In this document: one piece after another, positions 1 to 64,000 of the stretch
Numbering within the stretch: the first letter of the stretch is position 1
Layout: every line of letters begins with the position of its first letter
DNA from: an uncultured virus (IMG/VR IMGVR_UViG_2615840715_000006)
Taxonomy: Duplodnaviria; Heunggongvirae; Uroviricota; Caudoviricetes
Strand: one strand, 5' to 3'
DNA: 64,000 bases
Virus record (IMG/VR): IMGVR_UViG_2615840715_000006
Position numbers and translations under genes: made by a program
Notes under the pieces: generated by a model
Told to the model about the DNA's origin: nothing
The model's input: only the letters and a program-made list of their open reading frames with translations
Databases searched by the model: none

Positions 1-180
1 CTAGATCTCATCGGTCACGCGCAAAGTGATATCTCTCTCGTTGGCTTTGTACTCCACCACGGGCGGACAGGCGGTCGCGATGCCGGGCTCAGAACCGACC
101 GTCGCGCAGCCGCTGAGCAAGCTCGTTACGATCGCGAGGGCGGCGAGCCGCTGCTTCCAGCATCTGGCGGTGGACATCAT
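1..180 (-). CDS. Rz1-like o-spanin lipoprotein (C-terminus possibly replaced)
   Basis: Basic N-terminus, hydrophobic stretch, lipobox LLSG-C; overlaps the 3' end of the Rz-like gene in another frame. Confidence 0.55.
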   Translation of the reverse strand: MMSTARCWKQRLAALAIVTSLLSGCATVGSEPGIATACPPVVEYKANERDITLRVTDEI

Positions 181-346
181 TGGCCTTCTCCGTGGTCTCA
201 AGTCGCTCGGCGAGGCGGCCCGTCCGCTCGCCGGACCGCCGAAGCGACAGCAGGAACAGGAGCACGGCGAGGACGATGGCGCCGTAGCGCAGCGCCGCCC
301 GTGTCCACGGGCTGGCGGCGAACCCGGTCAGAAGCGCGGCGATCAC
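89..346 (-). CDS. Rz-like i-spanin
   Basis: N-terminal TM helix then charged helical tail; start overlaps endolysin stop. Confidence 0.6.
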   Translation of the reverse strand: MIAALLTGFAASPWTRAALRYGAIVLAVLLFLLSLRRSGERTGRLAERLETTEKANDVHRQMLEAAARRPRDRNELAQRLRDGRF

Positions 347-1017
347 CGCCGCCCCCGGCGCCAGTCGTCGAGGCGGGCATAGATGGTGACCGCGATGCCA
401 CCGAGTGCCACCGCGATGAACACCCAGCGGAGCGTATCGAGGTACGGGACGAGCGGCAGGATGGCGGATTGGGTCTCGGCCAGAACGCTATGCGCAACCT
501 CGACCCCAGCCGCGCCCAGCGTGGCGACACCGGCCGCGCCACCACCCTTCATGGTACGGCTGTCGGCCAGCACTTCGCGCGCAGGCGGGGTTTCAGCCGC
601 GAAAGCCGTCTCCCGGACCGGGAAGCGCTCGCCCCACTGACGCGCCGGGCCAAGATCGACATGGATGAACCCCGAGCGCGGATAGAAGCCGAAGCCGAGG
701 AAGCCCACCTCCCGTGCCGCCGCCTCGAAGGCCACCGGATCGTGGTTCGCCATGGCGATGTCGAAGGCGGCGCCGTCGAGATGCTTCGACCGGCCCGCGC
801 CCCCCACGGCACGGTTGTGCTCTGGGCTGCGGTAGGCGGAGCGGACGATCAGCGGCTTGCCCAGCCGGTCGCGCAGCGCCTGCAGCTTGTCGAGGGCGGG
901 TTCCTTGACCAGCAGCTTGCCGGTACCTCGGCAGGCGATTTCGGCGGGCGAGAAGTTCGGCCAGCGCCAGGCGCTCTCTGGCACGTCTCGCCAATGGCGG
1001 TGGAAGGTCGTGGTCAT
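343..1017 (-). CDS. Endolysin, peptidase M15A family, with hydrophobic C-terminus
   Basis: SAYRSPEHN, SKHLDGAAFD and FIHVD zinc-peptidase motifs; GGAGG RBS. Confidence 0.85.
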   Translation of the reverse strand: MTTTFHRHWRDVPESAWRWPNFSPAEIACRGTGKLLVKEPALDKLQALRDRLGKPLIVRSAYRSPEHNRAVGGAGRSKHLDGAAFDIAMANHDPVAFEAAAREVGFLGFGFYPRSGFIHVDLGPARQWGERFPVRETAFAAETPPAREVLADSRTMKGGGAAGVATLGAAGVEVAHSVLAETQSAILPLVPYLDTLRWVFIAVALGGIAVTIYARLDDWRRGRR

Positions 1018-1034
1018 GGGGGTCCTCCGAAACG

Positions 1035-1057
1035 AAAAAAAACCGCCTCGAGGGCGG
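1035..1057 (-). terminator. Intrinsic terminator upstream of endolysin
   Basis: Minus strand CCGCC-CTCGA-GGCGG followed by T8. Confidence 0.65.
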
Positions 1058-1092
1058 GTGCGGTTGGGCTGGTGAACGGGGGTGTTGAGCGG

Positions 1093-1380
1093 CTACGGGC
1101 CGCCGCCGAAGATCTTCAGCTTGATCGCTATACCCGCGAGCAGCGCCAGCATGACGCCGGTGGTGATCATGCGGACGGCGGTCTGCATCGCGGTGCGGCG
1201 GACCAGCCGGATGCAGTCGACCAGGGAGCGCAGATCGCGGATGTCGAGCGCGGCCTCGTCGCCGTCGAGGCCGACATCGGCCAGCGCACGCTTGGCGCCT
1301 TCCTCCGCCGCCCGGGTCAAGATCGCCTCGAACTCGGCGTCGGGCATGCGCACGAAGCCCTCGGATCGGGGTGGGTTCAT
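1093..1380 (-). CDS. DUF6127-like small membrane protein (holin candidate)
   Basis: 95 aa, single C-terminal TM, adjacent to endolysin. Confidence 0.6.
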   Translation of the reverse strand: MNPPRSEGFVRMPDAEFEAILTRAAEEGAKRALADVGLDGDEAALDIRDLRSLVDCIRLVRRTAMQTAVRMITTGVMLALLAGIAIKLKIFGGGP

Positions 1381-1399
1381 CGGATCCTCCTTCCGCCGC

Positions 1400-2476
1400 T
1401 CAGCCGACCTTGCAGCCCCAGAAGGACGTGTGGTCGGCGGCGAAGTAGCCGTCCGCGACCCGGAAATACCCCTGCAGCTCGACGGTATCGCCTGCCGTCA
1501 GCGGCACCATGGTCTGAAGCCAGATCGCGGTAGCGAGCGAGACATGAGTGGCGGAGATTTCGCCGAGGGAGCCGCGGATTTCGGTCGTGCCGTTCAGGAC
1601 GAGCCGCCCGCGCATGCGGGCGGTGGCGCTGGCGTTGATCTTGTACAGCAGAGTCGCGCCGAAGAGGTAGGTGCCGTCCACGGGGGCGACGAAGTGGTTG
1701 TTCACGGCGTCGAACGCGCCCTGATCGTTGTAGTCGGTGTTGTTAAGGCCGATCTTGGTCCAGGTGCCGACGCCGACGTAGTTGTCGTAGTTCGTGTAAG
1801 CCTTGAACCGCGGCAGCCGGGGCTGATCGACAATGCCGGTGGCGTTGTCGACGCTCAGCCCGTCGAAGAAGGTGCTGCCGTCGGCGGAGACCGCGAGCCG
1901 GAAGCGGTCCGACCCGAACAGCCCCACCAGCGCCTTGGTCACGAAGCCGGTCTGGAGGGTCAAACCGAGATCGTCGCCGGCCGCCTCCTTGTTCATGGTG
2001 TAGAACAGGTCGCCGGTGCCGCCCTCGGCCACGGTCCTCGCCGTCCAGAGCGCGGCGTTGAGCTTGGCCGAGAACGGGTTCGATGCATCCGCCGTGGTGC
2101 CAACCCCGAGGAGCGCCATGTTCTGCAGCGCCGCCGGTGTGGTCCCGAGCCAGCCCGCGCCATCGTAGACCAGCAGCAGGCCCTCGTCCTCGACCCATGC
2201 GCGCCAGCCGATCCGCGGGGGAAGTCGCAGCCAGGCGCCATCGGTCCAGAGCGCGACGTTCAGGTCCCATCCGGACCATTCGCCCGTCGCGCCCGAGGCG
2301 ACGATGTAGCGATCGCCATCGGCGGGACTGCCGGGCGGCGCTGTCAGATCGCGGTCGAGCACCGAGAGCTGCACGAGCCCGTCGAGCAGCCGCAGCGCCT
2401 CGTTGTGGGTGACGTGCTTCTGGGCCTGCGCCGCCAGGATGTAGGGCAGCAGGAGATGGGTCGTGGCGTCGGACAT
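1400..2476 (-). CDS. DUF2793 tail-fibre-like protein with C1q-like C-terminal domain
   Basis: AQAQKHVTHNEAL N-terminus; C-terminal FVAPVDGTYLF..LTAGDTVEL pattern. Confidence 0.8.
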   Translation of the reverse strand: MSDATTHLLLPYILAAQAQKHVTHNEALRLLDGLVQLSVLDRDLTAPPGSPADGDRYIVASGATGEWSGWDLNVALWTDGAWLRLPPRIGWRAWVEDEGLLLVYDGAGWLGTTPAALQNMALLGVGTTADASNPFSAKLNAALWTARTVAEGGTGDLFYTMNKEAAGDDLGLTLQTGFVTKALVGLFGSDRFRLAVSADGSTFFDGLSVDNATGIVDQPRLPRFKAYTNYDNYVGVGTWTKIGLNNTDYNDQGAFDAVNNHFVAPVDGTYLFGATLLYKINASATARMRGRLVLNGTTEIRGSLGEISATHVSLATAIWLQTMVPLTAGDTVELQGYFRVADGYFAADHTSFWGCKVG

Positions 2477-2486
2477 GGGATGGCCT

Positions 2487-5400
2487 TCAGAGTATCAGCG
2501 TGAGGGTCTTGGGCGCGCCCCGCCCGACGAGGGCGGAGAGCTGGTAGATGCGGCTGTCGAGCGTGTCACCGGGGCCGAGCGGCGCGCCCCAATCGGCGGT
2601 CTGGTCTGCGGCGGTGTAGACCGCGCTGGTGGTGGCGGTGCTCAGCACCCGCTTAACGGTCGCGCCATCAAGGATCTCGACCTCGTAGGCTTCGAGCTCT
2701 TCTCCGAGCGGCACTTCTAGCCCGCCCCAGCTGTCGGCCGCGAGAGCTCGGGACCGGCGCGTCCAGCGGATCGTCAGATCGCCGGGCGTGCGCGGCCTGC
2801 GCCACGGCTGCTCGACATGGGCGCCGGAGAACGGCCGCAGCCCGACGCCCGCGGGCGTGAAGGATTGCGCCACATAGGTCTCGTCGCTGACGGGGCGGCT
2901 CGCCGGACCGATGCGCCAGTTCCACGGCAATCCGAGATCGGCCTCGGCAATCGGCAGGGACGCCAGCGACGCGTCCAGCACCACGACAAGAGCGCCAGCG
3001 GGCGCCGGATTGCCCATCGCGCCCTCGGTGCCGCGCTGGCCGCGCAGGAGCCGGGTCAGCCGGTATCGACCCGGCGCCAGCAGCTCGGCCGCGCCCGCCT
3101 GCACGATCTCCCAGGTGCCGGGCGCGCTCTCGATAGCCAGCGCATTGGCGCCGCCCAACAGCGTCAGGTCGGTGACGCTCTCCAGCGTGCCGGTGAGCAG
3201 ATCGACCACAAGCGCATTGCCGTGGTCGAAGCGTGAGGTGGGGCCCGGATAGAAGTCCGAGACCAGCGCTCCGATCCGGGCGCGGCTGCCGAACGTGGTC
3301 AGCAACTCGAACCCGTCCGTCGAGGGGCTGCGGAACACCGCCATCTCGCCCGGCCAGGGAAGAGCGTGCGCCGCGACAAACGGTCGATGCGCGGGCTGGT
3401 CCTCGGTCAGCTGCGGCAGGTCCATCAGCACCGCGTCCGGCGCGCCGAACACCACGGCCCGCGTCAGCGACGCCGCGCGGGGATCGCCGGGCGGCAGATC
3501 GTAAGTCGCACGGTCCTGCCGCACCGCCTCGATGCCGCGCGCTGCCGCGTCGGCGATGGAGACGAGCCGCAGATCGACCAGACGCCCGTCATGCGCGAGC
3601 CGGATCGCATCGGCCGGATCGAACGCGAGGCGCGAGGGTGGCAAACGGAACGCCGCCGTCTCGCGGCCCACCCACGCCTCCATCAGCGCGCGGCGGCAGC
3701 GCCTCTCGGCCTCCTCGGGCGGCACCGCCATTGGAAAGGACTCGGACGCGATCCGGGTCGTGTCCACGGTGATGCGCCGGGCCTCGACGAGGGCCGCGTC
3801 GTAATCCTCGTCGGCGCGGGCGACCTGCCATTTCAGGGCCTGCGGCAGTTCGGTCTCCTGGCCGCGCGTCAGTTCCAGCACATCGCCCTCGCGGGTGGCC
3901 ACCAGATCGTCGGGCGCGAGGGTGGCGACGGAGGCCCGGCCGCGCATGACAAAGCGGATCCCCCCCTCTGTCTCGACGGCGTCGAAGCCGAAATGCCGCG
4001 ACAGCGTTGTGATCGAGGCGCGTGGGCTTTCCAGCGCCGTGATGGCGTAGCCTTCGACCGCGCCCCAGAGGCCGGTGACGTCGATCCGGGACTCGGGCAG
4101 CCCGGCGCGCAGGCAGAGGTGCCGCACGAGCGCCGCCAGCGACACCGCGCCAAGCCGTCCGGTCAGCCAGTGCCCCAGCCGCCAGTTCGCCCCGTCCGTC
4201 CAGACATCGGTCAGCGCCGGAAAGAACGGGTACGGCCGCGCGTCCCAGGTCCAGGCGGCGCATTCCGGCACATGCACCATCCGGCCGCCGTAGACCGATG
4301 ACACCGGGTTGTTCGCCGGGACGCCCCACCAGAGGTACGTCGCCTCGAGATAGGCGCGCTGGATCGCGTCGTCGCGCCAGCCCCGCGAGAAATGCGGCGT
4401 GAAGCTCTCGGACGACTTCGGGTCGAAGAAGACGTTCGGCTGGTTCGTGCCCCGGTCGATGGCGGGACAGCCGAGCTCGGTGAACCAGATCGGCTTCGAC
4501 TCCGGCGCCCACGCCGTCAGCGTGCCGCTCTCCACCCCGCCCGGGCGGTCGTAATGCGCGTTCGACCACCAGGCGCGAAGATCCTTGTAGCGGAAAACCC
4601 ATGGCTTGCCCGCCGCGCCATCGCTGATCGGGGTGCGCACCTGTGCCACCCGATCAGCCGCACTGGCATAGAACCAGTCGAAGCCTTCCCCGCCCGCAAT
4701 GTTCCCCTGCAGATAGGCCCGGTCGTAGATCGCAGGCCAGCCCGCCTGCGCATCCGCGTGCTCGAACCCGTCGCGCCAGTCCGACAGCGGCATGTAATTG
4801 TCGATGCCGACGAAATCGATCTCCGGGTCCGCCCAGAGCGGATCGAGGTGGAAGAACACGTCGCCCGAGCCGTCGCCCGGCTGGTGCCCGAAGTATTCCG
4901 ACCAGTCGGCGGCGTAGCCGATCTTCGTCCCGGCCCCGAGAATGGACCGCACATCGGCAAGGAGGTCCCGATAGCCCTGCACCGCCGGATAGGTGGCCGC
5001 GCCCGAGCGGACCGTCGTCAGCCCCGGCATCTCGGTGCCGATCAGGAAGGCATCGACCCCGCCCGCCGCCGCGCAGAGATGGGCATAGTGCAGCACCATG
5101 CGGCGCAGGCCCCAGTCGCCGGGCGTGCCTGTCCACGAAACCGATTGACCCGCCACGCTGAAGCTCGCAGGTGTCGCCGCGCCAAACAGCGCCGCGACCT
5201 GGCTTGCGGCCGTGGCAGTCTTGTCGACCGATCCCGCGTAGCCTGCCGCTGGAGAACAGGTGATCCGGCCCCGCCAGGGGAAAGCGGGCTGGCCGGTCTC
5301 GGCGGCGTTGTCGGAATAGGGGTTCGGCAGGGTGTTGCCGGGCGGCACGTCCATCAGGATGAATGGGTAGAATGTCACGCGCAGCCCGCGCGCCTTCATC

Positions 5401-6452
5401 TCCTGGATCGCCTGCACCACGGCGAAGTCGGACGGCGTGCCGCCATAGACCGGGCGGTCCTGGTCGTCGCGGCTGACCAGGAAGGCGTTGGCACGGCTCA
5501 CGCCGTTCACCGACCAACTGGCGGGCGTGGTCGACTTGGCCGAGACCTCGACGCCCGGCCGCACCTTGCAGGAGCCCGCGCGCAGGTCGTCGCCGAACCA
5601 GGCCACGACGAGGCTGACGCTCTCGACCGCAGGCGCCATCGCTTGCAGCCGGTCGAGCGCCTCCACCATGTCGGTGGAGTCGGCCAGCGCGTTCAGGTTC
5701 TCGGGCATCGTCGCGCCGCCATCGGTCTTGCGGATGGCCTGCGTGGCATATGTGAACTCGCCCGAGGCCGGGATCATGGTGACGGCGCGGGTCAGCCCCT
5801 CGGCGATGTCGGGATCGGCGAGCGGCCGGAAGACTTCGAAGGACAGCTGCGGCAGGCGGTTGCCGTAGGTCGAAAGCGCCAGTTCCTCGAAGACGACATA
5901 GGCGGTGCCGCGATAGGCGGGCGTGTTGGCTGCGCCCATCTTCCCCGCAATGAACGGGTCCGCCGTCTGCGCCTCGTCGCCGGGATACCAGCGCCAGGTG
6001 ACGCCGGAGAGGTCCATCGGCTTGCCGTCGGCCCAGATCCGGCCAATGCCGGTGATCGGGCCTTCACACAAGGCCACCGCGAAGCTGGCGTAGTACAGAT
6101 ACTCGGTGGTCTTGACCTTGCCGCCCCCGCCGCCCTTGCCGCCGCCCTGCGTCGTGGTCTTCGTCTCCTCGCGGAAATCGGTCGCCCAGATGATGTTGCC
6201 GCCCATCCGCATCCGGCCATAGAGCCGCGGGATCACCGCGCCCTCGGTGGCCGAGGTGATGCGCAGCGTGTCGAGCCGCGCGCCCTCGATGCGCTGGGTC
6301 GGCGCCAGCGACGAGATGATCCAGCTGTCGACGACCGAGCCGATGCTCGAGCCGATGAAGCCGCCGATGGTCGCGGCGCTCACGCCGAGGATCGCCCCGC
6401 CGATCGAACCGCCGATGGCGGCGCCGGCTGCACCGAGAACAAGCGTTGCCAT
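2487..6452 (-). CDS. Baseplate multidomain host-specificity protein (GTA g15/megatron-like)
   Basis: 1321 aa; TIM-barrel motifs GIDNYMPLSDWRDG and KPIWFTELGCPAID; LLRGQRGTE. Confidence 0.9.
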   Translation of the reverse strand: MATLVLGAAGAAIGGSIGGAILGVSAATIGGFIGSSIGSVVDSWIISSLAPTQRIEGARLDTLRITSATEGAVIPRLYGRMRMGGNIIWATDFREETKTTTQGGGKGGGGGKVKTTEYLYYASFAVALCEGPITGIGRIWADGKPMDLSGVTWRWYPGDEAQTADPFIAGKMGAANTPAYRGTAYVVFEELALSTYGNRLPQLSFEVFRPLADPDIAEGLTRAVTMIPASGEFTYATQAIRKTDGGATMPENLNALADSTDMVEALDRLQAMAPAVESVSLVVAWFGDDLRAGSCKVRPGVEVSAKSTTPASWSVNGVSRANAFLVSRDDQDRPVYGGTPSDFAVVQAIQEMKARGLRVTFYPFILMDVPPGNTLPNPYSDNAAETGQPAFPWRGRITCSPAAGYAGSVDKTATAASQVAALFGAATPASFSVAGQSVSWTGTPGDWGLRRMVLHYAHLCAAAGGVDAFLIGTEMPGLTTVRSGAATYPAVQGYRDLLADVRSILGAGTKIGYAADWSEYFGHQPGDGSGDVFFHLDPLWADPEIDFVGIDNYMPLSDWRDGFEHADAQAGWPAIYDRAYLQGNIAGGEGFDWFYASAADRVAQVRTPISDGAAGKPWVFRYKDLRAWWSNAHYDRPGGVESGTLTAWAPESKPIWFTELGCPAIDRGTNQPNVFFDPKSSESFTPHFSRGWRDDAIQRAYLEATYLWWGVPANNPVSSVYGGRMVHVPECAAWTWDARPYPFFPALTDVWTDGANWRLGHWLTGRLGAVSLAALVRHLCLRAGLPESRIDVTGLWGAVEGYAITALESPRASITTLSRHFGFDAVETEGGIRFVMRGRASVATLAPDDLVATREGDVLELTRGQETELPQALKWQVARADEDYDAALVEARRITVDTTRIASESFPMAVPPEEAERRCRRALMEAWVGRETAAFRLPPSRLAFDPADAIRLAHDGRLVDLRLVSIADAAARGIEAVRQDRATYDLPPGDPRAASLTRAVVFGAPDAVLMDLPQLTEDQPAHRPFVAAHALPWPGEMAVFRSPSTDGFELLTTFGSRARIGALVSDFYPGPTSRFDHGNALVVDLLTGTLESVTDLTLLGGANALAIESAPGTWEIVQAGAAELLAPGRYRLTRLLRGQRGTEGAMGNPAPAGALVVVLDASLASLPIAEADLGLPWNWRIGPASRPVSDETYVAQSFTPAGVGLRPFSGAHVEQPWRRPRTPGDLTIRWTRRSRALAADSWGGLEVPLGEELEAYEVEILDGATVKRVLSTATTSAVYTAADQTADWGAPLGPGDTLDSRIYQLSALVGRGAPKTLTLIL

Positions 6453-6461
6453 GTCGGGGTC

Positions 6462-6908
6462 TCAGCGTTGCGGGAAGAGGAAGGCGAAGGCGATGCGCCG
6501 CCGCCAGGCATTGGTGAGCGGTTCCTCGATCACGCCGAGCCGCTCATAGGCGTGGAGGAAGGTGGCAGGACCGGTGAGGATCCCGACATGCTTGGCGATG
6601 GCGCGGGGCCTCATGCAGAAGAGGACCAGCGCGCCGGGACCGGCCTCGGCAGGCGACACCTCGATCATCATGCGCCGCGCGCCTTCGGCCAGAACCTCGC
6701 GCGGGCCGGTCTCGCCCCAGTCGCGGCTGTAAGGCAGAATCGGGAACGGCTCCGGCCCCACCACGTCGCGCCAGACCCCCCGCGCGAGCCCGAGGCAATC
6801 GCAACCGACGCCGCGCAGGCTGGCCTGGTCGTGGTACGGCGTGCCGAGCCAGGAGCGTGCGACGGCGACGACACGCGCGGGGTCGGCCGATGCGAGAGGT
6901 TGCGTCAC
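6462..6908 (-). CDS. NlpC/P60 tail peptidase (GTA g14-like)
   Basis: WLGTPYHDQ, GCDCLGL, KHVGI. Confidence 0.9.
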   Translation of the reverse strand: MTQPLASADPARVVAVARSWLGTPYHDQASLRGVGCDCLGLARGVWRDVVGPEPFPILPYSRDWGETGPREVLAEGARRMMIEVSPAEAGPGALVLFCMRPRAIAKHVGILTGPATFLHAYERLGVIEEPLTNAWRRRIAFAFLFPQR

Positions 6909-7789
6909 AGCACGCCTCCCTCGTGGCCGCCATCCTTGGTGGCGTAGCGCAGCACGGCATCCTGGCCGGGGATGTGCGGGAACCCCCGGAAGTTGGCCGT
7001 GTTGGCGAACCTGGCGCCGCAGGTCTCGATCCGCTTATCGCAGCCCGCACGGATGGTGAAGGCATTGCCCTCGGAGATCTCGCGCACCGGCGCCTCGAGA
7101 AGGGTCAGCACGGCGATGCCGTCCGTCACATCATGGCCGAGAACCTCGGCCCGACGCCCCGCGTTGGAGCCACTGGTCCATTCGATGGTCCCGAAGGTGA
7201 ACCAGCCGGAGGCGAAGCCGCCGAGGCCCGAAGCGGTGAAGGCGCGGTCGCGTAGAAGGTCGATCACGACGCTCGTGCCCTTGAACGCCGGGTTCTCCAG
7301 ATCGACGCCGCAGCGCGCATCGCCGAGCGCGGCATCGCAGGTCGCCTGGAACGTCCGCCCGATCGTCTGGCCAAGCACATGCGCGAGCGAGCGGACTTCG
7401 GCGACGAAGGCCAGCCGCCCGCGCCGGATCTGGCCGATGGCCCCGCGCCGCATCAGCACGCGCTGGTTCGTGTCGGCCCAGTTCACCCGCCAGACTTCGA
7501 CCTCGGCGTTATCCCAGCGGCCGTCGAGGATGTCGGTCTCGGTAATCCGGTCCGAGGTCAGCACGCCCTCGGCGTCCTGCGCATCGACCGAGAGGTCCGA
7601 GCCGGAACGGACCTCGGAGGCCGTCAGCCCGCTCTCGGGCTCGAAATCCGTCCCCTCGAAGCTGAGCGTCCGATCGTGGTCGGTGAAGCCGAAACTCGTG
7701 CCGTCGGCGCGCACGATCCGCCAGCACCAGGCGAGCGTCGTCGTTCCCTCGTCGAGATGGGCCTGCAGGTCGGGGTCGAGGGACTTCAT
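6905..7789 (-). CDS. Baseplate hub DUF2163 (GTA g13-like)
   Basis: GFTDHDR; CDAALGDARC and GCDKRIETC cysteines; NFRGFPHIPG. Confidence 0.9.
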   Translation of the reverse strand: MKSLDPDLQAHLDEGTTTLAWCWRIVRADGTSFGFTDHDRTLSFEGTDFEPESGLTASEVRSGSDLSVDAQDAEGVLTSDRITETDILDGRWDNAEVEVWRVNWADTNQRVLMRRGAIGQIRRGRLAFVAEVRSLAHVLGQTIGRTFQATCDAALGDARCGVDLENPAFKGTSVVIDLLRDRAFTASGLGGFASGWFTFGTIEWTSGSNAGRRAEVLGHDVTDGIAVLTLLEAPVREISEGNAFTIRAGCDKRIETCGARFANTANFRGFPHIPGQDAVLRYATKDGGHEGGVL

Positions 7790-8415
7790 CGGCGCAGTTC
7801 CAGAAGCGGGATGGAGGTGATCGAGCCGAGCCGCTCGAGGTCGAGCGTCACGTCGAGCGCGTCGGTGTCGAAACGGACCGGCACGTCGAACTCGAAGCCC
7901 GCGGTGATGGCGGCGCCAGCGCCCGGCGCGGTGCTGAAGGTGACGACGCCGGTGGCGGTGTCGACCGACCAGCCGGAAGGCTGCTCGACCCCGCCGAGCG
8001 CGATGCGCGCGGTTCCGGTCACCGGCTTCGCGACGGCGCGCGTCCAGGATTGCGCACCCGAGGCGTAGCGCTTGACCAGCTGGAAGGCGGTCGTCGCGCC
8101 GTCGCCCGTGCCGATAGACTGATCGGTGGGCGACGGCGTGCCCGAAGGCAGGCAGGACTTGTGGTCACCCCAGTCCTTGAACCGGAAGCCATGCAGGCGG
8201 CCATTGCGCGCCTCGAAGAAGGCGACGACGGCGGCCAGATCGTCGGCGCGGCGGATGCCATAGGCGACATCGTAGCGGCGGCGCGAATTGGCCCAGCTGG
8301 CGTTGCGCTCCTCGTCGCCCGAGGCGAGCTCGACGATCTGCGTGCGCCGCTCCGGTCCGCCCCGCGCACCTCGGCTGATGTTGTCGGGAAACCGGACCTC
8401 GTGAAACGCCATCAC
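7786..8415 (-). CDS. Distal tail protein DUF2460 (GTA g12-like)
   Basis: FHEVRFP, GFRFKDW, FDVPVRFDTD. Confidence 0.9.
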   Translation of the reverse strand: MMAFHEVRFPDNISRGARGGPERRTQIVELASGDEERNASWANSRRRYDVAYGIRRADDLAAVVAFFEARNGRLHGFRFKDWGDHKSCLPSGTPSPTDQSIGTGDGATTAFQLVKRYASGAQSWTRAVAKPVTGTARIALGGVEQPSGWSVDTATGVVTFSTAPGAGAAITAGFEFDVPVRFDTDALDVTLDLERLGSITSIPLLELRR

Positions 8416-10829
8416 ATGCCCCTCCGACCGAGCGACACGGCGCGGGCGATATCCGCGGCGACCTGCGTTCGCGATTGCCGGAAGCTCTCGGCGTCGCGGG
8501 CCATGATGGTCACGTTGACCCCGCCGCCCGCGCCGTAGCTCTGTGCCTCCCGCCGCGACAGCACGCGTTCCCCGCGCTGCAGGATCGCGGGCACCTCGTC
8601 GTGACGAAGCCCGGCCATGCCGCCACCATGCATCCGCGGCGCGGCGGCGAAGGCCATGGCCGGGACCATCCGCGAGGGTCCAGCCGATCCGACCATCCCG
8701 CCCGCATGCAGGACGTTGGCGAAGATGCCGCCCGCCCCGGAGAAGACGCCGGAGAGCGCATTGGCGATCGGCCCGAGGATGAACCGCCGCGCCGCCAGTT
8801 GGGCGAGATCGGCCAGCAGCGACGTCACCAGATCGCGGAAGTCGAGCTTGCCGGTCTTCACGAACTGGCCCACCGCGTTCTCGGCCGACTGGAAGGCGCC
8901 GACGAGGCTCTGGCCGATGTCGCCACCGATCTCGCGGGCCTTGCTGGCGTAGTCGGAGAGCGCGGCGGTGACCGCCCGCCAGCCGGTGACGGCCGCGTCG
9001 GTCGCGGGCTCCGCTACCGCAGCAGCAGCTCCGGCCGCCACACCTGCATCTGTTGCGGCGCGCCCGGCGTCGCCGAGGGACGTCTCCAGGCGCTCCGCCG
9101 CAGCGGTGGTCTCGGCCAGTGCGTCGGCGCCGTCCTCGTCGGTGCCGCGTACGGCATCACGCAGCGCCTGCCAGCTTTCGAGGGGCGCACGGGCCCCCTC
9201 CGCCAGGTCGCGCGCCGCGCCGCGGTAAAGGTTGGCGGACTCGAGCGCCCTGTTCGCCGCCTCGGTCAGACCGAGATCGGGCGCGGAGAGCGGATTGTCC
9301 TCGAAGGCCCGATCGAAGGCCGCCTGAGCTGCCGTGGTTGCGGCAGTCGCCGCTCCCTCGAAGCGGTTCTCGATCTCGCCGAGGTCGAGGTCCGGAACCA
9401 GCGATATGCGCCGCTCCGACCCGAGCGCTTCGAGCCCCTGGTTGATGCCGCCGATAAAGCCGTTGATCCGCGAGACCACCCCGTTCAGCATCGCCTCGAC
9501 GCCATCGACCAGGCTGTTGGCCGCCTGGAACGCGAGATCGCCGATGGCGGCGGGCAGCAGGCCCCAGATCGCCTTGATCGCCTCGTAGGCGCCTTCGAAG
9601 GTGTTCGCGGCCGTGTTGCCGAAGCCCACCACGCTCTCGATGGCGCTCTGCATGCCCGATGCGGCATCCGCCTTCAGGTCGAAGAACATCGCCGTGGCGG
9701 CCGCGCCCGCCGCCGCCGCGCCCATACTGATGCGTTCCCAGACCTCGACCGCGAGGTCCTTCAGGAGCGACATCGCTTCTCCGAAACCGCCGGCGCCGGA
9801 GACGAGCCGGGTGAACTGGTAGACGAGCTCGCCCGCGCCGACGATCAGCGCGCCGATGCCGGTGCGGATCAGCGCCCCGCGCAGGACAACGAGCGCCGTG
9901 GCGAGGCCCCGGACCGAGAGCGCCGCAGCCGCCATGCCGGCGACCCAACGTCCCGCGAGGAACGCCGCGAAGGTGGCGGCATAGGTGGTCAGGCGGCCGA
10001 TGTTGTCCAAGAGACCGCGGATCGCGATGCCGAGCGGCCCGGTGCGGCTGGCCACCGCCGCCATGGCATCGGCGACGGCTTCCAGCGCAGGTGCCGCTGC
10101 GACCGCCAACTGGTTCGAGAGCCCGCGCCAGACCAACCCGAGCCGCGAGATGGCGTCGTTCGTCCGCTCGATCTGGTCGGCGTCCTGCTCGGAGACGACA
10201 ACCCCGAAGGCGAGGACGTCCTCTGTCGCCTGGCGCAGCGTCGCGGTGTCGATCCGGCTCATCGCGATGGAGCCTTCCTCGCCGAAGAGCTGGCCCGCGA
10301 CCGCCGCGCGCTCGGCGGCAGGCACGAAGCTCTCGATCGCCGCGTTGATCGCGCCCACGCGCTGGTCCAGCGGCAAGGCGATCAGCTCATTTGCTGAAAG
10401 CCCCAGCCGGTCGAGCGCGTCGGCAGCAGGGCCGGTCCCGGCGGCCGCCTGACTGAGACGGCGCGTCAGATCCTTGGTGGCCTGCTCGATGCCGGACATG
10501 GAGACGCCCGCCAGATCGCCCGCGCGCTCCAGCGTCTGGATCGAGGCGACGGTGGTGCCGAGCGACTGCGCCAGCTTCGCCTGCGCATCGACCGTCTGCA
10601 GGCTGGACCGGATCATCGCCACGCCAGCAGCGGCTGCGGCGGCCACGGCAGCGGCAGCCGCGACCCGCACCCGCCGCGAGAAGGCCGCGAGCCGGGCGTT
10701 CGCGGCTTCCATCTCCCGGCTCAGCCGTCCGAAGCCGCGCGACCCGGCCTCGCCCACGCCTTCGAGTTCGGCGCGCACCTGCCGTCCGCCCACGGCCGCG
10801 AGGCGGACGCTGACCCTCTTCTCAGCCAT
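8412..10829 (-). CDS. Tail tape measure protein
   Basis: 805 aa Ala/Gly-rich; C-terminal HGGG..DEVPAILQRGERVL; position in tail operon. Confidence 0.9.
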   Translation of the reverse strand: MAEKRVSVRLAAVGGRQVRAELEGVGEAGSRGFGRLSREMEAANARLAAFSRRVRVAAAAAVAAAAAAGVAMIRSSLQTVDAQAKLAQSLGTTVASIQTLERAGDLAGVSMSGIEQATKDLTRRLSQAAAGTGPAADALDRLGLSANELIALPLDQRVGAINAAIESFVPAAERAAVAGQLFGEEGSIAMSRIDTATLRQATEDVLAFGVVVSEQDADQIERTNDAISRLGLVWRGLSNQLAVAAAPALEAVADAMAAVASRTGPLGIAIRGLLDNIGRLTTYAATFAAFLAGRWVAGMAAAALSVRGLATALVVLRGALIRTGIGALIVGAGELVYQFTRLVSGAGGFGEAMSLLKDLAVEVWERISMGAAAAGAAATAMFFDLKADAASGMQSAIESVVGFGNTAANTFEGAYEAIKAIWGLLPAAIGDLAFQAANSLVDGVEAMLNGVVSRINGFIGGINQGLEALGSERRISLVPDLDLGEIENRFEGAATAATTAAQAAFDRAFEDNPLSAPDLGLTEAANRALESANLYRGAARDLAEGARAPLESWQALRDAVRGTDEDGADALAETTAAAERLETSLGDAGRAATDAGVAAGAAAAVAEPATDAAVTGWRAVTAALSDYASKAREIGGDIGQSLVGAFQSAENAVGQFVKTGKLDFRDLVTSLLADLAQLAARRFILGPIANALSGVFSGAGGIFANVLHAGGMVGSAGPSRMVPAMAFAAAPRMHGGGMAGLRHDEVPAILQRGERVLSRREAQSYGAGGGVNVTIMARDAESFRQSRTQVAADIARAVSLGRRGM

Positions 10830-11148
10830 GGGAATGATCCATCTTTTCGTTGAGCTTGGCCACCATCACCGCTTCGATGACGGGCAAGAGTTCACCCGCA
10901 GCAGCGGGCGGGACGCCGAGCGCAATTCCCAGAGCGAGGGCCGCGGACAGGTCCCAGCCGACCACCGCGCCGGGCAGCACGCGCAACTGACCGCCGAGGC
11001 GGCCGACGAGATCCCAGACCTGCCAGCCCTCATGGGTAAGCGGCCGGTTCAGGCGCGTCGGGCAGTCTTCGCACGCTTGCGCGCAGGCTTCGCAGTAGCG
11101 CTCGCCCCCGCCGAAGGACCACTCGGCGAGAGCGCGGAGGCGTTTTTT
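10822..11148 (-). CDS. -1 frameshift extension of tail assembly chaperone (gpGT-like), not in ORF track
   Basis: Slippery A AAA AAC at 11148-11142; -1 frame open to TGA at 10824-10822, overlapping tape measure start. Confidence 0.8.
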   Translation of the reverse strand, partial: KKRLRALAEWSFGGGERYCEACAQACEDCPTRLNRPLTHEGWQVWDLVGRLGGQLRVLPGAVVGWDLSAALALGIALGVPPAAAGELLPVIEAVMVAKLNEKMDHSHG

Positions 11149-11489
11149 TCCTGTTCCAGCAGCAGGCCTTTGGACACGTAGGTCAATTGGAAGGCCTCGA
11201 AGATCGGCCAGACGTCGAGCAGCGCGTCGATGGCCTCGGGGGTGGGATCGATCGGGTTGCCGTCGGCATCGCCGATGCCCTCCCAGCCGAGCACAGCCCG
11301 TCGCGCCAGCGCCTTGGCGAAGGCGACGGCGCGCTCCTCGTCGGAAGCCTCCTCGGGCACCGCCTCGACGGCGGGGTCGCTGCGCGTCGCGACCATCAGG
11401 GCGGTCGTCAGCGGGCGCAGTTGCACCCGGACGCCGGGGGCGAGGTCATGCCAGCGCGGCGCGTTGGTCAGGTCGAGCGTCAGCATCAA
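11049..11489 (-). CDS. Tail assembly chaperone (gpG-like)
   Basis: Between tail tube and tape measure; contains slippery site (EKN). Confidence 0.8.
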   Translation of the reverse strand: MMLTLDLTNAPRWHDLAPGVRVQLRPLTTALMVATRSDPAVEAVPEEASDEERAVAFAKALARRAVLGWEGIGDADGNPIDPTPEAIDALLDVWPIFEAFQLTYVSKGLLLEQEKNASALSPSGPSAGASATAKPARKRAKTARRA

Positions 11490-12427
11490 TACGTCTCCAC
11501 GTCATTCACGAGGGTGGCGGTGCACATCCGGCCGACGACGCTGTCGCGCGCGGCCTGCCAGTCGAATGTCGCCTGGACGCCCTGCGGCCCGGAAATCTCG
11601 ATCCGTGGACGCGGCAGGTAGACGGCGTGCACGGTGAAGGAGAAGCTTTCGCCTGAAGGCAGGACGTAGGCGAATTCCATCTCGCAGGCCTCGCCGTTGA
11701 TCGCCTGCGTCACCAGCGTCTGGTCGGCGAAGCGCACCTCGATCCGGCCCGTCAGCGCGGCAATGGATGGATCCGCGCCATCGATGCGGCCGTCCGAGCG
11801 GATGGTCTCGATCCGGTCGAGGTTGTTGGCGTAGGTGATCTCGGCCGAGACCACATTGCCGAGGGCGGTGCCGTTCCGGGTGATCGCCCCGTTGAAATGG
11901 CCGAAGCGCTTCAACTCCAGTGCGGCGGGCGTTCCGGCACTGGTCGTGGTGCCGACCGTCTCGCCCTGCGCCACCAGCCGCGCGGTCGCGGTGAGCAGGC
12001 CCGAGCGCTGCATCTGCCAGGTGATCTGGTCGAGCACGCAGCCCGAGTACATCGCATAGCGGGGCACCTCGGGCATGCCGGTCTCGATCGACATCGAGGG
12101 CAACGTCCAGGACCCCGACTGAAATTCGTGGCTGTACGGGGCCTCCGCGCCCGTGGTCGTGGGCGCGCCGAAGGCTGCCTTCAGCCAGAAGCCGAACGCC
12201 TCGGCGTCCAGCGGCACGACGACGTCGCCGTCGGCCGTCACGGCGTCCTTGATCGGCGCTAGCGGATCGCGGCCGTAGCCGAGAAGCTCCGAATTCAGCA
12301 GCGGCTGCTCCGCGCCGAGCGACGTGCTGGCGAAGGGCATGCGGGTGAAGCCGCTGACGGGCGGCGTTCCATAGGTCGTCTCGAACGCAAGCGCCATCAG
12401 CGCTCGCGCCCCTTGGGCTCGTGCCAT
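11486..12427 (-). CDS. Major tail tube protein
   Basis: 313 aa beta-rich; GGAG RBS; position. Confidence 0.8.
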   Translation of the reverse strand: MARAQGARALMALAFETTYGTPPVSGFTRMPFASTSLGAEQPLLNSELLGYGRDPLAPIKDAVTADGDVVVPLDAEAFGFWLKAAFGAPTTTGAEAPYSHEFQSGSWTLPSMSIETGMPEVPRYAMYSGCVLDQITWQMQRSGLLTATARLVAQGETVGTTTSAGTPAALELKRFGHFNGAITRNGTALGNVVSAEITYANNLDRIETIRSDGRIDGADPSIAALTGRIEVRFADQTLVTQAINGEACEMEFAYVLPSGESFSFTVHAVYLPRPRIEISGPQGVQATFDWQAARDSVVGRMCTATLVNDVETY

Positions 12428-12451
12428 GTTCGTCTCCTGTGGTCGGTTGGG

Positions 12452-12868
12452 TCAGGCCAGCGGGTCGGCCGTGGAATAGTGCAGCACGACCGGGATAACG
12501 GCGGCCTTCAGACTCGCCGCGCCCTCGACCGGCAGATCGACCGGGCGCGGGGCTTCGGCCTCGACCCAGTCGCAGAACCCGCCCAGCGTCCGGTCGGCGG
12601 CGAGCGCTGCGCCGATGCTGGCGGTCAGCGTGTCAAAGGCGGCGTCGCGATCGGCACCCTGAACGACCGCCTCGATCTCGGCTCGGTGCTGGTAGTGATA
12701 GCGCAGCGGCGACAGCGTGACTTCGGGCGCACCTGGTTCGCCATCGCGCAGGATCATCAGGCCCTCGACCGGCATGCGCTCGGGCAGCACGTCCCCGCGC
12801 AGAGCGGTGGCGGGCAGCGCCGAGAGCCGCGCGTGCAGCGCGACGAGGATGGTTTCGCGAGGTGTCAT
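12452..12868 (-). CDS. Tail terminator/completion protein
   Basis: MTPRETIL.. start at 12868 overlapping merR stop (ATGA); directly upstream of tail tube. Confidence 0.7.
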   Translation of the reverse strand: MTPRETILVALHARLSALPATALRGDVLPERMPVEGLMILRDGEPGAPEVTLSPLRYHYQHRAEIEAVVQGADRDAAFDTLTASIGAALAADRTLGGFCDWVEAEAPRPVDLPVEGAASLKAAVIPVVLHYSTADPLA

Positions 12869-13290
12869 GGGTCGGCCGAGTTGGAAATCGCGTCGAGCAC
12901 CGGACAATCGGGGACTTCGGCGCCCGAACACCTGGATGCAGTTGTAGCGAGGACGGATTCGATACGCCGAAGATCCGCGATCCTCGCGCGGACATCGGCA
13001 AGGTGCCGCTCCGTCCGTTCCTTGACCTCGGCGCAGGTCGGCGCGGCGCCGTCGCCGAGCCCCATCAGCCCGCGGATGTCCTCCATCGAGAACCCGAGTT
13101 CGCGGGCGCGCAGGATGAAGCGGAGGCGTGTGGCGTGTGCGGCGGAATAGACCCGGTAGCCGGCGTCCGTGCGGGGCGGGTCGGGCAGCAGGCCGGTCTT
13201 CTCGTAATAGCGGATCGTCTCGATGTTGCAGCCGGTCGCCCGGGCCAGGTCGCCGCGTGTGAAGCCGCTCTCGCGCTCGTGATCGGTCAT
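12865..13290 (-). CDS. merR: Hg(II)-responsive regulator MerR
   Basis: HTH GDLARATGCNIETIRYYE; three Hg-ligand Cys (TCAEV, RCSG, DCPVL); divergent from merT. Confidence 0.9.
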   Translation of the reverse strand: MTDHERESGFTRGDLARATGCNIETIRYYEKTGLLPDPPRTDAGYRVYSAAHATRLRFILRARELGFSMEDIRGLMGLGDGAAPTCAEVKERTERHLADVRARIADLRRIESVLATTASRCSGAEVPDCPVLDAISNSADP

Positions 13291-13304
13291 GGGCAAGTTT
13301 CCTC

Positions 13305-13335
13305 TTGAGCCTGTAGTTGCTACAGACCCTACACC
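13305..13335 (+). promoter_or_regulatory. mer operator/promoter
   Basis: -35 TTGAGC, 19-bp spacer containing dyad CTGTAG-TTG-CTACAG, -10 TACACC. Confidence 0.85.
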
Positions 13336-13366
13336 CATCGTCAATCACAGACGAGAGGTGCGCGAC

Positions 13367-13756
13367 ATGGCGCTGACAGACGACAGAACGGACAGCACGG
13401 GCGCGGATCGCCCCGCCCGAAAGGGCTGGCTCGCGGCGGGCGGTGTGGTGGGCGCCTTTCTCGCCTCGGCCTGCTGCATCGGGCCGCTGGTGCTTCTGAC
13501 TCTCGGCATCTCGGGCGCCTGGATCGGCAACCTGACGGCTCTGGAGCCTTACAAGCCGATCTTCGCCGTGATCGCGCTCGGCTTCATCGCGGCGGGTTTC
13601 TGGCAGGTCTATTTCCGCAAGCCAACCGTCTGCGAACCCGGTTCCTACTGCGCAAGGCCAGCATCGGCGCGCATCACCAAGTCGGCTCTCTGGGCCTCCC
13701 TGATCCTCGTTCTCGCAGCCCTCACCATCGACTGGTGGGCCCCGCTTCTCTACTGA
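13367..13756 (+). CDS. merT: Mercuric transport protein MerT
   Basis: ASACCIGPLVL, LEPYKP, cytoplasmic CEPGSYC. Confidence 0.9.
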   Translation: MALTDDRTDSTGADRPARKGWLAAGGVVGAFLASACCIGPLVLLTLGISGAWIGNLTALEPYKPIFAVIALGFIAAGFWQVYFRKPTVCEPGSYCARPASARITKSALWASLILVLAALTIDWWAPLLY

Positions 13757-13774
13757 CCCCGAAAGGACATCCAC

Positions 13775-14080
13775 ATGAAGAAGATCCTTGCACTCGCCTT
13801 GTTCGGCCTGACCGCCGTTGTGCCGATCACCGCCATCCCTGTTGCCGCGCAGACCGTCGCCGCCGAGCAGACCGTCACCTTCGCGGTGGACAACATGACC
13901 TGCGCGCTCTGCCCAGTCACCGTGAAGCGTGCGATGGAGGGCGTCGCGGGCGTGCGCGCCGTCGAGATCGACTTCGATGCCCGCACCGCCACGGTGATCT
14001 TCGACACCGCCGCGACGAGCGCCGACGCCATCGCGACCGCGTCGGCCAATGCAGGCTACCCGGCGCGTGTCGCGGGCTGA
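13775..14080 (+). CDS. merP: Periplasmic Hg-binding protein MerP
   Basis: Signal peptide plus HMA motif MTCALC. Confidence 0.9.
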   Translation: MKKILALALFGLTAVVPITAIPVAAQTVAAEQTVTFAVDNMTCALCPVTVKRAMEGVAGVRAVEIDFDARTATVIFDTAATSADAIATASANAGYPARVAG

Positions 14081-14084
14081 CGAG

Positions 14085-14318
14085 ATGACCGAGCAGTCCG
14101 ACCGCAAGCTGATCGCGACAGGGATCGTCGGCACCGTCATCGCGGCGCTCTGCTGCTTCACTCCGGTGCTGGTGGTGCTTCTGGGTGCCGTGGGCCTGTC
14201 GGCCTGGCTGGGTTGGCTCGACTACGTTCTGCTGCCCGCGCTCGCCTTTTTCGTCGCGCTGACCGTGTACGCGGTCTGGAGACGGCAGCGGCGCCAGACC
14301 ACTCGAACGGATGGATGA
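14085..14318 (+). CDS. merF: Mercury transporter MerF
   Basis: ALCCFTPVLVVLLGAVGLSA..LDYVLLPALA. Confidence 0.9.
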   Translation: MTEQSDRKLIATGIVGTVIAALCCFTPVLVVLLGAVGLSAWLGWLDYVLLPALAFFVALTVYAVWRRQRRQTTRTDG

Positions 14319-15747
14319 CTTGATGAAAGACGATTGCTGCGCGCCCAAGGGCGATTTCGACCTTGCCGTGATCGGCGCCGGATCGGCCGGGTTCTCGGCC
14401 GCGATCACCGCCGCCGAGGGAGGCAAGCGCGTCGCGCTGATCGGCCATGGCACCATCGGCGGGACCTGCGTGAACGTGGGCTGTGTGCCCTCCAAGACGA
14501 TGATCCGGGCCGCGGAAGCCCTGCACGGTGCGCAGACAGCACATCGGTTCCCGGGCCTGAACAGCGAGGCGCAGGTCGCCGACTGGTCGGCGCTGATTGC
14601 GGCCAAGGACGATCTTGTCGCGACACTGCGCCAGAAGAAGTACGCCGATCTGCTGCCGGGCTACGGCGGTGTGACCTATCTCGACGAGGGTCCGGCGCGT
14701 CTCGTCCTCGGCGGGGTCGAGGTCGGCGGGCGCAGGATCACGGCTCCCAAGGTGATCGTCGCGACCGGTGGCCGACCCGCCGTGCCCGACATCCCTGGGA
14801 TCCAGGACGCACCAACGCTCGACAGCACGTCGCTGCTGGAGCTGGACCGGTTGCCCGAAAGCCTGATCTTCCTCGGCGGCGGCTACATCGGCGTGGAGCT
14901 GGCGCAGATGATGGCGCGGATGGGCACCCGCGTCACCATTGTCTGCCGCTCGCGCCTGCTGCCGCGCACAGAGCCGGAGGTGTCCCGGGCGCTGACGGAG
15001 ACGCTGCGCGCCGAGGGCGTCGCGGTTGTCGATGGCGCGACCTACGACGCCGCACGGCGCGACGGGGCCCGTGCGGTCCTGACGGTGACGGTGGACGGCG
15101 CAGACCGCGATCTGACGGCCGACCGCCTCGTCCTGACGACGGGACGCGCAGCCAACACCGAGGGGCTGGGCCTCGCGGAGATGGGCGTCGAGACCGACGC
15201 GCGTGGCGCGATCCGGGTGGGCGACGACATGCAGACCACGAAGGCCGGCATCTTCGCGGCGGGCGATGTGACCGACCGCGACCAGTTCGTCTACATGGCC
15301 GCCTATGGCGCCAAGCTCGCGTCCCGCAACGCCGTTCTGGGCGGGGCGGAGCGCTACGACAACGCCGCGATGCCGTGGGTGGTGTTCACCGATCCGCAGG
15401 TCGCCGGCGTCGGGCTGACCGAGGCGCAGGCGCGCGCCGCGGGTCATGACGTCAAGACCAGTGTGCTGACGCTCGACAACGTGCCCCGCGCGCTCGCCGC
15501 CCGCGACACGCGCGGCCTGATCAAGCTCGTCGCGGACCGGGCGACCGACCGCCTCCTGGGCGGCGTGATCATGGCGCCGGAGGGAGCCGACAGTGTCCAG
15601 ACGCTCGCCATGGCGCTCAAGTTCGGCATGACGACAAAGGCGCTCGGCGAGACGATCTTCCCCTATCTGACCACGGTAGAGGGGCTGAAGCTCGCCGCGC
15701 AGACCTTCGACAAGGATGTCGCGAAGCTGTCGTGCTGCGCGGGGTAA
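14311..15747 (+). CDS. merA: Mercuric reductase (lacks N-terminal NmerA domain)
   Basis: GAGSAG, GGTCVNVGCVPSK, FPYLT, C-terminal SCCAG. Confidence 0.95.
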   Translation: MDDLMKDDCCAPKGDFDLAVIGAGSAGFSAAITAAEGGKRVALIGHGTIGGTCVNVGCVPSKTMIRAAEALHGAQTAHRFPGLNSEAQVADWSALIAAKDDLVATLRQKKYADLLPGYGGVTYLDEGPARLVLGGVEVGGRRITAPKVIVATGGRPAVPDIPGIQDAPTLDSTSLLELDRLPESLIFLGGGYIGVELAQMMARMGTRVTIVCRSRLLPRTEPEVSRALTETLRAEGVAVVDGATYDAARRDGARAVLTVTVDGADRDLTADRLVLTTGRAANTEGLGLAEMGVETDARGAIRVGDDMQTTKAGIFAAGDVTDRDQFVYMAAYGAKLASRNAVLGGAERYDNAAMPWVVFTDPQVAGVGLTEAQARAAGHDVKTSVLTLDNVPRALAARDTRGLIKLVADRATDRLLGGVIMAPEGADSVQTLAMALKFGMTTKALGETIFPYLTTVEGLKLAAQTFDKDVAKLSCCAG

Positions 15748-15797
15748 CCCGAGCCGTCGGTTTCGTGGCTGCCGAGCAAGATTGCGCATCGATGCGA

Positions 15798-16427
15798 TCA
15801 CAACCTACCCCCCACCCAGTTCGCCACGATCAGCCCCGGCACGCTGTCCAACGCCCGGTCTGCATCCCGCGCCAGATCCAGCCGCTTCGGCAGCTTGACC
15901 TGCGGCACCAGCAGGAAGATCGGCGCAGTGACCTTTCCGCGCCCGGTCTTCGACCGCGACACCACCGCCTGGCCTTTCGTGTTCAGCCGCCCCTCGGCGA
16001 CCAGCAGGCTGGGGCCCGTCCGGCGATAGACGAAACGCAGGCGGAGGCCGCGTCGCCGCTCCCATTCACCGGGGGTGATCCGGCCGCCGCGCAGGGATTT
16101 GCCCGCCGCGGGCAGCGGGATCGCCAGCCAGAACCCGTTCTTCGATCGGATCAGCGGCCCGGTGTCATGCGCACCGACGATTACCGGCGCCTTCGACCAG
16201 ACCAGCGCCGCAGCCTCAAGGCTCTCGCCCGACCTCGGGAAGTTCTGGCTCCGGATCGAGTTGGCGAGCCGTGTACCAAGCCCCGCGCCGGTGATCTGCA
16301 ACCGCCACGCCGTCTTCAGCCCAGTCCCGGCCTCGCGAATGGCGGCGGTGACGGCCCGTTCACCCGCCGCGACCTCGGCCGCCATCATCGCGACGATGTC
16401 GGGATCGATGTCGAGCTTCAGTTTCAC
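15798..16427 (-). CDS. Neck/minor tail protein (DUF6441-like)
   Basis: Basic 209 aa; coupled to head-closure gene. Confidence 0.7.
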   Translation of the reverse strand: MKLKLDIDPDIVAMMAAEVAAGERAVTAAIREAGTGLKTAWRLQITGAGLGTRLANSIRSQNFPRSGESLEAAALVWSKAPVIVGAHDTGPLIRSKNGFWLAIPLPAAGKSLRGGRITPGEWERRRGLRLRFVYRRTGPSLLVAEGRLNTKGQAVVSRSKTGRGKVTAPIFLLVPQVKLPKRLDLARDADRALDSVPGLIVANWVGGRL

Positions 16428-16735
16428 GCGGGCCTCAGGTCGACGGTCCAGACCAGCCGCTCGCGGTCGCGGACCGGCTCGCCCTGTATGAGGAAGGCGT
16501 CGCCGTCGATCTCGATGCGGTCGCCGGGACGCGGGTTCGCCACCTCGGCCACGCGCAGGTCGATCCGGGTGGTTTCGGACCAGAGCCGCGCGTCGCCGAA
16601 GTCGGTGACCGCGTCGGCGCGACGGGCGACGGCACGCACCAGCACGGGTGTACCGCCGTCGGCGATGTAGACCGCGTCCCGGCCGATGTTCGGATCGGCG
16701 AAGAGCGCGCCGATGGCGGCGGCGAAGGCCGACAT
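16424..16735 (-). CDS. Head-tail joining (closure) protein
   Basis: MSAFAAA.. start overlapping upstream TGA; PRPGDRIEIDG. Confidence 0.7.
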   Translation of the reverse strand: MSAFAAAIGALFADPNIGRDAVYIADGGTPVLVRAVARRADAVTDFGDARLWSETTRIDLRVAEVANPRPGDRIEIDGDAFLIQGEPVRDRERLVWTVDLRPA

Positions 16736-17070
16736 CAGAACGTCGCGTTCAGGCGCACCCGGCCGATGGTGTCGCCGGCGCCGCTCGCCACCGCCTCGAC
16801 GGCCGCGCCGATGAGGGTGTTGTCGGTCGCGACGGTCGTGGTGCGCTTGTTGGTGTCGTCCCAATAGACCTTGGCGCCAACCGTCCACGCCTGGGAGCCG
16901 ACCTTGGTGATGTCGAACACGCCGACGAGCGCGGTCTCGACGGGCTCGCCAATGGCGGCGGCACCCGCGGCGATGCCGAAGATGGAGCCGACGAGCAGGC
17001 CATCGCCGGAGGCGACGGCATAGGGCGCGGTCAGGGTGATGGTGTTGCCGGGCTGGACGTAGGTTTTCAT
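16735..17070 (-). CDS. Capsid decoration/cement protein DUF2190
   Basis: MKTYVQPG..GAKVYWD..VRLN; follows capsid gene. Confidence 0.85.
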   Translation of the reverse strand: MKTYVQPGNTITLTAPYAVASGDGLLVGSIFGIAAGAAAIGEPVETALVGVFDITKVGSQAWTVGAKVYWDDTNKRTTTVATDNTLIGAAVEAVASGAGDTIGRVRLNATF

Positions 17071-17086
17071 GATGGGGATCCTCGTG

Positions 17087-17118
17087 GAAAGACGAAGGGC
17101 GGCCCGTCAGGACCGCCC
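17087..17118 (-). terminator. Terminator-like hairpin after capsid gene
   Basis: GGGCGG..CCGCCC stem then TTCGTCTTT. Confidence 0.5.
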
Positions 17119-17144
17119 GTGTGTCAGGGTTCAGGAAGCGCGCC

Positions 17145-19220
17145 TTACGCGCCCGGGTTCTTGTAGAGGCCGCGCCAGTCGATGGCCTTGGCTCCGAAGT
17201 CGAGGCGGCACTTGATCTCGACCCCGTCGACGTCGAAGCCGTTGCGCGTCTCGATATAGGCGCCCTGCTGGCCCTCGAGATAGGCGTACTCGATGGTGTC
17301 GATCTGGTTCGGGCTGGCCGCCAGATACCAGGCGGTCTCGCTGGCGGCGTCGAGCCGGGGCTCGCTGATCGGCGCCAGCGTCCTGATCGACTGCGGCACC
17401 ACGCTGGACGTCGCGGCGGGCACGAGGTTCTGGGCCACCAGCTGTTCGGCTTTCAGTTCCAGTGAGGCCGGCACGATCAGGAAGGCAGGCCGGACGTTCA
17501 GCACCGTCTTCTTGTCGAGGCCGGTCTGCTTGGCCATCGCCGCGCGCGCCGCTCCGACGCTGCTGACATCGAGCGCCGCGCCGGTGCCTGCCAGGTTCTT
17601 GTGGGTGGTGTGGAAGAGCGCATTGCCGTCGGCCATCGCCGGGTTGGCGGTGATGATGCCCCAGACCACGTCCGACTCCAGCTGGGCGATGGAGTTGCCG
17701 TACATCGCCGGGATCCGGGTGAAGGCGTCGAGATCGTCGTTGATCAGCGTCTGGCGGGTGATCGCGACCACCCGGCCATAGGTCTTGACCTTGTAGCTCT
17801 CCTTGCTCTCGCCGAGCGTGCCGCGCTTGAACTCGCCGCTCTCGCCCACCTCGAGCAGCTGCGGCGCTTCGCCGAGCTGGACGCGGTGCATCGCCTTGAA
17901 GTCGGTGGCCAGCACCTGGCGGCAGAACAGCATGAAGGTGCGGGGATAGGCCTCGTAGGCCTGCCGCAGGGTCTTGTTGGTGACCACCGACAGGATCTCG
18001 GGGAAGTCCGAGGTCGAGTGCAGCGCGCGCGTTGCCACCTCGTCACGCGACAGGCCGCGCGTGTTCACGCCCGCATTTCCGAGGCTTTCGCGGGCCAGTT
18101 CCATGAGCGTCATGCCACGATACTGGCGGGCGGCATCTTCCAGAGTGAAGAGCGTCGGGCTGTAGCGGTGCAGCAGCGCATTCGCCACAGCATCGCGGCG
18201 GGTGATGTGTTCGTCCCGGCCGCCGAGCGGGACGGACACCTGGCTGAAGGTTCGGGTCTCGTCCGACTTCGCGGCGACCTGATCGAGGATCAGTCGGCGG
18301 GACTCGTCGACGCTGACACCGCGCTTGACCAGGTCCTCGGCGAAGCCGCGCTCGAGGTTCAGGCGCCCCGCCAGATCGTAGATGGTGGAGACGCGGTCGC
18401 GTTCACCCTCGCGGGCGCGGGTGGCGACCGTCTCGGTGTCGGGCGCAGCGGGAGCATTGGCCTTCGGCTGCGTGCGGGTTTCGCTGGTGCGAAACTGCGG
18501 TTCAGCGTCGCCACGCTGCGGCTCGGTCGTGGTGGCCTTCGGCTCGGTCATGGGGGTGTCCTCGGTTTCGACCGGCGCGGTCGGCTGGGTGTTGGCGGGG
18601 GTTGCGGCGTCGCTCGCCGGGGTCTGGGTCTGGTCCGTCATCGGGGATGCTCCTTGCGGTGTGGGGGCGTCCCGGCGGTGGAGGACGCAGTCGTGAAGGG
18701 GATGCTGGGCGCGGAAGCCCGCAGCGGGGTCGGCGCCGACCGCGACGGCGGAGACCTCGAACGGCGTCCAGTCCACCGCCCGCCAGAGTTCGCGCGCGGC
18801 CTCGAGCTTCGAGACCTCGAAGCGGTGGACCTGGTAGCCGATCGAGACCGCGCGGATGTGCCCGGCCTGGATGTCGCGCCAGATCGGCTCGACATCGGCG
18901 CGCTCGCTGATCCGCACCAAGGCGATGCCGCGTCCGTTCTCGATCCGCGCCGAACCCGGCACGACCGAGCCGATGACGGCGTCAAGCGTGTCGATCTCGT
19001 GCACCTTCAGGAACGGCGCGCCCGCGTTCAGCCGGTCGAGCCGGACATGGGCCGGGTCGAGGCTGAGTTCCTCGTCATAGGGCTCGCCGAAGAAGGTCGC
19101 GCGGCGGACGCGGGCGCCCGCCGACCAGACCACCTCGACGGTGCGGCTGTCGGCGTCGGCCGTGTTCGGCGCAAGCTCCGCCGACCGGCGCATGGCCGGC
19201 AGTTCGATCATCGTGTCCAT
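17145..19220 (-). CDS. Prohead protease-scaffold-major capsid fusion
   Basis: Protease motifs FLKVH, VSIGY, EVSAVAVGAD; low-complexity linker; capsid STSDFP..DFGAKAIDWRG. Confidence 0.9.
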   Translation of the reverse strand: MDTMIELPAMRRSAELAPNTADADSRTVEVVWSAGARVRRATFFGEPYDEELSLDPAHVRLDRLNAGAPFLKVHEIDTLDAVIGSVVPGSARIENGRGIALVRISERADVEPIWRDIQAGHIRAVSIGYQVHRFEVSKLEAARELWRAVDWTPFEVSAVAVGADPAAGFRAQHPLHDCVLHRRDAPTPQGASPMTDQTQTPASDAATPANTQPTAPVETEDTPMTEPKATTTEPQRGDAEPQFRTSETRTQPKANAPAAPDTETVATRAREGERDRVSTIYDLAGRLNLERGFAEDLVKRGVSVDESRRLILDQVAAKSDETRTFSQVSVPLGGRDEHITRRDAVANALLHRYSPTLFTLEDAARQYRGMTLMELARESLGNAGVNTRGLSRDEVATRALHSTSDFPEILSVVTNKTLRQAYEAYPRTFMLFCRQVLATDFKAMHRVQLGEAPQLLEVGESGEFKRGTLGESKESYKVKTYGRVVAITRQTLINDDLDAFTRIPAMYGNSIAQLESDVVWGIITANPAMADGNALFHTTHKNLAGTGAALDVSSVGAARAAMAKQTGLDKKTVLNVRPAFLIVPASLELKAEQLVAQNLVPAATSSVVPQSIRTLAPISEPRLDAASETAWYLAASPNQIDTIEYAYLEGQQGAYIETRNGFDVDGVEIKCRLDFGAKAIDWRGLYKNPGA

Positions 19221-19225
19221 GAAGG

Positions 19226-20779
19226 TCAGTCCTGTTGGTCGGCCTGCGCCGGTTCGGTTTCCGCGTCGGCGGAGGGGTCGTCGGCCGGATCGTCGGCATC
19301 CGGATCGGTGGCCGGATCGCTGGTCTGCGCGCTGCCGGTCTTGGTGACGCGGCGTGGGTCGCTGTCGAGCACCAGCCCCAGCGCGTCGAGCTTGGCGTTG
19401 GTCGCGGCGATCTCCGCCAGCACCGCGTCGGGATTTCGGCCCTGTCTCGCGATCACCTCGGCCAGCGTCATGGTGCCGGAGCGGATCGACAGCAGGTTCG
19501 CCATCGCATCCTTCTGCGGATCGACCGCCTCGAATTTCGGCGGCGACCATTCGACCGGCACGATGGGCGACGGGATCTGTCCCGCCGCCCACGCGGCCTC
19601 GGTGAACCAGCGCCAGACCGGCGCGCAGAACATCGGGATGAACAGCTGCCACTGCACGGCGTCGATCTGGCGGCGGAACTCCACGAGCCCCGCCCGGATC
19701 GAGGAATAGTTCACCTGGCTGAGATCGCCGGTCAGCAGCTCGTAGGGCACCCGGAACCCGGCCGAGATCGTGTGCAGGCTCGCGCGCTTGTATTCGCCAT
19801 AGCCGCCTGTGGCGGAGGGCTGGTTGAACCGGATGTCCTTGCCGCCGCGGGCATAGGCGATCAGCCCCGGCTCGAACTGTTCCACCCGGTTGCCGTCGGC
19901 ATCGACCACGGAGGGCGCGATGCCCTGTTGCGCCTCGTCGTCGCCGAAGACGATGGCGGTGACGCAGGCCTCGGTCTTCTTGCGAACCAGTTCGGCCACT
20001 TCATAGTCGTCGAGATCACGCAACGACCGGATCACCGGCGCGCCCCAGGGGACGCCGCGCGCTTGCGTGCGCTGCTTCTCGTAGACATGGGCGATCTCGG
20101 TCGCGGGGACCGGGCGGCTCTGCAACCCGTTCTGCAAGGCCCCGTAGGCGTCGCCCGGATGCTCGGCATGCAGCCAGTAAGCCCGGCGCTTCCCGACCGG
20201 GTCGAACTCGATCCCCTGCACGAGGCGCCCTGCGCCGAGGGCTCCGGACTTGGTGGCGTCGAGGAAGTCGGCTTCCAGCACCTGCAATTGCAGCGGCACC
20301 GGCAGGCCGTCGCTCGCGCGCCGCAGGCGGCGGCGCACCAGAACCTCGCCCGCCTCGACCATCTCCCGGCAGATCAGCGTCTGCAGGCCATAGAAGTCAA
20401 GCTGGCCATCGGCGTCGCAGTCCGCCGTCCAGCGTTCGAAGAGCGCATCGACCTTCCGGTCCAGCTTGTCGTCGCCGCTAGCGGCGCGGGGCATGATGCC
20501 CGCGCCGATGATGTTGTTGACCAGCACCGCCACGGCCTTGGCCGCATGCGGGTTGTTGCGCACCAGATCGCGCATGCGGTCGCGCAGCAGCGCCCCGGCG
20601 ACGCCGATTTCGGTGTCGGCCGAGGATCCCGGCGCGCGCCAGCCGTCCGTCCGTCGCCCGCGCGCCGCGCCGTCATAGCCACGCGTCAGCGTCTCGAATG
20701 CCTGACGCGCCATCACGCGCCGAGCCGCCATGCGCGGCGCCACCGTGGCGATGGCGTGGTCGAACCAGGTCGCCGACAT
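19226..20779 (-). CDS. Portal protein, lambda gpB family
   Basis: RDLVRNNP, RGVPW, GDLSQVNYSSIRAG. Confidence 0.92.
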   Translation of the reverse strand: MSATWFDHAIATVAPRMAARRVMARQAFETLTRGYDGAARGRRTDGWRAPGSSADTEIGVAGALLRDRMRDLVRNNPHAAKAVAVLVNNIIGAGIMPRAASGDDKLDRKVDALFERWTADCDADGQLDFYGLQTLICREMVEAGEVLVRRRLRRASDGLPVPLQLQVLEADFLDATKSGALGAGRLVQGIEFDPVGKRRAYWLHAEHPGDAYGALQNGLQSRPVPATEIAHVYEKQRTQARGVPWGAPVIRSLRDLDDYEVAELVRKKTEACVTAIVFGDDEAQQGIAPSVVDADGNRVEQFEPGLIAYARGGKDIRFNQPSATGGYGEYKRASLHTISAGFRVPYELLTGDLSQVNYSSIRAGLVEFRRQIDAVQWQLFIPMFCAPVWRWFTEAAWAAGQIPSPIVPVEWSPPKFEAVDPQKDAMANLLSIRSGTMTLAEVIARQGRNPDAVLAEIAATNAKLDALGLVLDSDPRRVTKTGSAQTSDPATDPDADDPADDPSADAETEPAQADQQD

Positions 20780-20988
20780 CAGCGATCCCCGCGCGAGAAG
20801 CCAGCGAGCCCCGCCACGGGCAGCGGGCGGCTGAAGCCCGCGATGGCGCGCTCGATGGTCCGGATGCGGGCGAGCAGATCCTCGGCCGAGCCGTAATCCA
20901 CCGACTTGCCGTCATAGCTGACGCGCGTCGTGCCGCTGGCATAGGCCCGGCGCAGCGCCGAAAGCTCGGTTTCCGTCCAGTCGATCAT
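20779..20988 (-). CDS. gpW-like head completion protein
   Basis: G..RVSYDGKSVDY..L; between terminase and portal. Confidence 0.8.
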   Translation of the reverse strand: MIDWTETELSALRRAYASGTTRVSYDGKSVDYGSAEDLLARIRTIERAIAGFSRPLPVAGLAGFSRGDR

Positions 20989-20990
20989 GT

Positions 20991-22994
20991 TCAGAACCAT
21001 CCCTCCCGCCGCCCGAGCCAGTCGGAGCGGCGCTTGCCCTGCGGGGCCTGTCCCGGCCGGTTGATCTGCCCGGCGGGATCGGTGTCGGTGGGGGCGGCCC
21101 CGAGCTGATCCTCGAGGTCGCGCCATTTCTCGTCGGGCCAGCGGTCCGCGCCCGCGATCCAGGCGGCTGCGCGGGCGTAGACCCGGCAATCCAGCGCCTC
21201 GTTGCGCTCGCGCAGCTTCTGCCATTCCAGCCGGGCGAAGCCGCGCTTGGTGCGCACCGTCACCAGCTGCTCGGCCACGAACTGCTTCAGCCATTCGTTC
21301 TCGACCCAGTGCGGCAGGTGCACCGAGCCGGGCGGGAACGCCGCCCCGTCGGCCATCTCCTCCTCGGTCGGGCGTGCCAGCCGCAGGAAGCGGTAGGTTT
21401 CGGCCTTGAAGGTCGAGACCGCCACGGTCCAGAGCCGCGCCCCGCGCCGCAGGCGTTTGCCGCCCTCGGTCGCGTCGACAAAGGTCGGCCCCGACACCGG
21501 GCTCGAGCGGTTGAACCCCTCGACGCCCTTGACCGGCGACACCTGCGCGAAGCCTTGCGCCCGCGACCAGGAATAGACCGCCGGGGCCTCGTAGCCGGTG
21601 TCGATGGCGAGCCGCGCGATCCTGAGATGCGCGCGGCGTTCATGCGGCCAGGACCTGTCCAGCAGCGCGGTCAGCTCCGACCAGGCGTCGTGCCGGTCGG
21701 GCCCGCCCTCGATGACGACGTGATCGACGAGCCAGCTTTCCAAGCCGCGACCCCAGGCCCAGACATCGACCTCGATCCGGTCCTTCTGCACGTCGGCTCC
21801 GGCTGTCAGGAACAACCCGCCTGCTGGCACCGTGCCGGATTTCCAGCGTTCGCGCCGGTCGTAGAGCCGCTGCCAGTCGGGCGCTTCCCCGGTCTCGACC
21901 CATGTCTCGCCGAGGATCGTGTTGCGGAACGCCTTGATCGCCTCGTCCGACCCTTGGGCTGCTTCCCATGACCGCACGATCCGCTCCCAGCTCAGCCAGC
22001 CGATCGGCGAATAGAGCGCCGAAAGGTGATACCCGACCGTGGTCGGATCGGCGGCCGTGGCGGTCGCCCGCCATTCGCCGCCCTCCAGCATCGCCGTCTT
22101 GTGGTGTTCCGCGATTGCCGCGTCGCAGCCCTCGCAGTGATACTCGGCCGTCTCCGGGCGGCCCTTTTGCCAGCGCAGCCGGTCGAACTTCAGCCATTGT
22201 GCGTGGCCGCATTGTGGGCACGGCACGAAGAACCGACGCTGGTCGCTGGCCTCGTACTCGCGCTCGATGCGCGACAGCCCCCGGATCGTGGGCGTCGAGA
22301 CCAGCAGCACCTTGCGCCGGTGGGCGAAGGTCAGGGAGCGCGCCTCGGCGAGCGTGACCGGATCGCCTTCCTCGTCGGCCGAGGCGGGATAGGCGTCGAC
22401 CTCGTCGAGGAAGATGTAGCGCGCCGGGGTGGACCGAAGCCCGACCGCCGAGTTCGCGCCCGTCATGATCAGGATGCCGCCCGCGAACTCCTTCGAGAGC
22501 ATCGTGTTGCCCGCATCGCGGGATCGCGCGGGCTTCACCCGCTCCCGCAGCTCTGGGCTTTCATCGATCAGCGGGTCGATGCGCTGGCGCGAGTTGCGCT
22601 TGGCCAGTTCCACGGTCGGCTGGACCGCCAGCATCGGACCCGGCGCCTGGTGGATCGCGAACCCGATCCAGTTGTTGCCCGCCTCGGTCGCGCCGACCTG
22701 CGCCGCCTTCATGAACACGATCCGCTGCGTGGGATCCCCCGGCGACAGCCGGTCCATGATCTCGCGCATGTAGGGCGTGCGCACGGTGCGATACCGCCCC
22801 GGTTCGGCTGAAGCCCGCCCCGAGAGCATCCGGTGCCGGTCCGCCCATTCCGAAACGGTCAGGTCCGGGTCGGGCCGCAACCCGTTGCCCCAGGCGCGGA
22901 GGATCTCGCCCGCGCCGTCGAAGTCGATCAGGCCATCATCGTCACCGGAAGTCGGGCCGGACCTCGGCGAGTTCGTCGAGGTGGGCGCGTACAT
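20991..22994 (-). CDS. Terminase large subunit, lambda gpA family (start uncertain)
   Basis: MKAAQVGATE, YIFLDEVD, STPT, CPQC/CEGC, GADVQ, RNEALDC. Confidence 0.95.
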   Translation of the reverse strand: MYAPTSTNSPRSGPTSGDDDGLIDFDGAGEILRAWGNGLRPDPDLTVSEWADRHRMLSGRASAEPGRYRTVRTPYMREIMDRLSPGDPTQRIVFMKAAQVGATEAGNNWIGFAIHQAPGPMLAVQPTVELAKRNSRQRIDPLIDESPELRERVKPARSRDAGNTMLSKEFAGGILIMTGANSAVGLRSTPARYIFLDEVDAYPASADEEGDPVTLAEARSLTFAHRRKVLLVSTPTIRGLSRIEREYEASDQRRFFVPCPQCGHAQWLKFDRLRWQKGRPETAEYHCEGCDAAIAEHHKTAMLEGGEWRATATAADPTTVGYHLSALYSPIGWLSWERIVRSWEAAQGSDEAIKAFRNTILGETWVETGEAPDWQRLYDRRERWKSGTVPAGGLFLTAGADVQKDRIEVDVWAWGRGLESWLVDHVVIEGGPDRHDAWSELTALLDRSWPHERRAHLRIARLAIDTGYEAPAVYSWSRAQGFAQVSPVKGVEGFNRSSPVSGPTFVDATEGGKRLRRGARLWTVAVSTFKAETYRFLRLARPTEEEMADGAAFPPGSVHLPHWVENEWLKQFVAEQLVTVRTKRGFARLEWQKLRERNEALDCRVYARAAAWIAGADRWPDEKWRDLEDQLGAAPTDTDPAGQINRPGQAPQGKRRSDWLGRREGWF

Positions 22995-23538
22995 GTTTCT
23001 CCAGGACCTTCTGCATCGCGGCTGGCTCCACGGTGATCTGCTGGCCGGTCACGTCGGCGCACGAGGCTGACAGTTCGGCCGCCATCAGCGCCGCCGCGCG
23101 TGCAGGCCAGTTCACCCACGCGTCCCGTTCCTCCCGCGCCAGCCGGAACACCAGCGCCAGCGCGCGGGCCCGCTCGATCAACTCCCCCTTCAGCTTCTGG
23201 AGCCGGATGCGCCGCTCCTGCGCTTTCAGCACCTCGTTCGCGGTCTTCGCCTGCAGGAAGGTCGTGCCGCCGCCGACGGCCGGGACTGCCAGCCCCTGTT
23301 CACGCAGCGTGTCGCCAACAGCGGCCACGGCCGCCTCGGGGACGGGCTTCAGCTTCGGCGTGGGCGGCTTGCGGGTCTTGGACGGGTCGGTCGTCTCGGC
23401 ACGTCTGGCGTCGCTGGCGGCCGCGTTGATGCTGCCGTCGGGATAGAGGACCAGCCGCTCGGCGGCCTTGGCCTTCTGGATCGCGCCCCGCGACAGCCCG
23501 ACATGCGCGGCGTACTGGCGCTCGCTCATGCCCTGCAT
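22942..23538 (-). CDS. Terminase small subunit (Nu1-like)
   Basis: N-terminal HTH SERQYAAHVGLSRGAIQKA, coiled coil ..KLKGELIER; precedes gpA. Confidence 0.75.
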   Translation of the reverse strand: MQGMSERQYAAHVGLSRGAIQKAKAAERLVLYPDGSINAAASDARRAETTDPSKTRKPPTPKLKPVPEAAVAAVGDTLREQGLAVPAVGGGTTFLQAKTANEVLKAQERRIRLQKLKGELIERARALALVFRLAREERDAWVNWPARAAALMAAELSASCADVTGQQITVEPAAMQKVLEKHVRAHLDELAEVRPDFR

Positions 23539-23579
23539 CGACGGCTCCGATTATCTATCGAAATCATGTTCTTATCGAG

Positions 23580-23608
23580 TTGATAAGCAGCGCGACCGGA
23601 GCGAACGT
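23580..23608 (+). promoter_or_regulatory. Putative sigma70 promoter of divergent DUF3489 cassette
   Basis: TTGATA-17-GAACGT; same boxes and spacing in element 2 while spacer differs. Confidence 0.5.
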
Positions 23609-23649
23609 CCGTTCAGAAGGACGATGCAACTCACCAAGGAGCCATCACG

Positions 23650-23922
23650 ATGACCACGCGCCTGAACCCGATCACCACCCCGCGCCACGAACTCCGCGCC
23701 GAGAAGGCGCGCCGGAATAAGGAAGCCGCGCTCGCGGCCTTCATCGGCAAGAAGGCCGAGATCGACGAGATGCTCGCCCGGCTGCAGACGCTGAGCGACG
23801 ACCACTTCAACGCCCACCCCGACGAGATCAACTGGGGCCATGTCGGCACCCTCGAACACTACGCCAGCCTCCTGAAGCGCATCACCGACAGCGCCTTCGG
23901 CGAGGGCGAGCACGCCCGCTGA
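23650..23922 (+). CDS. Conserved phage hypothetical protein (90 aa)
   Basis: AAGGAG RBS; near-identical paralog at 51839..52111. Confidence 0.8.
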   Translation: MTTRLNPITTPRHELRAEKARRNKEAALAAFIGKKAEIDEMLARLQTLSDDHFNAHPDEINWGHVGTLEHYASLLKRITDSAFGEGEHAR

Positions 23923-24017
23923 TCTCCGGCACTGCCGGAACTCCCGCCGCGCGCCCTGCGCGGCTCGGGGTCGTAGGAGGCGCCGCATGACGCGGGCCCG
24001 AATACGGAGACGATCCC

Positions 24018-24590
24018 ATGACCAAGCTTTCTGACACCCAAGCCATCATCCTCAGCGCCGCCGCACAGCGCGAGGACCGCATCGCACTGCCGCTGCCCGA
24101 GAGCCTGCGCGGCGGCGCCGCTGCCAAGGTGGTCGGCGCGATGCTCGCGAAGAACTTCCTGCAGGAGGTCGACGCCGACACGCGCAAGGGCGAGCTTATG
24201 TGGCGCGAGACCGGAGACGGCCACGGCGTCACGCTGGTTGCCACCGACGCGGGCCTTGCCGCCATCGGGATCGAGACCGAGGACGCGAACCCCGCGCCTG
24301 CGGGCGCGACGGACGCGCCTACCGAGGAGGCCGCGCCGGACACCCCCACCGTAGCCGAAACCGCGCCCAAGACGCGCACACCGCGCGAGGGCACCAAGCA
24401 GGCCACGCTGATCGCCATGCTGCGCGCACCGGACGGCGCGACCATCGAGGAGATCATGGCCGCGACGGGCTGGCAGTCGCACACGGTGCGCGGCGCGATG
24501 GCGGGGGCGCTGAAGAAGAAGCTCGGGCTCGAGGTGACCTCGGAGAAGGTCGAGGATCGGGGGCGCGTGTACAAACTCCCCGCCGCCTGA
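24018..24590 (+). CDS. DUF3489 wHTH protein
   Basis: GTKQA..GATIEEI..TGWQSHTVRG..LKKKLGL. Confidence 0.85.
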   Translation: MTKLSDTQAIILSAAAQREDRIALPLPESLRGGAAAKVVGAMLAKNFLQEVDADTRKGELMWRETGDGHGVTLVATDAGLAAIGIETEDANPAPAGATDAPTEEAAPDTPTVAETAPKTRTPREGTKQATLIAMLRAPDGATIEEIMAATGWQSHTVRGAMAGALKKKLGLEVTSEKVEDRGRVYKLPAA

Positions 24591-24614
24591 CGCGCCGGAC
24601 CCCGACAAGCTGAT

Positions 24615-24641
24615 GACCGCCGTCCCTACGGGGCGGCGGTC
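24615..24641. terminator. Hairpin between convergent genes
   Basis: GACCGCCGTCCC-TAC-GGGGCGGCGGTC; analogous hairpin at 52818..52843. Confidence 0.6.
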
Positions 24642-24643
24642 GA

Positions 24644-24868
24644 TCATTTGGCGCTCCGCATCCGGATCGCCTCGAACACCCGCCGCAAGGCGAAGGAACG
24701 GGCGATCGAGACGACGGTGAAAATGGCGCCCATCTTCAGGTTCTGCGCCAGCGTCGTGTGCAGCCCGAAGATCGGGAAGATCAGGATCTGCGTCACGACC
24801 GCGACGCCGTAGCCGACGATCACGTTGGCGACGGACTCGACCAGCGACATGAGGCGGGTCTGCTTCAT
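24644..24868 (-). CDS. Small two-TM hypothetical protein
   Basis: 74 aa; paralog at 52847..53071. Confidence 0.75.
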   Translation of the reverse strand: MKQTRLMSLVESVANVIVGYGVAVVTQILIFPIFGLHTTLAQNLKMGAIFTVVSIARSFALRRVFEAIRMRSAK

Positions 24869-25604
24869 GCCGCTGCCTCATCCATCGGCCAGCAGTTCAG
24901 CCGCGAGAGTTCGCAGCGCATGCGCCGCAACCAAGGGGACCACGCCGTTGCCACAGAGGCGAAGCCGGTCCACCCGGTGGGCCAACCCATCAGTGCCTCG
25001 ACGAACAGCGGGTTCAAGGTCCGGCGCGGCTCGGAGGTATCGCTCCCAGCCATCGGCGTCACCAGGACCTGGCGGCCAAGCAGGCCGTTCACCGGCGTGT
25101 TCGCGAGTGTCGTCGCCCCGTCCTTGTGATCCCGCGCCGTCGGCGTCATCCACAATCCCACCGCATGGGTCAGATCGGCCGTCTTGCGGTTGCCCGCGCT
25201 CGGCTTGCAGCCGTCGTTCGCCATCGGCGTCGGCCAGTCCCGCGCCATGCGGTCCAGACCCTTCTCGTCTCGTCGTTCGCCGCCCCGGCTGCGGAAACTG
25301 TCGGTCTGCGGCGTGGGCCACATCGCAGCCGTGGTCGCCAGGTTCATGCCGTGCTGGCCCGCTTTCTGCGACGGCGTCGGTATTGTCTGCCTGTTCTCGT
25401 TGGCGCTGGCCCTTGGCGTCGGCCAGAGCCGCAGCAGTTCCGTCCGGTTCCCGCCACTCGACCGGGTGCCAGAGCAGGCGCGCGGGGTCGGCCAGCTCGT
25501 CCCCTTCGCGGATGGCGAGGATGAAGAGCCGCTCGCGCTTGTGGGGCGCGCCGACTTCCGCCGCCGTGAAGAGGCCTGCCGCAAGGCGGTAGTATCCGTC
25601 TTGG

Positions 25605-26540
25605 TCAAGCGGGTCTGTCGACCCATTTCCGGCCGTCGCGCAGCAGCGCGTTGGCCAGCAGGACGAGCTTGCGCATGACGGCGGTGATGGCGACCTTCGG
25701 TGCCTTTCCACTTTCGATCAGCTGGCGGTACTTGCACTTGAGGGCCGCGTTAAACCGAATCGCGACGAGGGCCGGCATGAAGATCGCGGAACGCAGGGTC
25801 GCGCGCCCACCACGGATCATCTCCTTTCCCTTCCACTTGCCGGAACGGCGCGTGAACGGCGCCAGACCGGCGAGGCTCGCCGCCTGTTTCGGCTCGAGGG
25901 TCCCGAGCTCGGGCATCTCTATTAGCAGCATGCAGGCGGTCACGGCGCCGATGCCGGGAATGCTGGTGAGGATATCGAGACGCCCGGCCAACTCAGGATC
26001 ATCGGCGATCCTGGCGGCGATGGTCTCGTCAATCTCGACGAGCTGCTTCTCGATGATGGCCAGCCGCGCTTTCGCCTGGCGGCGGATCAAGCCGATCACT
26101 GCCTTGTCAGTGCGGTTCCCCGTAGCAGTCCGGTCCTTGATCAGCGCCAGCCGCGCGACGTGCAACTCTCGCAACTCATTCATGAGTTCGCCGCGAACCG
26201 GCCGCGGCGGCAGATCGAGCGCGAGGCCCATCCGCGCCAATAGCATGGCATCCACCCGATCGGTCTTGGCCTGCGTCCCCGTGGCCTCCGCGAAGCGGCG
26301 CGCCTGTCGGGGATTGACCTTGACCAGCGCATGGCCCGCCCTTGCGAGCGCTTCCTCCATTGCGCGATGATAGGGGCCGGTCGGTTCGTAGACGATCCGC
26401 AATCCTTCGGGGTTGCCGATCCATCTCAGCAAATTCTTGAACCCCGCCTTGTCGTTGCCGAACCCCTTGTGCTTCCGATCCGAGAGCCGGAACGCGTCCA
26501 GACGGTCTTTTGATATGTCGATGCCGATGATATCCTGCAT
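25605..26540 (-). CDS. IS110 DEDD recombinase/transposase
   Basis: GIDISK, YEPTG, KTDRVDA, SIPGIG, RRSGK serine loop. Confidence 0.95.
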   Translation of the reverse strand: MQDIIGIDISKDRLDAFRLSDRKHKGFGNDKAGFKNLLRWIGNPEGLRIVYEPTGPYHRAMEEALARAGHALVKVNPRQARRFAEATGTQAKTDRVDAMLLARMGLALDLPPRPVRGELMNELRELHVARLALIKDRTATGNRTDKAVIGLIRRQAKARLAIIEKQLVEIDETIAARIADDPELAGRLDILTSIPGIGAVTACMLLIEMPELGTLEPKQAASLAGLAPFTRRSGKWKGKEMIRGGRATLRSAIFMPALVAIRFNAALKCKYRQLIESGKAPKVAITAVMRKLVLLANALLRDGRKWVDRPA

Positions 26541-26730
26541 CCGTCTTTTCCTTACCTCTGCTTGTCATGCAGGCCCGAAGCCCTGCTATCCGTTCAGGTC
26601 ATGAGAAAAGACAGGGGCGATCACACTACCGCACGGCCCATAACGACCGACCCTTTATCGATCCGTCCCCCGCCGCTACCCGGCATATTTGGGTGCCGGG
26701 CAGCAACTCCCTTATCGCAAAGGAGCCGAG
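26541..26730 (-). ncRNA. Bridge RNA (boundaries approximate)
   Basis: 5' hairpins plus two internal loops carrying TAAAGGG/GCGGTAG and ACGGATA/GACAAG guides. Confidence 0.8.
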
Positions 26731-27215
26731 GGAAGTCATAAGACAAGCCCATGCCGACCAGTCCTGCGGCGACTTCGGGGAAGCCGAGGCGGAGATGATG
26801 GGCGACATTCTCGAGGAAGACGAAGGGCGGTTCGACCTCGCCGATGATGCGGGCGACATGCGGCCAGAGGTGGCGCGGGTCGTCGGCGCCCCGGCGTTTG
26901 CCCGCGACGGAGAACGGCTGGCACGGATAGCCCGCAGTGACGATGTCCACCGCGCCGCGCCACGGGCGGCCGTCGAAAGTTGCAACATCGTCCCAGACAA
27001 CAGCCTGATCCAGGGACGCGTCTTCCATCCGCGCCACGAGAGTGGCTGCGGCGAAGGTTTCCCGTTCGACATGGCCCACAGCACGATATCCGGGGATGGC
27101 GATGGTGAGCCCGAGGTCGATACCGCCCGCGCCGGAGCAGAGGGAGAGGCCGAACAGACATGCGTCTCCGGCTCCGGAAGCGTCTCCGGAGGAAGGTAGA
27201 GCCAGGTCATGCATG

Positions 27216-28580
27216 TCACGCGGCGGTCTGGCGCTTTCGCGCGGGTTCGGGTTCGGCGTCCGTGTCCGGCGTATCGGTGACGTCGCCCAGCCGCTCCGCC
27301 TTCACCTGCGCGAAGGTCCGGCCGTCGCCGTCGAGGATCGCGTCCTTGTCGGTTTCGGCCTGCCAACGCTCCACGGCGACATCGACATACGCCGCGCTGA
27401 TCTCCATTGCGAAGACGCGGCGGCCATTGGCCTCGCCCGCCATGATCTGCGACCCGGAGCCGGAGAACGGCTCATAGCAGAGGCCGCCCCGCGCCACATG
27501 CTGGCGCATCGGGATCCCGAAGGCGTCGAGCGGCTTCGGCGTCGGATGGTCAGGCCGGTCATCCTTGGCGAAGCTGGGAAGCGCCCATGTCGATGGCAGC
27601 GTTTCCTCGGCCACCTTCGGCGGGCGGTTCGGGCGACGCCAGCCCATGAAACAGGGCTCGTGCTTCCAGAGGTAATGCGACCGGGTCAGGACGCCCCGGT
27701 CTTTCACCCAGATGATTTGCTGATGCACAAAGGCGCCTGCCTTCTCCCAGCAGGCTTCCAGCATCGCCTGGCGGCGCGAGGCGTGCCAGCAGTACCAGGC
27801 AGCATCCTCGGCGATGGCTTCCGCCACGGCTGCAGCGATGAACCCGTCATAGAGTTCCGCGCCCTGCGAACTGTCGTCCCAAGTCGTGCCGTAGGACGCC
27901 GACCAGTCCTTGTTGCGGGTCGGATGGTTCGAGCCGTCGTAGTCGACGAGATACGGTGGATCGGTCGCGAAAAGGATCGCGCGCTCACCGTTCATCAGGC
28001 GGCGCACATCGGCCGCGCTGGTGCTGTCGCCGCAGAGCAGCCGGTGATCGCCGAGGATCCAGAGATCGCCCGTCCGCGACGCCGGATTGCGTGGGGGTTC
28101 GGGGATGGTCACCGGCGGCACGGAGCCCCCGGCGCCCTCTTCCTCGCCGCCACCGTCGAGATCGAAGGCCAGCAGCTTGTCGAGTTCGCCATCGGAAAAC
28201 CCGACCAGCGACAGGTCGAAGTCTTCGGCCAGCAGGTCGTTCAGTTCCGCCGACAGCAGCGCCTCGTCCCAGGTGCCGAGTTCCGTCAGCTTGTTGTCCG
28301 CAATCCGGTACGCCCGGCGCTGCGCTTCGGTCAGGTGCCCGAGCACGATCACCGGCGCCTCGGTCAGCCCGAGCTGCGTCGCGGCCAGCACGCGCCCGTG
28401 GCCTGCTATCAGTTCGCCGTCCTCGCCGACGAGGCAGGGCACGGTCCAGCCGAACTCGGCCATGCTGGCGGCGATCTTCGCGACCTGATCCGCGCCATGC
28501 GCCTTCGCGTTCTTCGCGTAGGGCTGGAGGCGCGACAGCGGCCACGTCTCGATCGCGTCCGGGGCGAAGCTCAACGTCAT
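27216..28580 (-). CDS. ParB-like N-domain + N4/N6 DNA methyltransferase (beta class)
   Basis: IAGHGR, IADNK, HRLLCGDS, DPPY, HPTPKP, EPFSGSGS. Confidence 0.9.
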   Translation of the reverse strand: MTLSFAPDAIETWPLSRLQPYAKNAKAHGADQVAKIAASMAEFGWTVPCLVGEDGELIAGHGRVLAATQLGLTEAPVIVLGHLTEAQRRAYRIADNKLTELGTWDEALLSAELNDLLAEDFDLSLVGFSDGELDKLLAFDLDGGGEEEGAGGSVPPVTIPEPPRNPASRTGDLWILGDHRLLCGDSTSAADVRRLMNGERAILFATDPPYLVDYDGSNHPTRNKDWSASYGTTWDDSSQGAELYDGFIAAAVAEAIAEDAAWYCWHASRRQAMLEACWEKAGAFVHQQIIWVKDRGVLTRSHYLWKHEPCFMGWRRPNRPPKVAEETLPSTWALPSFAKDDRPDHPTPKPLDAFGIPMRQHVARGGLCYEPFSGSGSQIMAGEANGRRVFAMEISAAYVDVAVERWQAETDKDAILDGDGRTFAQVKAERLGDVTDTPDTDAEPEPARKRQTAA

Positions 28581-28737
28581 GATGGGCACGGTTCCTCGGT
28601 CGGGTGGATGCCGGTGGCTTCCGGACTCCGGATGCCGGGCCGGACTCCACACGGGGTCCAGCGGCCACCAGCGGTGTCCGGTCGGAAGGCCAGCGTTCAT
28701 TGGTGTTTGCGCGGGGCGCGCGTGGCTCCGGCTTCCG

Positions 28738-28821
28738 GGTGGCTTCCCAAAAATCCGGCCCTGTCGCTGGCGATGTTCCGCGCTTCGCCCGCCAGCATAC
28801 GAATATCGCCAGGAAGGAACC
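28738..28821 (-). other. Putative cos (packaging) site
   Basis: GGTTCCT..GCTGGCGGGCGAAGCGCG resembles lambda cosQ-cosN layout; conserved at 55531..55613. Confidence 0.55.
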
Positions 28822-28996
28822 GGAAACTGCCGTGGGCTGGACTCCGGCCGGACCCTCGCTGGATACCGGGGTCCAGAAGGCTCCCGTCAACGCAAAGGGG
28901 AGAGCGAGCTTTCCAGCGCACCCTCCCCATCTTGCCTTCGGAATAGCATGGATCTGTTGCAGATGTCGAAGGGAAAAGTGTTGCAACACATTGGAG

Positions 28997-29377
28997 TCAC
29001 TGCGCATTCAGGCGCGCAGCGATCTTGGTCAGCGCCAGCTGCCAGCGACGCCACGCGGTGGTGCGGTCGCAACCGAGTTCGCCGCTGATCTGCTTCCACG
29101 GCACCCGAGCCGCGCGCGACCAGACCAGCTTGCGCTCCGCCTCCTCGATCCAGAGCACCCAGTCGAAGGTCTGCTCGAGCCGGGTGATCGCGGCGGCCGA
29201 GGGCCAGACCCGCATCGGCTGCGGCTCCATCGCCGCGATCTCGCGGCTGGTCCGCACGATGTCGGGCCAGGTGTTAAAGTAGCCCTGCGCCTTGACGGGC
29301 GGCAGCTTGCGGAGGGTGCGGAACGCTTCCTCGAAATGATCGGCGACGCAGTCGGCGGTCCATTCGCGATCAGCCAT
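28997..29377 (-). CDS. DUF6362-like HTH protein (candidate late-gene activator)
   Basis: C-terminal WKQISGELGCDRTTAWRRW HTH; last gene before late region; paralog 55821..56249. Confidence 0.7.
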   Translation of the reverse strand: MADREWTADCVADHFEEAFRTLRKLPPVKAQGYFNTWPDIVRTSREIAAMEPQPMRVWPSAAAITRLEQTFDWVLWIEEAERKLVWSRAARVPWKQISGELGCDRTTAWRRWQLALTKIAARLNAQ

Positions 29378-29570
29378 GGCGCGCCTCCCTGTCGGACGGA
29401 CGCGGGCCGTAGAGCTTCTCACCCAGCTGGCGGACCAGTTCACGCTCGGGCCAGGTGAGGCGGTCGTCATCGGCGGAGACCGCGAGGACGCCCTGTTCCT
29501 GCCAGCCCTCGCGCTTGACCTGCTCGGGATCCCGGCGTTGGCCGCCGTAGCCATGGGGGTGCCATCTCAT
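29370..29570 (-). CDS. Hypothetical 66-aa protein
   Basis: Coupled to neighbours; paralog 56246..56443. Confidence 0.7.
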   Translation of the reverse strand: MRWHPHGYGGQRRDPEQVKREGWQEQGVLAVSADDDRLTWPERELVRQLGEKLYGPRPSDREARHG

Positions 29571-30106
29571 GCGACACCTCCCTTCGTCTCGATCGCCCAG
29601 AGCAGGATGGCGATGGCGTCGGCCTCGTTGTCGTCAGCGGGGCTAAAGCCGCGAGCGCGGACGGCGGCGACCATGGCGGCCTTGTCGGCGTTGCCCTTGC
29701 CCGAGGCGTGACGCTTGATCGTGCCGACCGGAACGCCCTCGTAGGGCACGCCGCGCAGTTCCGCCCATGCGGTCAGCGTAGCCATGAGCCCGCCGTAGAT
29801 GTGGCTCGCGTCGGTGCCCGCGTGGCGGCGGACTTCCTCGAACCAGATGGCGGCGACGGGCCCGGACAGCCGGTCGATCTCGGTCAGCCAGTTGGTGAAG
29901 CGCAGGTAGCGCATGCCGCCGCCGTCGAAGCGGCCTGGGCGCAGCGAGACGGTGCCGCTGGTGATCAGACCGTCATGGCCGCGGATCGCCCAGCCGGTCG
30001 AGGTGCCGAGGTCGAGCGCGAGGGTGCAGCGGTTGCGGGGCGTGTCGTGCGGCAGCGATTCAAACCTTGCGCCGTCGCAAGTCGGGATCAGAGTCGGCTG
30101 AGCCAT
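29567..30106 (-). CDS. RuvC-like Holliday junction resolvase
   Basis: LALDLG, FEEV, GKGNADK, DDNEADA. Confidence 0.85.
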   Translation of the reverse strand: MAQPTLIPTCDGARFESLPHDTPRNRCTLALDLGTSTGWAIRGHDGLITSGTVSLRPGRFDGGGMRYLRFTNWLTEIDRLSGPVAAIWFEEVRRHAGTDASHIYGGLMATLTAWAELRGVPYEGVPVGTIKRHASGKGNADKAAMVAAVRARGFSPADDNEADAIAILLWAIETKGGVA

Positions 30107-30143
30107 GATGGGTCTCCTTTGCCGGGGGCCTGTGGTGGTGGAA

Positions 30144-30187
30144 GACGACGGCGGTCTGGTGCTTGGCGGTACGGGGCCGCCGTCGTC
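30144..30187 (-). promoter_or_regulatory. Conserved hairpin in leader of resolvase gene
   Basis: 11-bp perfect stem GACGACGGCGG/CCGCCGTCGTC; near-identical copy at 57014..57057. Confidence 0.55.
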
Positions 30188-30289
30188 GGATCGGGAAGCA
30201 CAAGGGAGCGTCACGGCGGCGCGCGCGGCTGGCCCGGACGTATGGGAGGAGTGGCCAACCCTGTGGGGTGGCCCTCCCATACGTAGTAT

Positions 30290-30471
30290 GGGGGTTTGAC
30301 ACCTAACTGTTCCGAGGCGTTCAAGTGGCTGAAATCATTGCGGAATAAGACTTCATGAAGTCTTCGGGCATGAGTTAGGGACCTAACTCTTATTTCCCCG
30401 TAACCCGTTGATTTCGTTGAGTGCACAGTTGGCGCTGTCATATGAGTCAGGCCTCACTCATATGAGTGAGG
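30290..30471. other. Putative replication origin of element 1
   Basis: AT-richer; palindromes at 30347-30364 and 30452-30471, IR at 30372-30389; IHF-consensus match at 30401-30413; just downstream of primase-helicase. Confidence 0.5.
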
Positions 30472-32768
30472 TCGTCCTCCAGCCCCTCCGGGTAGACCCA
30501 GACAGCGGGGTTTTCGACCTGCAGGCAGAGCCCGGATTGCGGGCATTTGAAGTGGCTCGGCAGGACCTGGCGGACCTCCGTGGTGACCTCGCCGGTGGCC
30601 GGATCGACCTCCTCGGCGGGTGCGCCGAACTGCATGCCCTCGACGCAGAGATAGCCGAACCGCGACCGGGTGACGGGGAAGCCGAACCCCGAGGGGTCGC
30701 GCAGGAACTTCACGAAGCCCTTGGTCGCCAGCACGCTGAGGCGCTCGCGGATCGTGTGCTTGCTGCCCAGACCGCCCCGGTTCTCGAAGGTCTCGGCGAA
30801 CTGCATGGCGGTGTAGAGGCGCTCGCTCGCCGCCTCATCCAGCAGCATGCCGAGGATGACATCGTGCTTGCGCAGCCGCTCGGCGTCGAGCTTGGCGCCG
30901 ACCTCCTTGCGCACCAAGCGCTCGTTCATCGGGTTCAGTTCGACCCACTCGCCCTTCACCTTGTCGATCAGCTTGCCGGGCAGCGCGGGACCGTTCCGCA
31001 GTTCGATCTCCAGTTTGCGAACGCTGCTGTCCTCGTCGGGCCGGTGCATGAGCAGCCCGGAGGTGTAGAAGCCGCGCAGCGCGCTTGCGCCGGAGAGGGC
31101 GAGGAAGGGATCGTCCTTGACCTGGTGCTTGGTGACCTTGCGGGTGTGGTGGGCGAGGAGGACGCCCGCGTCCGGATTGACCGCCTCGCGCAAGAGCTCC
31201 ACCCGGTCCTTCAGGAAGAACATCATGGCGGTGTTGTCGTTCTCGCCGCCCCCCTCGGGTCCGCCGTCGAAGAGGTTGCGGATCGGGTCGATGACGATGA
31301 TGTCGGGCGGCGCGTCGGCGAATGCGGCCCGGATCGCCTCCGCCACGCAAGCGACGCCCTCGGCATCGAGCAGCAGCTTCAGCTTCGGCGTGGCAATGAA
31401 GGTGTCGCGCGCGGCGGCAATGACGGCGGTGGGCAGCGCGATCTGCTGCATGCGCTCGCGCAGGTAGTGATACTGGATCTCGGCCTGCAGATAGAACACG
31501 CGCAGCGGCCGGGGCGGCGTGAAGCCGAGGAACGGCACGCCCGCCGCCATGTGCACGAGCCAGGAGATCAGGAAGTCGCTCTTTCCGACCTTCGGCGCGC
31601 CGCCCAGAACCAGGAGCCCGCCAGGCGTCAGCACGCGGGGGCCGATGATGTCCTCCGGCATCGGACTGGTGTCGTCGAGCAGCGCGCCGAGGGTGAAGGT
31701 CGGCAGCGGGGTTGTCGGGACATCAGCTTGGGCTGCGCGAAGGAGCGGCGGGCCGTTGCGCTTCACATGCAGTTCCCAGAGCCGTTCGGACTCGACCATC
31801 AGCCGATCGAGCGGCCAGGACGGCCGCAGCATGGCGGCGTTGTAGCCGCAGATCGCCTCCCAGCCCGCGAAGGGATCGAGGCGGCCCTCGTGGACGAGGC
31901 GCACGTAATGGCCGATGGCGGCGCTGGCCCCCTGGAAGCGGGACCAGTCGTCCACCGCGCCTTCGCGCACCGGCGTGGTGAGCACGGCGTCGATTCCGGG
32001 CTTGATCGGCGGGGCGGAGAGGTCGCTGGCGAAACCCACGCCCGGCAGCGGCGGCATCTCGGCGACCCGTTCGGCGAAATCCACAAGGTCCACCTCGACG
32101 TCGCGCTGTTCGCGGATCTGCACGAGGCGTTGATGGCCATGCTTGTGATAGACGGTGCCAGGCACCCGGATCGGCTGGTGTGCCGATCGGAAATGCGTGT
32201 CGCCGCCGACCTTCACGGCGATCTCGCCGCGCAGGCGGCAGAGGGTGGCCAGTTCGTCGCCCTCGGCCGGTTCGGTCAGTTTCCACCAGACATGGAGCTT
32301 CGCCGCACCCTCGGGCGTGCGCCCGCCGCTTTCGATGATGAGCGTGGGCGCGCCGAGGTGGCGGGTGACATGGTCGAGCTTGGCCGGGATATCGCCTGCG
32401 TCGAGATCGACCACGATGGCCTGCATCTGCAGCACATCGGCGGCGCGGGCCTGACCCTGCTCCTCGACCGTGCCGGGGATGACATAGACGGCGGCGCCCT
32501 CACGGTTCGCCCACGCGGCGAAGGTCGCGAGCTTCTCGGTTGCGGTGTCGTCGGCCGGGATCCAGATGTTGTGCGGCTTGCCATCCCGGCCCTGACCCTT
32601 GTCGACGAAGCCGCGCAGCGGGATCAGCCCCTCGCACCAGCTGAACACGGTGTCGAGGAACACGGCGATCTGCTCGGGGTCGGGGTCGCACCCGAAGGGG
32701 TTCTCGGACGGTGGCCCGTCGTTGAAGTCCATCCACGGGTTGAAGTGCAGGACGCCGTCGTCGCTCAT
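30447..32768 (-). CDS. Primase (RepB-like) fused to AAA_25 helicase
   Basis: VVDLD, LHVWW; Walker A GAPKVGKS, Walker B IIVIDP. Confidence 0.85.
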   Translation of the reverse strand: MSDDGVLHFNPWMDFNDGPPSENPFGCDPDPEQIAVFLDTVFSWCEGLIPLRGFVDKGQGRDGKPHNIWIPADDTATEKLATFAAWANREGAAVYVIPGTVEEQGQARAADVLQMQAIVVDLDAGDIPAKLDHVTRHLGAPTLIIESGGRTPEGAAKLHVWWKLTEPAEGDELATLCRLRGEIAVKVGGDTHFRSAHQPIRVPGTVYHKHGHQRLVQIREQRDVEVDLVDFAERVAEMPPLPGVGFASDLSAPPIKPGIDAVLTTPVREGAVDDWSRFQGASAAIGHYVRLVHEGRLDPFAGWEAICGYNAAMLRPSWPLDRLMVESERLWELHVKRNGPPLLRAAQADVPTTPLPTFTLGALLDDTSPMPEDIIGPRVLTPGGLLVLGGAPKVGKSDFLISWLVHMAAGVPFLGFTPPRPLRVFYLQAEIQYHYLRERMQQIALPTAVIAAARDTFIATPKLKLLLDAEGVACVAEAIRAAFADAPPDIIVIDPIRNLFDGGPEGGGENDNTAMMFFLKDRVELLREAVNPDAGVLLAHHTRKVTKHQVKDDPFLALSGASALRGFYTSGLLMHRPDEDSSVRKLEIELRNGPALPGKLIDKVKGEWVELNPMNERLVRKEVGAKLDAERLRKHDVILGMLLDEAASERLYTAMQFAETFENRGGLGSKHTIRERLSVLATKGFVKFLRDPSGFGFPVTRSRFGYLCVEGMQFGAPAEEVDPATGEVTTEVRQVLPSHFKCPQSGLCLQVENPAVWVYPEGLEDDLTHMSEA

Positions 32769-33532
32769 GCGGGAAGCCTCCAGCAGCGCTCGGACCAGGG
32801 GCAGAAGCGGCATTCGAAGAAGTCTGGCGTGGTGGCGACGCGCGGCAGAAGCTCGCCCGCATCGGTCGCCTGCAGGATCCGCACGCCCCGGTCGGACATG
32901 CGCTGCGCGAGGTCGGCGTCGAAGGGCACCAGCTCATGGTGAAGCTCCGCCGTGTCCTTGTTGATCGCGGTGAAGAGCGCGGGCGCGGACGAGATGCCGG
33001 GGACCGTCGCTTCCATGTAGGCCTGGTAGAGCGCGATCTGGGCGGCGTAGACCGGCTTCGACTTGGTCACGCCGTCCTTGACGCAGGCGCGCCAGTTCTT
33101 CGCGTTCATCGTCTTGCATTCCCAGAGCGCGGGAACGGCCAGACCGAAGCCTTCGGGCCTGGCCGCGACGATGCCGTCGACATGACCGCGGATGCGCCCG
33201 CCCGCGACCGAGAAGCCGAACTGGCCGCCGTCGGGCCGGTTGCCCTTCCGGGTGTAGAGATCGAACCCCGCGCCGCGCAGCCAGGCGACCGCCAGATCCT
33301 CGAGCGCGTGGCCAATGGCGAAGATGCGCAGGGACTGGCCGCTGAAGTCCTGGCCCTCGTCCTTCGGCGTCGCCGTAAACTCGAACTGCAGGGCGCGCTC
33401 GCAGGCATGGCCGAGGCGCGAGCCGCCGAGATAGTCGCGGGGCGGCCGCGTGGCCTGATCGGCGATGAGCGCCCGATCGACGGCGGCGTTGACATGCTCC
33501 GCGAAACTGGGGCGGTGATTGTAGTCCAGCAT
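32765..33532 (-). CDS. Cas4-like PD-(D/E)XK exonuclease
   Basis: HACER, GHVDG, WECKT, QIALYQ, CRFCPWSERC. Confidence 0.8.
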   Translation of the reverse strand: MLDYNHRPSFAEHVNAAVDRALIADQATRPPRDYLGGSRLGHACERALQFEFTATPKDEGQDFSGQSLRIFAIGHALEDLAVAWLRGAGFDLYTRKGNRPDGGQFGFSVAGGRIRGHVDGIVAARPEGFGLAVPALWECKTMNAKNWRACVKDGVTKSKPVYAAQIALYQAYMEATVPGISSAPALFTAINKDTAELHHELVPFDADLAQRMSDRGVRILQATDAGELLPRVATTPDFFECRFCPWSERCWRLPA

Positions 33533-33942
33533 CAGAACGGCACCTCCGGCGTCTGCGCCCGGGCGATGTCGGACATGGCCTCGCGGAAGCCCTCGACGGC
33601 TTCCTCGATCAGCGCGCGCACCTGCGCCTCGGTCAGGTCGGCAAGCGGTGTGGCCCAGCCAATCTCGTCCATCAGCAGCGCCACGCGCTTCATGGTGGCG
33701 GTGATCGCGGCGCGCTCTTCCTCGGTCAGGTCAACCATGGCGAAACGCTCCCGCGCCAAGCGCGTCCAGAAGTACTGGCAGGGCATCGAGCAGAACCAGA
33801 CCGAGGGCCGGGGCCGCTTCGACCGGTGCGGATCGAACCAGCCAAAACCACGGGTGGGTTGCCGGCAGACAGCACAGAGCGTTCCACGCGGATGCCAGAG
33901 CCGCTGCCGGTCCTCGGCCGTGATGGGGGTGGATGTGGACAT
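33532..33942 (-). CDS. DUF6511-like protein with N-terminal Zn finger
   Basis: CAVC..FCSMPC; C-terminal EVPF. Confidence 0.7.
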   Translation of the reverse strand: MSTSTPITAEDRQRLWHPRGTLCAVCRQPTRGFGWFDPHRSKRPRPSVWFCSMPCQYFWTRLARERFAMVDLTEEERAAITATMKRVALLMDEIGWATPLADLTEAQVRALIEEAVEGFREAMSDIARAQTPEVPF

Positions 33943-33945
33943 GGG

Positions 33946-35649
33946 TCATGCCGCCCTCCGTTCGGGCCGGGCGGCCGTGTCGATCAGCTGCCGGATGGCG
34001 CGCTTGTTGAAGCCGAAGGTCATCAGCGCCGAGGCGCGATAGCGCGTCAGGCCGAAGTCATGGCGGCACTCGGGCGGCAGGTACTGCAGCTGCTTCTCGG
34101 TCGGCGGCTGACGCAGCCAGGACCGGGTCTTGAAGGCGCTCTCGTCGGTCTCGTGCGTGTTCAGCCAGTCGTCGGCCTGCGCGAGGCAGACCGTGCGCTC
34201 GCCGACGCCGAGCAGATGCGGGCGTTCGCCCTTCGCCCCGCCGATGGCGTACCAGACACCGTCCAGCCAGAAGATGCCGCCCCAGGCGGTGAAGCCCGCG
34301 GCCATCAGCGCGTCGTCGGTGCCGAAGAGGTCGACCCATGCGAAGCTCGACCGCTTCAGGAGGTCGATTTCGGTCATCATGAAGCCCGAGAGCGGCGCGG
34401 CACCGCCACCTTCACCGGCCTCTTCGTCGTCCCGCGGGAATGCCTCGCCGCAGAGCGGGCATTCGGTGGCGGCCAGCGGGATTTCCGCCTCGCAAGAAGG
34501 ACACGTCTTCGTCGGCGCCTCGCCGGTTTCGGTCTTGCCGTCGAGATCGACGTCCTGTTCCAGCGTGCCGTGGATCAGGCTCGAGGTGCCGAAATCCAGC
34601 ACGATGCAGTCGGTCTTGACGATGCCGGGATGTTCCTCGGGATCGACGGTGCGCAGGCCGCGCCCGACCATCTGGATCATGGTTGACTTGTACGAGCTGG
34701 GCCGCAGCAGCACGACGCAGGAGGTGGGCGGGTGGTCCCAGCCCTCGGTCAGCACGGCCACGTTGACCACGACGCGGATGCTGCCCGCCGCGTAGTCGGC
34801 AAGGATCGCCTTGCGGCTCTCGGCCGCCAGATCGCCATGGATCAGCGCGGCGGACACGCCCGCCGCCCGAAACGCATCGGTGACGTGTTCGGCGTGGGCG
34901 ACAGTGGAGCAGAACACCACGGTCTGCCGGTCCCCCGCCTTTTCCTTCCAGTGGCGGATCACCTCGTCGGTGACGGGCGCGCGGTCCATGATGCCGGCCA
35001 CTTCCGCCATGTCGAAATCCGACATGGTCTTGCGGACGGATCGCAACTCGTCCTGGACACCGACGTCGATGACGAAGGTGCGCGGCGGCACCAGGTGCCC
35101 CGAGGCGATCAGCTCGCCCAGCCGCACCTGATCGGCGACATTGTCGAAGACCTCGCGCAACCCCTTCTTGTCGCCACGGTTCGGCGTCGCCGTGACCCCG
35201 AAGATCCGGGCGTCAGGATTGGCCTCGCGCACGCGGTCGATGATGCGGCGGTAGCTGTCGGCGACGGCATGGTGCGCCTCGTCCACGACCAGCAGGTCGA
35301 GGCGCGGCATGTCCGCGAGGTTCGAGGCCCGTGCCAGCGTCGGCACCATGGCGAAGGCGACCTGGCCGCCCCAGGACTTCTCCGTGGCGTCGATGACCGA
35401 GGTGGCGACGCCCGGCACCACGCGCTGGAATTTGGCGCGGTTCTGCGCGGTCAGTTCGTCGCGGTGCGCCAGCACGCAGGCCTTGGCCCCCGAATTCTTT
35501 GAGATGGCGCCGATCATCTCGCCGGTGACCGCCGAGAGCATGATGGTCTTGCCCGCACCGGTGGGCGCCACACCCAGCGTATTGCCGCGGGAGGCGAGCG
35601 CAGCCACGCTGCGCTCGACGAAGGTTTTCTGGCGGGGGCGCAGGCGCAT
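33946..35649 (-). CDS. SF2 DEAH helicase with C-terminal Zn ribbon
   Basis: APTGAGKT, DEAH, TAT, QMVGRGLR, CPSC..CPLC. Confidence 0.92.
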   Translation of the reverse strand: MRLRPRQKTFVERSVAALASRGNTLGVAPTGAGKTIMLSAVTGEMIGAISKNSGAKACVLAHRDELTAQNRAKFQRVVPGVATSVIDATEKSWGGQVAFAMVPTLARASNLADMPRLDLLVVDEAHHAVADSYRRIIDRVREANPDARIFGVTATPNRGDKKGLREVFDNVADQVRLGELIASGHLVPPRTFVIDVGVQDELRSVRKTMSDFDMAEVAGIMDRAPVTDEVIRHWKEKAGDRQTVVFCSTVAHAEHVTDAFRAAGVSAALIHGDLAAESRKAILADYAAGSIRVVVNVAVLTEGWDHPPTSCVVLLRPSSYKSTMIQMVGRGLRTVDPEEHPGIVKTDCIVLDFGTSSLIHGTLEQDVDLDGKTETGEAPTKTCPSCEAEIPLAATECPLCGEAFPRDDEEAGEGGGAAPLSGFMMTEIDLLKRSSFAWVDLFGTDDALMAAGFTAWGGIFWLDGVWYAIGGAKGERPHLLGVGERTVCLAQADDWLNTHETDESAFKTRSWLRQPPTEKQLQYLPPECRHDFGLTRYRASALMTFGFNKRAIRQLIDTAARPERRAA

Positions 35650-35663
35650 GGCCGGTCTCCCCC

Positions 35664-36287
35664 TTACTGCGCCCAGCTCGGCCGACCGGCGGTGCCGGAG
35701 GCGGACGCGGTCTGGCTGGGCTGGGTGGCCGTGGTGGGCTGCTGCGGGGCGTGGCCCTGCGCCGGGGCGGCGGAGACCTGCGGCGCGACCGTGCCCATCA
35801 GCGCGGCATAGTCACGGTGATCGGGGGTGACAGCAGCGCGGATCTCGTTCTTGTCCTCGCCGTTGGTGTCGGTGCCGATGTCGATGCGGGCGACGAACTC
35901 GACGCCGTCGAGATCGCCGAAGCCGTTGATGCGGCGGCGCGCCTGTGCCTCGGGCGAGTTGTCCTTGTCCGACACGCCGCGCGCCGAGTTCAGGATGCCG
36001 CGGATCAGGCCGCGCCCCATGTTCGCCCAGTCCGGACCCTTGGGGCTGTAGAGGCCGATCAGCGACCAGACCTTGCGCCGGGCATAGGGCCCCTCGAGCA
36101 CCGTGTATTCGGCGTCGAGATAGACGGCGCCCGAGGCGGCGCGACGCGCCCAGCCGCCGGTCCAGCCCTGCGAGGGGTCGTCGAAGCCGCCCGGGCGCAG
36201 GGTCAGCCGCACCTTGGCGAGCGTGCCCTTCGGGATGACGTTGGTGTTCGATTGCGCGGAGTTGAAGTCGTTCCAGGGTCCGGACAT
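35664..36287 (-). CDS. Phage SSB-like protein
   Basis: IPKG..GPYARRKVW; Pro/Gln/Ala tail ending PSWAQ; adjacent to Sak4-like gene. Confidence 0.65.
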   Translation of the reverse strand: MSGPWNDFNSAQSNTNVIPKGTLAKVRLTLRPGGFDDPSQGWTGGWARRAASGAVYLDAEYTVLEGPYARRKVWSLIGLYSPKGPDWANMGRGLIRGILNSARGVSDKDNSPEAQARRRINGFGDLDGVEFVARIDIGTDTNGEDKNEIRAAVTPDHRDYAALMGTVAPQVSAAPAQGHAPQQPTTATQPSQTASASGTAGRPSWAQ

Positions 36288-36339
36288 TGCGCGGCTCCTT
36301 TCAGTTGGAGGATGGGACGCGCAGCGGCGTCAGAAGGGG

Positions 36340-36368
36340 AAAGCCACCCCGGCGACCGGATCGGGACA
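36340..36368 (-). promoter_or_regulatory. TGTCCC-N14-GGTGGCTTT motif (copy A)
   Basis: Intergenic, upstream of SSB-like gene. Confidence 0.7.
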
Positions 36369-36388
36369 CCGGGCGTGGCGAGAGGCGC

Positions 36389-37264
36389 TCAGCCATGTCC
36401 GGGCTCCTCAGCGGGCGCTGGATCGGCCGGGGTCACCGGCGGCCAGGTCAGGCGTTCGGAGGCTGGCGGCGCGGGGCGCTGGATCTTCTCCATCAGCCGG
36501 CCGAGATGCGGGGCCTCGACCATGTCAAGGCGGCCGGAGCGGTCCTTGGCCGGATAGCCCCAGGGGTTCAGCGTCTGGCAGACGAAGGCGCGCTGTGGCT
36601 GGCCGCCGGGGTCCGGGATGTCGGCCATGGTGATGACCTGATCGACGATGCCCGGCAGCTCGAGTCCGGTCTTGCTGCCGTCGATCTGCGGCTGGAAGAC
36701 CTTGCGGTTGAAGTCGTCGAGCCGCTCGTCGAGGATGCCCACGAACCAGACATGCTTGCCGCGCGTGTGCTGCAGGTGGGTCAGCCAGCCGATCATCTCG
36801 CGGCCATGCAGCCCGTAGGCGCCGCGGATGTCGGGCTTGCCGGTCTTCTCGGAAAACGCCTCGGGCTGGCCCCGGCACCACTGGAAGCAGAGGCGCCCGG
36901 CCACGGTGATCGAGTCGATGAAGACGGTCTCGTATTTTCCGATCACCGCCGGATCGCCGTAGCGCCCGCAGACCTCGTCGAAATGCGCCTGGCTGTAGGG
37001 CTGGTCCTCGCGCAGCGCCGGGTTCGGCCCGCCGATGAACACCGCGAAGTCGCGGCATTCCTTCCAGGTGCGCGGCCGGAGCGTATCGATCTCCAGGCCC
37101 TCGACCGCGAGATCCCCGGCCTCGAGATCGAGGAAGAGCGTGGTCGAGGCGTTCAGCGTCCAGAGCAGGCTGGTCTTGCCGATGCCGGACCGGCCGAAGA
37201 TGACGCCCTTGATGCCCTTGCGCTGCGCGAGCCGCTCATCGGCGCCGATGATGGGAAGGGCCAT
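36389..37264 (-). CDS. AAA_24 Sak4-like single-strand annealing ATPase
   Basis: GRSGIGKT, DLEAG, VFIDSIT, AKDRSG. Confidence 0.85.
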   Translation of the reverse strand: MALPIIGADERLAQRKGIKGVIFGRSGIGKTSLLWTLNASTTLFLDLEAGDLAVEGLEIDTLRPRTWKECRDFAVFIGGPNPALREDQPYSQAHFDEVCGRYGDPAVIGKYETVFIDSITVAGRLCFQWCRGQPEAFSEKTGKPDIRGAYGLHGREMIGWLTHLQHTRGKHVWFVGILDERLDDFNRKVFQPQIDGSKTGLELPGIVDQVITMADIPDPGGQPQRAFVCQTLNPWGYPAKDRSGRLDMVEAPHLGRLMEKIQRPAPPASERLTWPPVTPADPAPAEEPGHG

Positions 37265-37560
37265 CACTGGGCCTCCTTCTTCAGCACCGCGGGCGCGGCG
37301 CGGTCGGCGCCGATGCTCCCGGCCTCGCGGGCGAGCCTGTAGAGCCGCTGAAGTGCTGCGGCGCGACGATAGGCGGCCGAGCTCTCCCGCTCCGCCTCCA
37401 CGATCGCGAAGGCGATCTCGTCGACGCTCGCCTCCACGACCGGCAGCGGCTCTCGTGGCTCGTCGCCGGGGCGCTGCGGGAAGGCGATTGTCTCGGGGAG
37501 GTCTTCGAGGGCGTAGCTCGCCGCGCGAAGACGGGTGATGTCGTCCGGCTGGTCCGGCAT
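37264..37560 (-). CDS. Hypothetical protein
   Basis: GGAG RBS before MPDQPDD (alternative start 37599); stop overlaps next ATG. Confidence 0.65.
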   Translation of the reverse strand: MPDQPDDITRLRAASYALEDLPETIAFPQRPGDEPREPLPVVEASVDEIAFAIVEAERESSAAYRRAAALQRLYRLAREAGSIGADRAAPAVLKKEAQ

Positions 37561-37598
37561 GGCGGTTCTCCGTGAGATGAGGTGATCGAGGAGGCGCA

Positions 37599-37793
37599 TC
37601 ACGCGGCCTCGCGGACGTCGGGCGCGGGCTCGGCGACGTAGATCGCCAAGAGCGGCGTCCCGTCGGCATGGGCGCCGGCGTCCTCGATCTGATAGTTGCG
37701 GTTGGGCTCGCAGACCTCGGTCAGCTCCCAGCGGCGATAGAGCCCCGGAAGACGCCTGAAATCCTCGAGCGACAGATCGGCAGTGCGGTTCAT
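37599..37793 (-). CDS. Hypothetical 64-aa protein
   Basis: MNRTADLS..; first gene after motif copy B. Confidence 0.6.
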   Translation of the reverse strand: MNRTADLSLEDFRRLPGLYRRWELTEVCEPNRNYQIEDAGAHADGTPLLAIYVAEPAPDVREAA

Positions 37794-37841
37794 GCGTGTC
37801 TGCTTTCGGTTGGAGGGAAGGCGCTCGGGGCGCTCGAATGG

Positions 37842-37871
37842 AAAAGCCACCGGCGGGACCGGATCGGGACA
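37842..37871 (-). promoter_or_regulatory. TGTCCC-N14-GGTGGCTTT motif (copy B)
   Basis: Just after sigma-like gene stop; heads the replication operon. Confidence 0.7.
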
Positions 37872-37876
37872 TCGGG

Positions 37877-38599
37877 TCAGGGGATTTCCTCGAGGGCGGC
37901 GGTCAGCCGGCGCATGGCGCGCTGGTACCGCTTGCGGGCGGCGGCCTCGGTCAGACCCAGTTCGACAGCGACCTCGGCCTGCGAGAAGCCCTCGATCGCC
38001 ACGCGGATCACCAGCAGGGCATCATCGCCGAGCAGTTTCCGCACGGCGCCGTTCAACCGTGCGTACCCGGTTGCGCCGATGCCGCTTTCGCCGCTGTCCG
38101 CCACCTCGTCGGGGTCGGCGCCGCTGGCGAGATGTTCGCGCGCCTGGTCGCGCTGGCGCACGCGGATCATGTCGCGCTCGACGTTGCGCAGCACCGTGGC
38201 CGCGATCCAGTTGACGCGGCTGAGGTCGAGGCCGCGGACCGCCTCGGTGGTGCGCGCCAGAACGTCGGACGCGACCTCGTCGGCGGTGCCGAGCCTGCGC
38301 CAGATCGACCGGCGGCGGATGGCGTCGAGGCCGGGCCAGAGCGCCAGCAACAGCAGTGTCAGGGCGCAGTCGGACGCGGTCCCGTCGCCCTGGGCCGCGC
38401 TGACGAGCGCAGAGAGTACCTGGTTCTTCCGGGCCGGATCGCCGGTCGTGCGGTGCAGCCCGTCCAGCAGGGCCGCCGGATCCCGGAACGGTGCGAGGGC
38501 GGCCTGCGCACGCCTGACGGCGTCGAAACTGCGCTGGAAGTGAAGGTTGGAGGAAGACTGCATGAGGTGATCACGGATCTCGTGCCACGCGAAGGACAT
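37877..38599 (-). CDS. Sigma70/ECF-like protein
   Basis: Region-4-like GFSQAEVAVELGLTEAAARKRYQRAMRRL; region-2-like DEVASDV..WIAATVLRN. Confidence 0.65.
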   Translation of the reverse strand: MSFAWHEIRDHLMQSSSNLHFQRSFDAVRRAQAALAPFRDPAALLDGLHRTTGDPARKNQVLSALVSAAQGDGTASDCALTLLLLALWPGLDAIRRRSIWRRLGTADEVASDVLARTTEAVRGLDLSRVNWIAATVLRNVERDMIRVRQRDQAREHLASGADPDEVADSGESGIGATGYARLNGAVRKLLGDDALLVIRVAIEGFSQAEVAVELGLTEAAARKRYQRAMRRLTAALEEIP

Positions 38600-38628
38600 C
38601 GGACGCCTGCCTTGCGGCCAGGCGTCCG
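38600..38628 (-). promoter_or_regulatory. GNRA-capped hairpin abutting sigma-like start codon
   Basis: CGGACGCCT-G-GCC-GCAA-GGC-AGGCGTCCG immediately followed by ATG. Confidence 0.65.
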
Positions 38629-38698
38629 GCGCCTTCTCGTGGCCAGGTCAGGACGTCGCGCGTCTCTGCGATTTCAGAGGGTTGGGTGGGTGCGCGCG

Positions 38699-38944
38699 TC
38701 AGCGCGCGGGTGAGGTCGCGTTGTTCAGTGAGCCGCAGCCGCGGCAGGTGGCCTGCACCGGGAAGCCCACGAGATACTCGTGCCCCCGCGCGAAGCGCAG
38801 GTGCATGCGGCCGTCCCGGCAGATGCCGAGCAGCTTGTCACAGCGCGTGCAGCGCCATTCCGCGTTGGAGGTGGTGGGCTTGGTCTTCGCTGCGCCGGAC
38901 CAGCTCGTCGAGGCTGCCTGGCGCGGGGGGAAGGGAGTCGGCAT
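38699..38944 (-). CDS. Mu Com-like zinc-finger protein
   Basis: WRCTRCDKLLG..CRGCGSLN. Confidence 0.7.
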   Translation of the reverse strand: MPTPFPPRQAASTSWSGAAKTKPTTSNAEWRCTRCDKLLGICRDGRMHLRFARGHEYLVGFPVQATCRGCGSLNNATSPAR

Positions 38945-38990
38945 CGGAGTGCTCCTCTGACTGAGTGAGCACCTCCAGTGGCCGACAGAA

Positions 38991-39032
38991 TCATCGACCG
39001 TCTAACCCCCCAATCATCGACGGTTCATCGAC
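38991..39032. repeat. Three TCATCGAC direct repeats
   Basis: 38991-38998, 39014-39021, 39025-39032. Confidence 0.8.
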
Positions 39033-39068
39033 GGCGCGGTTGGACGTTCGGGATGGGCCGAGGAGAGA

Positions 39069-41186
39069 TTAGCTTGTCTTCAACCCCCACCAAGACTGAC
39101 CGAGATCCTCGATATAGCCTTGGAAGACCGGCCACCGCTTTTTTCCGAGCATCTGCTGGATGCCGGAGGACTTCGACCCGGCGATGAGATCGCGGGTCTT
39201 CACCCCGGGCAGCCCCTTCTTCTTCGCGTCCACCAGCTGTCGGAAACAGTGGACCTGCTGTTCGCTGAACAAAGGCAGCTCCGGTTTTCCGGGCACGTGA
39301 AGTGTTCCAGACTCTCCGTCCGCGTTTTCTACGAGGGTCAGGGCGGTGCCGCCGAGGGCAAGTCCGAGGTTCGATCGGAAGAAGGTCTCGACGTAGCCCT
39401 TGTCGAGTCTGGCAAATCCTGCTGAGCCATCGGTGGCCCGGGGAAGAGTCATGATGAGGTTCGCGGCGATGCATTTCCAGCCGGGATCTTTCCCGCAGAA
39501 CACGATGCCAGGGCCTGCTCCGGAGCGCATGCGCAACTGGACCTCGGCATCCACGAACCACTTCTGTTCGCCCAATCCGCGCGCGAGGTAGCAGGGAACA
39601 TCCTTTCCATCGATGGACATGCTGCCGATGAAGAAGAGCCTCGTCGTGATCTCCTGCTTGCCCTGAATTGACAGCACGCTCTGCAGTGCCTCGATGATCC
39701 GCTGCTCGAGCCATTCCGTGCTGATGGCATAGAGCATCCGGTCCTTCGCTGGTGGTATGTCTTCGTCGTCGAAGTCGTCGATCACGCTGTCATCGACGTC
39801 CTTTTGCACGATCAGCTTGGCCTCGACGAGGCGATCTGGGTCGGTTTTCCTTTCCGAGAAGAAGGTTGCCGGGACTGTTTCTTCCCCTCGGTCATGCAGC
39901 TCCAGCAGCAAGGGGAGGAAGTCGCCAAGCTCGCCGGAGCTCAGGTCTCGGAAGGGGTGCTGGATCTTCCACTCGGTTAGCAGCGTCCGCCCCAGCCTGC
40001 GAAGCTCGGGATCGGGATCGCTGAGCAGGCTGCAGCGGTTACGGTCGGAGATCGTAATCTCCAGGAGGGACGGAGGGTCGGATTCCTGGCGCCGGTAGCG
40101 CACCGCGATGACGGCCCGGGAGATCCCCGACGCGCGCTGCAGTACGCGGGCGGGCGCCAGGTAGCTTTGCGCTGTCTTCTCGATCTCGTCGCCAAACGGG
40201 ACAGAAAGACGAAGCCTTTGTTTCCATCTGGCGAGGCGCACCTCGATTTCGACGAGCGCGGTCTTGTCCACGAGGAATCCGGGCACCGCAGGTGGGTCAA
40301 GCGTGAGCGTCCTGAAGAACTGCGAAAGATCGTAGTTCACCCACGTCAGCGGCTTCGTCGAAACATCGTGCCCCAGGACCTCGGTCGCAAAACACTCGGA
40401 AACCAACGCGCGCTCTGGGGCTGTATCAGCGCAAATCTCGATCCGTTGTTCCACAGGAGTGTAGATCAGCAGAACTTCCTTTTGCGGCCGAAGAAAGCGA
40501 AGGCGTCTGCCTCCATTGTCGAGATGTTCGGGAATGCCGGTGATGTCTTTTGGAATCCGGATAATCACCAGAACCGATGGCTTGTACGCTTCCGTCGCCG
40601 GGAGGTCGACGACGCTCATTCCACAATCTACGGAAAGCTTGAGGCGCAACCGCACAGCAGCGAGGAGCTTCTCCTTGGGTATAGCGTTTGCGTCCACCGG
40701 CTTTGGGTGCTCGAGATCGACATCGAATGCGCTATACAGCTTTCCATCTCGCCACAGACGGGCATTGCGGAAACTCACGGCGTCATCGAATGCACGACGA
40801 TGATGAGCGTGAACGTGTAGTGCGACGGCCAACTCGCCAAGCTGAGCAAACGCAGCTTCGTACTCCTCGTTGGAGAGTTCCTCTTCGGCAATCACCTTGA
40901 GAGCGGACGGGCCTTTTCCGTTCGTCAGAAGCAATACGCGTTGCGCCTCGATTTCGACAGGAAGCGTCACCTCCGGTTTCATGTCGTTGATCGCTGCGAT
41001 CACCGCATTTCGGTTCTCTTCGTTGTCTTCTTCTTCGAGGGGCTTGAAGGGTTCAGCGATCTCAGAGGCAATCGCAACGAAATTCTCATCGTCCTGAAAA
41101 AAGAAACCCCGAAGAGATTCGGGTGATGCGTTCTCAATTACTGTCTGAAGGGACCGCAAGCTACGTTTCGATGACGGGGGCATCAC
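39069..41186 (-). CDS. Large hypothetical protein (705 aa), possible C-terminal wHTH
   Basis: Long ORF in lower-GC DNA, GAGGA RBS; divergent from recombinase operon. Confidence 0.85.
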   Translation of the reverse strand: MMPPSSKRSLRSLQTVIENASPESLRGFFFQDDENFVAIASEIAEPFKPLEEEDNEENRNAVIAAINDMKPEVTLPVEIEAQRVLLLTNGKGPSALKVIAEEELSNEEYEAAFAQLGELAVALHVHAHHRRAFDDAVSFRNARLWRDGKLYSAFDVDLEHPKPVDANAIPKEKLLAAVRLRLKLSVDCGMSVVDLPATEAYKPSVLVIIRIPKDITGIPEHLDNGGRRLRFLRPQKEVLLIYTPVEQRIEICADTAPERALVSECFATEVLGHDVSTKPLTWVNYDLSQFFRTLTLDPPAVPGFLVDKTALVEIEVRLARWKQRLRLSVPFGDEIEKTAQSYLAPARVLQRASGISRAVIAVRYRRQESDPPSLLEITISDRNRCSLLSDPDPELRRLGRTLLTEWKIQHPFRDLSSGELGDFLPLLLELHDRGEETVPATFFSERKTDPDRLVEAKLIVQKDVDDSVIDDFDDEDIPPAKDRMLYAISTEWLEQRIIEALQSVLSIQGKQEITTRLFFIGSMSIDGKDVPCYLARGLGEQKWFVDAEVQLRMRSGAGPGIVFCGKDPGWKCIAANLIMTLPRATDGSAGFARLDKGYVETFFRSNLGLALGGTALTLVENADGESGTLHVPGKPELPLFSEQQVHCFRQLVDAKKKGLPGVKTRDLIAGSKSSGIQQMLGKKRWPVFQGYIEDLGQSWWGLKTS

Positions 41187-41280
41187 TTCCTCTCGCTAAA
41201 GACGCCAAGGCAACTATAAGCGCAGCATCCCGCAGGGGCACTCGCCCATCAATAGATTTTCTCCTGCTCCGACATGGGGC

Positions 41281-41310
41281 TGTCCCGTCGGCAGCCGCCA
41301 GGTGGCTTTT
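41281..41310 (+). promoter_or_regulatory. TGTCCC-N14-GGTGGCTTT motif (copy C)
   Basis: Upstream of recombinase operon, opposite strand to copies A and B. Confidence 0.7.
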
Positions 41311-41347
41311 GATCGGTAGCAGCACCACCGATCACGGCCACCGAGAC

Positions 41348-41551
41348 ATGAAACGCCCGAACCCACTCCCACCCGACCAGATGACGCCCGCAGAGCGCCG
41401 CACAGAGCTGTGCGGCCTGCTGGCGCTCGGGCTGGTTCGGTTGCAGATGCGGAAGACGGGCGAAGTATCTGACGATACTGGAGAAAGTTGCCTACACTAT
41501 CCGCCCGACCAATGCCGTCATGCAACTCCAACTTGCCGGAGAAATGCATGA
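41348..41551 (+). CDS. Small hypothetical protein
   Basis: MKRPNPLPPDQMTPAERR..; stop overlaps DUF2924 ATG. Confidence 0.6.
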   Translation: MKRPNPLPPDQMTPAERRTELCGLLALGLVRLQMRKTGEVSDDTGESCLHYPPDQCRHATPTCRRNA

Positions 41552-42003
41552 ACAAGCCCGATCCCATCCCCGCGCGCCTGGCCGCGCTCAAGACCACGCC
41601 GACGCCCGACCTGAAGCAACAGTGGCGCGACCTGTTCGACAGCGAGCCGCCACCGTTCAACCGCCGCTACCTCGAGTCCCGCCTGGCATACCGAATCCAG
41701 GAACTCGCCTATGGCGGGCTGAAGCCCGAAACGACACGGCGTCTGGAACGGCTCGGCGAGGAACTGGGCGGCGGCGACCGATCCAAGCGCGGCATCCGCG
41801 CAGATCGCGACCGCCCGATCACCGGCACGCGGCTGCTCCGCGAGTGGCAGGGCGTCGAGCAGATAGTCACCGTAACTGCCGACGGCTTCGAATGGCAGGG
41901 GCGGCCGTACAAGTCGCTGTCCGCGATCGCCCGCGCGATCACCGGCACGCGTTGGAACGGGTGGACCTTCTTCGGGCTGAAGAACCACAGGGGGCGGACA
42001 TGA
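41548..42003 (+). CDS. DUF2924 protein
   Basis: RLAYRIQE..YGGL, GTRLLREW, SLSAIARAITGTRWNG. Confidence 0.9.
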   Translation: MNKPDPIPARLAALKTTPTPDLKQQWRDLFDSEPPPFNRRYLESRLAYRIQELAYGGLKPETTRRLERLGEELGGGDRSKRGIRADRDRPITGTRLLREWQGVEQIVTVTADGFEWQGRPYKSLSAIARAITGTRWNGWTFFGLKNHRGRT

Positions 42004-43325
42004 CGAAGCCGCCGGATAAATCGAAGGTCGTCCGCAAGCTGCGGTGTGCCGTCTACACCCGGAAATCCTCCGAGGAAGGACTGGAGCAGGAGTTCAACTC
42101 GCTCCACGCCCAGCGCGAGGCCTGCGAGGCTTACATCGCCAGCCAGCGGTCGGAGGGCTGGGTGCTGGTCCGCGATCAGTATGACGACGGCGGCATCTCG
42201 GGCGGCACGCTGGAGCGGCCCGGCTTGAAGCGGCTGCTGGAGGATATCGAGGACGGGCTGGTCGATGTTGTGGTGGTCTACAAGATCGACCGCCTCAGCC
42301 GCTCGCTGGCGGATTTCGCCAAGCTGGTCGAGGTGTTCGACCGGAACGGCGTGACGTTCGTCTCGGTCACGCAGTCGTTCAACACCACCACCTCCATGGG
42401 GCGGCTGACGCTGAACATCCTGCTCAGCTTCGCCCAGTTCGAGCGCGAGGTGACGGCCGAACGCATCCGCGACAAGGTCGCCGCCAGCCGGAAGAAGGGT
42501 ATGTGGATGGGCGGGGTGCCACCATACGGTTACCGCGTCGAGAACCGGAAGCTGGTGGTCGACGAAGAGCACGCTGAGCACGTTCGCTGGGTCTTCGACC
42601 GCTTTCTCGAGATCGGGTCCTGCACGGAACTGGCGCGGGAAGTCGGCACGCGCGGCCTCCGGACGCCGCGCGGCAACCGGATCGACAAGAAGTACATCTA
42701 CCGCATGCTCAGCAACCGCGCCTACATCGGCGAGGCGGTCCACAAGGGCGACAGCTATCCCGGCGAGCACGACGCCATCATCGATCCCGAGATTTGGGAC
42801 CGCGTCCACGCCATCCTGCAGGAGAGCCCGCGCAAGCGCGCGGCCCGCACCCGCGCCGACACGCCCGCGCTGCTGAAGGGGCTGCTGTTCGGGCCCGATG
42901 GCGCCGCGTTCTCACCGACGCATACTCGGAAGGGGGATCGTCTCTACCGCTACTATGTCAGTCAGACCGTGCTGAAGCATGGTGCTGGTTCGTGTCCGGT
43001 CGGCCGCGTGCCTGCGGGCGAGATCGAGGGCGCTGTCATCGACCAGCTCCGCGCCGTGTTCCGCCAGCCAGAGATCGTGGCGGGGACGTGGAAGGCGGCG
43101 CGTGCCTACGCCGAAGAAATCTCCGAGGCCGACGCACGCGCGGCCTTGCAGCAGCTCGACCCGCTGTGGGACGAACTCTTCCCCGCCGAGCAGGCGCGCA
43201 TAGTCACGCTGCTGGTCGAGCGCGTCGATATCGGCACGAACGGGCTCAACTTCCGGCTCCGGATGGACGGCCTCGGAGGGCTCGCGCGCGAGATGCTGTC
43301 TGGCAGCATCGGAGCAGCGGCATGA
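42000..43325 (+). CDS. Large serine recombinase (integrase)
   Basis: AVYTRKS catalytic Ser, YDDGGISG, KIDRLSR, PPYGY, HDAII. Confidence 0.92.
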   Translation: MTKPPDKSKVVRKLRCAVYTRKSSEEGLEQEFNSLHAQREACEAYIASQRSEGWVLVRDQYDDGGISGGTLERPGLKRLLEDIEDGLVDVVVVYKIDRLSRSLADFAKLVEVFDRNGVTFVSVTQSFNTTTSMGRLTLNILLSFAQFEREVTAERIRDKVAASRKKGMWMGGVPPYGYRVENRKLVVDEEHAEHVRWVFDRFLEIGSCTELAREVGTRGLRTPRGNRIDKKYIYRMLSNRAYIGEAVHKGDSYPGEHDAIIDPEIWDRVHAILQESPRKRAARTRADTPALLKGLLFGPDGAAFSPTHTRKGDRLYRYYVSQTVLKHGAGSCPVGRVPAGEIEGAVIDQLRAVFRQPEIVAGTWKAARAYAEEISEADARAALQQLDPLWDELFPAEQARIVTLLVERVDIGTNGLNFRLRMDGLGGLAREMLSGSIGAAA

Positions 43326-43717
43326 CCCGCGCGACGGCGGTCCCCGAGACGGTTACAATCCACGTGCCATTCCGCATCGTGAAGCGCGGCGGGCGGAAAG
43401 AGATGCAGCGGCCATCAGGTACACAAGCGCGCGGGAGGCCGGACGATACGCTCATCAAGGCGCTTGCGCGCGCGTTCCGCTGGAAGAGGATGCTCGACAA
43501 CGGTGACTTTGCCACGGTAGCCGACCTCGCCGCACAGGAGGGCATCGCTGTCTCCTACCTAACGCGTGTGCTTCGGCTGACGCAGCTTGCGCCCGATCTC
43601 GTCGAGGCGATACTCGACGCACGGCATCCCCCGGGCCTGACGCTTCAGTCGCTGCGAGTGCAGATCCCCGATGAATGGTCGAAGCAGCGCGGGTCCTTGC
43701 TGCCAGGGACGGAATAA
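43322..43717 (+). CDS. Recombinase-associated HTH protein
   Basis: VKRGGRKEM, ALARAFRW, RVLRLTQLAPD; coupled to recombinase stop. Confidence 0.75.
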   Translation: MTRATAVPETVTIHVPFRIVKRGGRKEMQRPSGTQARGRPDDTLIKALARAFRWKRMLDNGDFATVADLAAQEGIAVSYLTRVLRLTQLAPDLVEAILDARHPPGLTLQSLRVQIPDEWSKQRGSLLPGTE

Positions 43718-43874
43718 GGCTTGCGGCATCAGTCGGCCACGCTGTAGCTTCTCCGAGCCGTTGTCAGGCGAAAGAGCTGCCAAACCAGAGAATTGCGCGT
43801 TGATCTGAGCCGAGTTCTTTGACAAGCCGTTTGCTGCGCGATGGCATGTCGAAACCGGGCGAAGTAGATTGCGC

Positions 43875-46253
43875 ATGAACGAAGCCGATACCTGCAGAAA
43901 GTTCGTCGTCCCGAAGCTGCAGGAAGCAGGCTGGGATGATCGTCCGCACGCGATAAACGAGCAGAGAACTTTTACTGACGGCCGAGTTGTATTTGTCGGC
44001 GGCAAAGCTCGCCGTGGCAAGCAGAAGCGCTCAGACTATCTTCTCCGATATAATCCGGATTTCCCGATCGCCGTCGTTGAGGCCAAATCCCGCTACCGGC
44101 ACGCCGCGGAGGGCCTCCAACAAGCCAAGGAATATGCAGAAATCCTTGGACTTCGGTTCGCGTATTCGACCAACGGGATCGAGATTGTCGAGTTCGACTA
44201 CACGACCGGCATCGAGCGAACGATTTCGGATTTCCCGGCGCCTGATGACCTTTGGGCTCGGCTCCGCCGCGCCGAGGGCATTGTCGACGACCAAGTGGCC
44301 GAACGGCTGCTGACGCCCACCTTTCCAGACCGAGCCAAACCCCTTCGCTACTATCAGGAAATCGCGGTGAACCGCGCGGTCCAAGTGGCCCTTCAGGGCA
44401 GGAAGCGGGCCCTTCTCACACTGTGCACCGGAGCGGGCAAGACTGCCGTCGCCTTCCAGATCTGCTGGAAGCTATGGTCAGCACGCTGGAATTCCAAAGG
44501 GGTCAACCGAAACCCGAAGATCCTGTTTCTCGCTGATCGCAACGTCCTGGTCGACGATCCGATGGCAAAAGACTTCAGCCCGTTTGGCGACGCCCGTCAC
44601 AGGATAGCTGGCGGCGTGGCGGTCAAGAGCCGCGACATGTATTTCGCGATCTACCAGTCCATCGCGCGTGACGAGAACCGTCCCGGCCTCTATCGAGAGT
44701 ATGCGCGCGACTTCTTCGATCTCATCATAATTGACGAATGCCATCGTGGCAGTGCGCGCGACGACAGCAACTGGCGAGAAATCCTCGAGTGGTTCGAGCC
44801 TGCGACCCAGATCGGGATGACAGCGACGCCGCGGCGAGAGGATAACGTCGACACCTACAACTATTTCGGCGATCCGCTTTATGAATACAGCCTGGCGCAG
44901 GGCATCGCTGACGGCTTCCTGGCCCCGTATCGCGTCCATCGCGTCATATCGGACTACGACGCTGCAGGCTGGCGACCAACGCGGGGTGAACTTGATCGCT
45001 ATGGTCGCGAGATCCCCGACGCCGAATACTCGACGCGGGACTTCGAGCGGGTCGTGGCGCTGCGGGCTCGAACTCAGGCCATTGCGAAACATCTCGCGGG
45101 CTTCATGGCCGAGACCGACCGCTTCGCGAAGACCATCGTCTTCTGCGTCGACCAGGAACACGCGCTCGAAATGCGGCAGGCGCTCGCCGCCCTGAACACC
45201 GATCTCGTGAAGGACCATCCCGACTACGTTTGCCGTGTGACGTCCGACGAAGGCGATGTGGGAAGCGCGCACAGGGCGAAGTTTCAGGATGTCGAGACCC
45301 AGACGCCGGTCATCCTCACCACATCGCAGCTTCTCACGACCGGCGTGGACGCCCCGACCTGCAAGAACGTGGTGCTCGCGCGGGTCGTCGGCTCCATGCC
45401 GGAGTTCAAGCAGATCATCGGACGGGGCACCCGTCTCCGGCCCGACTACGGCAAGCTCGCCTTCAACATCATCGACTACACCGGAACCGCGACGCGCATG
45501 TTCGCCGATCCCGCCTTTGACGGCGAGCCCGTCCGCGAGGACGAAGCGGTGATCAATGCGGACGGCGACATCGTGGAAGAGCGCGAGATCGAAGAAGTGG
45601 CGCCGGATCCGGACGATTTTCCTGAAGGGCCCGATATCCCGGATGGACCGGTCGAGCTGGGGGACGAGGGCGAGAACGGGCCCCGCAAGTTCTATGTCGA
45701 CGGCGGCGAGGTCGCGATCGTCCGGCACCTCGTGTACGAACTCGATTCTGACGGCCGGCAACTCGCCTGCCGCCAGCTCACCGATTACACTGGCGACAAG
45801 GTCCGCACACTCTACCCCAATGCGTCGGAACTGCGCACGGACTGGCTCGATCCCGAACGCCGGGCGGAAATCGTCGAGCGGCTCGAGGAAAAGGGCATCG
45901 ACCTCGATTCCCTGGCTGATGCAGTCGGAAAGCCGGAGGCCGACCCGTTCGATCTCCTTTGCCATCTCGCCTATAACGCGCCGCTGCGCACCCGGCGCGA
46001 GCGCGCTGACCGTCTGGTGAGGGAGCAGGACGAGTTTCTGGACCGCTTCGGGCCGGATGCCCGCGAAGTTCTGGATGCCGTGCTTGAAAAGTATGCCGAA
46101 CATGGCAGTGCCCAGTTCAAGCTGCCCGACATCCTTGAAGTGCCCCCGTTCAACGAGTGGGGCAACGTCATAGAAATCGCCGCCCGCTTCGGCGGGGGCA
46201 AGGAGCTGCGCAGCGCCGTCACCGAGCTGCAGCGTCTGCTCTACACCGCTTGA
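43875..46253 (+). CDS. hsdR: Type I restriction subunit (EcoAI/EcoEI-like)
   Basis: VVEAK nuclease, CTGAGKT, DECH, TATP, QIIGRGTR. Confidence 0.92.
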   Translation: MNEADTCRKFVVPKLQEAGWDDRPHAINEQRTFTDGRVVFVGGKARRGKQKRSDYLLRYNPDFPIAVVEAKSRYRHAAEGLQQAKEYAEILGLRFAYSTNGIEIVEFDYTTGIERTISDFPAPDDLWARLRRAEGIVDDQVAERLLTPTFPDRAKPLRYYQEIAVNRAVQVALQGRKRALLTLCTGAGKTAVAFQICWKLWSARWNSKGVNRNPKILFLADRNVLVDDPMAKDFSPFGDARHRIAGGVAVKSRDMYFAIYQSIARDENRPGLYREYARDFFDLIIIDECHRGSARDDSNWREILEWFEPATQIGMTATPRREDNVDTYNYFGDPLYEYSLAQGIADGFLAPYRVHRVISDYDAAGWRPTRGELDRYGREIPDAEYSTRDFERVVALRARTQAIAKHLAGFMAETDRFAKTIVFCVDQEHALEMRQALAALNTDLVKDHPDYVCRVTSDEGDVGSAHRAKFQDVETQTPVILTTSQLLTTGVDAPTCKNVVLARVVGSMPEFKQIIGRGTRLRPDYGKLAFNIIDYTGTATRMFADPAFDGEPVREDEAVINADGDIVEEREIEEVAPDPDDFPEGPDIPDGPVELGDEGENGPRKFYVDGGEVAIVRHLVYELDSDGRQLACRQLTDYTGDKVRTLYPNASELRTDWLDPERRAEIVERLEEKGIDLDSLADAVGKPEADPFDLLCHLAYNAPLRTRRERADRLVREQDEFLDRFGPDAREVLDAVLEKYAEHGSAQFKLPDILEVPPFNEWGNVIEIAARFGGGKELRSAVTELQRLLYTA

Positions 46254-46270
46254 ATTGAAGGAGCTCTAAC

Positions 46271-47836
46271 TTGGCTACAACCGCCCGAAAGAAGGCTGCG
46301 CCGAAGCAACTGACCACTGCCCAGCGTCTCGACAGCATCATCAAGTCCGCCCGCAAGATCATGCGGAAGGACAAGGGGCTGAACGGCGACCTTGATCGGT
46401 TGCCGATGCTCACCTGGATCATGTTCCTGAAGTTCCTCGACGACATGGAGCGAATCGAGGAGGGACGCGCAGAACTTGCTGGCAAGGATTATCGCTCGAT
46501 CATCGAGGCCCCTTATCGCTGGCGCGATTGGGCGGCGGATGCCGATGGCATCACCGGTCCCGACCTCCTGTCGTTCCTCGTTTCCGAAATGACCGAGCGC
46601 CCGGACGGCACACGCGGCCCGGGGCTCTTCACCTATCTCCGAGGCTTGCGCGGCGACAATGGGCGGCGCGAGCGGCGCGACGTGATTGCAACCGTCTTCC
46701 AGGGCTTCGCCAACCGGATGGAGAGCGGCTACCTGCTGCGCGACGTGGTCAACCTGATCGACGGCATCCATTTCGATTCTTCGGAAGAAGTTCACACACT
46801 CGGCCGCCTGTACGAGACGCTGCTGCGCGAAATGCGCGACGCTGCAGGGGACTCGGGCGAGTTCTACACGCCCCGGCCGGTCGTGCGGTTCATGGTCGAG
46901 GTGACCGATCCCAAGCTGGGCGAGACCATCCTCGACCCGGCATGCGGCACCGGGGGATTTCTGACCGAGGCATTCCTGCATCTTGAGCGCCAGGCCGATA
47001 CGGTCGAGAAGCGACGCATCCTCCAGGAAGACAGCTTCTTCGGCGGCGAGGCCAAGTCGCTGCCGTTCCTGCTGTCCCAGCTCAACCTCCTGCTGCACGG
47101 CCTGCATGCCCCGCGCATCGACCCGGGCAATGCCCTTCGCTTCCGCCTCGCCGAGATCGGCGAGGATCAGCGGGTCAATGTCATCCTGACCAATCCGCCA
47201 TTCGGCGGCGAGGAGGAGGCAGGCATCCTCAACAACTTCCCCGAGGACCGGCGCACGGCCGAAACGGCGCTGCTGTTCCTGCAACTGATCATGCGGAGGC
47301 TGAAACGCGCCGGGCGCGGGCGGGCCGCCGTCGTCGTTCCGCACGGCACGCTGTTCGGCGATGGCATCTCGGCGCGGATCAAGGCGGACCTGCTCGAGAA
47401 GTTCAACCTGCACACAGTGGTCCGGCTGCGCGAAGGGGTGTTCGCGCCCTACACGGACATCCCGGCAAACCTGATCTTCTTCGACACGACCGGACCAACG
47501 AGGGACATCTGGTACTACGAGATGCCGCTGCCGGAGGGCCGCAAGAAGTACTCGAAGACCGCGCCCATGGCCTATGAGGAATTTGCGGACTGCCTTGCCT
47601 GGTGGAAGAAGCGCGAGCCGAACGAGCGCGCGTGGAAGGTCTCCGCCGGTGATCTGATCCAGCGCGACGAGCAGGATCGCGTTGTCGCCTGTAACCTGGA
47701 CATCAAGAACCCGCATTCCGGCGAGGTCGCCGATCATCGCGCGCCGCTCGAGATCGTGGACGCGATCATCGCACAGGAACAGCGGATCATCGGGATCATG
47801 GACGAGATCAAGGCCGTGCTGGCGGAGCGGGTGTGA
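46271..47836 (+). CDS. hsdM: Type I modification subunit
   Basis: GEFYTPR, DPACGTGGFL, NPPF; TTG start with AAGGAG. Confidence 0.93.
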   Translation: MATTARKKAAPKQLTTAQRLDSIIKSARKIMRKDKGLNGDLDRLPMLTWIMFLKFLDDMERIEEGRAELAGKDYRSIIEAPYRWRDWAADADGITGPDLLSFLVSEMTERPDGTRGPGLFTYLRGLRGDNGRRERRDVIATVFQGFANRMESGYLLRDVVNLIDGIHFDSSEEVHTLGRLYETLLREMRDAAGDSGEFYTPRPVVRFMVEVTDPKLGETILDPACGTGGFLTEAFLHLERQADTVEKRRILQEDSFFGGEAKSLPFLLSQLNLLLHGLHAPRIDPGNALRFRLAEIGEDQRVNVILTNPPFGGEEEAGILNNFPEDRRTAETALLFLQLIMRRLKRAGRGRAAVVVPHGTLFGDGISARIKADLLEKFNLHTVVRLREGVFAPYTDIPANLIFFDTTGPTRDIWYYEMPLPEGRKKYSKTAPMAYEEFADCLAWWKKREPNERAWKVSAGDLIQRDEQDRVVACNLDIKNPHSGEVADHRAPLEIVDAIIAQEQRIIGIMDEIKAVLAERV

Positions 47837-48987
47837 TGTCGCGGACGATAACCATCGACAGGTTTCTGACCAAGGCAGAGGACTGGGTCCCGGTAAAGCC
47901 GGATGAAAATTACAAGCAGATCACCGCACGTCTTTGGGGAAAGGGTCTCACGCTGCGTGGCGAAGTTCCGGGGAGCGCGATTGCTGCCGCCCGACAGTAC
48001 TGCGCCAAGGCAGGTCAGTTCCTGATCTCGAGGATCGACGCGCGTCATGGAGCGTTCGGGATCGTTCCAGAGGACCTGGACGGTGCACTGGTCAGCAATG
48101 ATTTCCCCTGCTTCAACATCGACGCTTCGACGGTGCTGCCACATTTCTTCGAGTGGTATTCACGCACGCCCGAGTTCATCGATCTATGTCGCCGAGCGAG
48201 CGAGGGTTCGACAAACCGCGTTCGCATGAAAGAAGCGAAATTCCTGAAGATGACGGTGCCTCTGCCTTCTCTCGACGAACAGCGCCGTATCGTCGAAAAG
48301 CTCGACCGGGTCGCGGCGCTGGTGGACGACCGCCGCAACGCCATCGAGGCGGCCGAGCGCGAGACGCAGGCGTTGCTGCTGAAAGCCTTCCAGCGCGCCA
48401 TCGACGGCGCCCCCCTGCGCCCCATGGCCGAGGTCGCGCCGCTGGTGCGAAGACCGGTCGAGATCGATCTCGACGCTGCCTATCCGGAACTCGGCGTCCG
48501 GTCATTCGGTCGGGGCACGTTCCACAAACCCGAACTGCCCGGCGTTGAGGTCGGCAACAAGAAGCTGTTCCGCATCTGCACGGGCGACCTCGTGTTCAAC
48601 ATCGTCTTTGCCTGGGAAGGCGCTGTCGCCGTCGCTCAGCCAGAAGACGATGGCCGGGTCGGCTCACATCGTTTCCTGACCTGCGTTCCCGCGCCGGAAA
48701 CCGCAACCGTCGAGTTCCTACGCTTCTATTTCTCGACGCCCGAGGGATTGCAGAAGCTGGGTGAAGCATCTCCTGGCGGAGCGGGACGGAACCGGACGCT
48801 GGGATTGAAGAAGCTCGAAAGCTTGCAAGTGCCGGTCCCACCAATCGGTCGACAGCACTGGTTCGACCGCCTTCAGACGAAGGCGCACGAAGCCCGCACC
48901 ATCCGCGCCAACACCGCGCAGGATGTGGAGGCCCTGATTCCGGCCATGCTGCACGAGATCTTCGACGGTGGGGCGAAGGCCGCGTGA
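47836..48987 (+). CDS. hsdS: Type I specificity subunit
   Basis: Two TRDs with PLPSLDEQRRIV and PVPPIGRQ repeats. Confidence 0.88.
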   Translation: MSRTITIDRFLTKAEDWVPVKPDENYKQITARLWGKGLTLRGEVPGSAIAAARQYCAKAGQFLISRIDARHGAFGIVPEDLDGALVSNDFPCFNIDASTVLPHFFEWYSRTPEFIDLCRRASEGSTNRVRMKEAKFLKMTVPLPSLDEQRRIVEKLDRVAALVDDRRNAIEAAERETQALLLKAFQRAIDGAPLRPMAEVAPLVRRPVEIDLDAAYPELGVRSFGRGTFHKPELPGVEVGNKKLFRICTGDLVFNIVFAWEGAVAVAQPEDDGRVGSHRFLTCVPAPETATVEFLRFYFSTPEGLQKLGEASPGGAGRNRTLGLKKLESLQVPVPPIGRQHWFDRLQTKAHEARTIRANTAQDVEALIPAMLHEIFDGGAKAA

Positions 48988-49565
48988 CTGTGAGCCGGGA
49001 CGATCAGCCCGATCTGCTATCGGACCTTTCGGATCTGGACTTCGTCCGTCATCTGCTGGCCGACCTTCATGACGACCTGCCAGGGAAGGTCGGCCGTTTC
49101 CGGATGCTGACAGATCTGGGCGGCCAGATGGGTCGATCCGGGACGATGATTTTCGGCGGCCATGCGGCCTATCACGCTTGGGTCGAAGCGCGTTCGTCGT
49201 TCGTGCACGGCAATTATGTGGCGACGATCCTGCTGTGTCAGGGGCTCGTGGAGCATCTGCTGGCGGCATATCTTCACGCCGGGCTTCTGGTTGATGACAT
49301 TCCGGATCGCATCCAGTTCGCCGACACCCTCCGCCGCTGCCGAGAGCGCGAGGTAGTCTCTGATGAAGACGTCACCGACCTCCGCCGCATGATGGCGCTG
49401 CGAAACCCGTTGTCGCACTTCCGGCATGTCGATGACGGCAGCAATCTTGATCGTCGTAGCATCGATGAGAGCAGATCGGCGGACGACCTGCTGCGCCATG
49501 ACGCGATCTTTTCGATCGGTCTCGCCGTTCGGATGCTTTCAAGGCCTGCGTTCCGGCTCGGCTAG
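48984..49565 (+). CDS. Putative HEPN-like protein
   Basis: Helical; RNPLSH (R-x4-H); GTGA-coupled to hsdS. Confidence 0.6.
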   Translation: MTVSRDDQPDLLSDLSDLDFVRHLLADLHDDLPGKVGRFRMLTDLGGQMGRSGTMIFGGHAAYHAWVEARSSFVHGNYVATILLCQGLVEHLLAAYLHAGLLVDDIPDRIQFADTLRRCREREVVSDEDVTDLRRMMALRNPLSHFRHVDDGSNLDRRSIDESRSADDLLRHDAIFSIGLAVRMLSRPAFRLG

Positions 49566-49585
49566 CAATCGGGGCCACCAGCTGG

Positions 49586-50497
49586 TCATCGTCGAACGGA
49601 CCGAGTTTTTGGTGGCGTGATCCGATCACCCTTCGCCAAGATGTAGTCGGCGATCTTGTGCCCGAGGGGATGGGGCCCCGCCCACAGCATGTAGTAGATT
49701 GGGACACCTCGCGTGTTCCTGACGACACTCGGTGTGGCGGCGTGGCCGAACAAGGTCTTCAGGCGGCCGACGTAGTGGTCAAGAAGCCGCTTGGCTGCAT
49801 CGTCAACCTTGTGGCGGGTCGTATCCCCGAAGAGGTCGGTGCGCTCTGCGTAGACGAGGCTCTCCCAGTCCGCACCGCCGAAGCAGCCGTTTAGCCCCGC
49901 GCGCCAAGTTTCGGGAATGTCACCCGAGCGCGTGATCAATCTGTTGATGGCCATTCCAAGCGGGAAGTTTATGATCACCTCAAACTTCTTGGTTGATCCC
50001 AGAGCTGCGACGGTTCGCCAGTCCAGGTGGGGGCCATAAGGATCGAGGAAAGCAACACCCCTCATGTTCCGCCCCGCAATCCGCGGGACCAGCTTCTGGA
50101 TCAATTCGTTCGCGTCGCCAACCTGAACGCTGATCTTTCGAGCCGGGTACTCTGCCCTCAAGCCCTCGAGAAGGGCCGCGCGCCCTGCATCTGCGTCAAA
50201 GAAATGATATTGGGTGAAAGGGTGTTCGAGAGCGAGGGCTCGGTGCGGGGAGCCTTCGATGAACTGCTCCTCGGACCGAACGAACTCGTCATCAAGAAGC
50301 TGAAGGTCTTCGTCATCAGCACCGGCCCAGGCGTCGCGGATTCTTGACCGTCCCGCGCCGGCGAATGCGTCGACGTAGACCAGTTCGAAGGACTGTTTCT
50401 TCAGCGCAATGGTGTAAGCGTGAAGATATGCCTCGAGGCCATCGAGCTTTTGCCGAGCCCATGGGCCAACGGTATTTTCAATATGCGATTTCTTCAA
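49586..50497 (-). CDS. Three-Cys-motif partner protein TcmP (methyltransferase-like)
   Basis: YVDAFAGAG, GDAN, FLDPYG; downstream of DUF5131. Confidence 0.8.
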   Translation of the reverse strand: MKKSHIENTVGPWARQKLDGLEAYLHAYTIALKKQSFELVYVDAFAGAGRSRIRDAWAGADDEDLQLLDDEFVRSEEQFIEGSPHRALALEHPFTQYHFFDADAGRAALLEGLRAEYPARKISVQVGDANELIQKLVPRIAGRNMRGVAFLDPYGPHLDWRTVAALGSTKKFEVIINFPLGMAINRLITRSGDIPETWRAGLNGCFGGADWESLVYAERTDLFGDTTRHKVDDAAKRLLDHYVGRLKTLFGHAATPSVVRNTRGVPIYYMLWAGPHPLGHKIADYILAKGDRITPPKTRSVRR

Positions 50498-50524
50498 TGA
50501 TGGCGGTACTCCGTGCGAAATGGT

Positions 50525-51283
50525 TCACGCTGAAATCTGATCGAGGATCGGCTTCGGGACGATTTGCCACGGAAAGCCGTTCCATTCCTCACCATCGAGC
50601 AGACGCCCCCCCGACTTCGGACGGGCGCCACCCCATTGTTTGAAGAAGAAAGCGACGTCGTCACGTTCGCAGATGTCCCGCATCTGGCGGGCCCAGCTTT
50701 CGTCCATGGGCCGAGCCCGGGGCCCGCTCTCCCCCCCGACGATGGCCCAAGCGACGCCCTGCAGATCGACATCCCCGACCGGTCCGAGCAGCGGCTCGAA
50801 CGAGATGAAGCGCGCGTCGGAATTGATCTGCTTCAGGTGCTCGATCCGGCTCGCGTGCGCGGCGTCCTCGACAGAAACGCCGAGCCAGATGTGCCGAGGG
50901 ACCGGCCCTCCATCATACCGCTTCCGAACGTAGTTGCGCATGAGCGAGCTGCGCTTGGTCAGCACCTGGTAGACGTGCCAGTCCGCCAGCTCCATGGCGT
51001 CGAACACCGCGTCGATGAATGTACGGTCGATGTCCTTGTGGAAGAGGTCGCTCATCGAGTTCACGAAGATCATCCGCGGCTTTTTCCAGAGCACGGGCTG
51101 CTTCAGCCTCGACGGCCAGAGTGTCAGGACAAAGCCCTGCTCGTAGGGGTGTCCAGGGATTCCACGCCAGCGCTCTGCGAACCGCTCGGCGTAGCAGTTG
51201 TCACAACCGGGACCGACCTTGGTGCAGCCCGTCACCGGGTTCCACGTCGCGTCCGTCCATTCGATGTCTGACTTCTGGGCCAA
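50525..51283 (-). CDS. DUF5131 (phage Gp37/Gp68) radical-SAM-like protein
   Basis: TWNPVTGCTKVGPGCDNCYA, NSMSDLFH, SFEPLLG, VGGESG, FFKQWGG. Confidence 0.9.
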   Translation of the reverse strand: MAQKSDIEWTDATWNPVTGCTKVGPGCDNCYAERFAERWRGIPGHPYEQGFVLTLWPSRLKQPVLWKKPRMIFVNSMSDLFHKDIDRTFIDAVFDAMELADWHVYQVLTKRSSLMRNYVRKRYDGGPVPRHIWLGVSVEDAAHASRIEHLKQINSDARFISFEPLLGPVGDVDLQGVAWAIVGGESGPRARPMDESWARQMRDICERDDVAFFFKQWGGARPKSGGRLLDGEEWNGFPWQIVPKPILDQISA

Positions 51284-51664
51284 CTGCTCGCCTCACACTT
51301 TTTCACAACGGTAACACGCGGTTGACTCAGCACAAAGCACGAACAGCGGCTGGGGTGAGATTGGTCCCAGCCGCAGCCGAACCAGCGCGCAACGGGCGGC
51401 GTTCGATCTCTGTTCCATCCGCCATCCAGCTGGATTTTCCAAATTGCGTGCATCACGGACTTCGAAAGATCACTTGAAAGCAATGACTTAAAGCTGTTCA
51501 CCGAAAGCGCGGCGGTTAACAGGTCCGGAGAATATCGGCCCGGAGAGAACGCGTGTGCGCCCTTCGGGGCGTAGGCCGGTTAACAGCCCAACCCGCATAA
51601 CCCCCGAAAACAACGGAAAAATCCGGCTGCAGCCGGATCGGGAGAACGCTTTCGCGAGGGCAAG

Positions 51665-51673
51665 TGGCGGAGG
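51665..51673 (-). other. Possible att core / tRNA 3' end (CCTCCGCCA), truncated by gap
   Basis: Only 9 nt visible before the Ns. Confidence 0.35.
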
Positions 51674-51683
51674 NNNNNNNNNN
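51674..51683. other. Assembly gap
   Basis: 10 N. Confidence 1.
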
Positions 51684-51726
51684 GCCCGACATGGGCGGCG
51701 TACTGGCGCTCGCTCATGCCTTGCAT
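51684..51726 (-). CDS. Terminase small subunit, 5' fragment
   Basis: MQGMSERQYAAHVG identical to start of 22942..23538. Confidence 0.8.
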
Positions 51727-51838
51727 CGCCAGCCCCGATTATCATTCAAAGTCAGGTGCTTATGTCGTTGATAAGCCTCGCGGACAGAGCGAACGTCCAT
51801 CCCACAAGGACGATGCAACTTACGAAGGAGCCACCACG

Positions 51839-52111
51839 ATGACCACCCGCTTGAACCCGATCACCACCCCGCGCCACGAACTCCGCGCCGAGAAGGCGCG
51901 CCGGAACAAGGAAGCCGCGCTGAACGCCTTCATCGGCAAGAAGGCCGAGATCGACGAGATGCTCGCCCGCCTGCAGGCGCTCAGCGACGACCACTTCAAC
52001 GCCCACCCCGACGAGGTGAACTGGGGCCATGTCGGTACCCTCGAACACTACGCCAGCCTCCTGAGACTCATCACCGACAGCGCCTTTGGTGAGGGCGAAC
52101 ACGCCCGCTGA
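51839..52111 (+). CDS. Conserved phage hypothetical protein (90 aa)
   Basis: Paralog of 23650..23922. Confidence 0.8.
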   Translation: MTTRLNPITTPRHELRAEKARRNKEAALNAFIGKKAEIDEMLARLQALSDDHFNAHPDEVNWGHVGTLEHYASLLRLITDSAFGEGEHAR

Positions 52112-52207
52112 TCTCCGGCGCTGCCGGAACTCCTGCCGCGCGCCCTGCGCGGCTCGGGGTCGTAGAAGGGTCGCGACGGTCGCGACCCCGAACACGGAGA
52201 CGACCCC

Positions 52208-52792
52208 ATGACCAAGCTTTCCGACACCCAGCTCGTGATCCTCAGCGCCGCCGCGCAGCGCGAGGACCGCAACGTCCTGCCACTCCCCGGCTCGCTCCGC
52301 GGCGGCGCCGCCGCCAAGGTGGTCGGCGCGCTGCTCTCCCGTGGGCTGATTGCCGAGACGGCGACCGACAGCCGGGCCAAGACCGACGCCGCGCTCAACC
52401 GCATCTGGCGCAACGACGAGGACGGCAACGCCATCCTCCTGCACATCACCGACGCAGGCCTCGCCGCCATCGGCGTCGAGCCGGAGAGCGGCGGCAGCGC
52501 GCCCACGGACGCCGACGAGGCGCCGAGCGCGGAGCCCCCGCAGGACGCTCCAGCCGGGGCCGACCCCGCGCCTAAGGCGCGCACACCGCGCACGGGCACG
52601 AAGCAGGCGAAGCTGATCGAGATGCTCCGCGCAGAGGGTGGCGCGACCATCGAAGAGATCGTCGCCGAAACGGGGTGGCAAGCTCACACCGTCAGAGGTG
52701 CCATGTCCGGCGCGCTGAAGAAGAAGCTGGGCCTGACGATCACCTCCGAGAAGGTCGAGGGACGAGGTCGCGTCTACGCCATAGGCGGCTGA
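52208..52792 (+). CDS. DUF3489 wHTH protein
   Basis: TGWQAHTVRG..LKKKLGL. Confidence 0.85.
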   Translation: MTKLSDTQLVILSAAAQREDRNVLPLPGSLRGGAAAKVVGALLSRGLIAETATDSRAKTDAALNRIWRNDEDGNAILLHITDAGLAAIGVEPESGGSAPTDADEAPSAEPPQDAPAGADPAPKARTPRTGTKQAKLIEMLRAEGGATIEEIVAETGWQAHTVRGAMSGALKKKLGLTITSEKVEGRGRVYAIGG

Positions 52793-52846
52793 CACCTCGC
52801 GTGGCAACGAACTCCATGCCGCCGCCCAACGCTGGGCGGCGGTCCT

Positions 52847-53071
52847 TCATTCCACGCTCCGTATCCGGATCGCCTCAAACAGCCGCCTTAGCAGGTAGCC
52901 ACGCGCCAGCGAGACGCCGACGAAGGCGAGGCCGATGGTCAGATGCTCCGCGACACCCGTCTCGATCCCGAACCACGGGAACACGACGATCTGCGTGGCG
53001 ATGGCCAAGAAGTAGCCGACGACAACGTTCGCCGCGGCCTCAACCATCGACATGGCCCGGCTCTGCTTCAT
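52847..53071 (-). CDS. Small two-TM hypothetical protein
   Basis: Paralog of 24644..24868. Confidence 0.75.
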   Translation of the reverse strand: MKQSRAMSMVEAAANVVVGYFLAIATQIVVFPWFGIETGVAEHLTIGLAFVGVSLARGYLLRRLFEAIRIRSVE

Positions 53072-54051
53072 CGCAGGCTCTCCATGAAAGCCATCACGAA
53101 CTCTGCCGCAACCGGCGGCACGATCGCATTGCCGTAGCCCCGCAGGAGCCCCATGCGACCGGATATCCCATCAGCCAGCGGGAATGTTCCGGGCTCAACG
53201 GGCCGCCATTTTCCATCCCGGCAGAGGAGCCAGTCCGGATCTCGCCAGACACCGTCCGTCGCATTGGTCCCGGCGGGGTCGGCGCCATCGACCAGTCCAC
53301 CAGCTTCACCGTCCTGCGGCTCGCATCCGTGTTGCCCGCCGCGTTGTACGCTGACGTCGCGGGCGAACCCGCCATCGCCGTTGGCCAGCCCGCCAACCAC
53401 ACCTGCCGGCCGAGAAGCGCGTTGATCGGAACAGTCCGGCATTCGGATCCGTCCTTGTGATCCCGCGCCGAGGCTGTCGCCCAGCCCGCCCGGCTCCAGG
53501 GCCATGGCGCCGAAGAACAGGCGCTGGCGGATGTGCGGCGCGCCGATGCCCGCAGCCGGCAGATCGGCCGCCGCGACGGCGTAAGATGCCGCTTCCAGGT
53601 CAGCCGCCAGAGCGTCGAACCACGCCCACCCAGCCGGATCCTCAGCCGCTGTTCGAGCCGCGCCGCCAACGCGTCCGAGCACTGCCGTACTCGCGACCTG
53701 CTCGCCGAAAACGAACTCCGGGCGGCAGGCTGCGACGAGCCGCAGGAAGGCCGGGGCGAGATGGCGGTCATCGTCCTGTCCCTTGCGCTGCCCGGCCTGA
53801 CTGAATGGCTGGCAGGGCGGCGAACCGGTCCAGACGGACATGTCCTCGGCCACGCCCGCGAGGCGCAGCGCGTAGGGCCAACCGCCGATCCCGGCGAAGA
53901 AATGACATTGGGTGAAGCCGCGCAGGTCGACGGGCTCCACGTCCAGGATTGACCGCCCGTCTACTTCGCCATCCGGCAGCAGCTTGGCCGAGATCAGCTC
54001 CCGCAGCCATGCGCATGCCGCGAGATCGGCAACGTTGTAGTAGACGGCCAT
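53068..54051 (-). CDS. C5 methyltransferase alpha chain, M.EcoHK31I-like
   Basis: HFFAGIGG, SPPCQPFS, GEQV, PHIRQRLF, GYGNAIVP. Confidence 0.85.
   Translation of the reverse strand: MAVYYNVADLAACAWLRELISAKLLPDGEVDGRSILDVEPVDLRGFTQCHFFAGIGGWPYALRLAGVAEDMSVWTGSPPCQPFSQAGQRKGQDDDRHLAPAFLRLVAACRPEFVFGEQVASTAVLGRVGGAARTAAEDPAGWAWFDALAADLEAASYAVAAADLPAAGIGAPHIRQRLFFGAMALEPGGLGDSLGAGSQGRIRMPDCSDQRASRPAGVVGGLANGDGGFARDVSVQRGGQHGCEPQDGEAGGLVDGADPAGTNATDGVWRDPDWLLCRDGKWRPVEPGTFPLADGISGRMGLLRGYGNAIVPPVAAEFVMAFMESLR
53094..53771 (-). CDS. C5 methyltransferase beta chain in overlapping frame (start uncertain)
   Basis: ARDHKDG, WPT, LSPEHSRWLMGYP (motif IX-like). Confidence 0.7.
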   Translation of the reverse strand: MTAISPRPSCGSSQPAARSSFSASRSRVRQCSDALAARLEQRLRIRLGGRGSTLWRLTWKRHLTPSRRPICRLRASARRTSASACSSAPWPWSRAGWATASARDHKDGSECRTVPINALLGRQVWLAGWPTAMAGSPATSAYNAAGNTDASRRTVKLVDWSMAPTPPGPMRRTVSGEIRTGSSAGMENGGPLSPEHSRWLMGYPVAWGSCGATAMRSCRRLRQSS

Positions 54052-55373
54052 CAGGCTGCGGCATCGGCCTTGTCGCCCAGCCGCTCGGCCTTCACCTCGT
54101 CGAAGGTCCGGCCGTCTCCGTCGAGGATCACATCGCGCCCGGTCTCGGCCTGCCAGCGTTCGACAGCCACATCGACATAGGCCGGGCTGATCTCCATCGC
54201 GAAGACACGGCGGCCATTGGCCTCGCCCGCCATGATCTGCGACCCGGAACCCGAGAACGGCTCGTAGCAGAGCCCGCCGCGGGCGACATGCTGGCGCATC
54301 GGGATGCCGAACGCGTCGAGGGGTTTCGGCGTCGGGTGGTCGGGACGCTCGTCCTTTGCGAAGGACGGCATCTCCCAAGTCGAGGGCAGCGTCTGCTCGG
54401 CGACCTTCGGCGGGCGGTTCGGCCGGCGCCAGCCCATGAAGCAGGGCTCGTGCTTCCACAGGTAATGCGAGCGGGTCAGGACGCCGCGGTCCTTCACCCA
54501 GATGATCTGCTGGTGGACGAAGGCGCCGGCCTTTTCCCAGCAGGCCTCCAGCATCGCCTGGCGGCGAGAGGCGTGCCAGCAATACCAGGCGGCATCGTCG
54601 GTAATCGCCTCGGCGACCGCAGCGGCGATGAAACCGTCGTAGAGGTCCGCCCCCTGCGAACTGTCGTCCCAGGTTGTGCCGTAGGACGCCGACCAGTCCT
54701 TGTTGCGGGTCGGATGGTTCGAGCCGTCGTAGTCGACAAGATACGGCGGGTCGGTTGCGAACAGGATCGCCCGCTCACCACTCATCAGGCGGCGCACATC
54801 CTCGTGGCTGGTCGAGTCCCCGCAGAGCAGCCGGTGGTCGCCGAGGATCCACAGATCGCCTGTGCGCGAGGCCGGGTTGCGCGGCGGCTCGGGGATGGTC
54901 ACCGGAGGCACCGAGCCCCCGGCGCCACCCTCTTCTTCACCGCCCTCGTCCGGATCGAAGGCCAGCAGCTTGTCGAGCTCGCCGTCGGAGAAACCGACCA
55001 GCGACAGGTCGTAGTCGTCCGCGAGCAGGTCCTGCAGTTCGGCCGACAGCAGCGCCTCGTCCCAGGTGCCGAGTTCCGTCAGCTTGTTGTCCGCGATCCG
55101 GTAGGCCCGGCGCTGCGCCTCGGTCAGGTGGCCCAGTACGATCACCGGCGCCTCGGTCAGCCCCAGCTGCGTGGCGGCCAAGACGCGCCCGTGGCCCGCG
55201 ATCAGTTCTCCGTCCTCACCGACGAGGCACGGAACGGTCCAGCCGAACTCGGCCATGCTGGCGGCGATCTTCGCGACCTGGTCGGCGCCATGCACCTTCG
55301 CGTTCTTCGCGTAGGGCTGGAGCTTGGCCAGAGGCCAGGTTTCGATCCGCTCGGGGGCGAAGCTCAGCGTCAT
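54051..55373 (-). CDS. ParB-like + N4/N6 DNA methyltransferase
   Basis: DPPY, EPFSGSGS; paralog of 27216..28580. Confidence 0.9.
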   Translation of the reverse strand: MTLSFAPERIETWPLAKLQPYAKNAKVHGADQVAKIAASMAEFGWTVPCLVGEDGELIAGHGRVLAATQLGLTEAPVIVLGHLTEAQRRAYRIADNKLTELGTWDEALLSAELQDLLADDYDLSLVGFSDGELDKLLAFDPDEGGEEEGGAGGSVPPVTIPEPPRNPASRTGDLWILGDHRLLCGDSTSHEDVRRLMSGERAILFATDPPYLVDYDGSNHPTRNKDWSASYGTTWDDSSQGADLYDGFIAAAVAEAITDDAAWYCWHASRRQAMLEACWEKAGAFVHQQIIWVKDRGVLTRSHYLWKHEPCFMGWRRPNRPPKVAEQTLPSTWEMPSFAKDERPDHPTPKPLDAFGIPMRQHVARGGLCYEPFSGSGSQIMAGEANGRRVFAMEISPAYVDVAVERWQAETGRDVILDGDGRTFDEVKAERLGDKADAAA

Positions 55374-55530
55374 GGGCGGGTGGTGTCCGTCGTGAGGTGG
55401 ATACCGGCCGGAATCCGGACTCCGGATGCCGCGCTGGACTCCACGTGGGGTCCAGCGGCATCCGGGGTATCCGGCCCGCAGGCCAGCGATTATTGGTGTT
55501 CGCGCGGGAGTCGGGTGGCTCTGGCTTCTG

Positions 55531-55613
55531 GGTGGCTTCCCAAAAATCCGGCCCTGTCGCTGGCGAAATATTGCGCCAAGCCCGCCAGCATACATAGTCG
55601 CCAGGAAGGAACC
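55531..55613 (-). other. Putative cos site of element 2
   Basis: Conserved with 28738..28821. Confidence 0.55.
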
Positions 55614-55820
55614 ACGCACTTGGGCTGGGGGCGGACAGCGGCTCGCAAGGAAAGGATAAGCGCCTTTCCTTTCGTAACGGGTTCGCCAACGAAAGGATGT
55701 TTTTGCTCGGGTCCGTCCCGCGCGCGCCTCTCCCGAGTATATCCGGTTTCTAACCCGGGAGAGCCGTTTTTGTCTTAGCGAAAACTGTCCGGCGAACACT
55801 TTCCTATTGCGCCCATAGGC

Positions 55821-56249
55821 TTACGCGCCAGCGGCCAGCGCGATCACCTTGCGCTTCGACAGGCTGCGATTGAACGACCGCCTGTTGAGCGTCAGCGCGA
55901 TCACCGATAGCCCGTATTGCCAGTGCTGATGCGCCGCGGAGCGTCGCAGACCGACCGCCCAGCAGATCTCCTTCCAGCGCTCGCCATGCGCTTTCATCCA
56001 GACGATCTTGCCGTCGAGCGGCTCGAGGCAGGCCGTCCAGGTGAGGGTCTCCTCCATCCGGCTGATGTCCTGCGGCGAGGGCAGCACGCGCATCGGCTTT
56101 GGCTCCTGGCCGACCTTGTCGCCGAAGCTGTGGACGATCTCGGGCCACGTGCTGAAGTATCCTTGCCGCCGCGGCTCGGGCATCCGCTTCAGCACGAGGG
56201 CCGCCACGGCGAGCCGCTCCTCGACCATTGCCGGGGTCCAGTCCGTCAT
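55821..56249 (-). CDS. DUF6362-like HTH protein
   Basis: QGYFSTWPEI, WKEICWAVG; paralog of 28997..29377. Confidence 0.75.
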   Translation of the reverse strand: MTDWTPAMVEERLAVAALVLKRMPEPRRQGYFSTWPEIVHSFGDKVGQEPKPMRVLPSPQDISRMEETLTWTACLEPLDGKIVWMKAHGERWKEICWAVGLRRSAAHQHWQYGLSVIALTLNRRSFNRSLSKRKVIALAAGA

Positions 56250-56443
56250 CGCTGCACCTCCTGTTCCGAGGGGCGCGCGCCGTAAAGACGCTCGCCGAGT
56301 TGCCGTACTAGCTCCCGCTCAGGCCAAGTAAGTCTCTGGTCGTCAAGCGAAACTGCCAGAACGCCTTGCTCTTTCCAGCCTTCGCGCTTGACCTGTTCGG
56401 GGTCGCGGCGATGGCCGCCGTAGCCCTTGGGATGCCACCTCAT
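56246..56443 (-). CDS. Hypothetical protein
   Basis: MRWHPKGYGG; paralog of 29370..29570. Confidence 0.7.
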   Translation of the reverse strand: MRWHPKGYGGHRRDPEQVKREGWKEQGVLAVSLDDQRLTWPERELVRQLGERLYGARPSEQEVQR

Positions 56444-56976
56444 TGGACGCCTCCCTTGGTCTCCAGCGCCCAGAACAGGATGGCGATGGCATCGGCCTCG
56501 TTGTCGTCGGCCGGGCTGAATCCGCGGGCCCGGGCAGCGTCGATCATGGCATCCTTGTTCGCGTTGCCCTTGCCGGTAGCGAAGCGCTTGATCGTGCCCA
56601 CCGGGACGCCCTCGTAGGGCACGCCGCGCAGCTCTGCCCACGAGGTCAGCGTCGCCATGAGCCCGCCGTAGACATGCGCGGCGTCCGTGCCAGCGTGGCG
56701 GCGGACCTCCTCGAACCAGATCGCGGCGATGGGCCCGGAGAGCCGGTCCAGCTCGGCTAGCCAGTTCGTGAAGCGCAGATACCGCATGCCGCCGCCATCG
56801 AAGCGACCGGTACGGAAGGACACCGTGCCGGAGGTGATCAGCCCATCGGCTCCGTGCAGGGCCCACCCCGTGGTGATGCCGAGATCGAGCGCGAGCAAGG
56901 TGCGATCGGCGCGGTGCGCGACAGGCAGATCGGGGATTGCCTCGCGAGCGCTGGTGGCGAGAGTCATGTCAGCCAT
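56440..56976 (-). CDS. RuvC-like resolvase
   Basis: LALDLG, FEEV, DDNEADA. Confidence 0.85.
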   Translation of the reverse strand: MADMTLATSAREAIPDLPVAHRADRTLLALDLGITTGWALHGADGLITSGTVSFRTGRFDGGGMRYLRFTNWLAELDRLSGPIAAIWFEEVRRHAGTDAAHVYGGLMATLTSWAELRGVPYEGVPVGTIKRFATGKGNANKDAMIDAARARGFSPADDNEADAIAILFWALETKGGVQ

Positions 56977-57170
56977 GGGTGGTCTCCTCTTCTGGTTGGC
57001 TGCTCGGGTGGAAGACGACGGCGGCCTGGTGCTTGGCGGTACGGGGCCGCCGTCGTCGGATCGGGTGGTTCGGGCGAGGACGGGCCACGCGCGCGAAACC
57101 CCTGGGGGTGGGCGTGGGAGAACCCGCCTGCGGCGTTCTCCCCCACCCCCGTAGGGGGTGGTTTCTCCCC

Positions 57171-57421
57171 CCAAACTGGAAGTCTGCATCAACCCACTGA
57201 CAGAAAATGGGTTTTCCAGTTTGGATGGGTCACTTTCAGCATTTCCGGCCGAAACTGGTTGCAGCGTAGTCTTTGCGGTTCGAGCGCAATTCTGCAGGGG
57301 CAGTTTCGGAAGCGGGCCGAAACTGGCCACAACGGACGTGTGCGGGGCGGCGCGAAACGACGGCGAGGCAGTTTCGGAAAGGCCCCGCATCTGGTTCAAA
57401 CTGGCCCCTGCGCAATTCTGC
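57171..57421. repeat. Iteron-like AAACTG repeats (putative origin of element 2)
   Basis: AAACTGG at 57173, 57252, 57320, 57398; inverted CAGTTT at 57217, 57301, 57369; GCGCAATTCTGC twice. Confidence 0.65.
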
Positions 57422-57443
57422 GCGGAGCGATATGCGGGGGCGA

Positions 57444-59735
57444 TCATGGCCGCTCCCCCTCCGGATAGACCCAGACATTCGGGTTCTCGACCTCAAGGAG
57501 CGCCCCGGTCTGTGGCGATTTGTAATGGGTGGGCAGCACAGCGACGCTGGCGGGGGTGACCTCGCCGGTCGCCGGATCGACCTCCTCGCCGCCCGTGGGC
57601 ATGACCATTCCCTCGACGCAGAGGTACCCGAAGCGCGAACGCGACGGCCCGAGGCCATAGGGGGCGCCGTCGCGGATGAACTTGATGGCGCCCTTGGTCG
57701 CCTGCACCGCGATCCGGTCGCGGATCGAATCCTTACCGCCCAGACCGGCCTTGTTCTCGAAGGCCTCGGCGAACTGGTTGATGGTGTAGAGCCGCCCCTC
57801 GACCGCCTCGTCGAGCAGGAGGGAAAGGATCACGTCCCGCTTGCGATCACGCTCCGCGTCGTATTTGGCGCCGACCTCCGCACGCACCAACCTCTCGTTC
57901 ATGGGATTGATCTCGGCCCATGCGCCATCCAGCTTGTCGACGAGCTTCGCTGGCAGTGCCGGCCCGTTCCGGAGCTCGATTTCCAACCGCCTCTGGGTAG
58001 AGTCCTCCTCGGGTCGGTGCAGGATCAAACCGGTGGTGTAGAAGCCCCGGAGCGCGCTGGCGCCGGATAGCGCAAGGAACGGATCCTCCTTCACCTGGTG
58101 CTTGGAGAGCTTCTTGGTGTGGTGAACGAGGATCACGCCGCACTCGGGATTGACGTGGTCGCGCAGCACCTCGACCCGGTCCTTGAGGAAGAACATCATG
58201 GCGGCGTTGTCGTTTTCGCCACCGCCATCAGGGCCGCCATCGAAGAGGTTGCGGATCGGGTCGATGCAGAGGATGTCGAGTGGTTCGTCGGGGAACGCGG
58301 CCCTGATTGCCTCGGCCACGCGGGCGCTGCCCTCGGCATCGAGCAGCATCCGCAGTTTCGGCGTAACGATAAGGTTGTCGCGCGCGGCGGCGATCAGCTC
58401 GGGCTGGAGACCGATCTGCTGCATGCGCTCTCGCAGGTAGTGGTACTGGATCTCGGCCTGCAGATAGAAGATCCGGAGTGGCCGAGGCGGGGTGAAGCCG
58501 AGGAAGGGCACGCCCGCCGCCATGTGCACGAGCAAGGCGATCAGAAGATCGCTCTTGCCGACCTTCGGCGCGCCGCCCAGCACCAGGAGCCCGCTTGGCG
58601 TCAGCACGCGCGGGCCGATGATGTCGTCCGGCATCGGGCTCGTGTCGTCAAGGAGCGCGCCCAGAGTGAAGGTCGGCAAGTCCGTCTGCGTGGGCGCTGC
58701 GCTGTCGAGGCGGATCAGCGGCGGCCCGTGCCGCTTGATGTGCAGCTCCCAGAGGCGGTTGGTCTCGCGCTTCAGCCGGTCGAGTGGCCAGGACGGGCGC
58801 AGCATCGCGGCGTTGTAGCCGCAGATCGCCGTCCAGCCCTCGTCCATCGACATCCGGCCCTCGTGGACCAGCCGCAGGAAATAGCCGATGGCGGCCGAGG
58901 CGCCCTCGAAGCGGGACCAGTCGTCCGTGCCGCCCTCGCGAACGGGCGTCACCAGCACGTCGTCGATTGCAGGTTTCTCGCGGGGCTCCGCCGTGGTCAT
59001 GCCGACGCCTGCCATGGGCGGCATGTCGGCGACGCGCTCGGCCATTTCGGCGAGATCGACCTCGAGCTCGGTCGCCTCGCGGATCTGCACGAGCCGGGTC
59101 AGCCCGCCCTTATGATAGACGGTGCCGGGCACGCGGATTGGCTGGTGGGCCGAGCGGAAATGGGTGTCGCCGCCGACCTTGAGCGCGATCTCGCCGCGCA
59201 GTTCGCACAGCCGGTCGAGATCCAGGCCCTCCGCGGGCTCGGTCAGCTTCCACCAGACATGGAGCTTGGTCGCGCCTTCGCGCGTGCGCCCGCCGCTCTC
59301 GACGATCAGCGTTGGCCGCCCGAGATGGTGGAGGAGATGATCGAGCTTGGCCGGGATGTCGCCGGAGTCGAGATCGACCACGAGGCTCTGCATCTGCAGG
59401 ACATCCGCGGCGCGGGCCTGGCCCGTTTCCGCGACCGTGCCGGGAATGACGTAGACCGCGGCGCCCTCGCGCGATGCCCAGCCGGCGAAGGTGGCGAGCT
59501 TCTCCGGCGCCGTAGCATCCGCCTCGATCCAGATGTTGTGCGGCCGGCCGTCCTTGCCCTGACCCTTGTCGACGAAGCCACGGACCGGGATTAGCCCCTC
59601 GGAGTAGCCGAAGACGACATCGACGAAGCAGGCGATCTGGTCCGCGTCCGGTTCGACCGCGAAGGGATCGTGCAGCGGCGCCGCGTCGTTGAAATCCCGC
59701 CAGGGATTGAAGTGGATGATGTTGTCGTCGCTCAT
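57444..59735 (-). CDS. Primase-AAA_25 helicase
   Basis: GAPKVGKS, ILCIDP; paralog of 30447..32768. Confidence 0.85.
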   Translation of the reverse strand: MSDDNIIHFNPWRDFNDAAPLHDPFAVEPDADQIACFVDVVFGYSEGLIPVRGFVDKGQGKDGRPHNIWIEADATAPEKLATFAGWASREGAAVYVIPGTVAETGQARAADVLQMQSLVVDLDSGDIPAKLDHLLHHLGRPTLIVESGGRTREGATKLHVWWKLTEPAEGLDLDRLCELRGEIALKVGGDTHFRSAHQPIRVPGTVYHKGGLTRLVQIREATELEVDLAEMAERVADMPPMAGVGMTTAEPREKPAIDDVLVTPVREGGTDDWSRFEGASAAIGYFLRLVHEGRMSMDEGWTAICGYNAAMLRPSWPLDRLKRETNRLWELHIKRHGPPLIRLDSAAPTQTDLPTFTLGALLDDTSPMPDDIIGPRVLTPSGLLVLGGAPKVGKSDLLIALLVHMAAGVPFLGFTPPRPLRIFYLQAEIQYHYLRERMQQIGLQPELIAAARDNLIVTPKLRMLLDAEGSARVAEAIRAAFPDEPLDILCIDPIRNLFDGGPDGGGENDNAAMMFFLKDRVEVLRDHVNPECGVILVHHTKKLSKHQVKEDPFLALSGASALRGFYTTGLILHRPEEDSTQRRLEIELRNGPALPAKLVDKLDGAWAEINPMNERLVRAEVGAKYDAERDRKRDVILSLLLDEAVEGRLYTINQFAEAFENKAGLGGKDSIRDRIAVQATKGAIKFIRDGAPYGLGPSRSRFGYLCVEGMVMPTGGEEVDPATGEVTPASVAVLPTHYKSPQTGALLEVENPNVWVYPEGERP

Positions 59736-60490
59736 GCCGGCAGGCTCCAGCAGCGCTCGGCCCATGGGCAGAACCGGCATTCGAAGAAGTCGCGGTTCTG
59801 GGCCACGCGCGGCAGCAACTCGCCCGCATCGGTGGCGCGCAGGATTCGCACGCCGCGGTCGGACATGCGCTGCGCGAGATCGGCGTCGAATGGCACGAGC
59901 TCGTGGTGCAGCTCGGCCGTGTCCTTGTTGATCGCGGTGAAGAGCGCCGGGTTGGCCGAGATGCCCGGCACCGTCGCTTCCATGTAGGCCTGGTAGAGCG
60001 CGATCTGCGCCGCGTAGACGGGCTTGGCGACGGTCACGCCCTTGGCCACCGTCTCGCGCCAGTTCTTCGCGTTCATGGTCTTGCACTCCCAGAGCGCGGG
60101 AGTGCGCAGCCCCAGCGCCGCCGGGGCCTCGGCAACGATCCCGTCGACGTGGCCGCGGATCCGCCCGCCCGCGACGGAGAAGCCGAACTGGCCGCCGTCA
60201 CGTTTCTGGGTGACCAGATCGAGCCCCGCCGTCCGCAGCCAGCGGATGGCGAGATCCTCGAGTTCATGCCCGATCGCGAAGATCCGGAGCGACCGGCCGG
60301 AGAAGTCGTGGCCTTCGTCCTTCGGTGCGCCCGCAAACTCGAACTGCAGCGCGCGCTCGCAGGCATGGCCGAGCCGGGACGCGCCGAGATAGTCGCGCGG
60401 CGGAGTTGCCGCGCGCTCTGCCTCGAGCGCGGCATCCACGGCGGCGTTGATGCGCTCCGCGATGCCAGGGCGGTGGTTGTAGTCCAGCAT
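59732..60490 (-). CDS. Cas4-like exonuclease
   Basis: WECKT, CRFCPWAERC. Confidence 0.8.
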   Translation of the reverse strand: MLDYNHRPGIAERINAAVDAALEAERAATPPRDYLGASRLGHACERALQFEFAGAPKDEGHDFSGRSLRIFAIGHELEDLAIRWLRTAGLDLVTQKRDGGQFGFSVAGGRIRGHVDGIVAEAPAALGLRTPALWECKTMNAKNWRETVAKGVTVAKPVYAAQIALYQAYMEATVPGISANPALFTAINKDTAELHHELVPFDADLAQRMSDRGVRILRATDAGELLPRVAQNRDFFECRFCPWAERCWSLPA

Positions 60491-60924
60491 CAGAACGGGA
60501 TCCCCGACTCGGCGGCGATCTCCGCCATCTCCGCGCGGAACGCCTCGACGGTTGTGACGATCAGCCGGTGCATGTCATTCTGAGTCAGCTGCCCCAGCGG
60601 TCGGTCCCAGCCGATGCGCTCCATCTCGGGGGCGAGCGCGCGCATCACGGCGGGCAGCGCCTGGGTTTCTTCTTCGGTGAAATCGACCATGCTCAGTCCT
60701 CTCTTCGCTTTTCGGGTGAAGGCCGTCTGGCAGCCCATGGAGCAGAACCAGCGGCGGGTTTGGGTGCGGGTTGGGCGCGTCCGGTGGGGATCGAACCAGC
60801 CGAAGCCGCGGGTGCGCGCGGTGCAGACGGCGCAGAGGAGCGGGCGCGGATGCCAGAGGCGATCAATGCCCGGTCGATCCGGAGCCGCTTTGGGCGGGGA
60901 TGGGACTTGCGCGACATGGCTCAC
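60490..60924 (-). CDS. DUF6511-like Zn-finger protein
   Basis: GTG start overlapping helicase stop; CAVC..FCSMGC; ends GIPF. Confidence 0.7.
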   Translation of the reverse strand: MSHVAQVPSPPKAAPDRPGIDRLWHPRPLLCAVCTARTRGFGWFDPHRTRPTRTQTRRWFCSMGCQTAFTRKAKRGLSMVDFTEEETQALPAVMRALAPEMERIGWDRPLGQLTQNDMHRLIVTTVEAFRAEMAEIAAESGIPF

Positions 60925-62588
60925 GCCGCCCTCCGCTCGGGCGCGGCCGACATCACGAGCCGGCGAATGTCGCGCCGGTTGAACTGGAAGGTGATCAGCG
61001 CCGACGCCCGGTAGCGGGTGAGCCCGTAATCCTGCCGCTGCTCGGGCGAGAGGTATTGCAGCTGCTTCTCGGTCGGCGTCTGCGTCAGCCAGCGCTTCGA
61101 CTTGAAGGCGCTCTCGTCGCTCTCGTGTTCGTTCAGCCAATCGTCGGCCTGCGCCAGACAGACGGTACGCTCGCCCACGCCGAGGAGGCGCGTCCGCTCA
61201 TTCTTGCCACCGCCTACGGCATGCCAGCGCCCCTCGAGGTAGAACACGCCGCCCCAGGCGTTGAACCCGCTCGCCATGAGCGCGGACTCGTCGTCGAACA
61301 GGTCCTCCCAGGCGAAGCTGGAGCGCTTGAGGAGGTCGATCTCGGACATGACCACGCTGTCGAGCGGCGGTACCCCGTCGCGGAGGAACTCGAATCCGCA
61401 GATCGGGCATTGGCGGGCAGCGAGCGGGACCGTCGCCTCGCATTCCGGGCAGGTCTTCGTCGGCGCGTCGCACGGTGTGGGATCGCGCCCGTCGAGATCG
61501 ACGTCCTGCTCGAGCGTGCCGTGGGTCAGGCTCGAGATCCCGAAATCCAGAACGATGCAGTCGGTCTTGACGATGCCCGGATGCTCGGCGGGATCGACCG
61601 TGCGCAGGCCGCGCCCGACCATCTGGATCATGGTGGACTTGCAGGAGCTGGGGCGCAACAGCACCACGCAGGAGGTCGGCGGGTGGTCCCAACCCTCGGT
61701 CAGCACCGCCACGTTGACGACGACGTGGATCTCGCCAGCGGCATAGGCTGCGAGGATCCGACGGCGCGTCTCGGAGCCGAGATCGCCGTGGATGACGCCG
61801 GCGGGGATCCCGTCACTGTTGAATGCCTCGGCGACGTTTTCCGCGTGGGCGACTGTCGAGCAGAAGACCACGGTCTGCCGGTCGCCGGCCTTCTCGCGCC
61901 AGTGCCGGATGACCTCGGCCGTGATCGGCGCGCGGTTCATGATCTCTGCCACCGCGCCCATGTCGTAGTCGGACGCGGTCTTGCGCACGGCACGAAGTTT
62001 CTCCTGCACGCCCACATCGATCACGAAGGTGCGCGGGGCTACGAGGTGACCAGAGGCGATCAGCTCGGCCAGCGTGACCTGGTCGCCGACGTTGTCGAAG
62101 ACAGCGCGCAGCCCTTTCCGGTCGCCGCGGTTGGGCGTCGCCGTGACGCCGAAGATGCGCGCTTCGGGATTGGCATCGCGCACCCGGTCGATGATCCGAC
62201 GATAGCTGTCGGCCACCGCGTGATGCGCCTCGTCGATCACCAGCAGATCGAGCGTGGGCATCGCCTTCAGGCTCGACGAGCGCGACAGCGTCGGCGCCAT
62301 GGCAAAGGTGACCTGGCCGGCCCACGACTTCGAGCCGGCATCCACCACGGACGTGGTCACCTCCGGATTGACCCGGGCGAACTTCGCGCGGTTCTGGCCG
62401 GTCAGCTCGTCGCGATGGGCGAGAACGCAGGCCTTGGCCTCCGTCTCCTCCACCAGCTTGCCGGTGACCGCGGAGAGCATGATGGTCTTGCCCGCGCCCG
62501 TGGGCGCGACACCGAGCGTGTTGCCGTGCTTCGAGAGCGCAGCGAGGCTGCGCTCCACAAAGACTTTCTGGCGGGGACGAAGCCGCAT
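60921..62588 (-). CDS. SF2 DEAH helicase
   Basis: APTGAGKT, DEAH, QMVGRGLR. Confidence 0.92.
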   Translation of the reverse strand: MRLRPRQKVFVERSLAALSKHGNTLGVAPTGAGKTIMLSAVTGKLVEETEAKACVLAHRDELTGQNRAKFARVNPEVTTSVVDAGSKSWAGQVTFAMAPTLSRSSSLKAMPTLDLLVIDEAHHAVADSYRRIIDRVRDANPEARIFGVTATPNRGDRKGLRAVFDNVGDQVTLAELIASGHLVAPRTFVIDVGVQEKLRAVRKTASDYDMGAVAEIMNRAPITAEVIRHWREKAGDRQTVVFCSTVAHAENVAEAFNSDGIPAGVIHGDLGSETRRRILAAYAAGEIHVVVNVAVLTEGWDHPPTSCVVLLRPSSCKSTMIQMVGRGLRTVDPAEHPGIVKTDCIVLDFGISSLTHGTLEQDVDLDGRDPTPCDAPTKTCPECEATVPLAARQCPICGFEFLRDGVPPLDSVVMSEIDLLKRSSFAWEDLFDDESALMASGFNAWGGVFYLEGRWHAVGGGKNERTRLLGVGERTVCLAQADDWLNEHESDESAFKSKRWLTQTPTEKQLQYLSPEQRQDYGLTRYRASALITFQFNRRDIRRLVMSAAPERRAA

Positions 62589-62598
62589 CGGACGCCCC

Positions 62599-63201
62599 TC
62601 ACTGCGCCCAAGCCGGACGCCCCGGCGCCGCCGGAGCAGTCGGCTGCGATGCCGCCGCCGGCTGCGGCGCGGGCTGCGATGGCGGCTGGTAGCCATGGCC
62701 GGCCGTGCCCATGACCTGCGCGTAGTCGCGATGGTCTGGCGTGACCGCGGCACGGATCTCGTTCTTGTCCTCGCCCATCGCATCGGAGCCGATGTCGATG
62801 CGCGCGACGAACTCCAGCCCGTCGAGGTCGGCGAAGCCGTTGATCCGACGTGCGGCCTGCGCCTCGGGCGAGGTGTCCTTGTCCGAGATCCCGCGCGCCG
62901 AGTTGAGCATGCCGCGGACGAGGCTGCGGCCCATGTTGGCCCAGTCCGGCCCCTTGGGGCTGTGCAGCCCGATCAGCGTGAAGATCTTGCGCCGGGCATA
63001 GGGGCCCTCGAGCACGGTGAACTCGCCGTTGAGATACACCGCACCGGTGGAGCCGCGGGTGGCATAGCCCCCGGTCCAGCCCTGCGACGGGTCGTCGAAG
63101 CCGCCGGGGCGGATGGTCAGGCGCACCTTGGCGAGCGTCCCCTTGGGGATGAGGTTCGTGTTGGACTGCGCGTCGTTGAAATCGTTCCAGAGACCGGTCA
63201 T
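62599..63201 (-). CDS. Phage SSB-like protein
   Basis: MTGLWNDFND..PAWAQ; paralog of 35664..36287. Confidence 0.65.
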   Translation of the reverse strand: MTGLWNDFNDAQSNTNLIPKGTLAKVRLTIRPGGFDDPSQGWTGGYATRGSTGAVYLNGEFTVLEGPYARRKIFTLIGLHSPKGPDWANMGRSLVRGMLNSARGISDKDTSPEAQAARRINGFADLDGLEFVARIDIGSDAMGEDKNEIRAAVTPDHRDYAQVMGTAGHGYQPPSQPAPQPAAASQPTAPAAPGRPAWAQ

Positions 63202-63215
63202 GGCGTGGGGTCCTT

Positions 63216-64000
63216 TCAGTTGGTGGGATCGGATTGAGGGGTCGCGGCGGGCGCCGGGATGCGCGGCGCGTCGGTGACGAGCGGGCGCGCATCGATCGGC
63301 AGCGGTTGGCGGATCTTCTCGATGAGCCGGCCGAGATGCGGCGGCTCGAGCAGGTCGAGGCGTCCGGAGCGGTCCTTGGCCGGATAGCCCCAGCGGTTCT
63401 GCGTGTGGCAGACGAAGACCCGCTGCGGCACGCCATTGTCGTCGGGCAGCGAAGTGAGCGTCAGCACCTCGTCGACGATGCCCGGCAGTTCCAGCCCGGT
63501 CTTGGACCCATCGATCTGCGGGACGAAGACCTTGCGATTGAAGTCGTCGACCTTCTCGTCGAGGATCCCGACGAAGATCACGTTCTTGGCGCGCGTGTGC
63601 TGGAGATGCGTGAGCCAGGCGATCATCTCGCGGCCATGCAGCCCGTAGGCCCCACGGACGTCCGGCTTGCCGGTCTTGTCCGAATGCGCCTCCGGCTGGC
63701 CCTTGCACCACTGGAAGCAGAGCCGCCCCGCGACGGTGATCGAGTCGATGAAGACCGTGTCGTACTTCTCCAGCACCTGCGGATCGCCGTACTTCTGGCA
63801 GATTGCCTGGTAGTGGTCCTCGCTGTAGGGCTGGTCCTTGCGCAGCGCCGGGTTCGGACCGCCAATGAACACAGCGAAGTCGCGACATTCCCGCCAGGTG
63901 CGCGGGCGGATCGTGTCGATCGCCAGCCCCTCAATGGCGAGATCGCCGGCCTCGAGGTCGAAAAACAGCGAGGTGGTCGAATTGAGTGTGCGCAGAAGCG
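63216..64000 (-). CDS. Sak4-like AAA_24 ATPase (5' end outside window)
   Basis: VFIDSIT, AKDRSG. Confidence 0.85.
   Translation of the reverse strand, partial: LLRTLNSTTSLFFDLEAGDLAIEGLAIDTIRPRTWRECRDFAVFIGGPNPALRKDQPYSEDHYQAICQKYGDPQVLEKYDTVFIDSITVAGRLCFQWCKGQPEAHSDKTGKPDVRGAYGLHGREMIAWLTHLQHTRAKNVIFVGILDEKVDDFNRKVFVPQIDGSKTGLELPGIVDEVLTLTSLPDDNGVPQRVFVCHTQNRWGYPAKDRSGRLDLLEPPHLGRLIEKIRQPLPIDARPLVTDAPRIPAPAATPQSDPTN

Follow-up and report, generated by a model that had tools for sequence, protein, structure and literature searches.

A predicted bridge RNA in the left end of an alphaproteobacterial IS110-group insertion sequence, with target guides that covary with the insertion flanks

Introduction

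Bridge RNAs have been known since 2024, when they were predicted for 85.7% of the catalogued members of the IS110 group (Durrant et al. 2024, PMC11208160); hence, a bridge RNA is to be expected in the IS110-group insertion sequence described here. The element lies on the minus strand of a 64,000-nt stretch of DNA (the window), where a recombinase gene is preceded by a long non-coding left end. Does this left end encode a bridge RNA, and do its guides account for the site at which the element sits? A first-pass annotation of the window had proposed an RNA of the IS621 type, with a CT core and with a target loop followed by a donor loop, beside a small IS110 recombinase. We examined the protein, the element boundaries, the fold of the left end and the agreement between guides and flanks across relatives from genomes, metagenomes and plasmids.

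Results

An intact IS110-family recombinase

The recombinase matches PF01548 (82.4 bits) and PF02371 (70.7 bits), and scores 221.9 bits, against a cut-off of 140, with the NCBIfam model NF033542, 'IS110 family RNA-guided transposase'. Among solved structures searched with phmmer, the best match is ISCro4 (9t56; E 2.6e-33, residues 4–303 against 10–316), a distant relative, and the same residues 4–303 align with the IS621 transposase (8wt6; E 8e-33, 117 bits). In the phmmer alignment, D8, E52, D94, D97 and S233 stand opposite D11, E60, D102, D105 and S241, which are the catalytic residues of IS621 (PMC11208158). Against seven relatives, dN/dS is 0.10–0.15 with dS of 0.40–0.58, while the left ends of relatives are 93–95% identical. 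The description of the 311-aa protein as compact is fair, but the length is unremarkable in a family whose members are given as ~300–460 aa (Durrant et al. 2024, PMC11208160). Elsewhere in the genome we found a second, different IS110-family recombinase gene (G000 C37:9112-9981; 208.7 bits, in an open frame of 474 aa) and a recombinase fragment of the same family with an in-frame TGA (G000 C34:81435-81707; 62.5 bits).

Boundaries of the element and empty sites

Read on the minus strand, the left junction is GCATGGG-CT-TGTC (CT = 26747-26746) and the right junction is ACGGATA-CT-ACCGC (CT = 25592-25591). The element measures 1155 bp plus one duplicated CT, and full-length relatives align with it from end to end (query 1–1157). 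The coordinates of all features are collected in Table 1. Non-coding sequence amounts to 205 nt at the left end and 12 nt at the right end, the combination of a long left and a short right non-coding end by which the IS110 group is described (PMC11208160); a 2-bp CT core that is found at both ends, and once per empty site, is likewise a feature of the group.

The insertion interrupts a C5 DNA methyltransferase gene; excising the element together with one CT brings the C-terminal half of the gene back into frame. Elsewhere on the contig, this methylase gene has two paralogues that are intact, and both read GGTCGGCATGGG-CT-ACCG, with a single CT. In addition, contigs from two public runs join position 25590 to position 26746, skipping 1155 bases with two ambiguous (shared) letters. 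Together, the single-CT paralogues and the contigs that skip 1155 bases settle both the boundaries and the target, and so bear out the pre-insertion site that the first-pass annotation had reconstructed. All of the strings that it quoted are present where it had placed them on the minus strand, as are the intervening hairpins GCAGG...CCTGC and CGGTC...GGCCG, the second of which has one G.U pair.

The methylase-bearing region occurs three times on one contig (G000 C20, near 16194 and 84506, and at 24000-28700 of the window). The two copies with an intact methylase are 88–93% identical to the flanks of the interrupted copy. Neighbouring genes in the window encode a 494-aa protein with an N6/N4 methylase domain (27216-28700), a DUF7220 protein (24644-24868) and a DUF3489 protein (24018-24590). 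The region looks like a repeated mobile or prophage-like module.

Table 1. Coordinates of the element, the predicted RNA and the interrupted gene
Feature	Positions	Strand	Basis
Whole IS110-group element with both CT cores	25591..26747	minus	Junction strings; end-to-end relatives; single-CT empty sites
Recombinase gene, 311 aa, DEDD RuvC-like and Tnp domains	25605..26540	minus	PF01548, PF02371, NF033542
CT core, left end	26746..26747	minus	Sequence
CT core, right end	25591..25592	minus	Sequence
Left target flank GCATGGG	26748..26754	minus	Same flank in L002 (one change), L013, L031, L033, L036
Right target flank ACCGC	25586..25590	minus	ACCG in 10/12 independent right flanks of the group
N-terminal half, C5 DNA methyltransferase	26748..27214	minus	PF00145, 85.4 bits, profile positions 4-112; TIGR00675 also matches
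C-terminal half, C5 DNA methyltransferase	24878..25591	minus	PF00145, 18.7 bits (below cut-off 22), profile positions 135-169
-10-like hexamer TATGAC	26735..26740	minus	Left end
-35-like hexamer TTGACC	25603..25608	minus	Right end; would be spaced 17 nt from the -10 in the circle only
Predicted bridge RNA, ~175-185 nt	26544..26728	minus	Putative start from the junction promoter; end from the donor-module basal stem
5' hairpin 1	26705..26727	minus	Fold and covariation on left ends
5' hairpin 2	26675..26704	minus	Compensatory changes in 11/11 pairs (alignment A2)
Target-binding module, 65 nt: outer stem, internal loop, inner hairpin	26610..26674	minus	Fold and covariation
Target loop 5' strand GATAAAGGGT with left target guide	26650..26659	minus	First-pass register 26657-26651 (TAAAGGG)
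Right target guide GCGGTAG	26626..26632	minus	Reverse complement of CT+ACCGC
Candidate handshake guide UG, target loop	26624..26625	minus	U would face donor A7, G would face donor T6 (wobble)
Donor-binding module including basal stem	26544..26609	minus	Fold and covariation
Left donor guide ACGGATA	26587..26593	minus	Equals the last 7 bases of the right end
Right donor guide ATGACAAG	26561..26568	minus	Ends in GACAAG, reverse complement of CTTGTC
Candidate handshake guide CA, donor loop	26559..26560	minus	C would face target G at -1 (10/10 group sites)

The left end folds into a conserved RNA structure

We collected relatives of the element by scanning a genome collection (L002-L030) and metagenomes (L031-L042), and from a plasmid collection in which 105 records matched and eight were used (L043-L050). 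These relatives, from alphaproteobacterial genomes, metagenomes and plasmids, are annotated, if at all, as 'IS110 family transposase'; their donor ends, ACGGATA-CT-TGTC, and their RNA architecture are those of the window copy. The structure was set by hand as two 5' hairpins, a target module and a donor module. Across 18 distinct left ends, 98.4% of cells pair, as compared with 40–49% when the partners are slid, and the figure is 96.8% for 20 left ends that include plasmid relatives with 64–66% identical DNA. In the set of 20, both sides change in 24 of 37 pairs, and none of 500 shuffles reached the covariation score. This test left out hairpin 1, the basal donor stem and the two lowest base pairs of the donor inner hairpin; the first two were dropped because MAFFT misplaces gaps there. 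The basal donor stem, in which (G)UCUUUUC...ACCU pairs with AGGU...GAAAAGA(C), varies in step in other lineages. Folded as a single sequence, the left end has a z-score of -2.86. An Rfam search of the region found no family beyond chance, the best match being an unrelated IRES model (E 0.12).

Two candidate features of the fold were set aside. In the fold given by RNAalifold, the right donor guide is paired with the six initial bases, CTTGTC; these bases lie in DNA upstream of the likely RNA start, and the pairing is an artefact that merely restates the complementarity of the guide to the right donor. A terminator-like match inside the target module (26632-26617) is no more than shuffles give (mean 1.1). 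We also observed that the 3' strand of the basal stem (minus strand, 26544-26560) covers the purine-rich stretch before the start codon of the recombinase; folding of the RNA could hide the ribosome-binding site.

Donor guides match the ends of the element

The donor guides match the element's own ends at 7/7 and 6/6 positions. We defined the donor pattern as the left-donor 7-mer together with the reverse complement of core and right donor within 8–45 nt; this pattern arose in only 10 of 200,000 mononucleotide shuffles of the left end, and the donor guides are thus far beyond chance in the window alone. The ACGGATA guide is invariant in the window, in all 36 readable loci and in the eight plasmid relatives. 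Since donor loop and element ends are invariant in every relative, the donor side gives no covariation.

Target guides covary with the flanks of the insertion

In the window itself, the right target guide matches its flank at 7/7 positions and the left target guide at 4/7. A target pattern defined as the RTG 7-mer plus an upstream 7-mer that matches at 4/7 positions or more with GGG arose in 2558 of 200,000 shuffles (p ~0.013). This is weak in the window alone, and the case for the target loop consequently rests on comparative evidence. As a search of its 4.98-Mb genome found the window copy to be the sole copy, there are no further same-genome copies from which to build a target logo, and insertion sites were taken from other genomes, metagenomes and plasmids.

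Members of the close group (full-length matches, 85–89% identical DNA) read GAGAATGGGT ... GCGGTAG, and so have the same right guide as the window copy. Of their 12 independent right flanks, ten begin with ACCG, one with GCCG and one with ATCG. Ten independent left flanks have G at -1 in 10/10, G at -2 in 9/10 and G at -3 in 4/10; at -4 they have A or T in 10/10, in a window with 67% G+C. The first-pass annotation had placed the preferred target near TAAAGGG-CT-ACCG, expecting GGG-CT-ACCG at other insertion sites, and had proposed a target logo as the check. This preference is not supported: the sites that we collected mostly keep ACCG and the two G residues next to the core, but not the third. 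About half of them match the guide better when it is shifted by one base from the register of that annotation. Taking the better of the two frames, ten group sites match at a mean of 5.0/7 positions, as compared with 2.33 for 6538 background CT sites, and none of 200,000 simulations reached 5.0/7.

Other lineages carry other target guides, and these agree with other flanks. In the sister group (65% identical DNA), TTTCCCTCT or TTTCCCGCT is combined with GGAGGAG; the sites are (T)TTCCCT|CT...CT|CCTC or TATCCCG|CT...CT|CCTC. Among the plasmid relatives (64–66% identical DNA), L046 has the guide TGAAACG at a site reading TGAAACG|CT, and L050 has TAACACC at TAACACC|CT, each a 7/7 match; on the right side, GCTAGAG is found beside CT|CTAGC. 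We compared guides with flanks in 22 guide-site pairs from 10 guide classes of relatives. Cognate left guides match their left flanks at a mean of 5.36/7 positions, as compared with 2.45/7 for 364 non-cognate pairs, and no class permutation out of 100,000 did as well. For right guides and right flanks, the means are 3.72/4 for cognate pairs (n=18) and 1.0/4 for non-cognate pairs (n=292). Misses were kept in the counts (L043, 3/7; site E, 3/7; the right flank of L050, 0/4); L014, in which the right guide matches its own flank at 1/4 positions, lies outside the 22 pairs.

Several of these loci have peculiarities of their own. A longer motif, GCCTTTTTTA.CAC.TCCC, is common to the left flanks of L040, L041, L039 and L035, although these come from different metagenome contigs and are dissimilar apart from it, which suggests that the natural target of the sister group is a repeated sequence, for example a terminator-like element. 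The right flank of L050 (1497-1530), CT|TGTTTTGATCG, is like the start of the left end, CT|TGTCTTATGAC, and unlike its own right target guide; it may be the remnant of a tandem or donor-like target. L014 (1283-1500) has a 10-base insertion in the hairpin of the target module, the right guide GCTATGG beside the flank CT|GCCG and a weaker protein match, and looks like a decaying copy. L012 (378-1500) is interrupted by ~1.1 kb of other DNA at element position ~303. In L008 (1296-1301), the first six bases are GCGCCC instead of CTTGTC, and the left junction is rearranged.

The frame of the left target guide

The guide GAGAAUGGGU is associated with two classes of natural insertion, ...ATGGG|CT and ...GAATGG|CT, each of which fits the guide at 5–6 of 7 positions, one base apart. 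The plasmid relatives use loop positions 3–9, which is the frame of the first-pass annotation; the sister group uses positions 2–8, with CT at 9–10. Neighbouring lineages have one frame or the other fixed, and the group of the window copy is split between both. In this group, moreover, the letter that would match the core has disappeared from the two left guides together. It is conceivable, though we think it unlikely, that the left target guide lacks one fixed reading frame relative to the cleavage site. If this were true, a slip of one base would be tolerated in left-arm pairing, and the left guides could do without pairing to the core, which bears on off-target rules and on guide design.

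The left target guide of the window copy has changed

The left end of the window copy differs from the consensus of 14 other left ends of the group in ten columns. Five of these are in stems, and all five are C to U changes that leave G.U pairs on the minus-strand transcript and are private or nearly so; three fall in hairpin loops, and the remaining two, 26657 and 26654, in the left target guide. None of the 14 other left ends shares the letters at these two positions: all read GAATGGG, and the window copy alone reads TAAAGGG. Six other contigs (L002, L004, L013, L031, L033 and L036), all with the guide GAATGGG, carry the element at the same methylase site, which fits GAATGGG at 6/7 positions and the window guide at 4/7.

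The first-pass annotation had taken the 4/7 match as a sign that the recombinase tolerates distal mismatches in the left arm. This is not supported, because the two mismatched letters are private to the window copy and the guide of its relatives fits the site well. On the simplest reading of the sequences, a GAATGGG guide picked the site and the window guide changed afterwards; the 4/7 match more likely reflects this later drift than tolerance of mismatches. Among the copies that share the site, identities of element and flank roughly track each other, with the window copy as the outlier and L031 and L036 as the closest pair in both. This agrees with a single old insertion that has travelled with the methylase-bearing element, though repeated hits on a favoured site in co-diverging hosts may instead account for it; on neither account does the match call for tolerance of distal mismatches.

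Alternative explanations

We considered whether the left end might be a mere 5' untranslated leader with subterminal repeats that bind protein, so that the apparent guides are read as DNA. The donor side lends itself to such a view: as DNA, the donor guides repeat the right end directly and the left end in inverted orientation, their invariance in all relatives leaves them without covariation, and the donor module extends with its 3' strand into the ribosome-binding region. However, end repeats cannot explain why the letters of the target loop covary with sequence outside the element; moreover, the stems show both G.U-preserving and compensatory changes on one strand, and the family of the protein has been shown experimentally to use an RNA of this kind (PMC11208160, PMC11208158). 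We consider a leader of this sort very improbable. An IS1111-group or seekRNA-like element, with its guide RNA in the right end and with incidental matches on the left, would share the Pfam domains found here, but only 12 bases separate the stop codon (25605) from the right-end core, which leaves no room for an RNA, and in IS1111 elements both the right end and the subterminal repeats are described as long (Durrant et al. 2024, PMC11208160); we give this possibility next to no credence. The protein family, the covariation of the RNA and the covariation of guides with flanks all support the IS621-type RNA of the first-pass annotation, and we conclude that the 205-nt left end of the element very probably encodes a bridge RNA.

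A different question is whether this copy still moves. The bridge RNA gene could be real and the copy a stranded relic, inherited with the methylase-bearing element, with a drifted guide and no further transposition, in which case the guide letters seen here record history rather than current specificity. The window copy is single in its genome, and the two identical target sites on the same contig are empty, on which grounds it may be immobile; the two private substitutions in the left target guide and the rough agreement of element and flank distances among site-sharing copies point the same way. Against this, the recombinase is intact, has all catalytic residues and has a low dN/dS, even if the selection may predate the insertion, and none of the five stem changes breaks a pair. 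That the copy is such a relic seems to us quite possible, if rather doubtful.

Comparison with IS621

The likeness to IS621, as that element is described in PMC11208160 and PMC11208158, extends from protein to RNA. Both have the same two recombinase domains, with the DEDD and Ser residues aligned, a CT core, and a long left end with a very short right end. In both, a 5' stem-loop region is followed by a target module of 65 nt (nucleotides 34–98 in IS621) and a donor module; the 5' strands of the loops equal the top strand of the left arms, and the 3' strands complement core and right arm. The candidate -35 in the right end and the candidate -10 in the left end would also correspond to the arrangement in IS621. 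In IS621, two 'handshake' letters follow each right guide (PMC11208158). At the level of sequence, the first such letter fits the non-cognate DNA in both loops here, as it does in IS621: U of the target loop faces donor A, and C of the donor loop faces target G at -1. Of the second letters, one would form a G.T wobble and the other is mismatched.

The proteins are distant (311 aa here, 328 aa in the deposited IS621 chain), and two 5' hairpins stand in place of the single '5' stem loop' described for IS621. The right target guide is longer here, with four non-core bases plus the core, and the natural sites fall into two registers one base apart. A further difference concerns the core, which pairs in all four guides of IS621 as described. 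The right guides of our element end in AG and so include the core, but its left guides do without the core letters: in place of CT, TC stands after the target guide and GC after the donor guide, and the G after the donor guide pairs into a longer inner stem. The core is thus not present in all four guides. In the outgroups (sister and plasmid lineages), both left guides have C at the first core position, and in IS621 itself the left donor guide is described as pairing over only 8 nt (PMC11208158). Pairing of the core by all four guides is a feature of IS621 rather than a definition of the family.

A model for expression and use of the RNA

Transcription, the ends of the RNA and recombination activity are drawn here by analogy with IS621. 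In the circular element, a split promoter formed by TTGACC of the right end and TATGAC of the left end would drive an RNA of ~180 nt. The junction reads TTGACC-17 nt-TATGAC, in which the -10 hexamer has C at position 6, where our scan rule requires a final T; scanning the integrated element sequence only, we found no promoter-like sites. TTGACC is kept in all of the right ends listed except that of L014. Six RNA runs contained 6–8% of sampled words, and in the four examined these came from contigs of relatives, which carry no strand, ends or level and so do not speak to transcription; stretches left uncovered there are equally uninformative. The predicted RNA would consist of the two 5' hairpins, the target-binding module and the donor-binding module. 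In each internal loop, the 5' strand, which repeats the top strand to the left of the CT core, would pair with the bottom strand, and the 3' strand would pair with the core and right arm that it complements. The DEDD and Ser recombinase would use this RNA to join the ACGGATA-CT-TGTC junction to an (R)AATGG(G)-CT-ACCG target.

Discussion

In our assessment, what the left end holds is a genuine bridge RNA, that of an uncharacterised alphaproteobacterial IS110-group element. That the protein is an RNA-guided transposase is already stated by the name of the NCBI family model NF033542. With 311 aa, the recombinase lies at the small end of its family and is a possible extra orthologue. What the locus adds is a natural alphaproteobacterial series in which identical donor ends are combined with at least 10 different target guides and with real as well as empty sites. 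This series is a ready data set on the drift of target guides; among other things, it takes in the two-letter change private to the window copy, the frame in which the left guide is read and the core pairing that has been lost.
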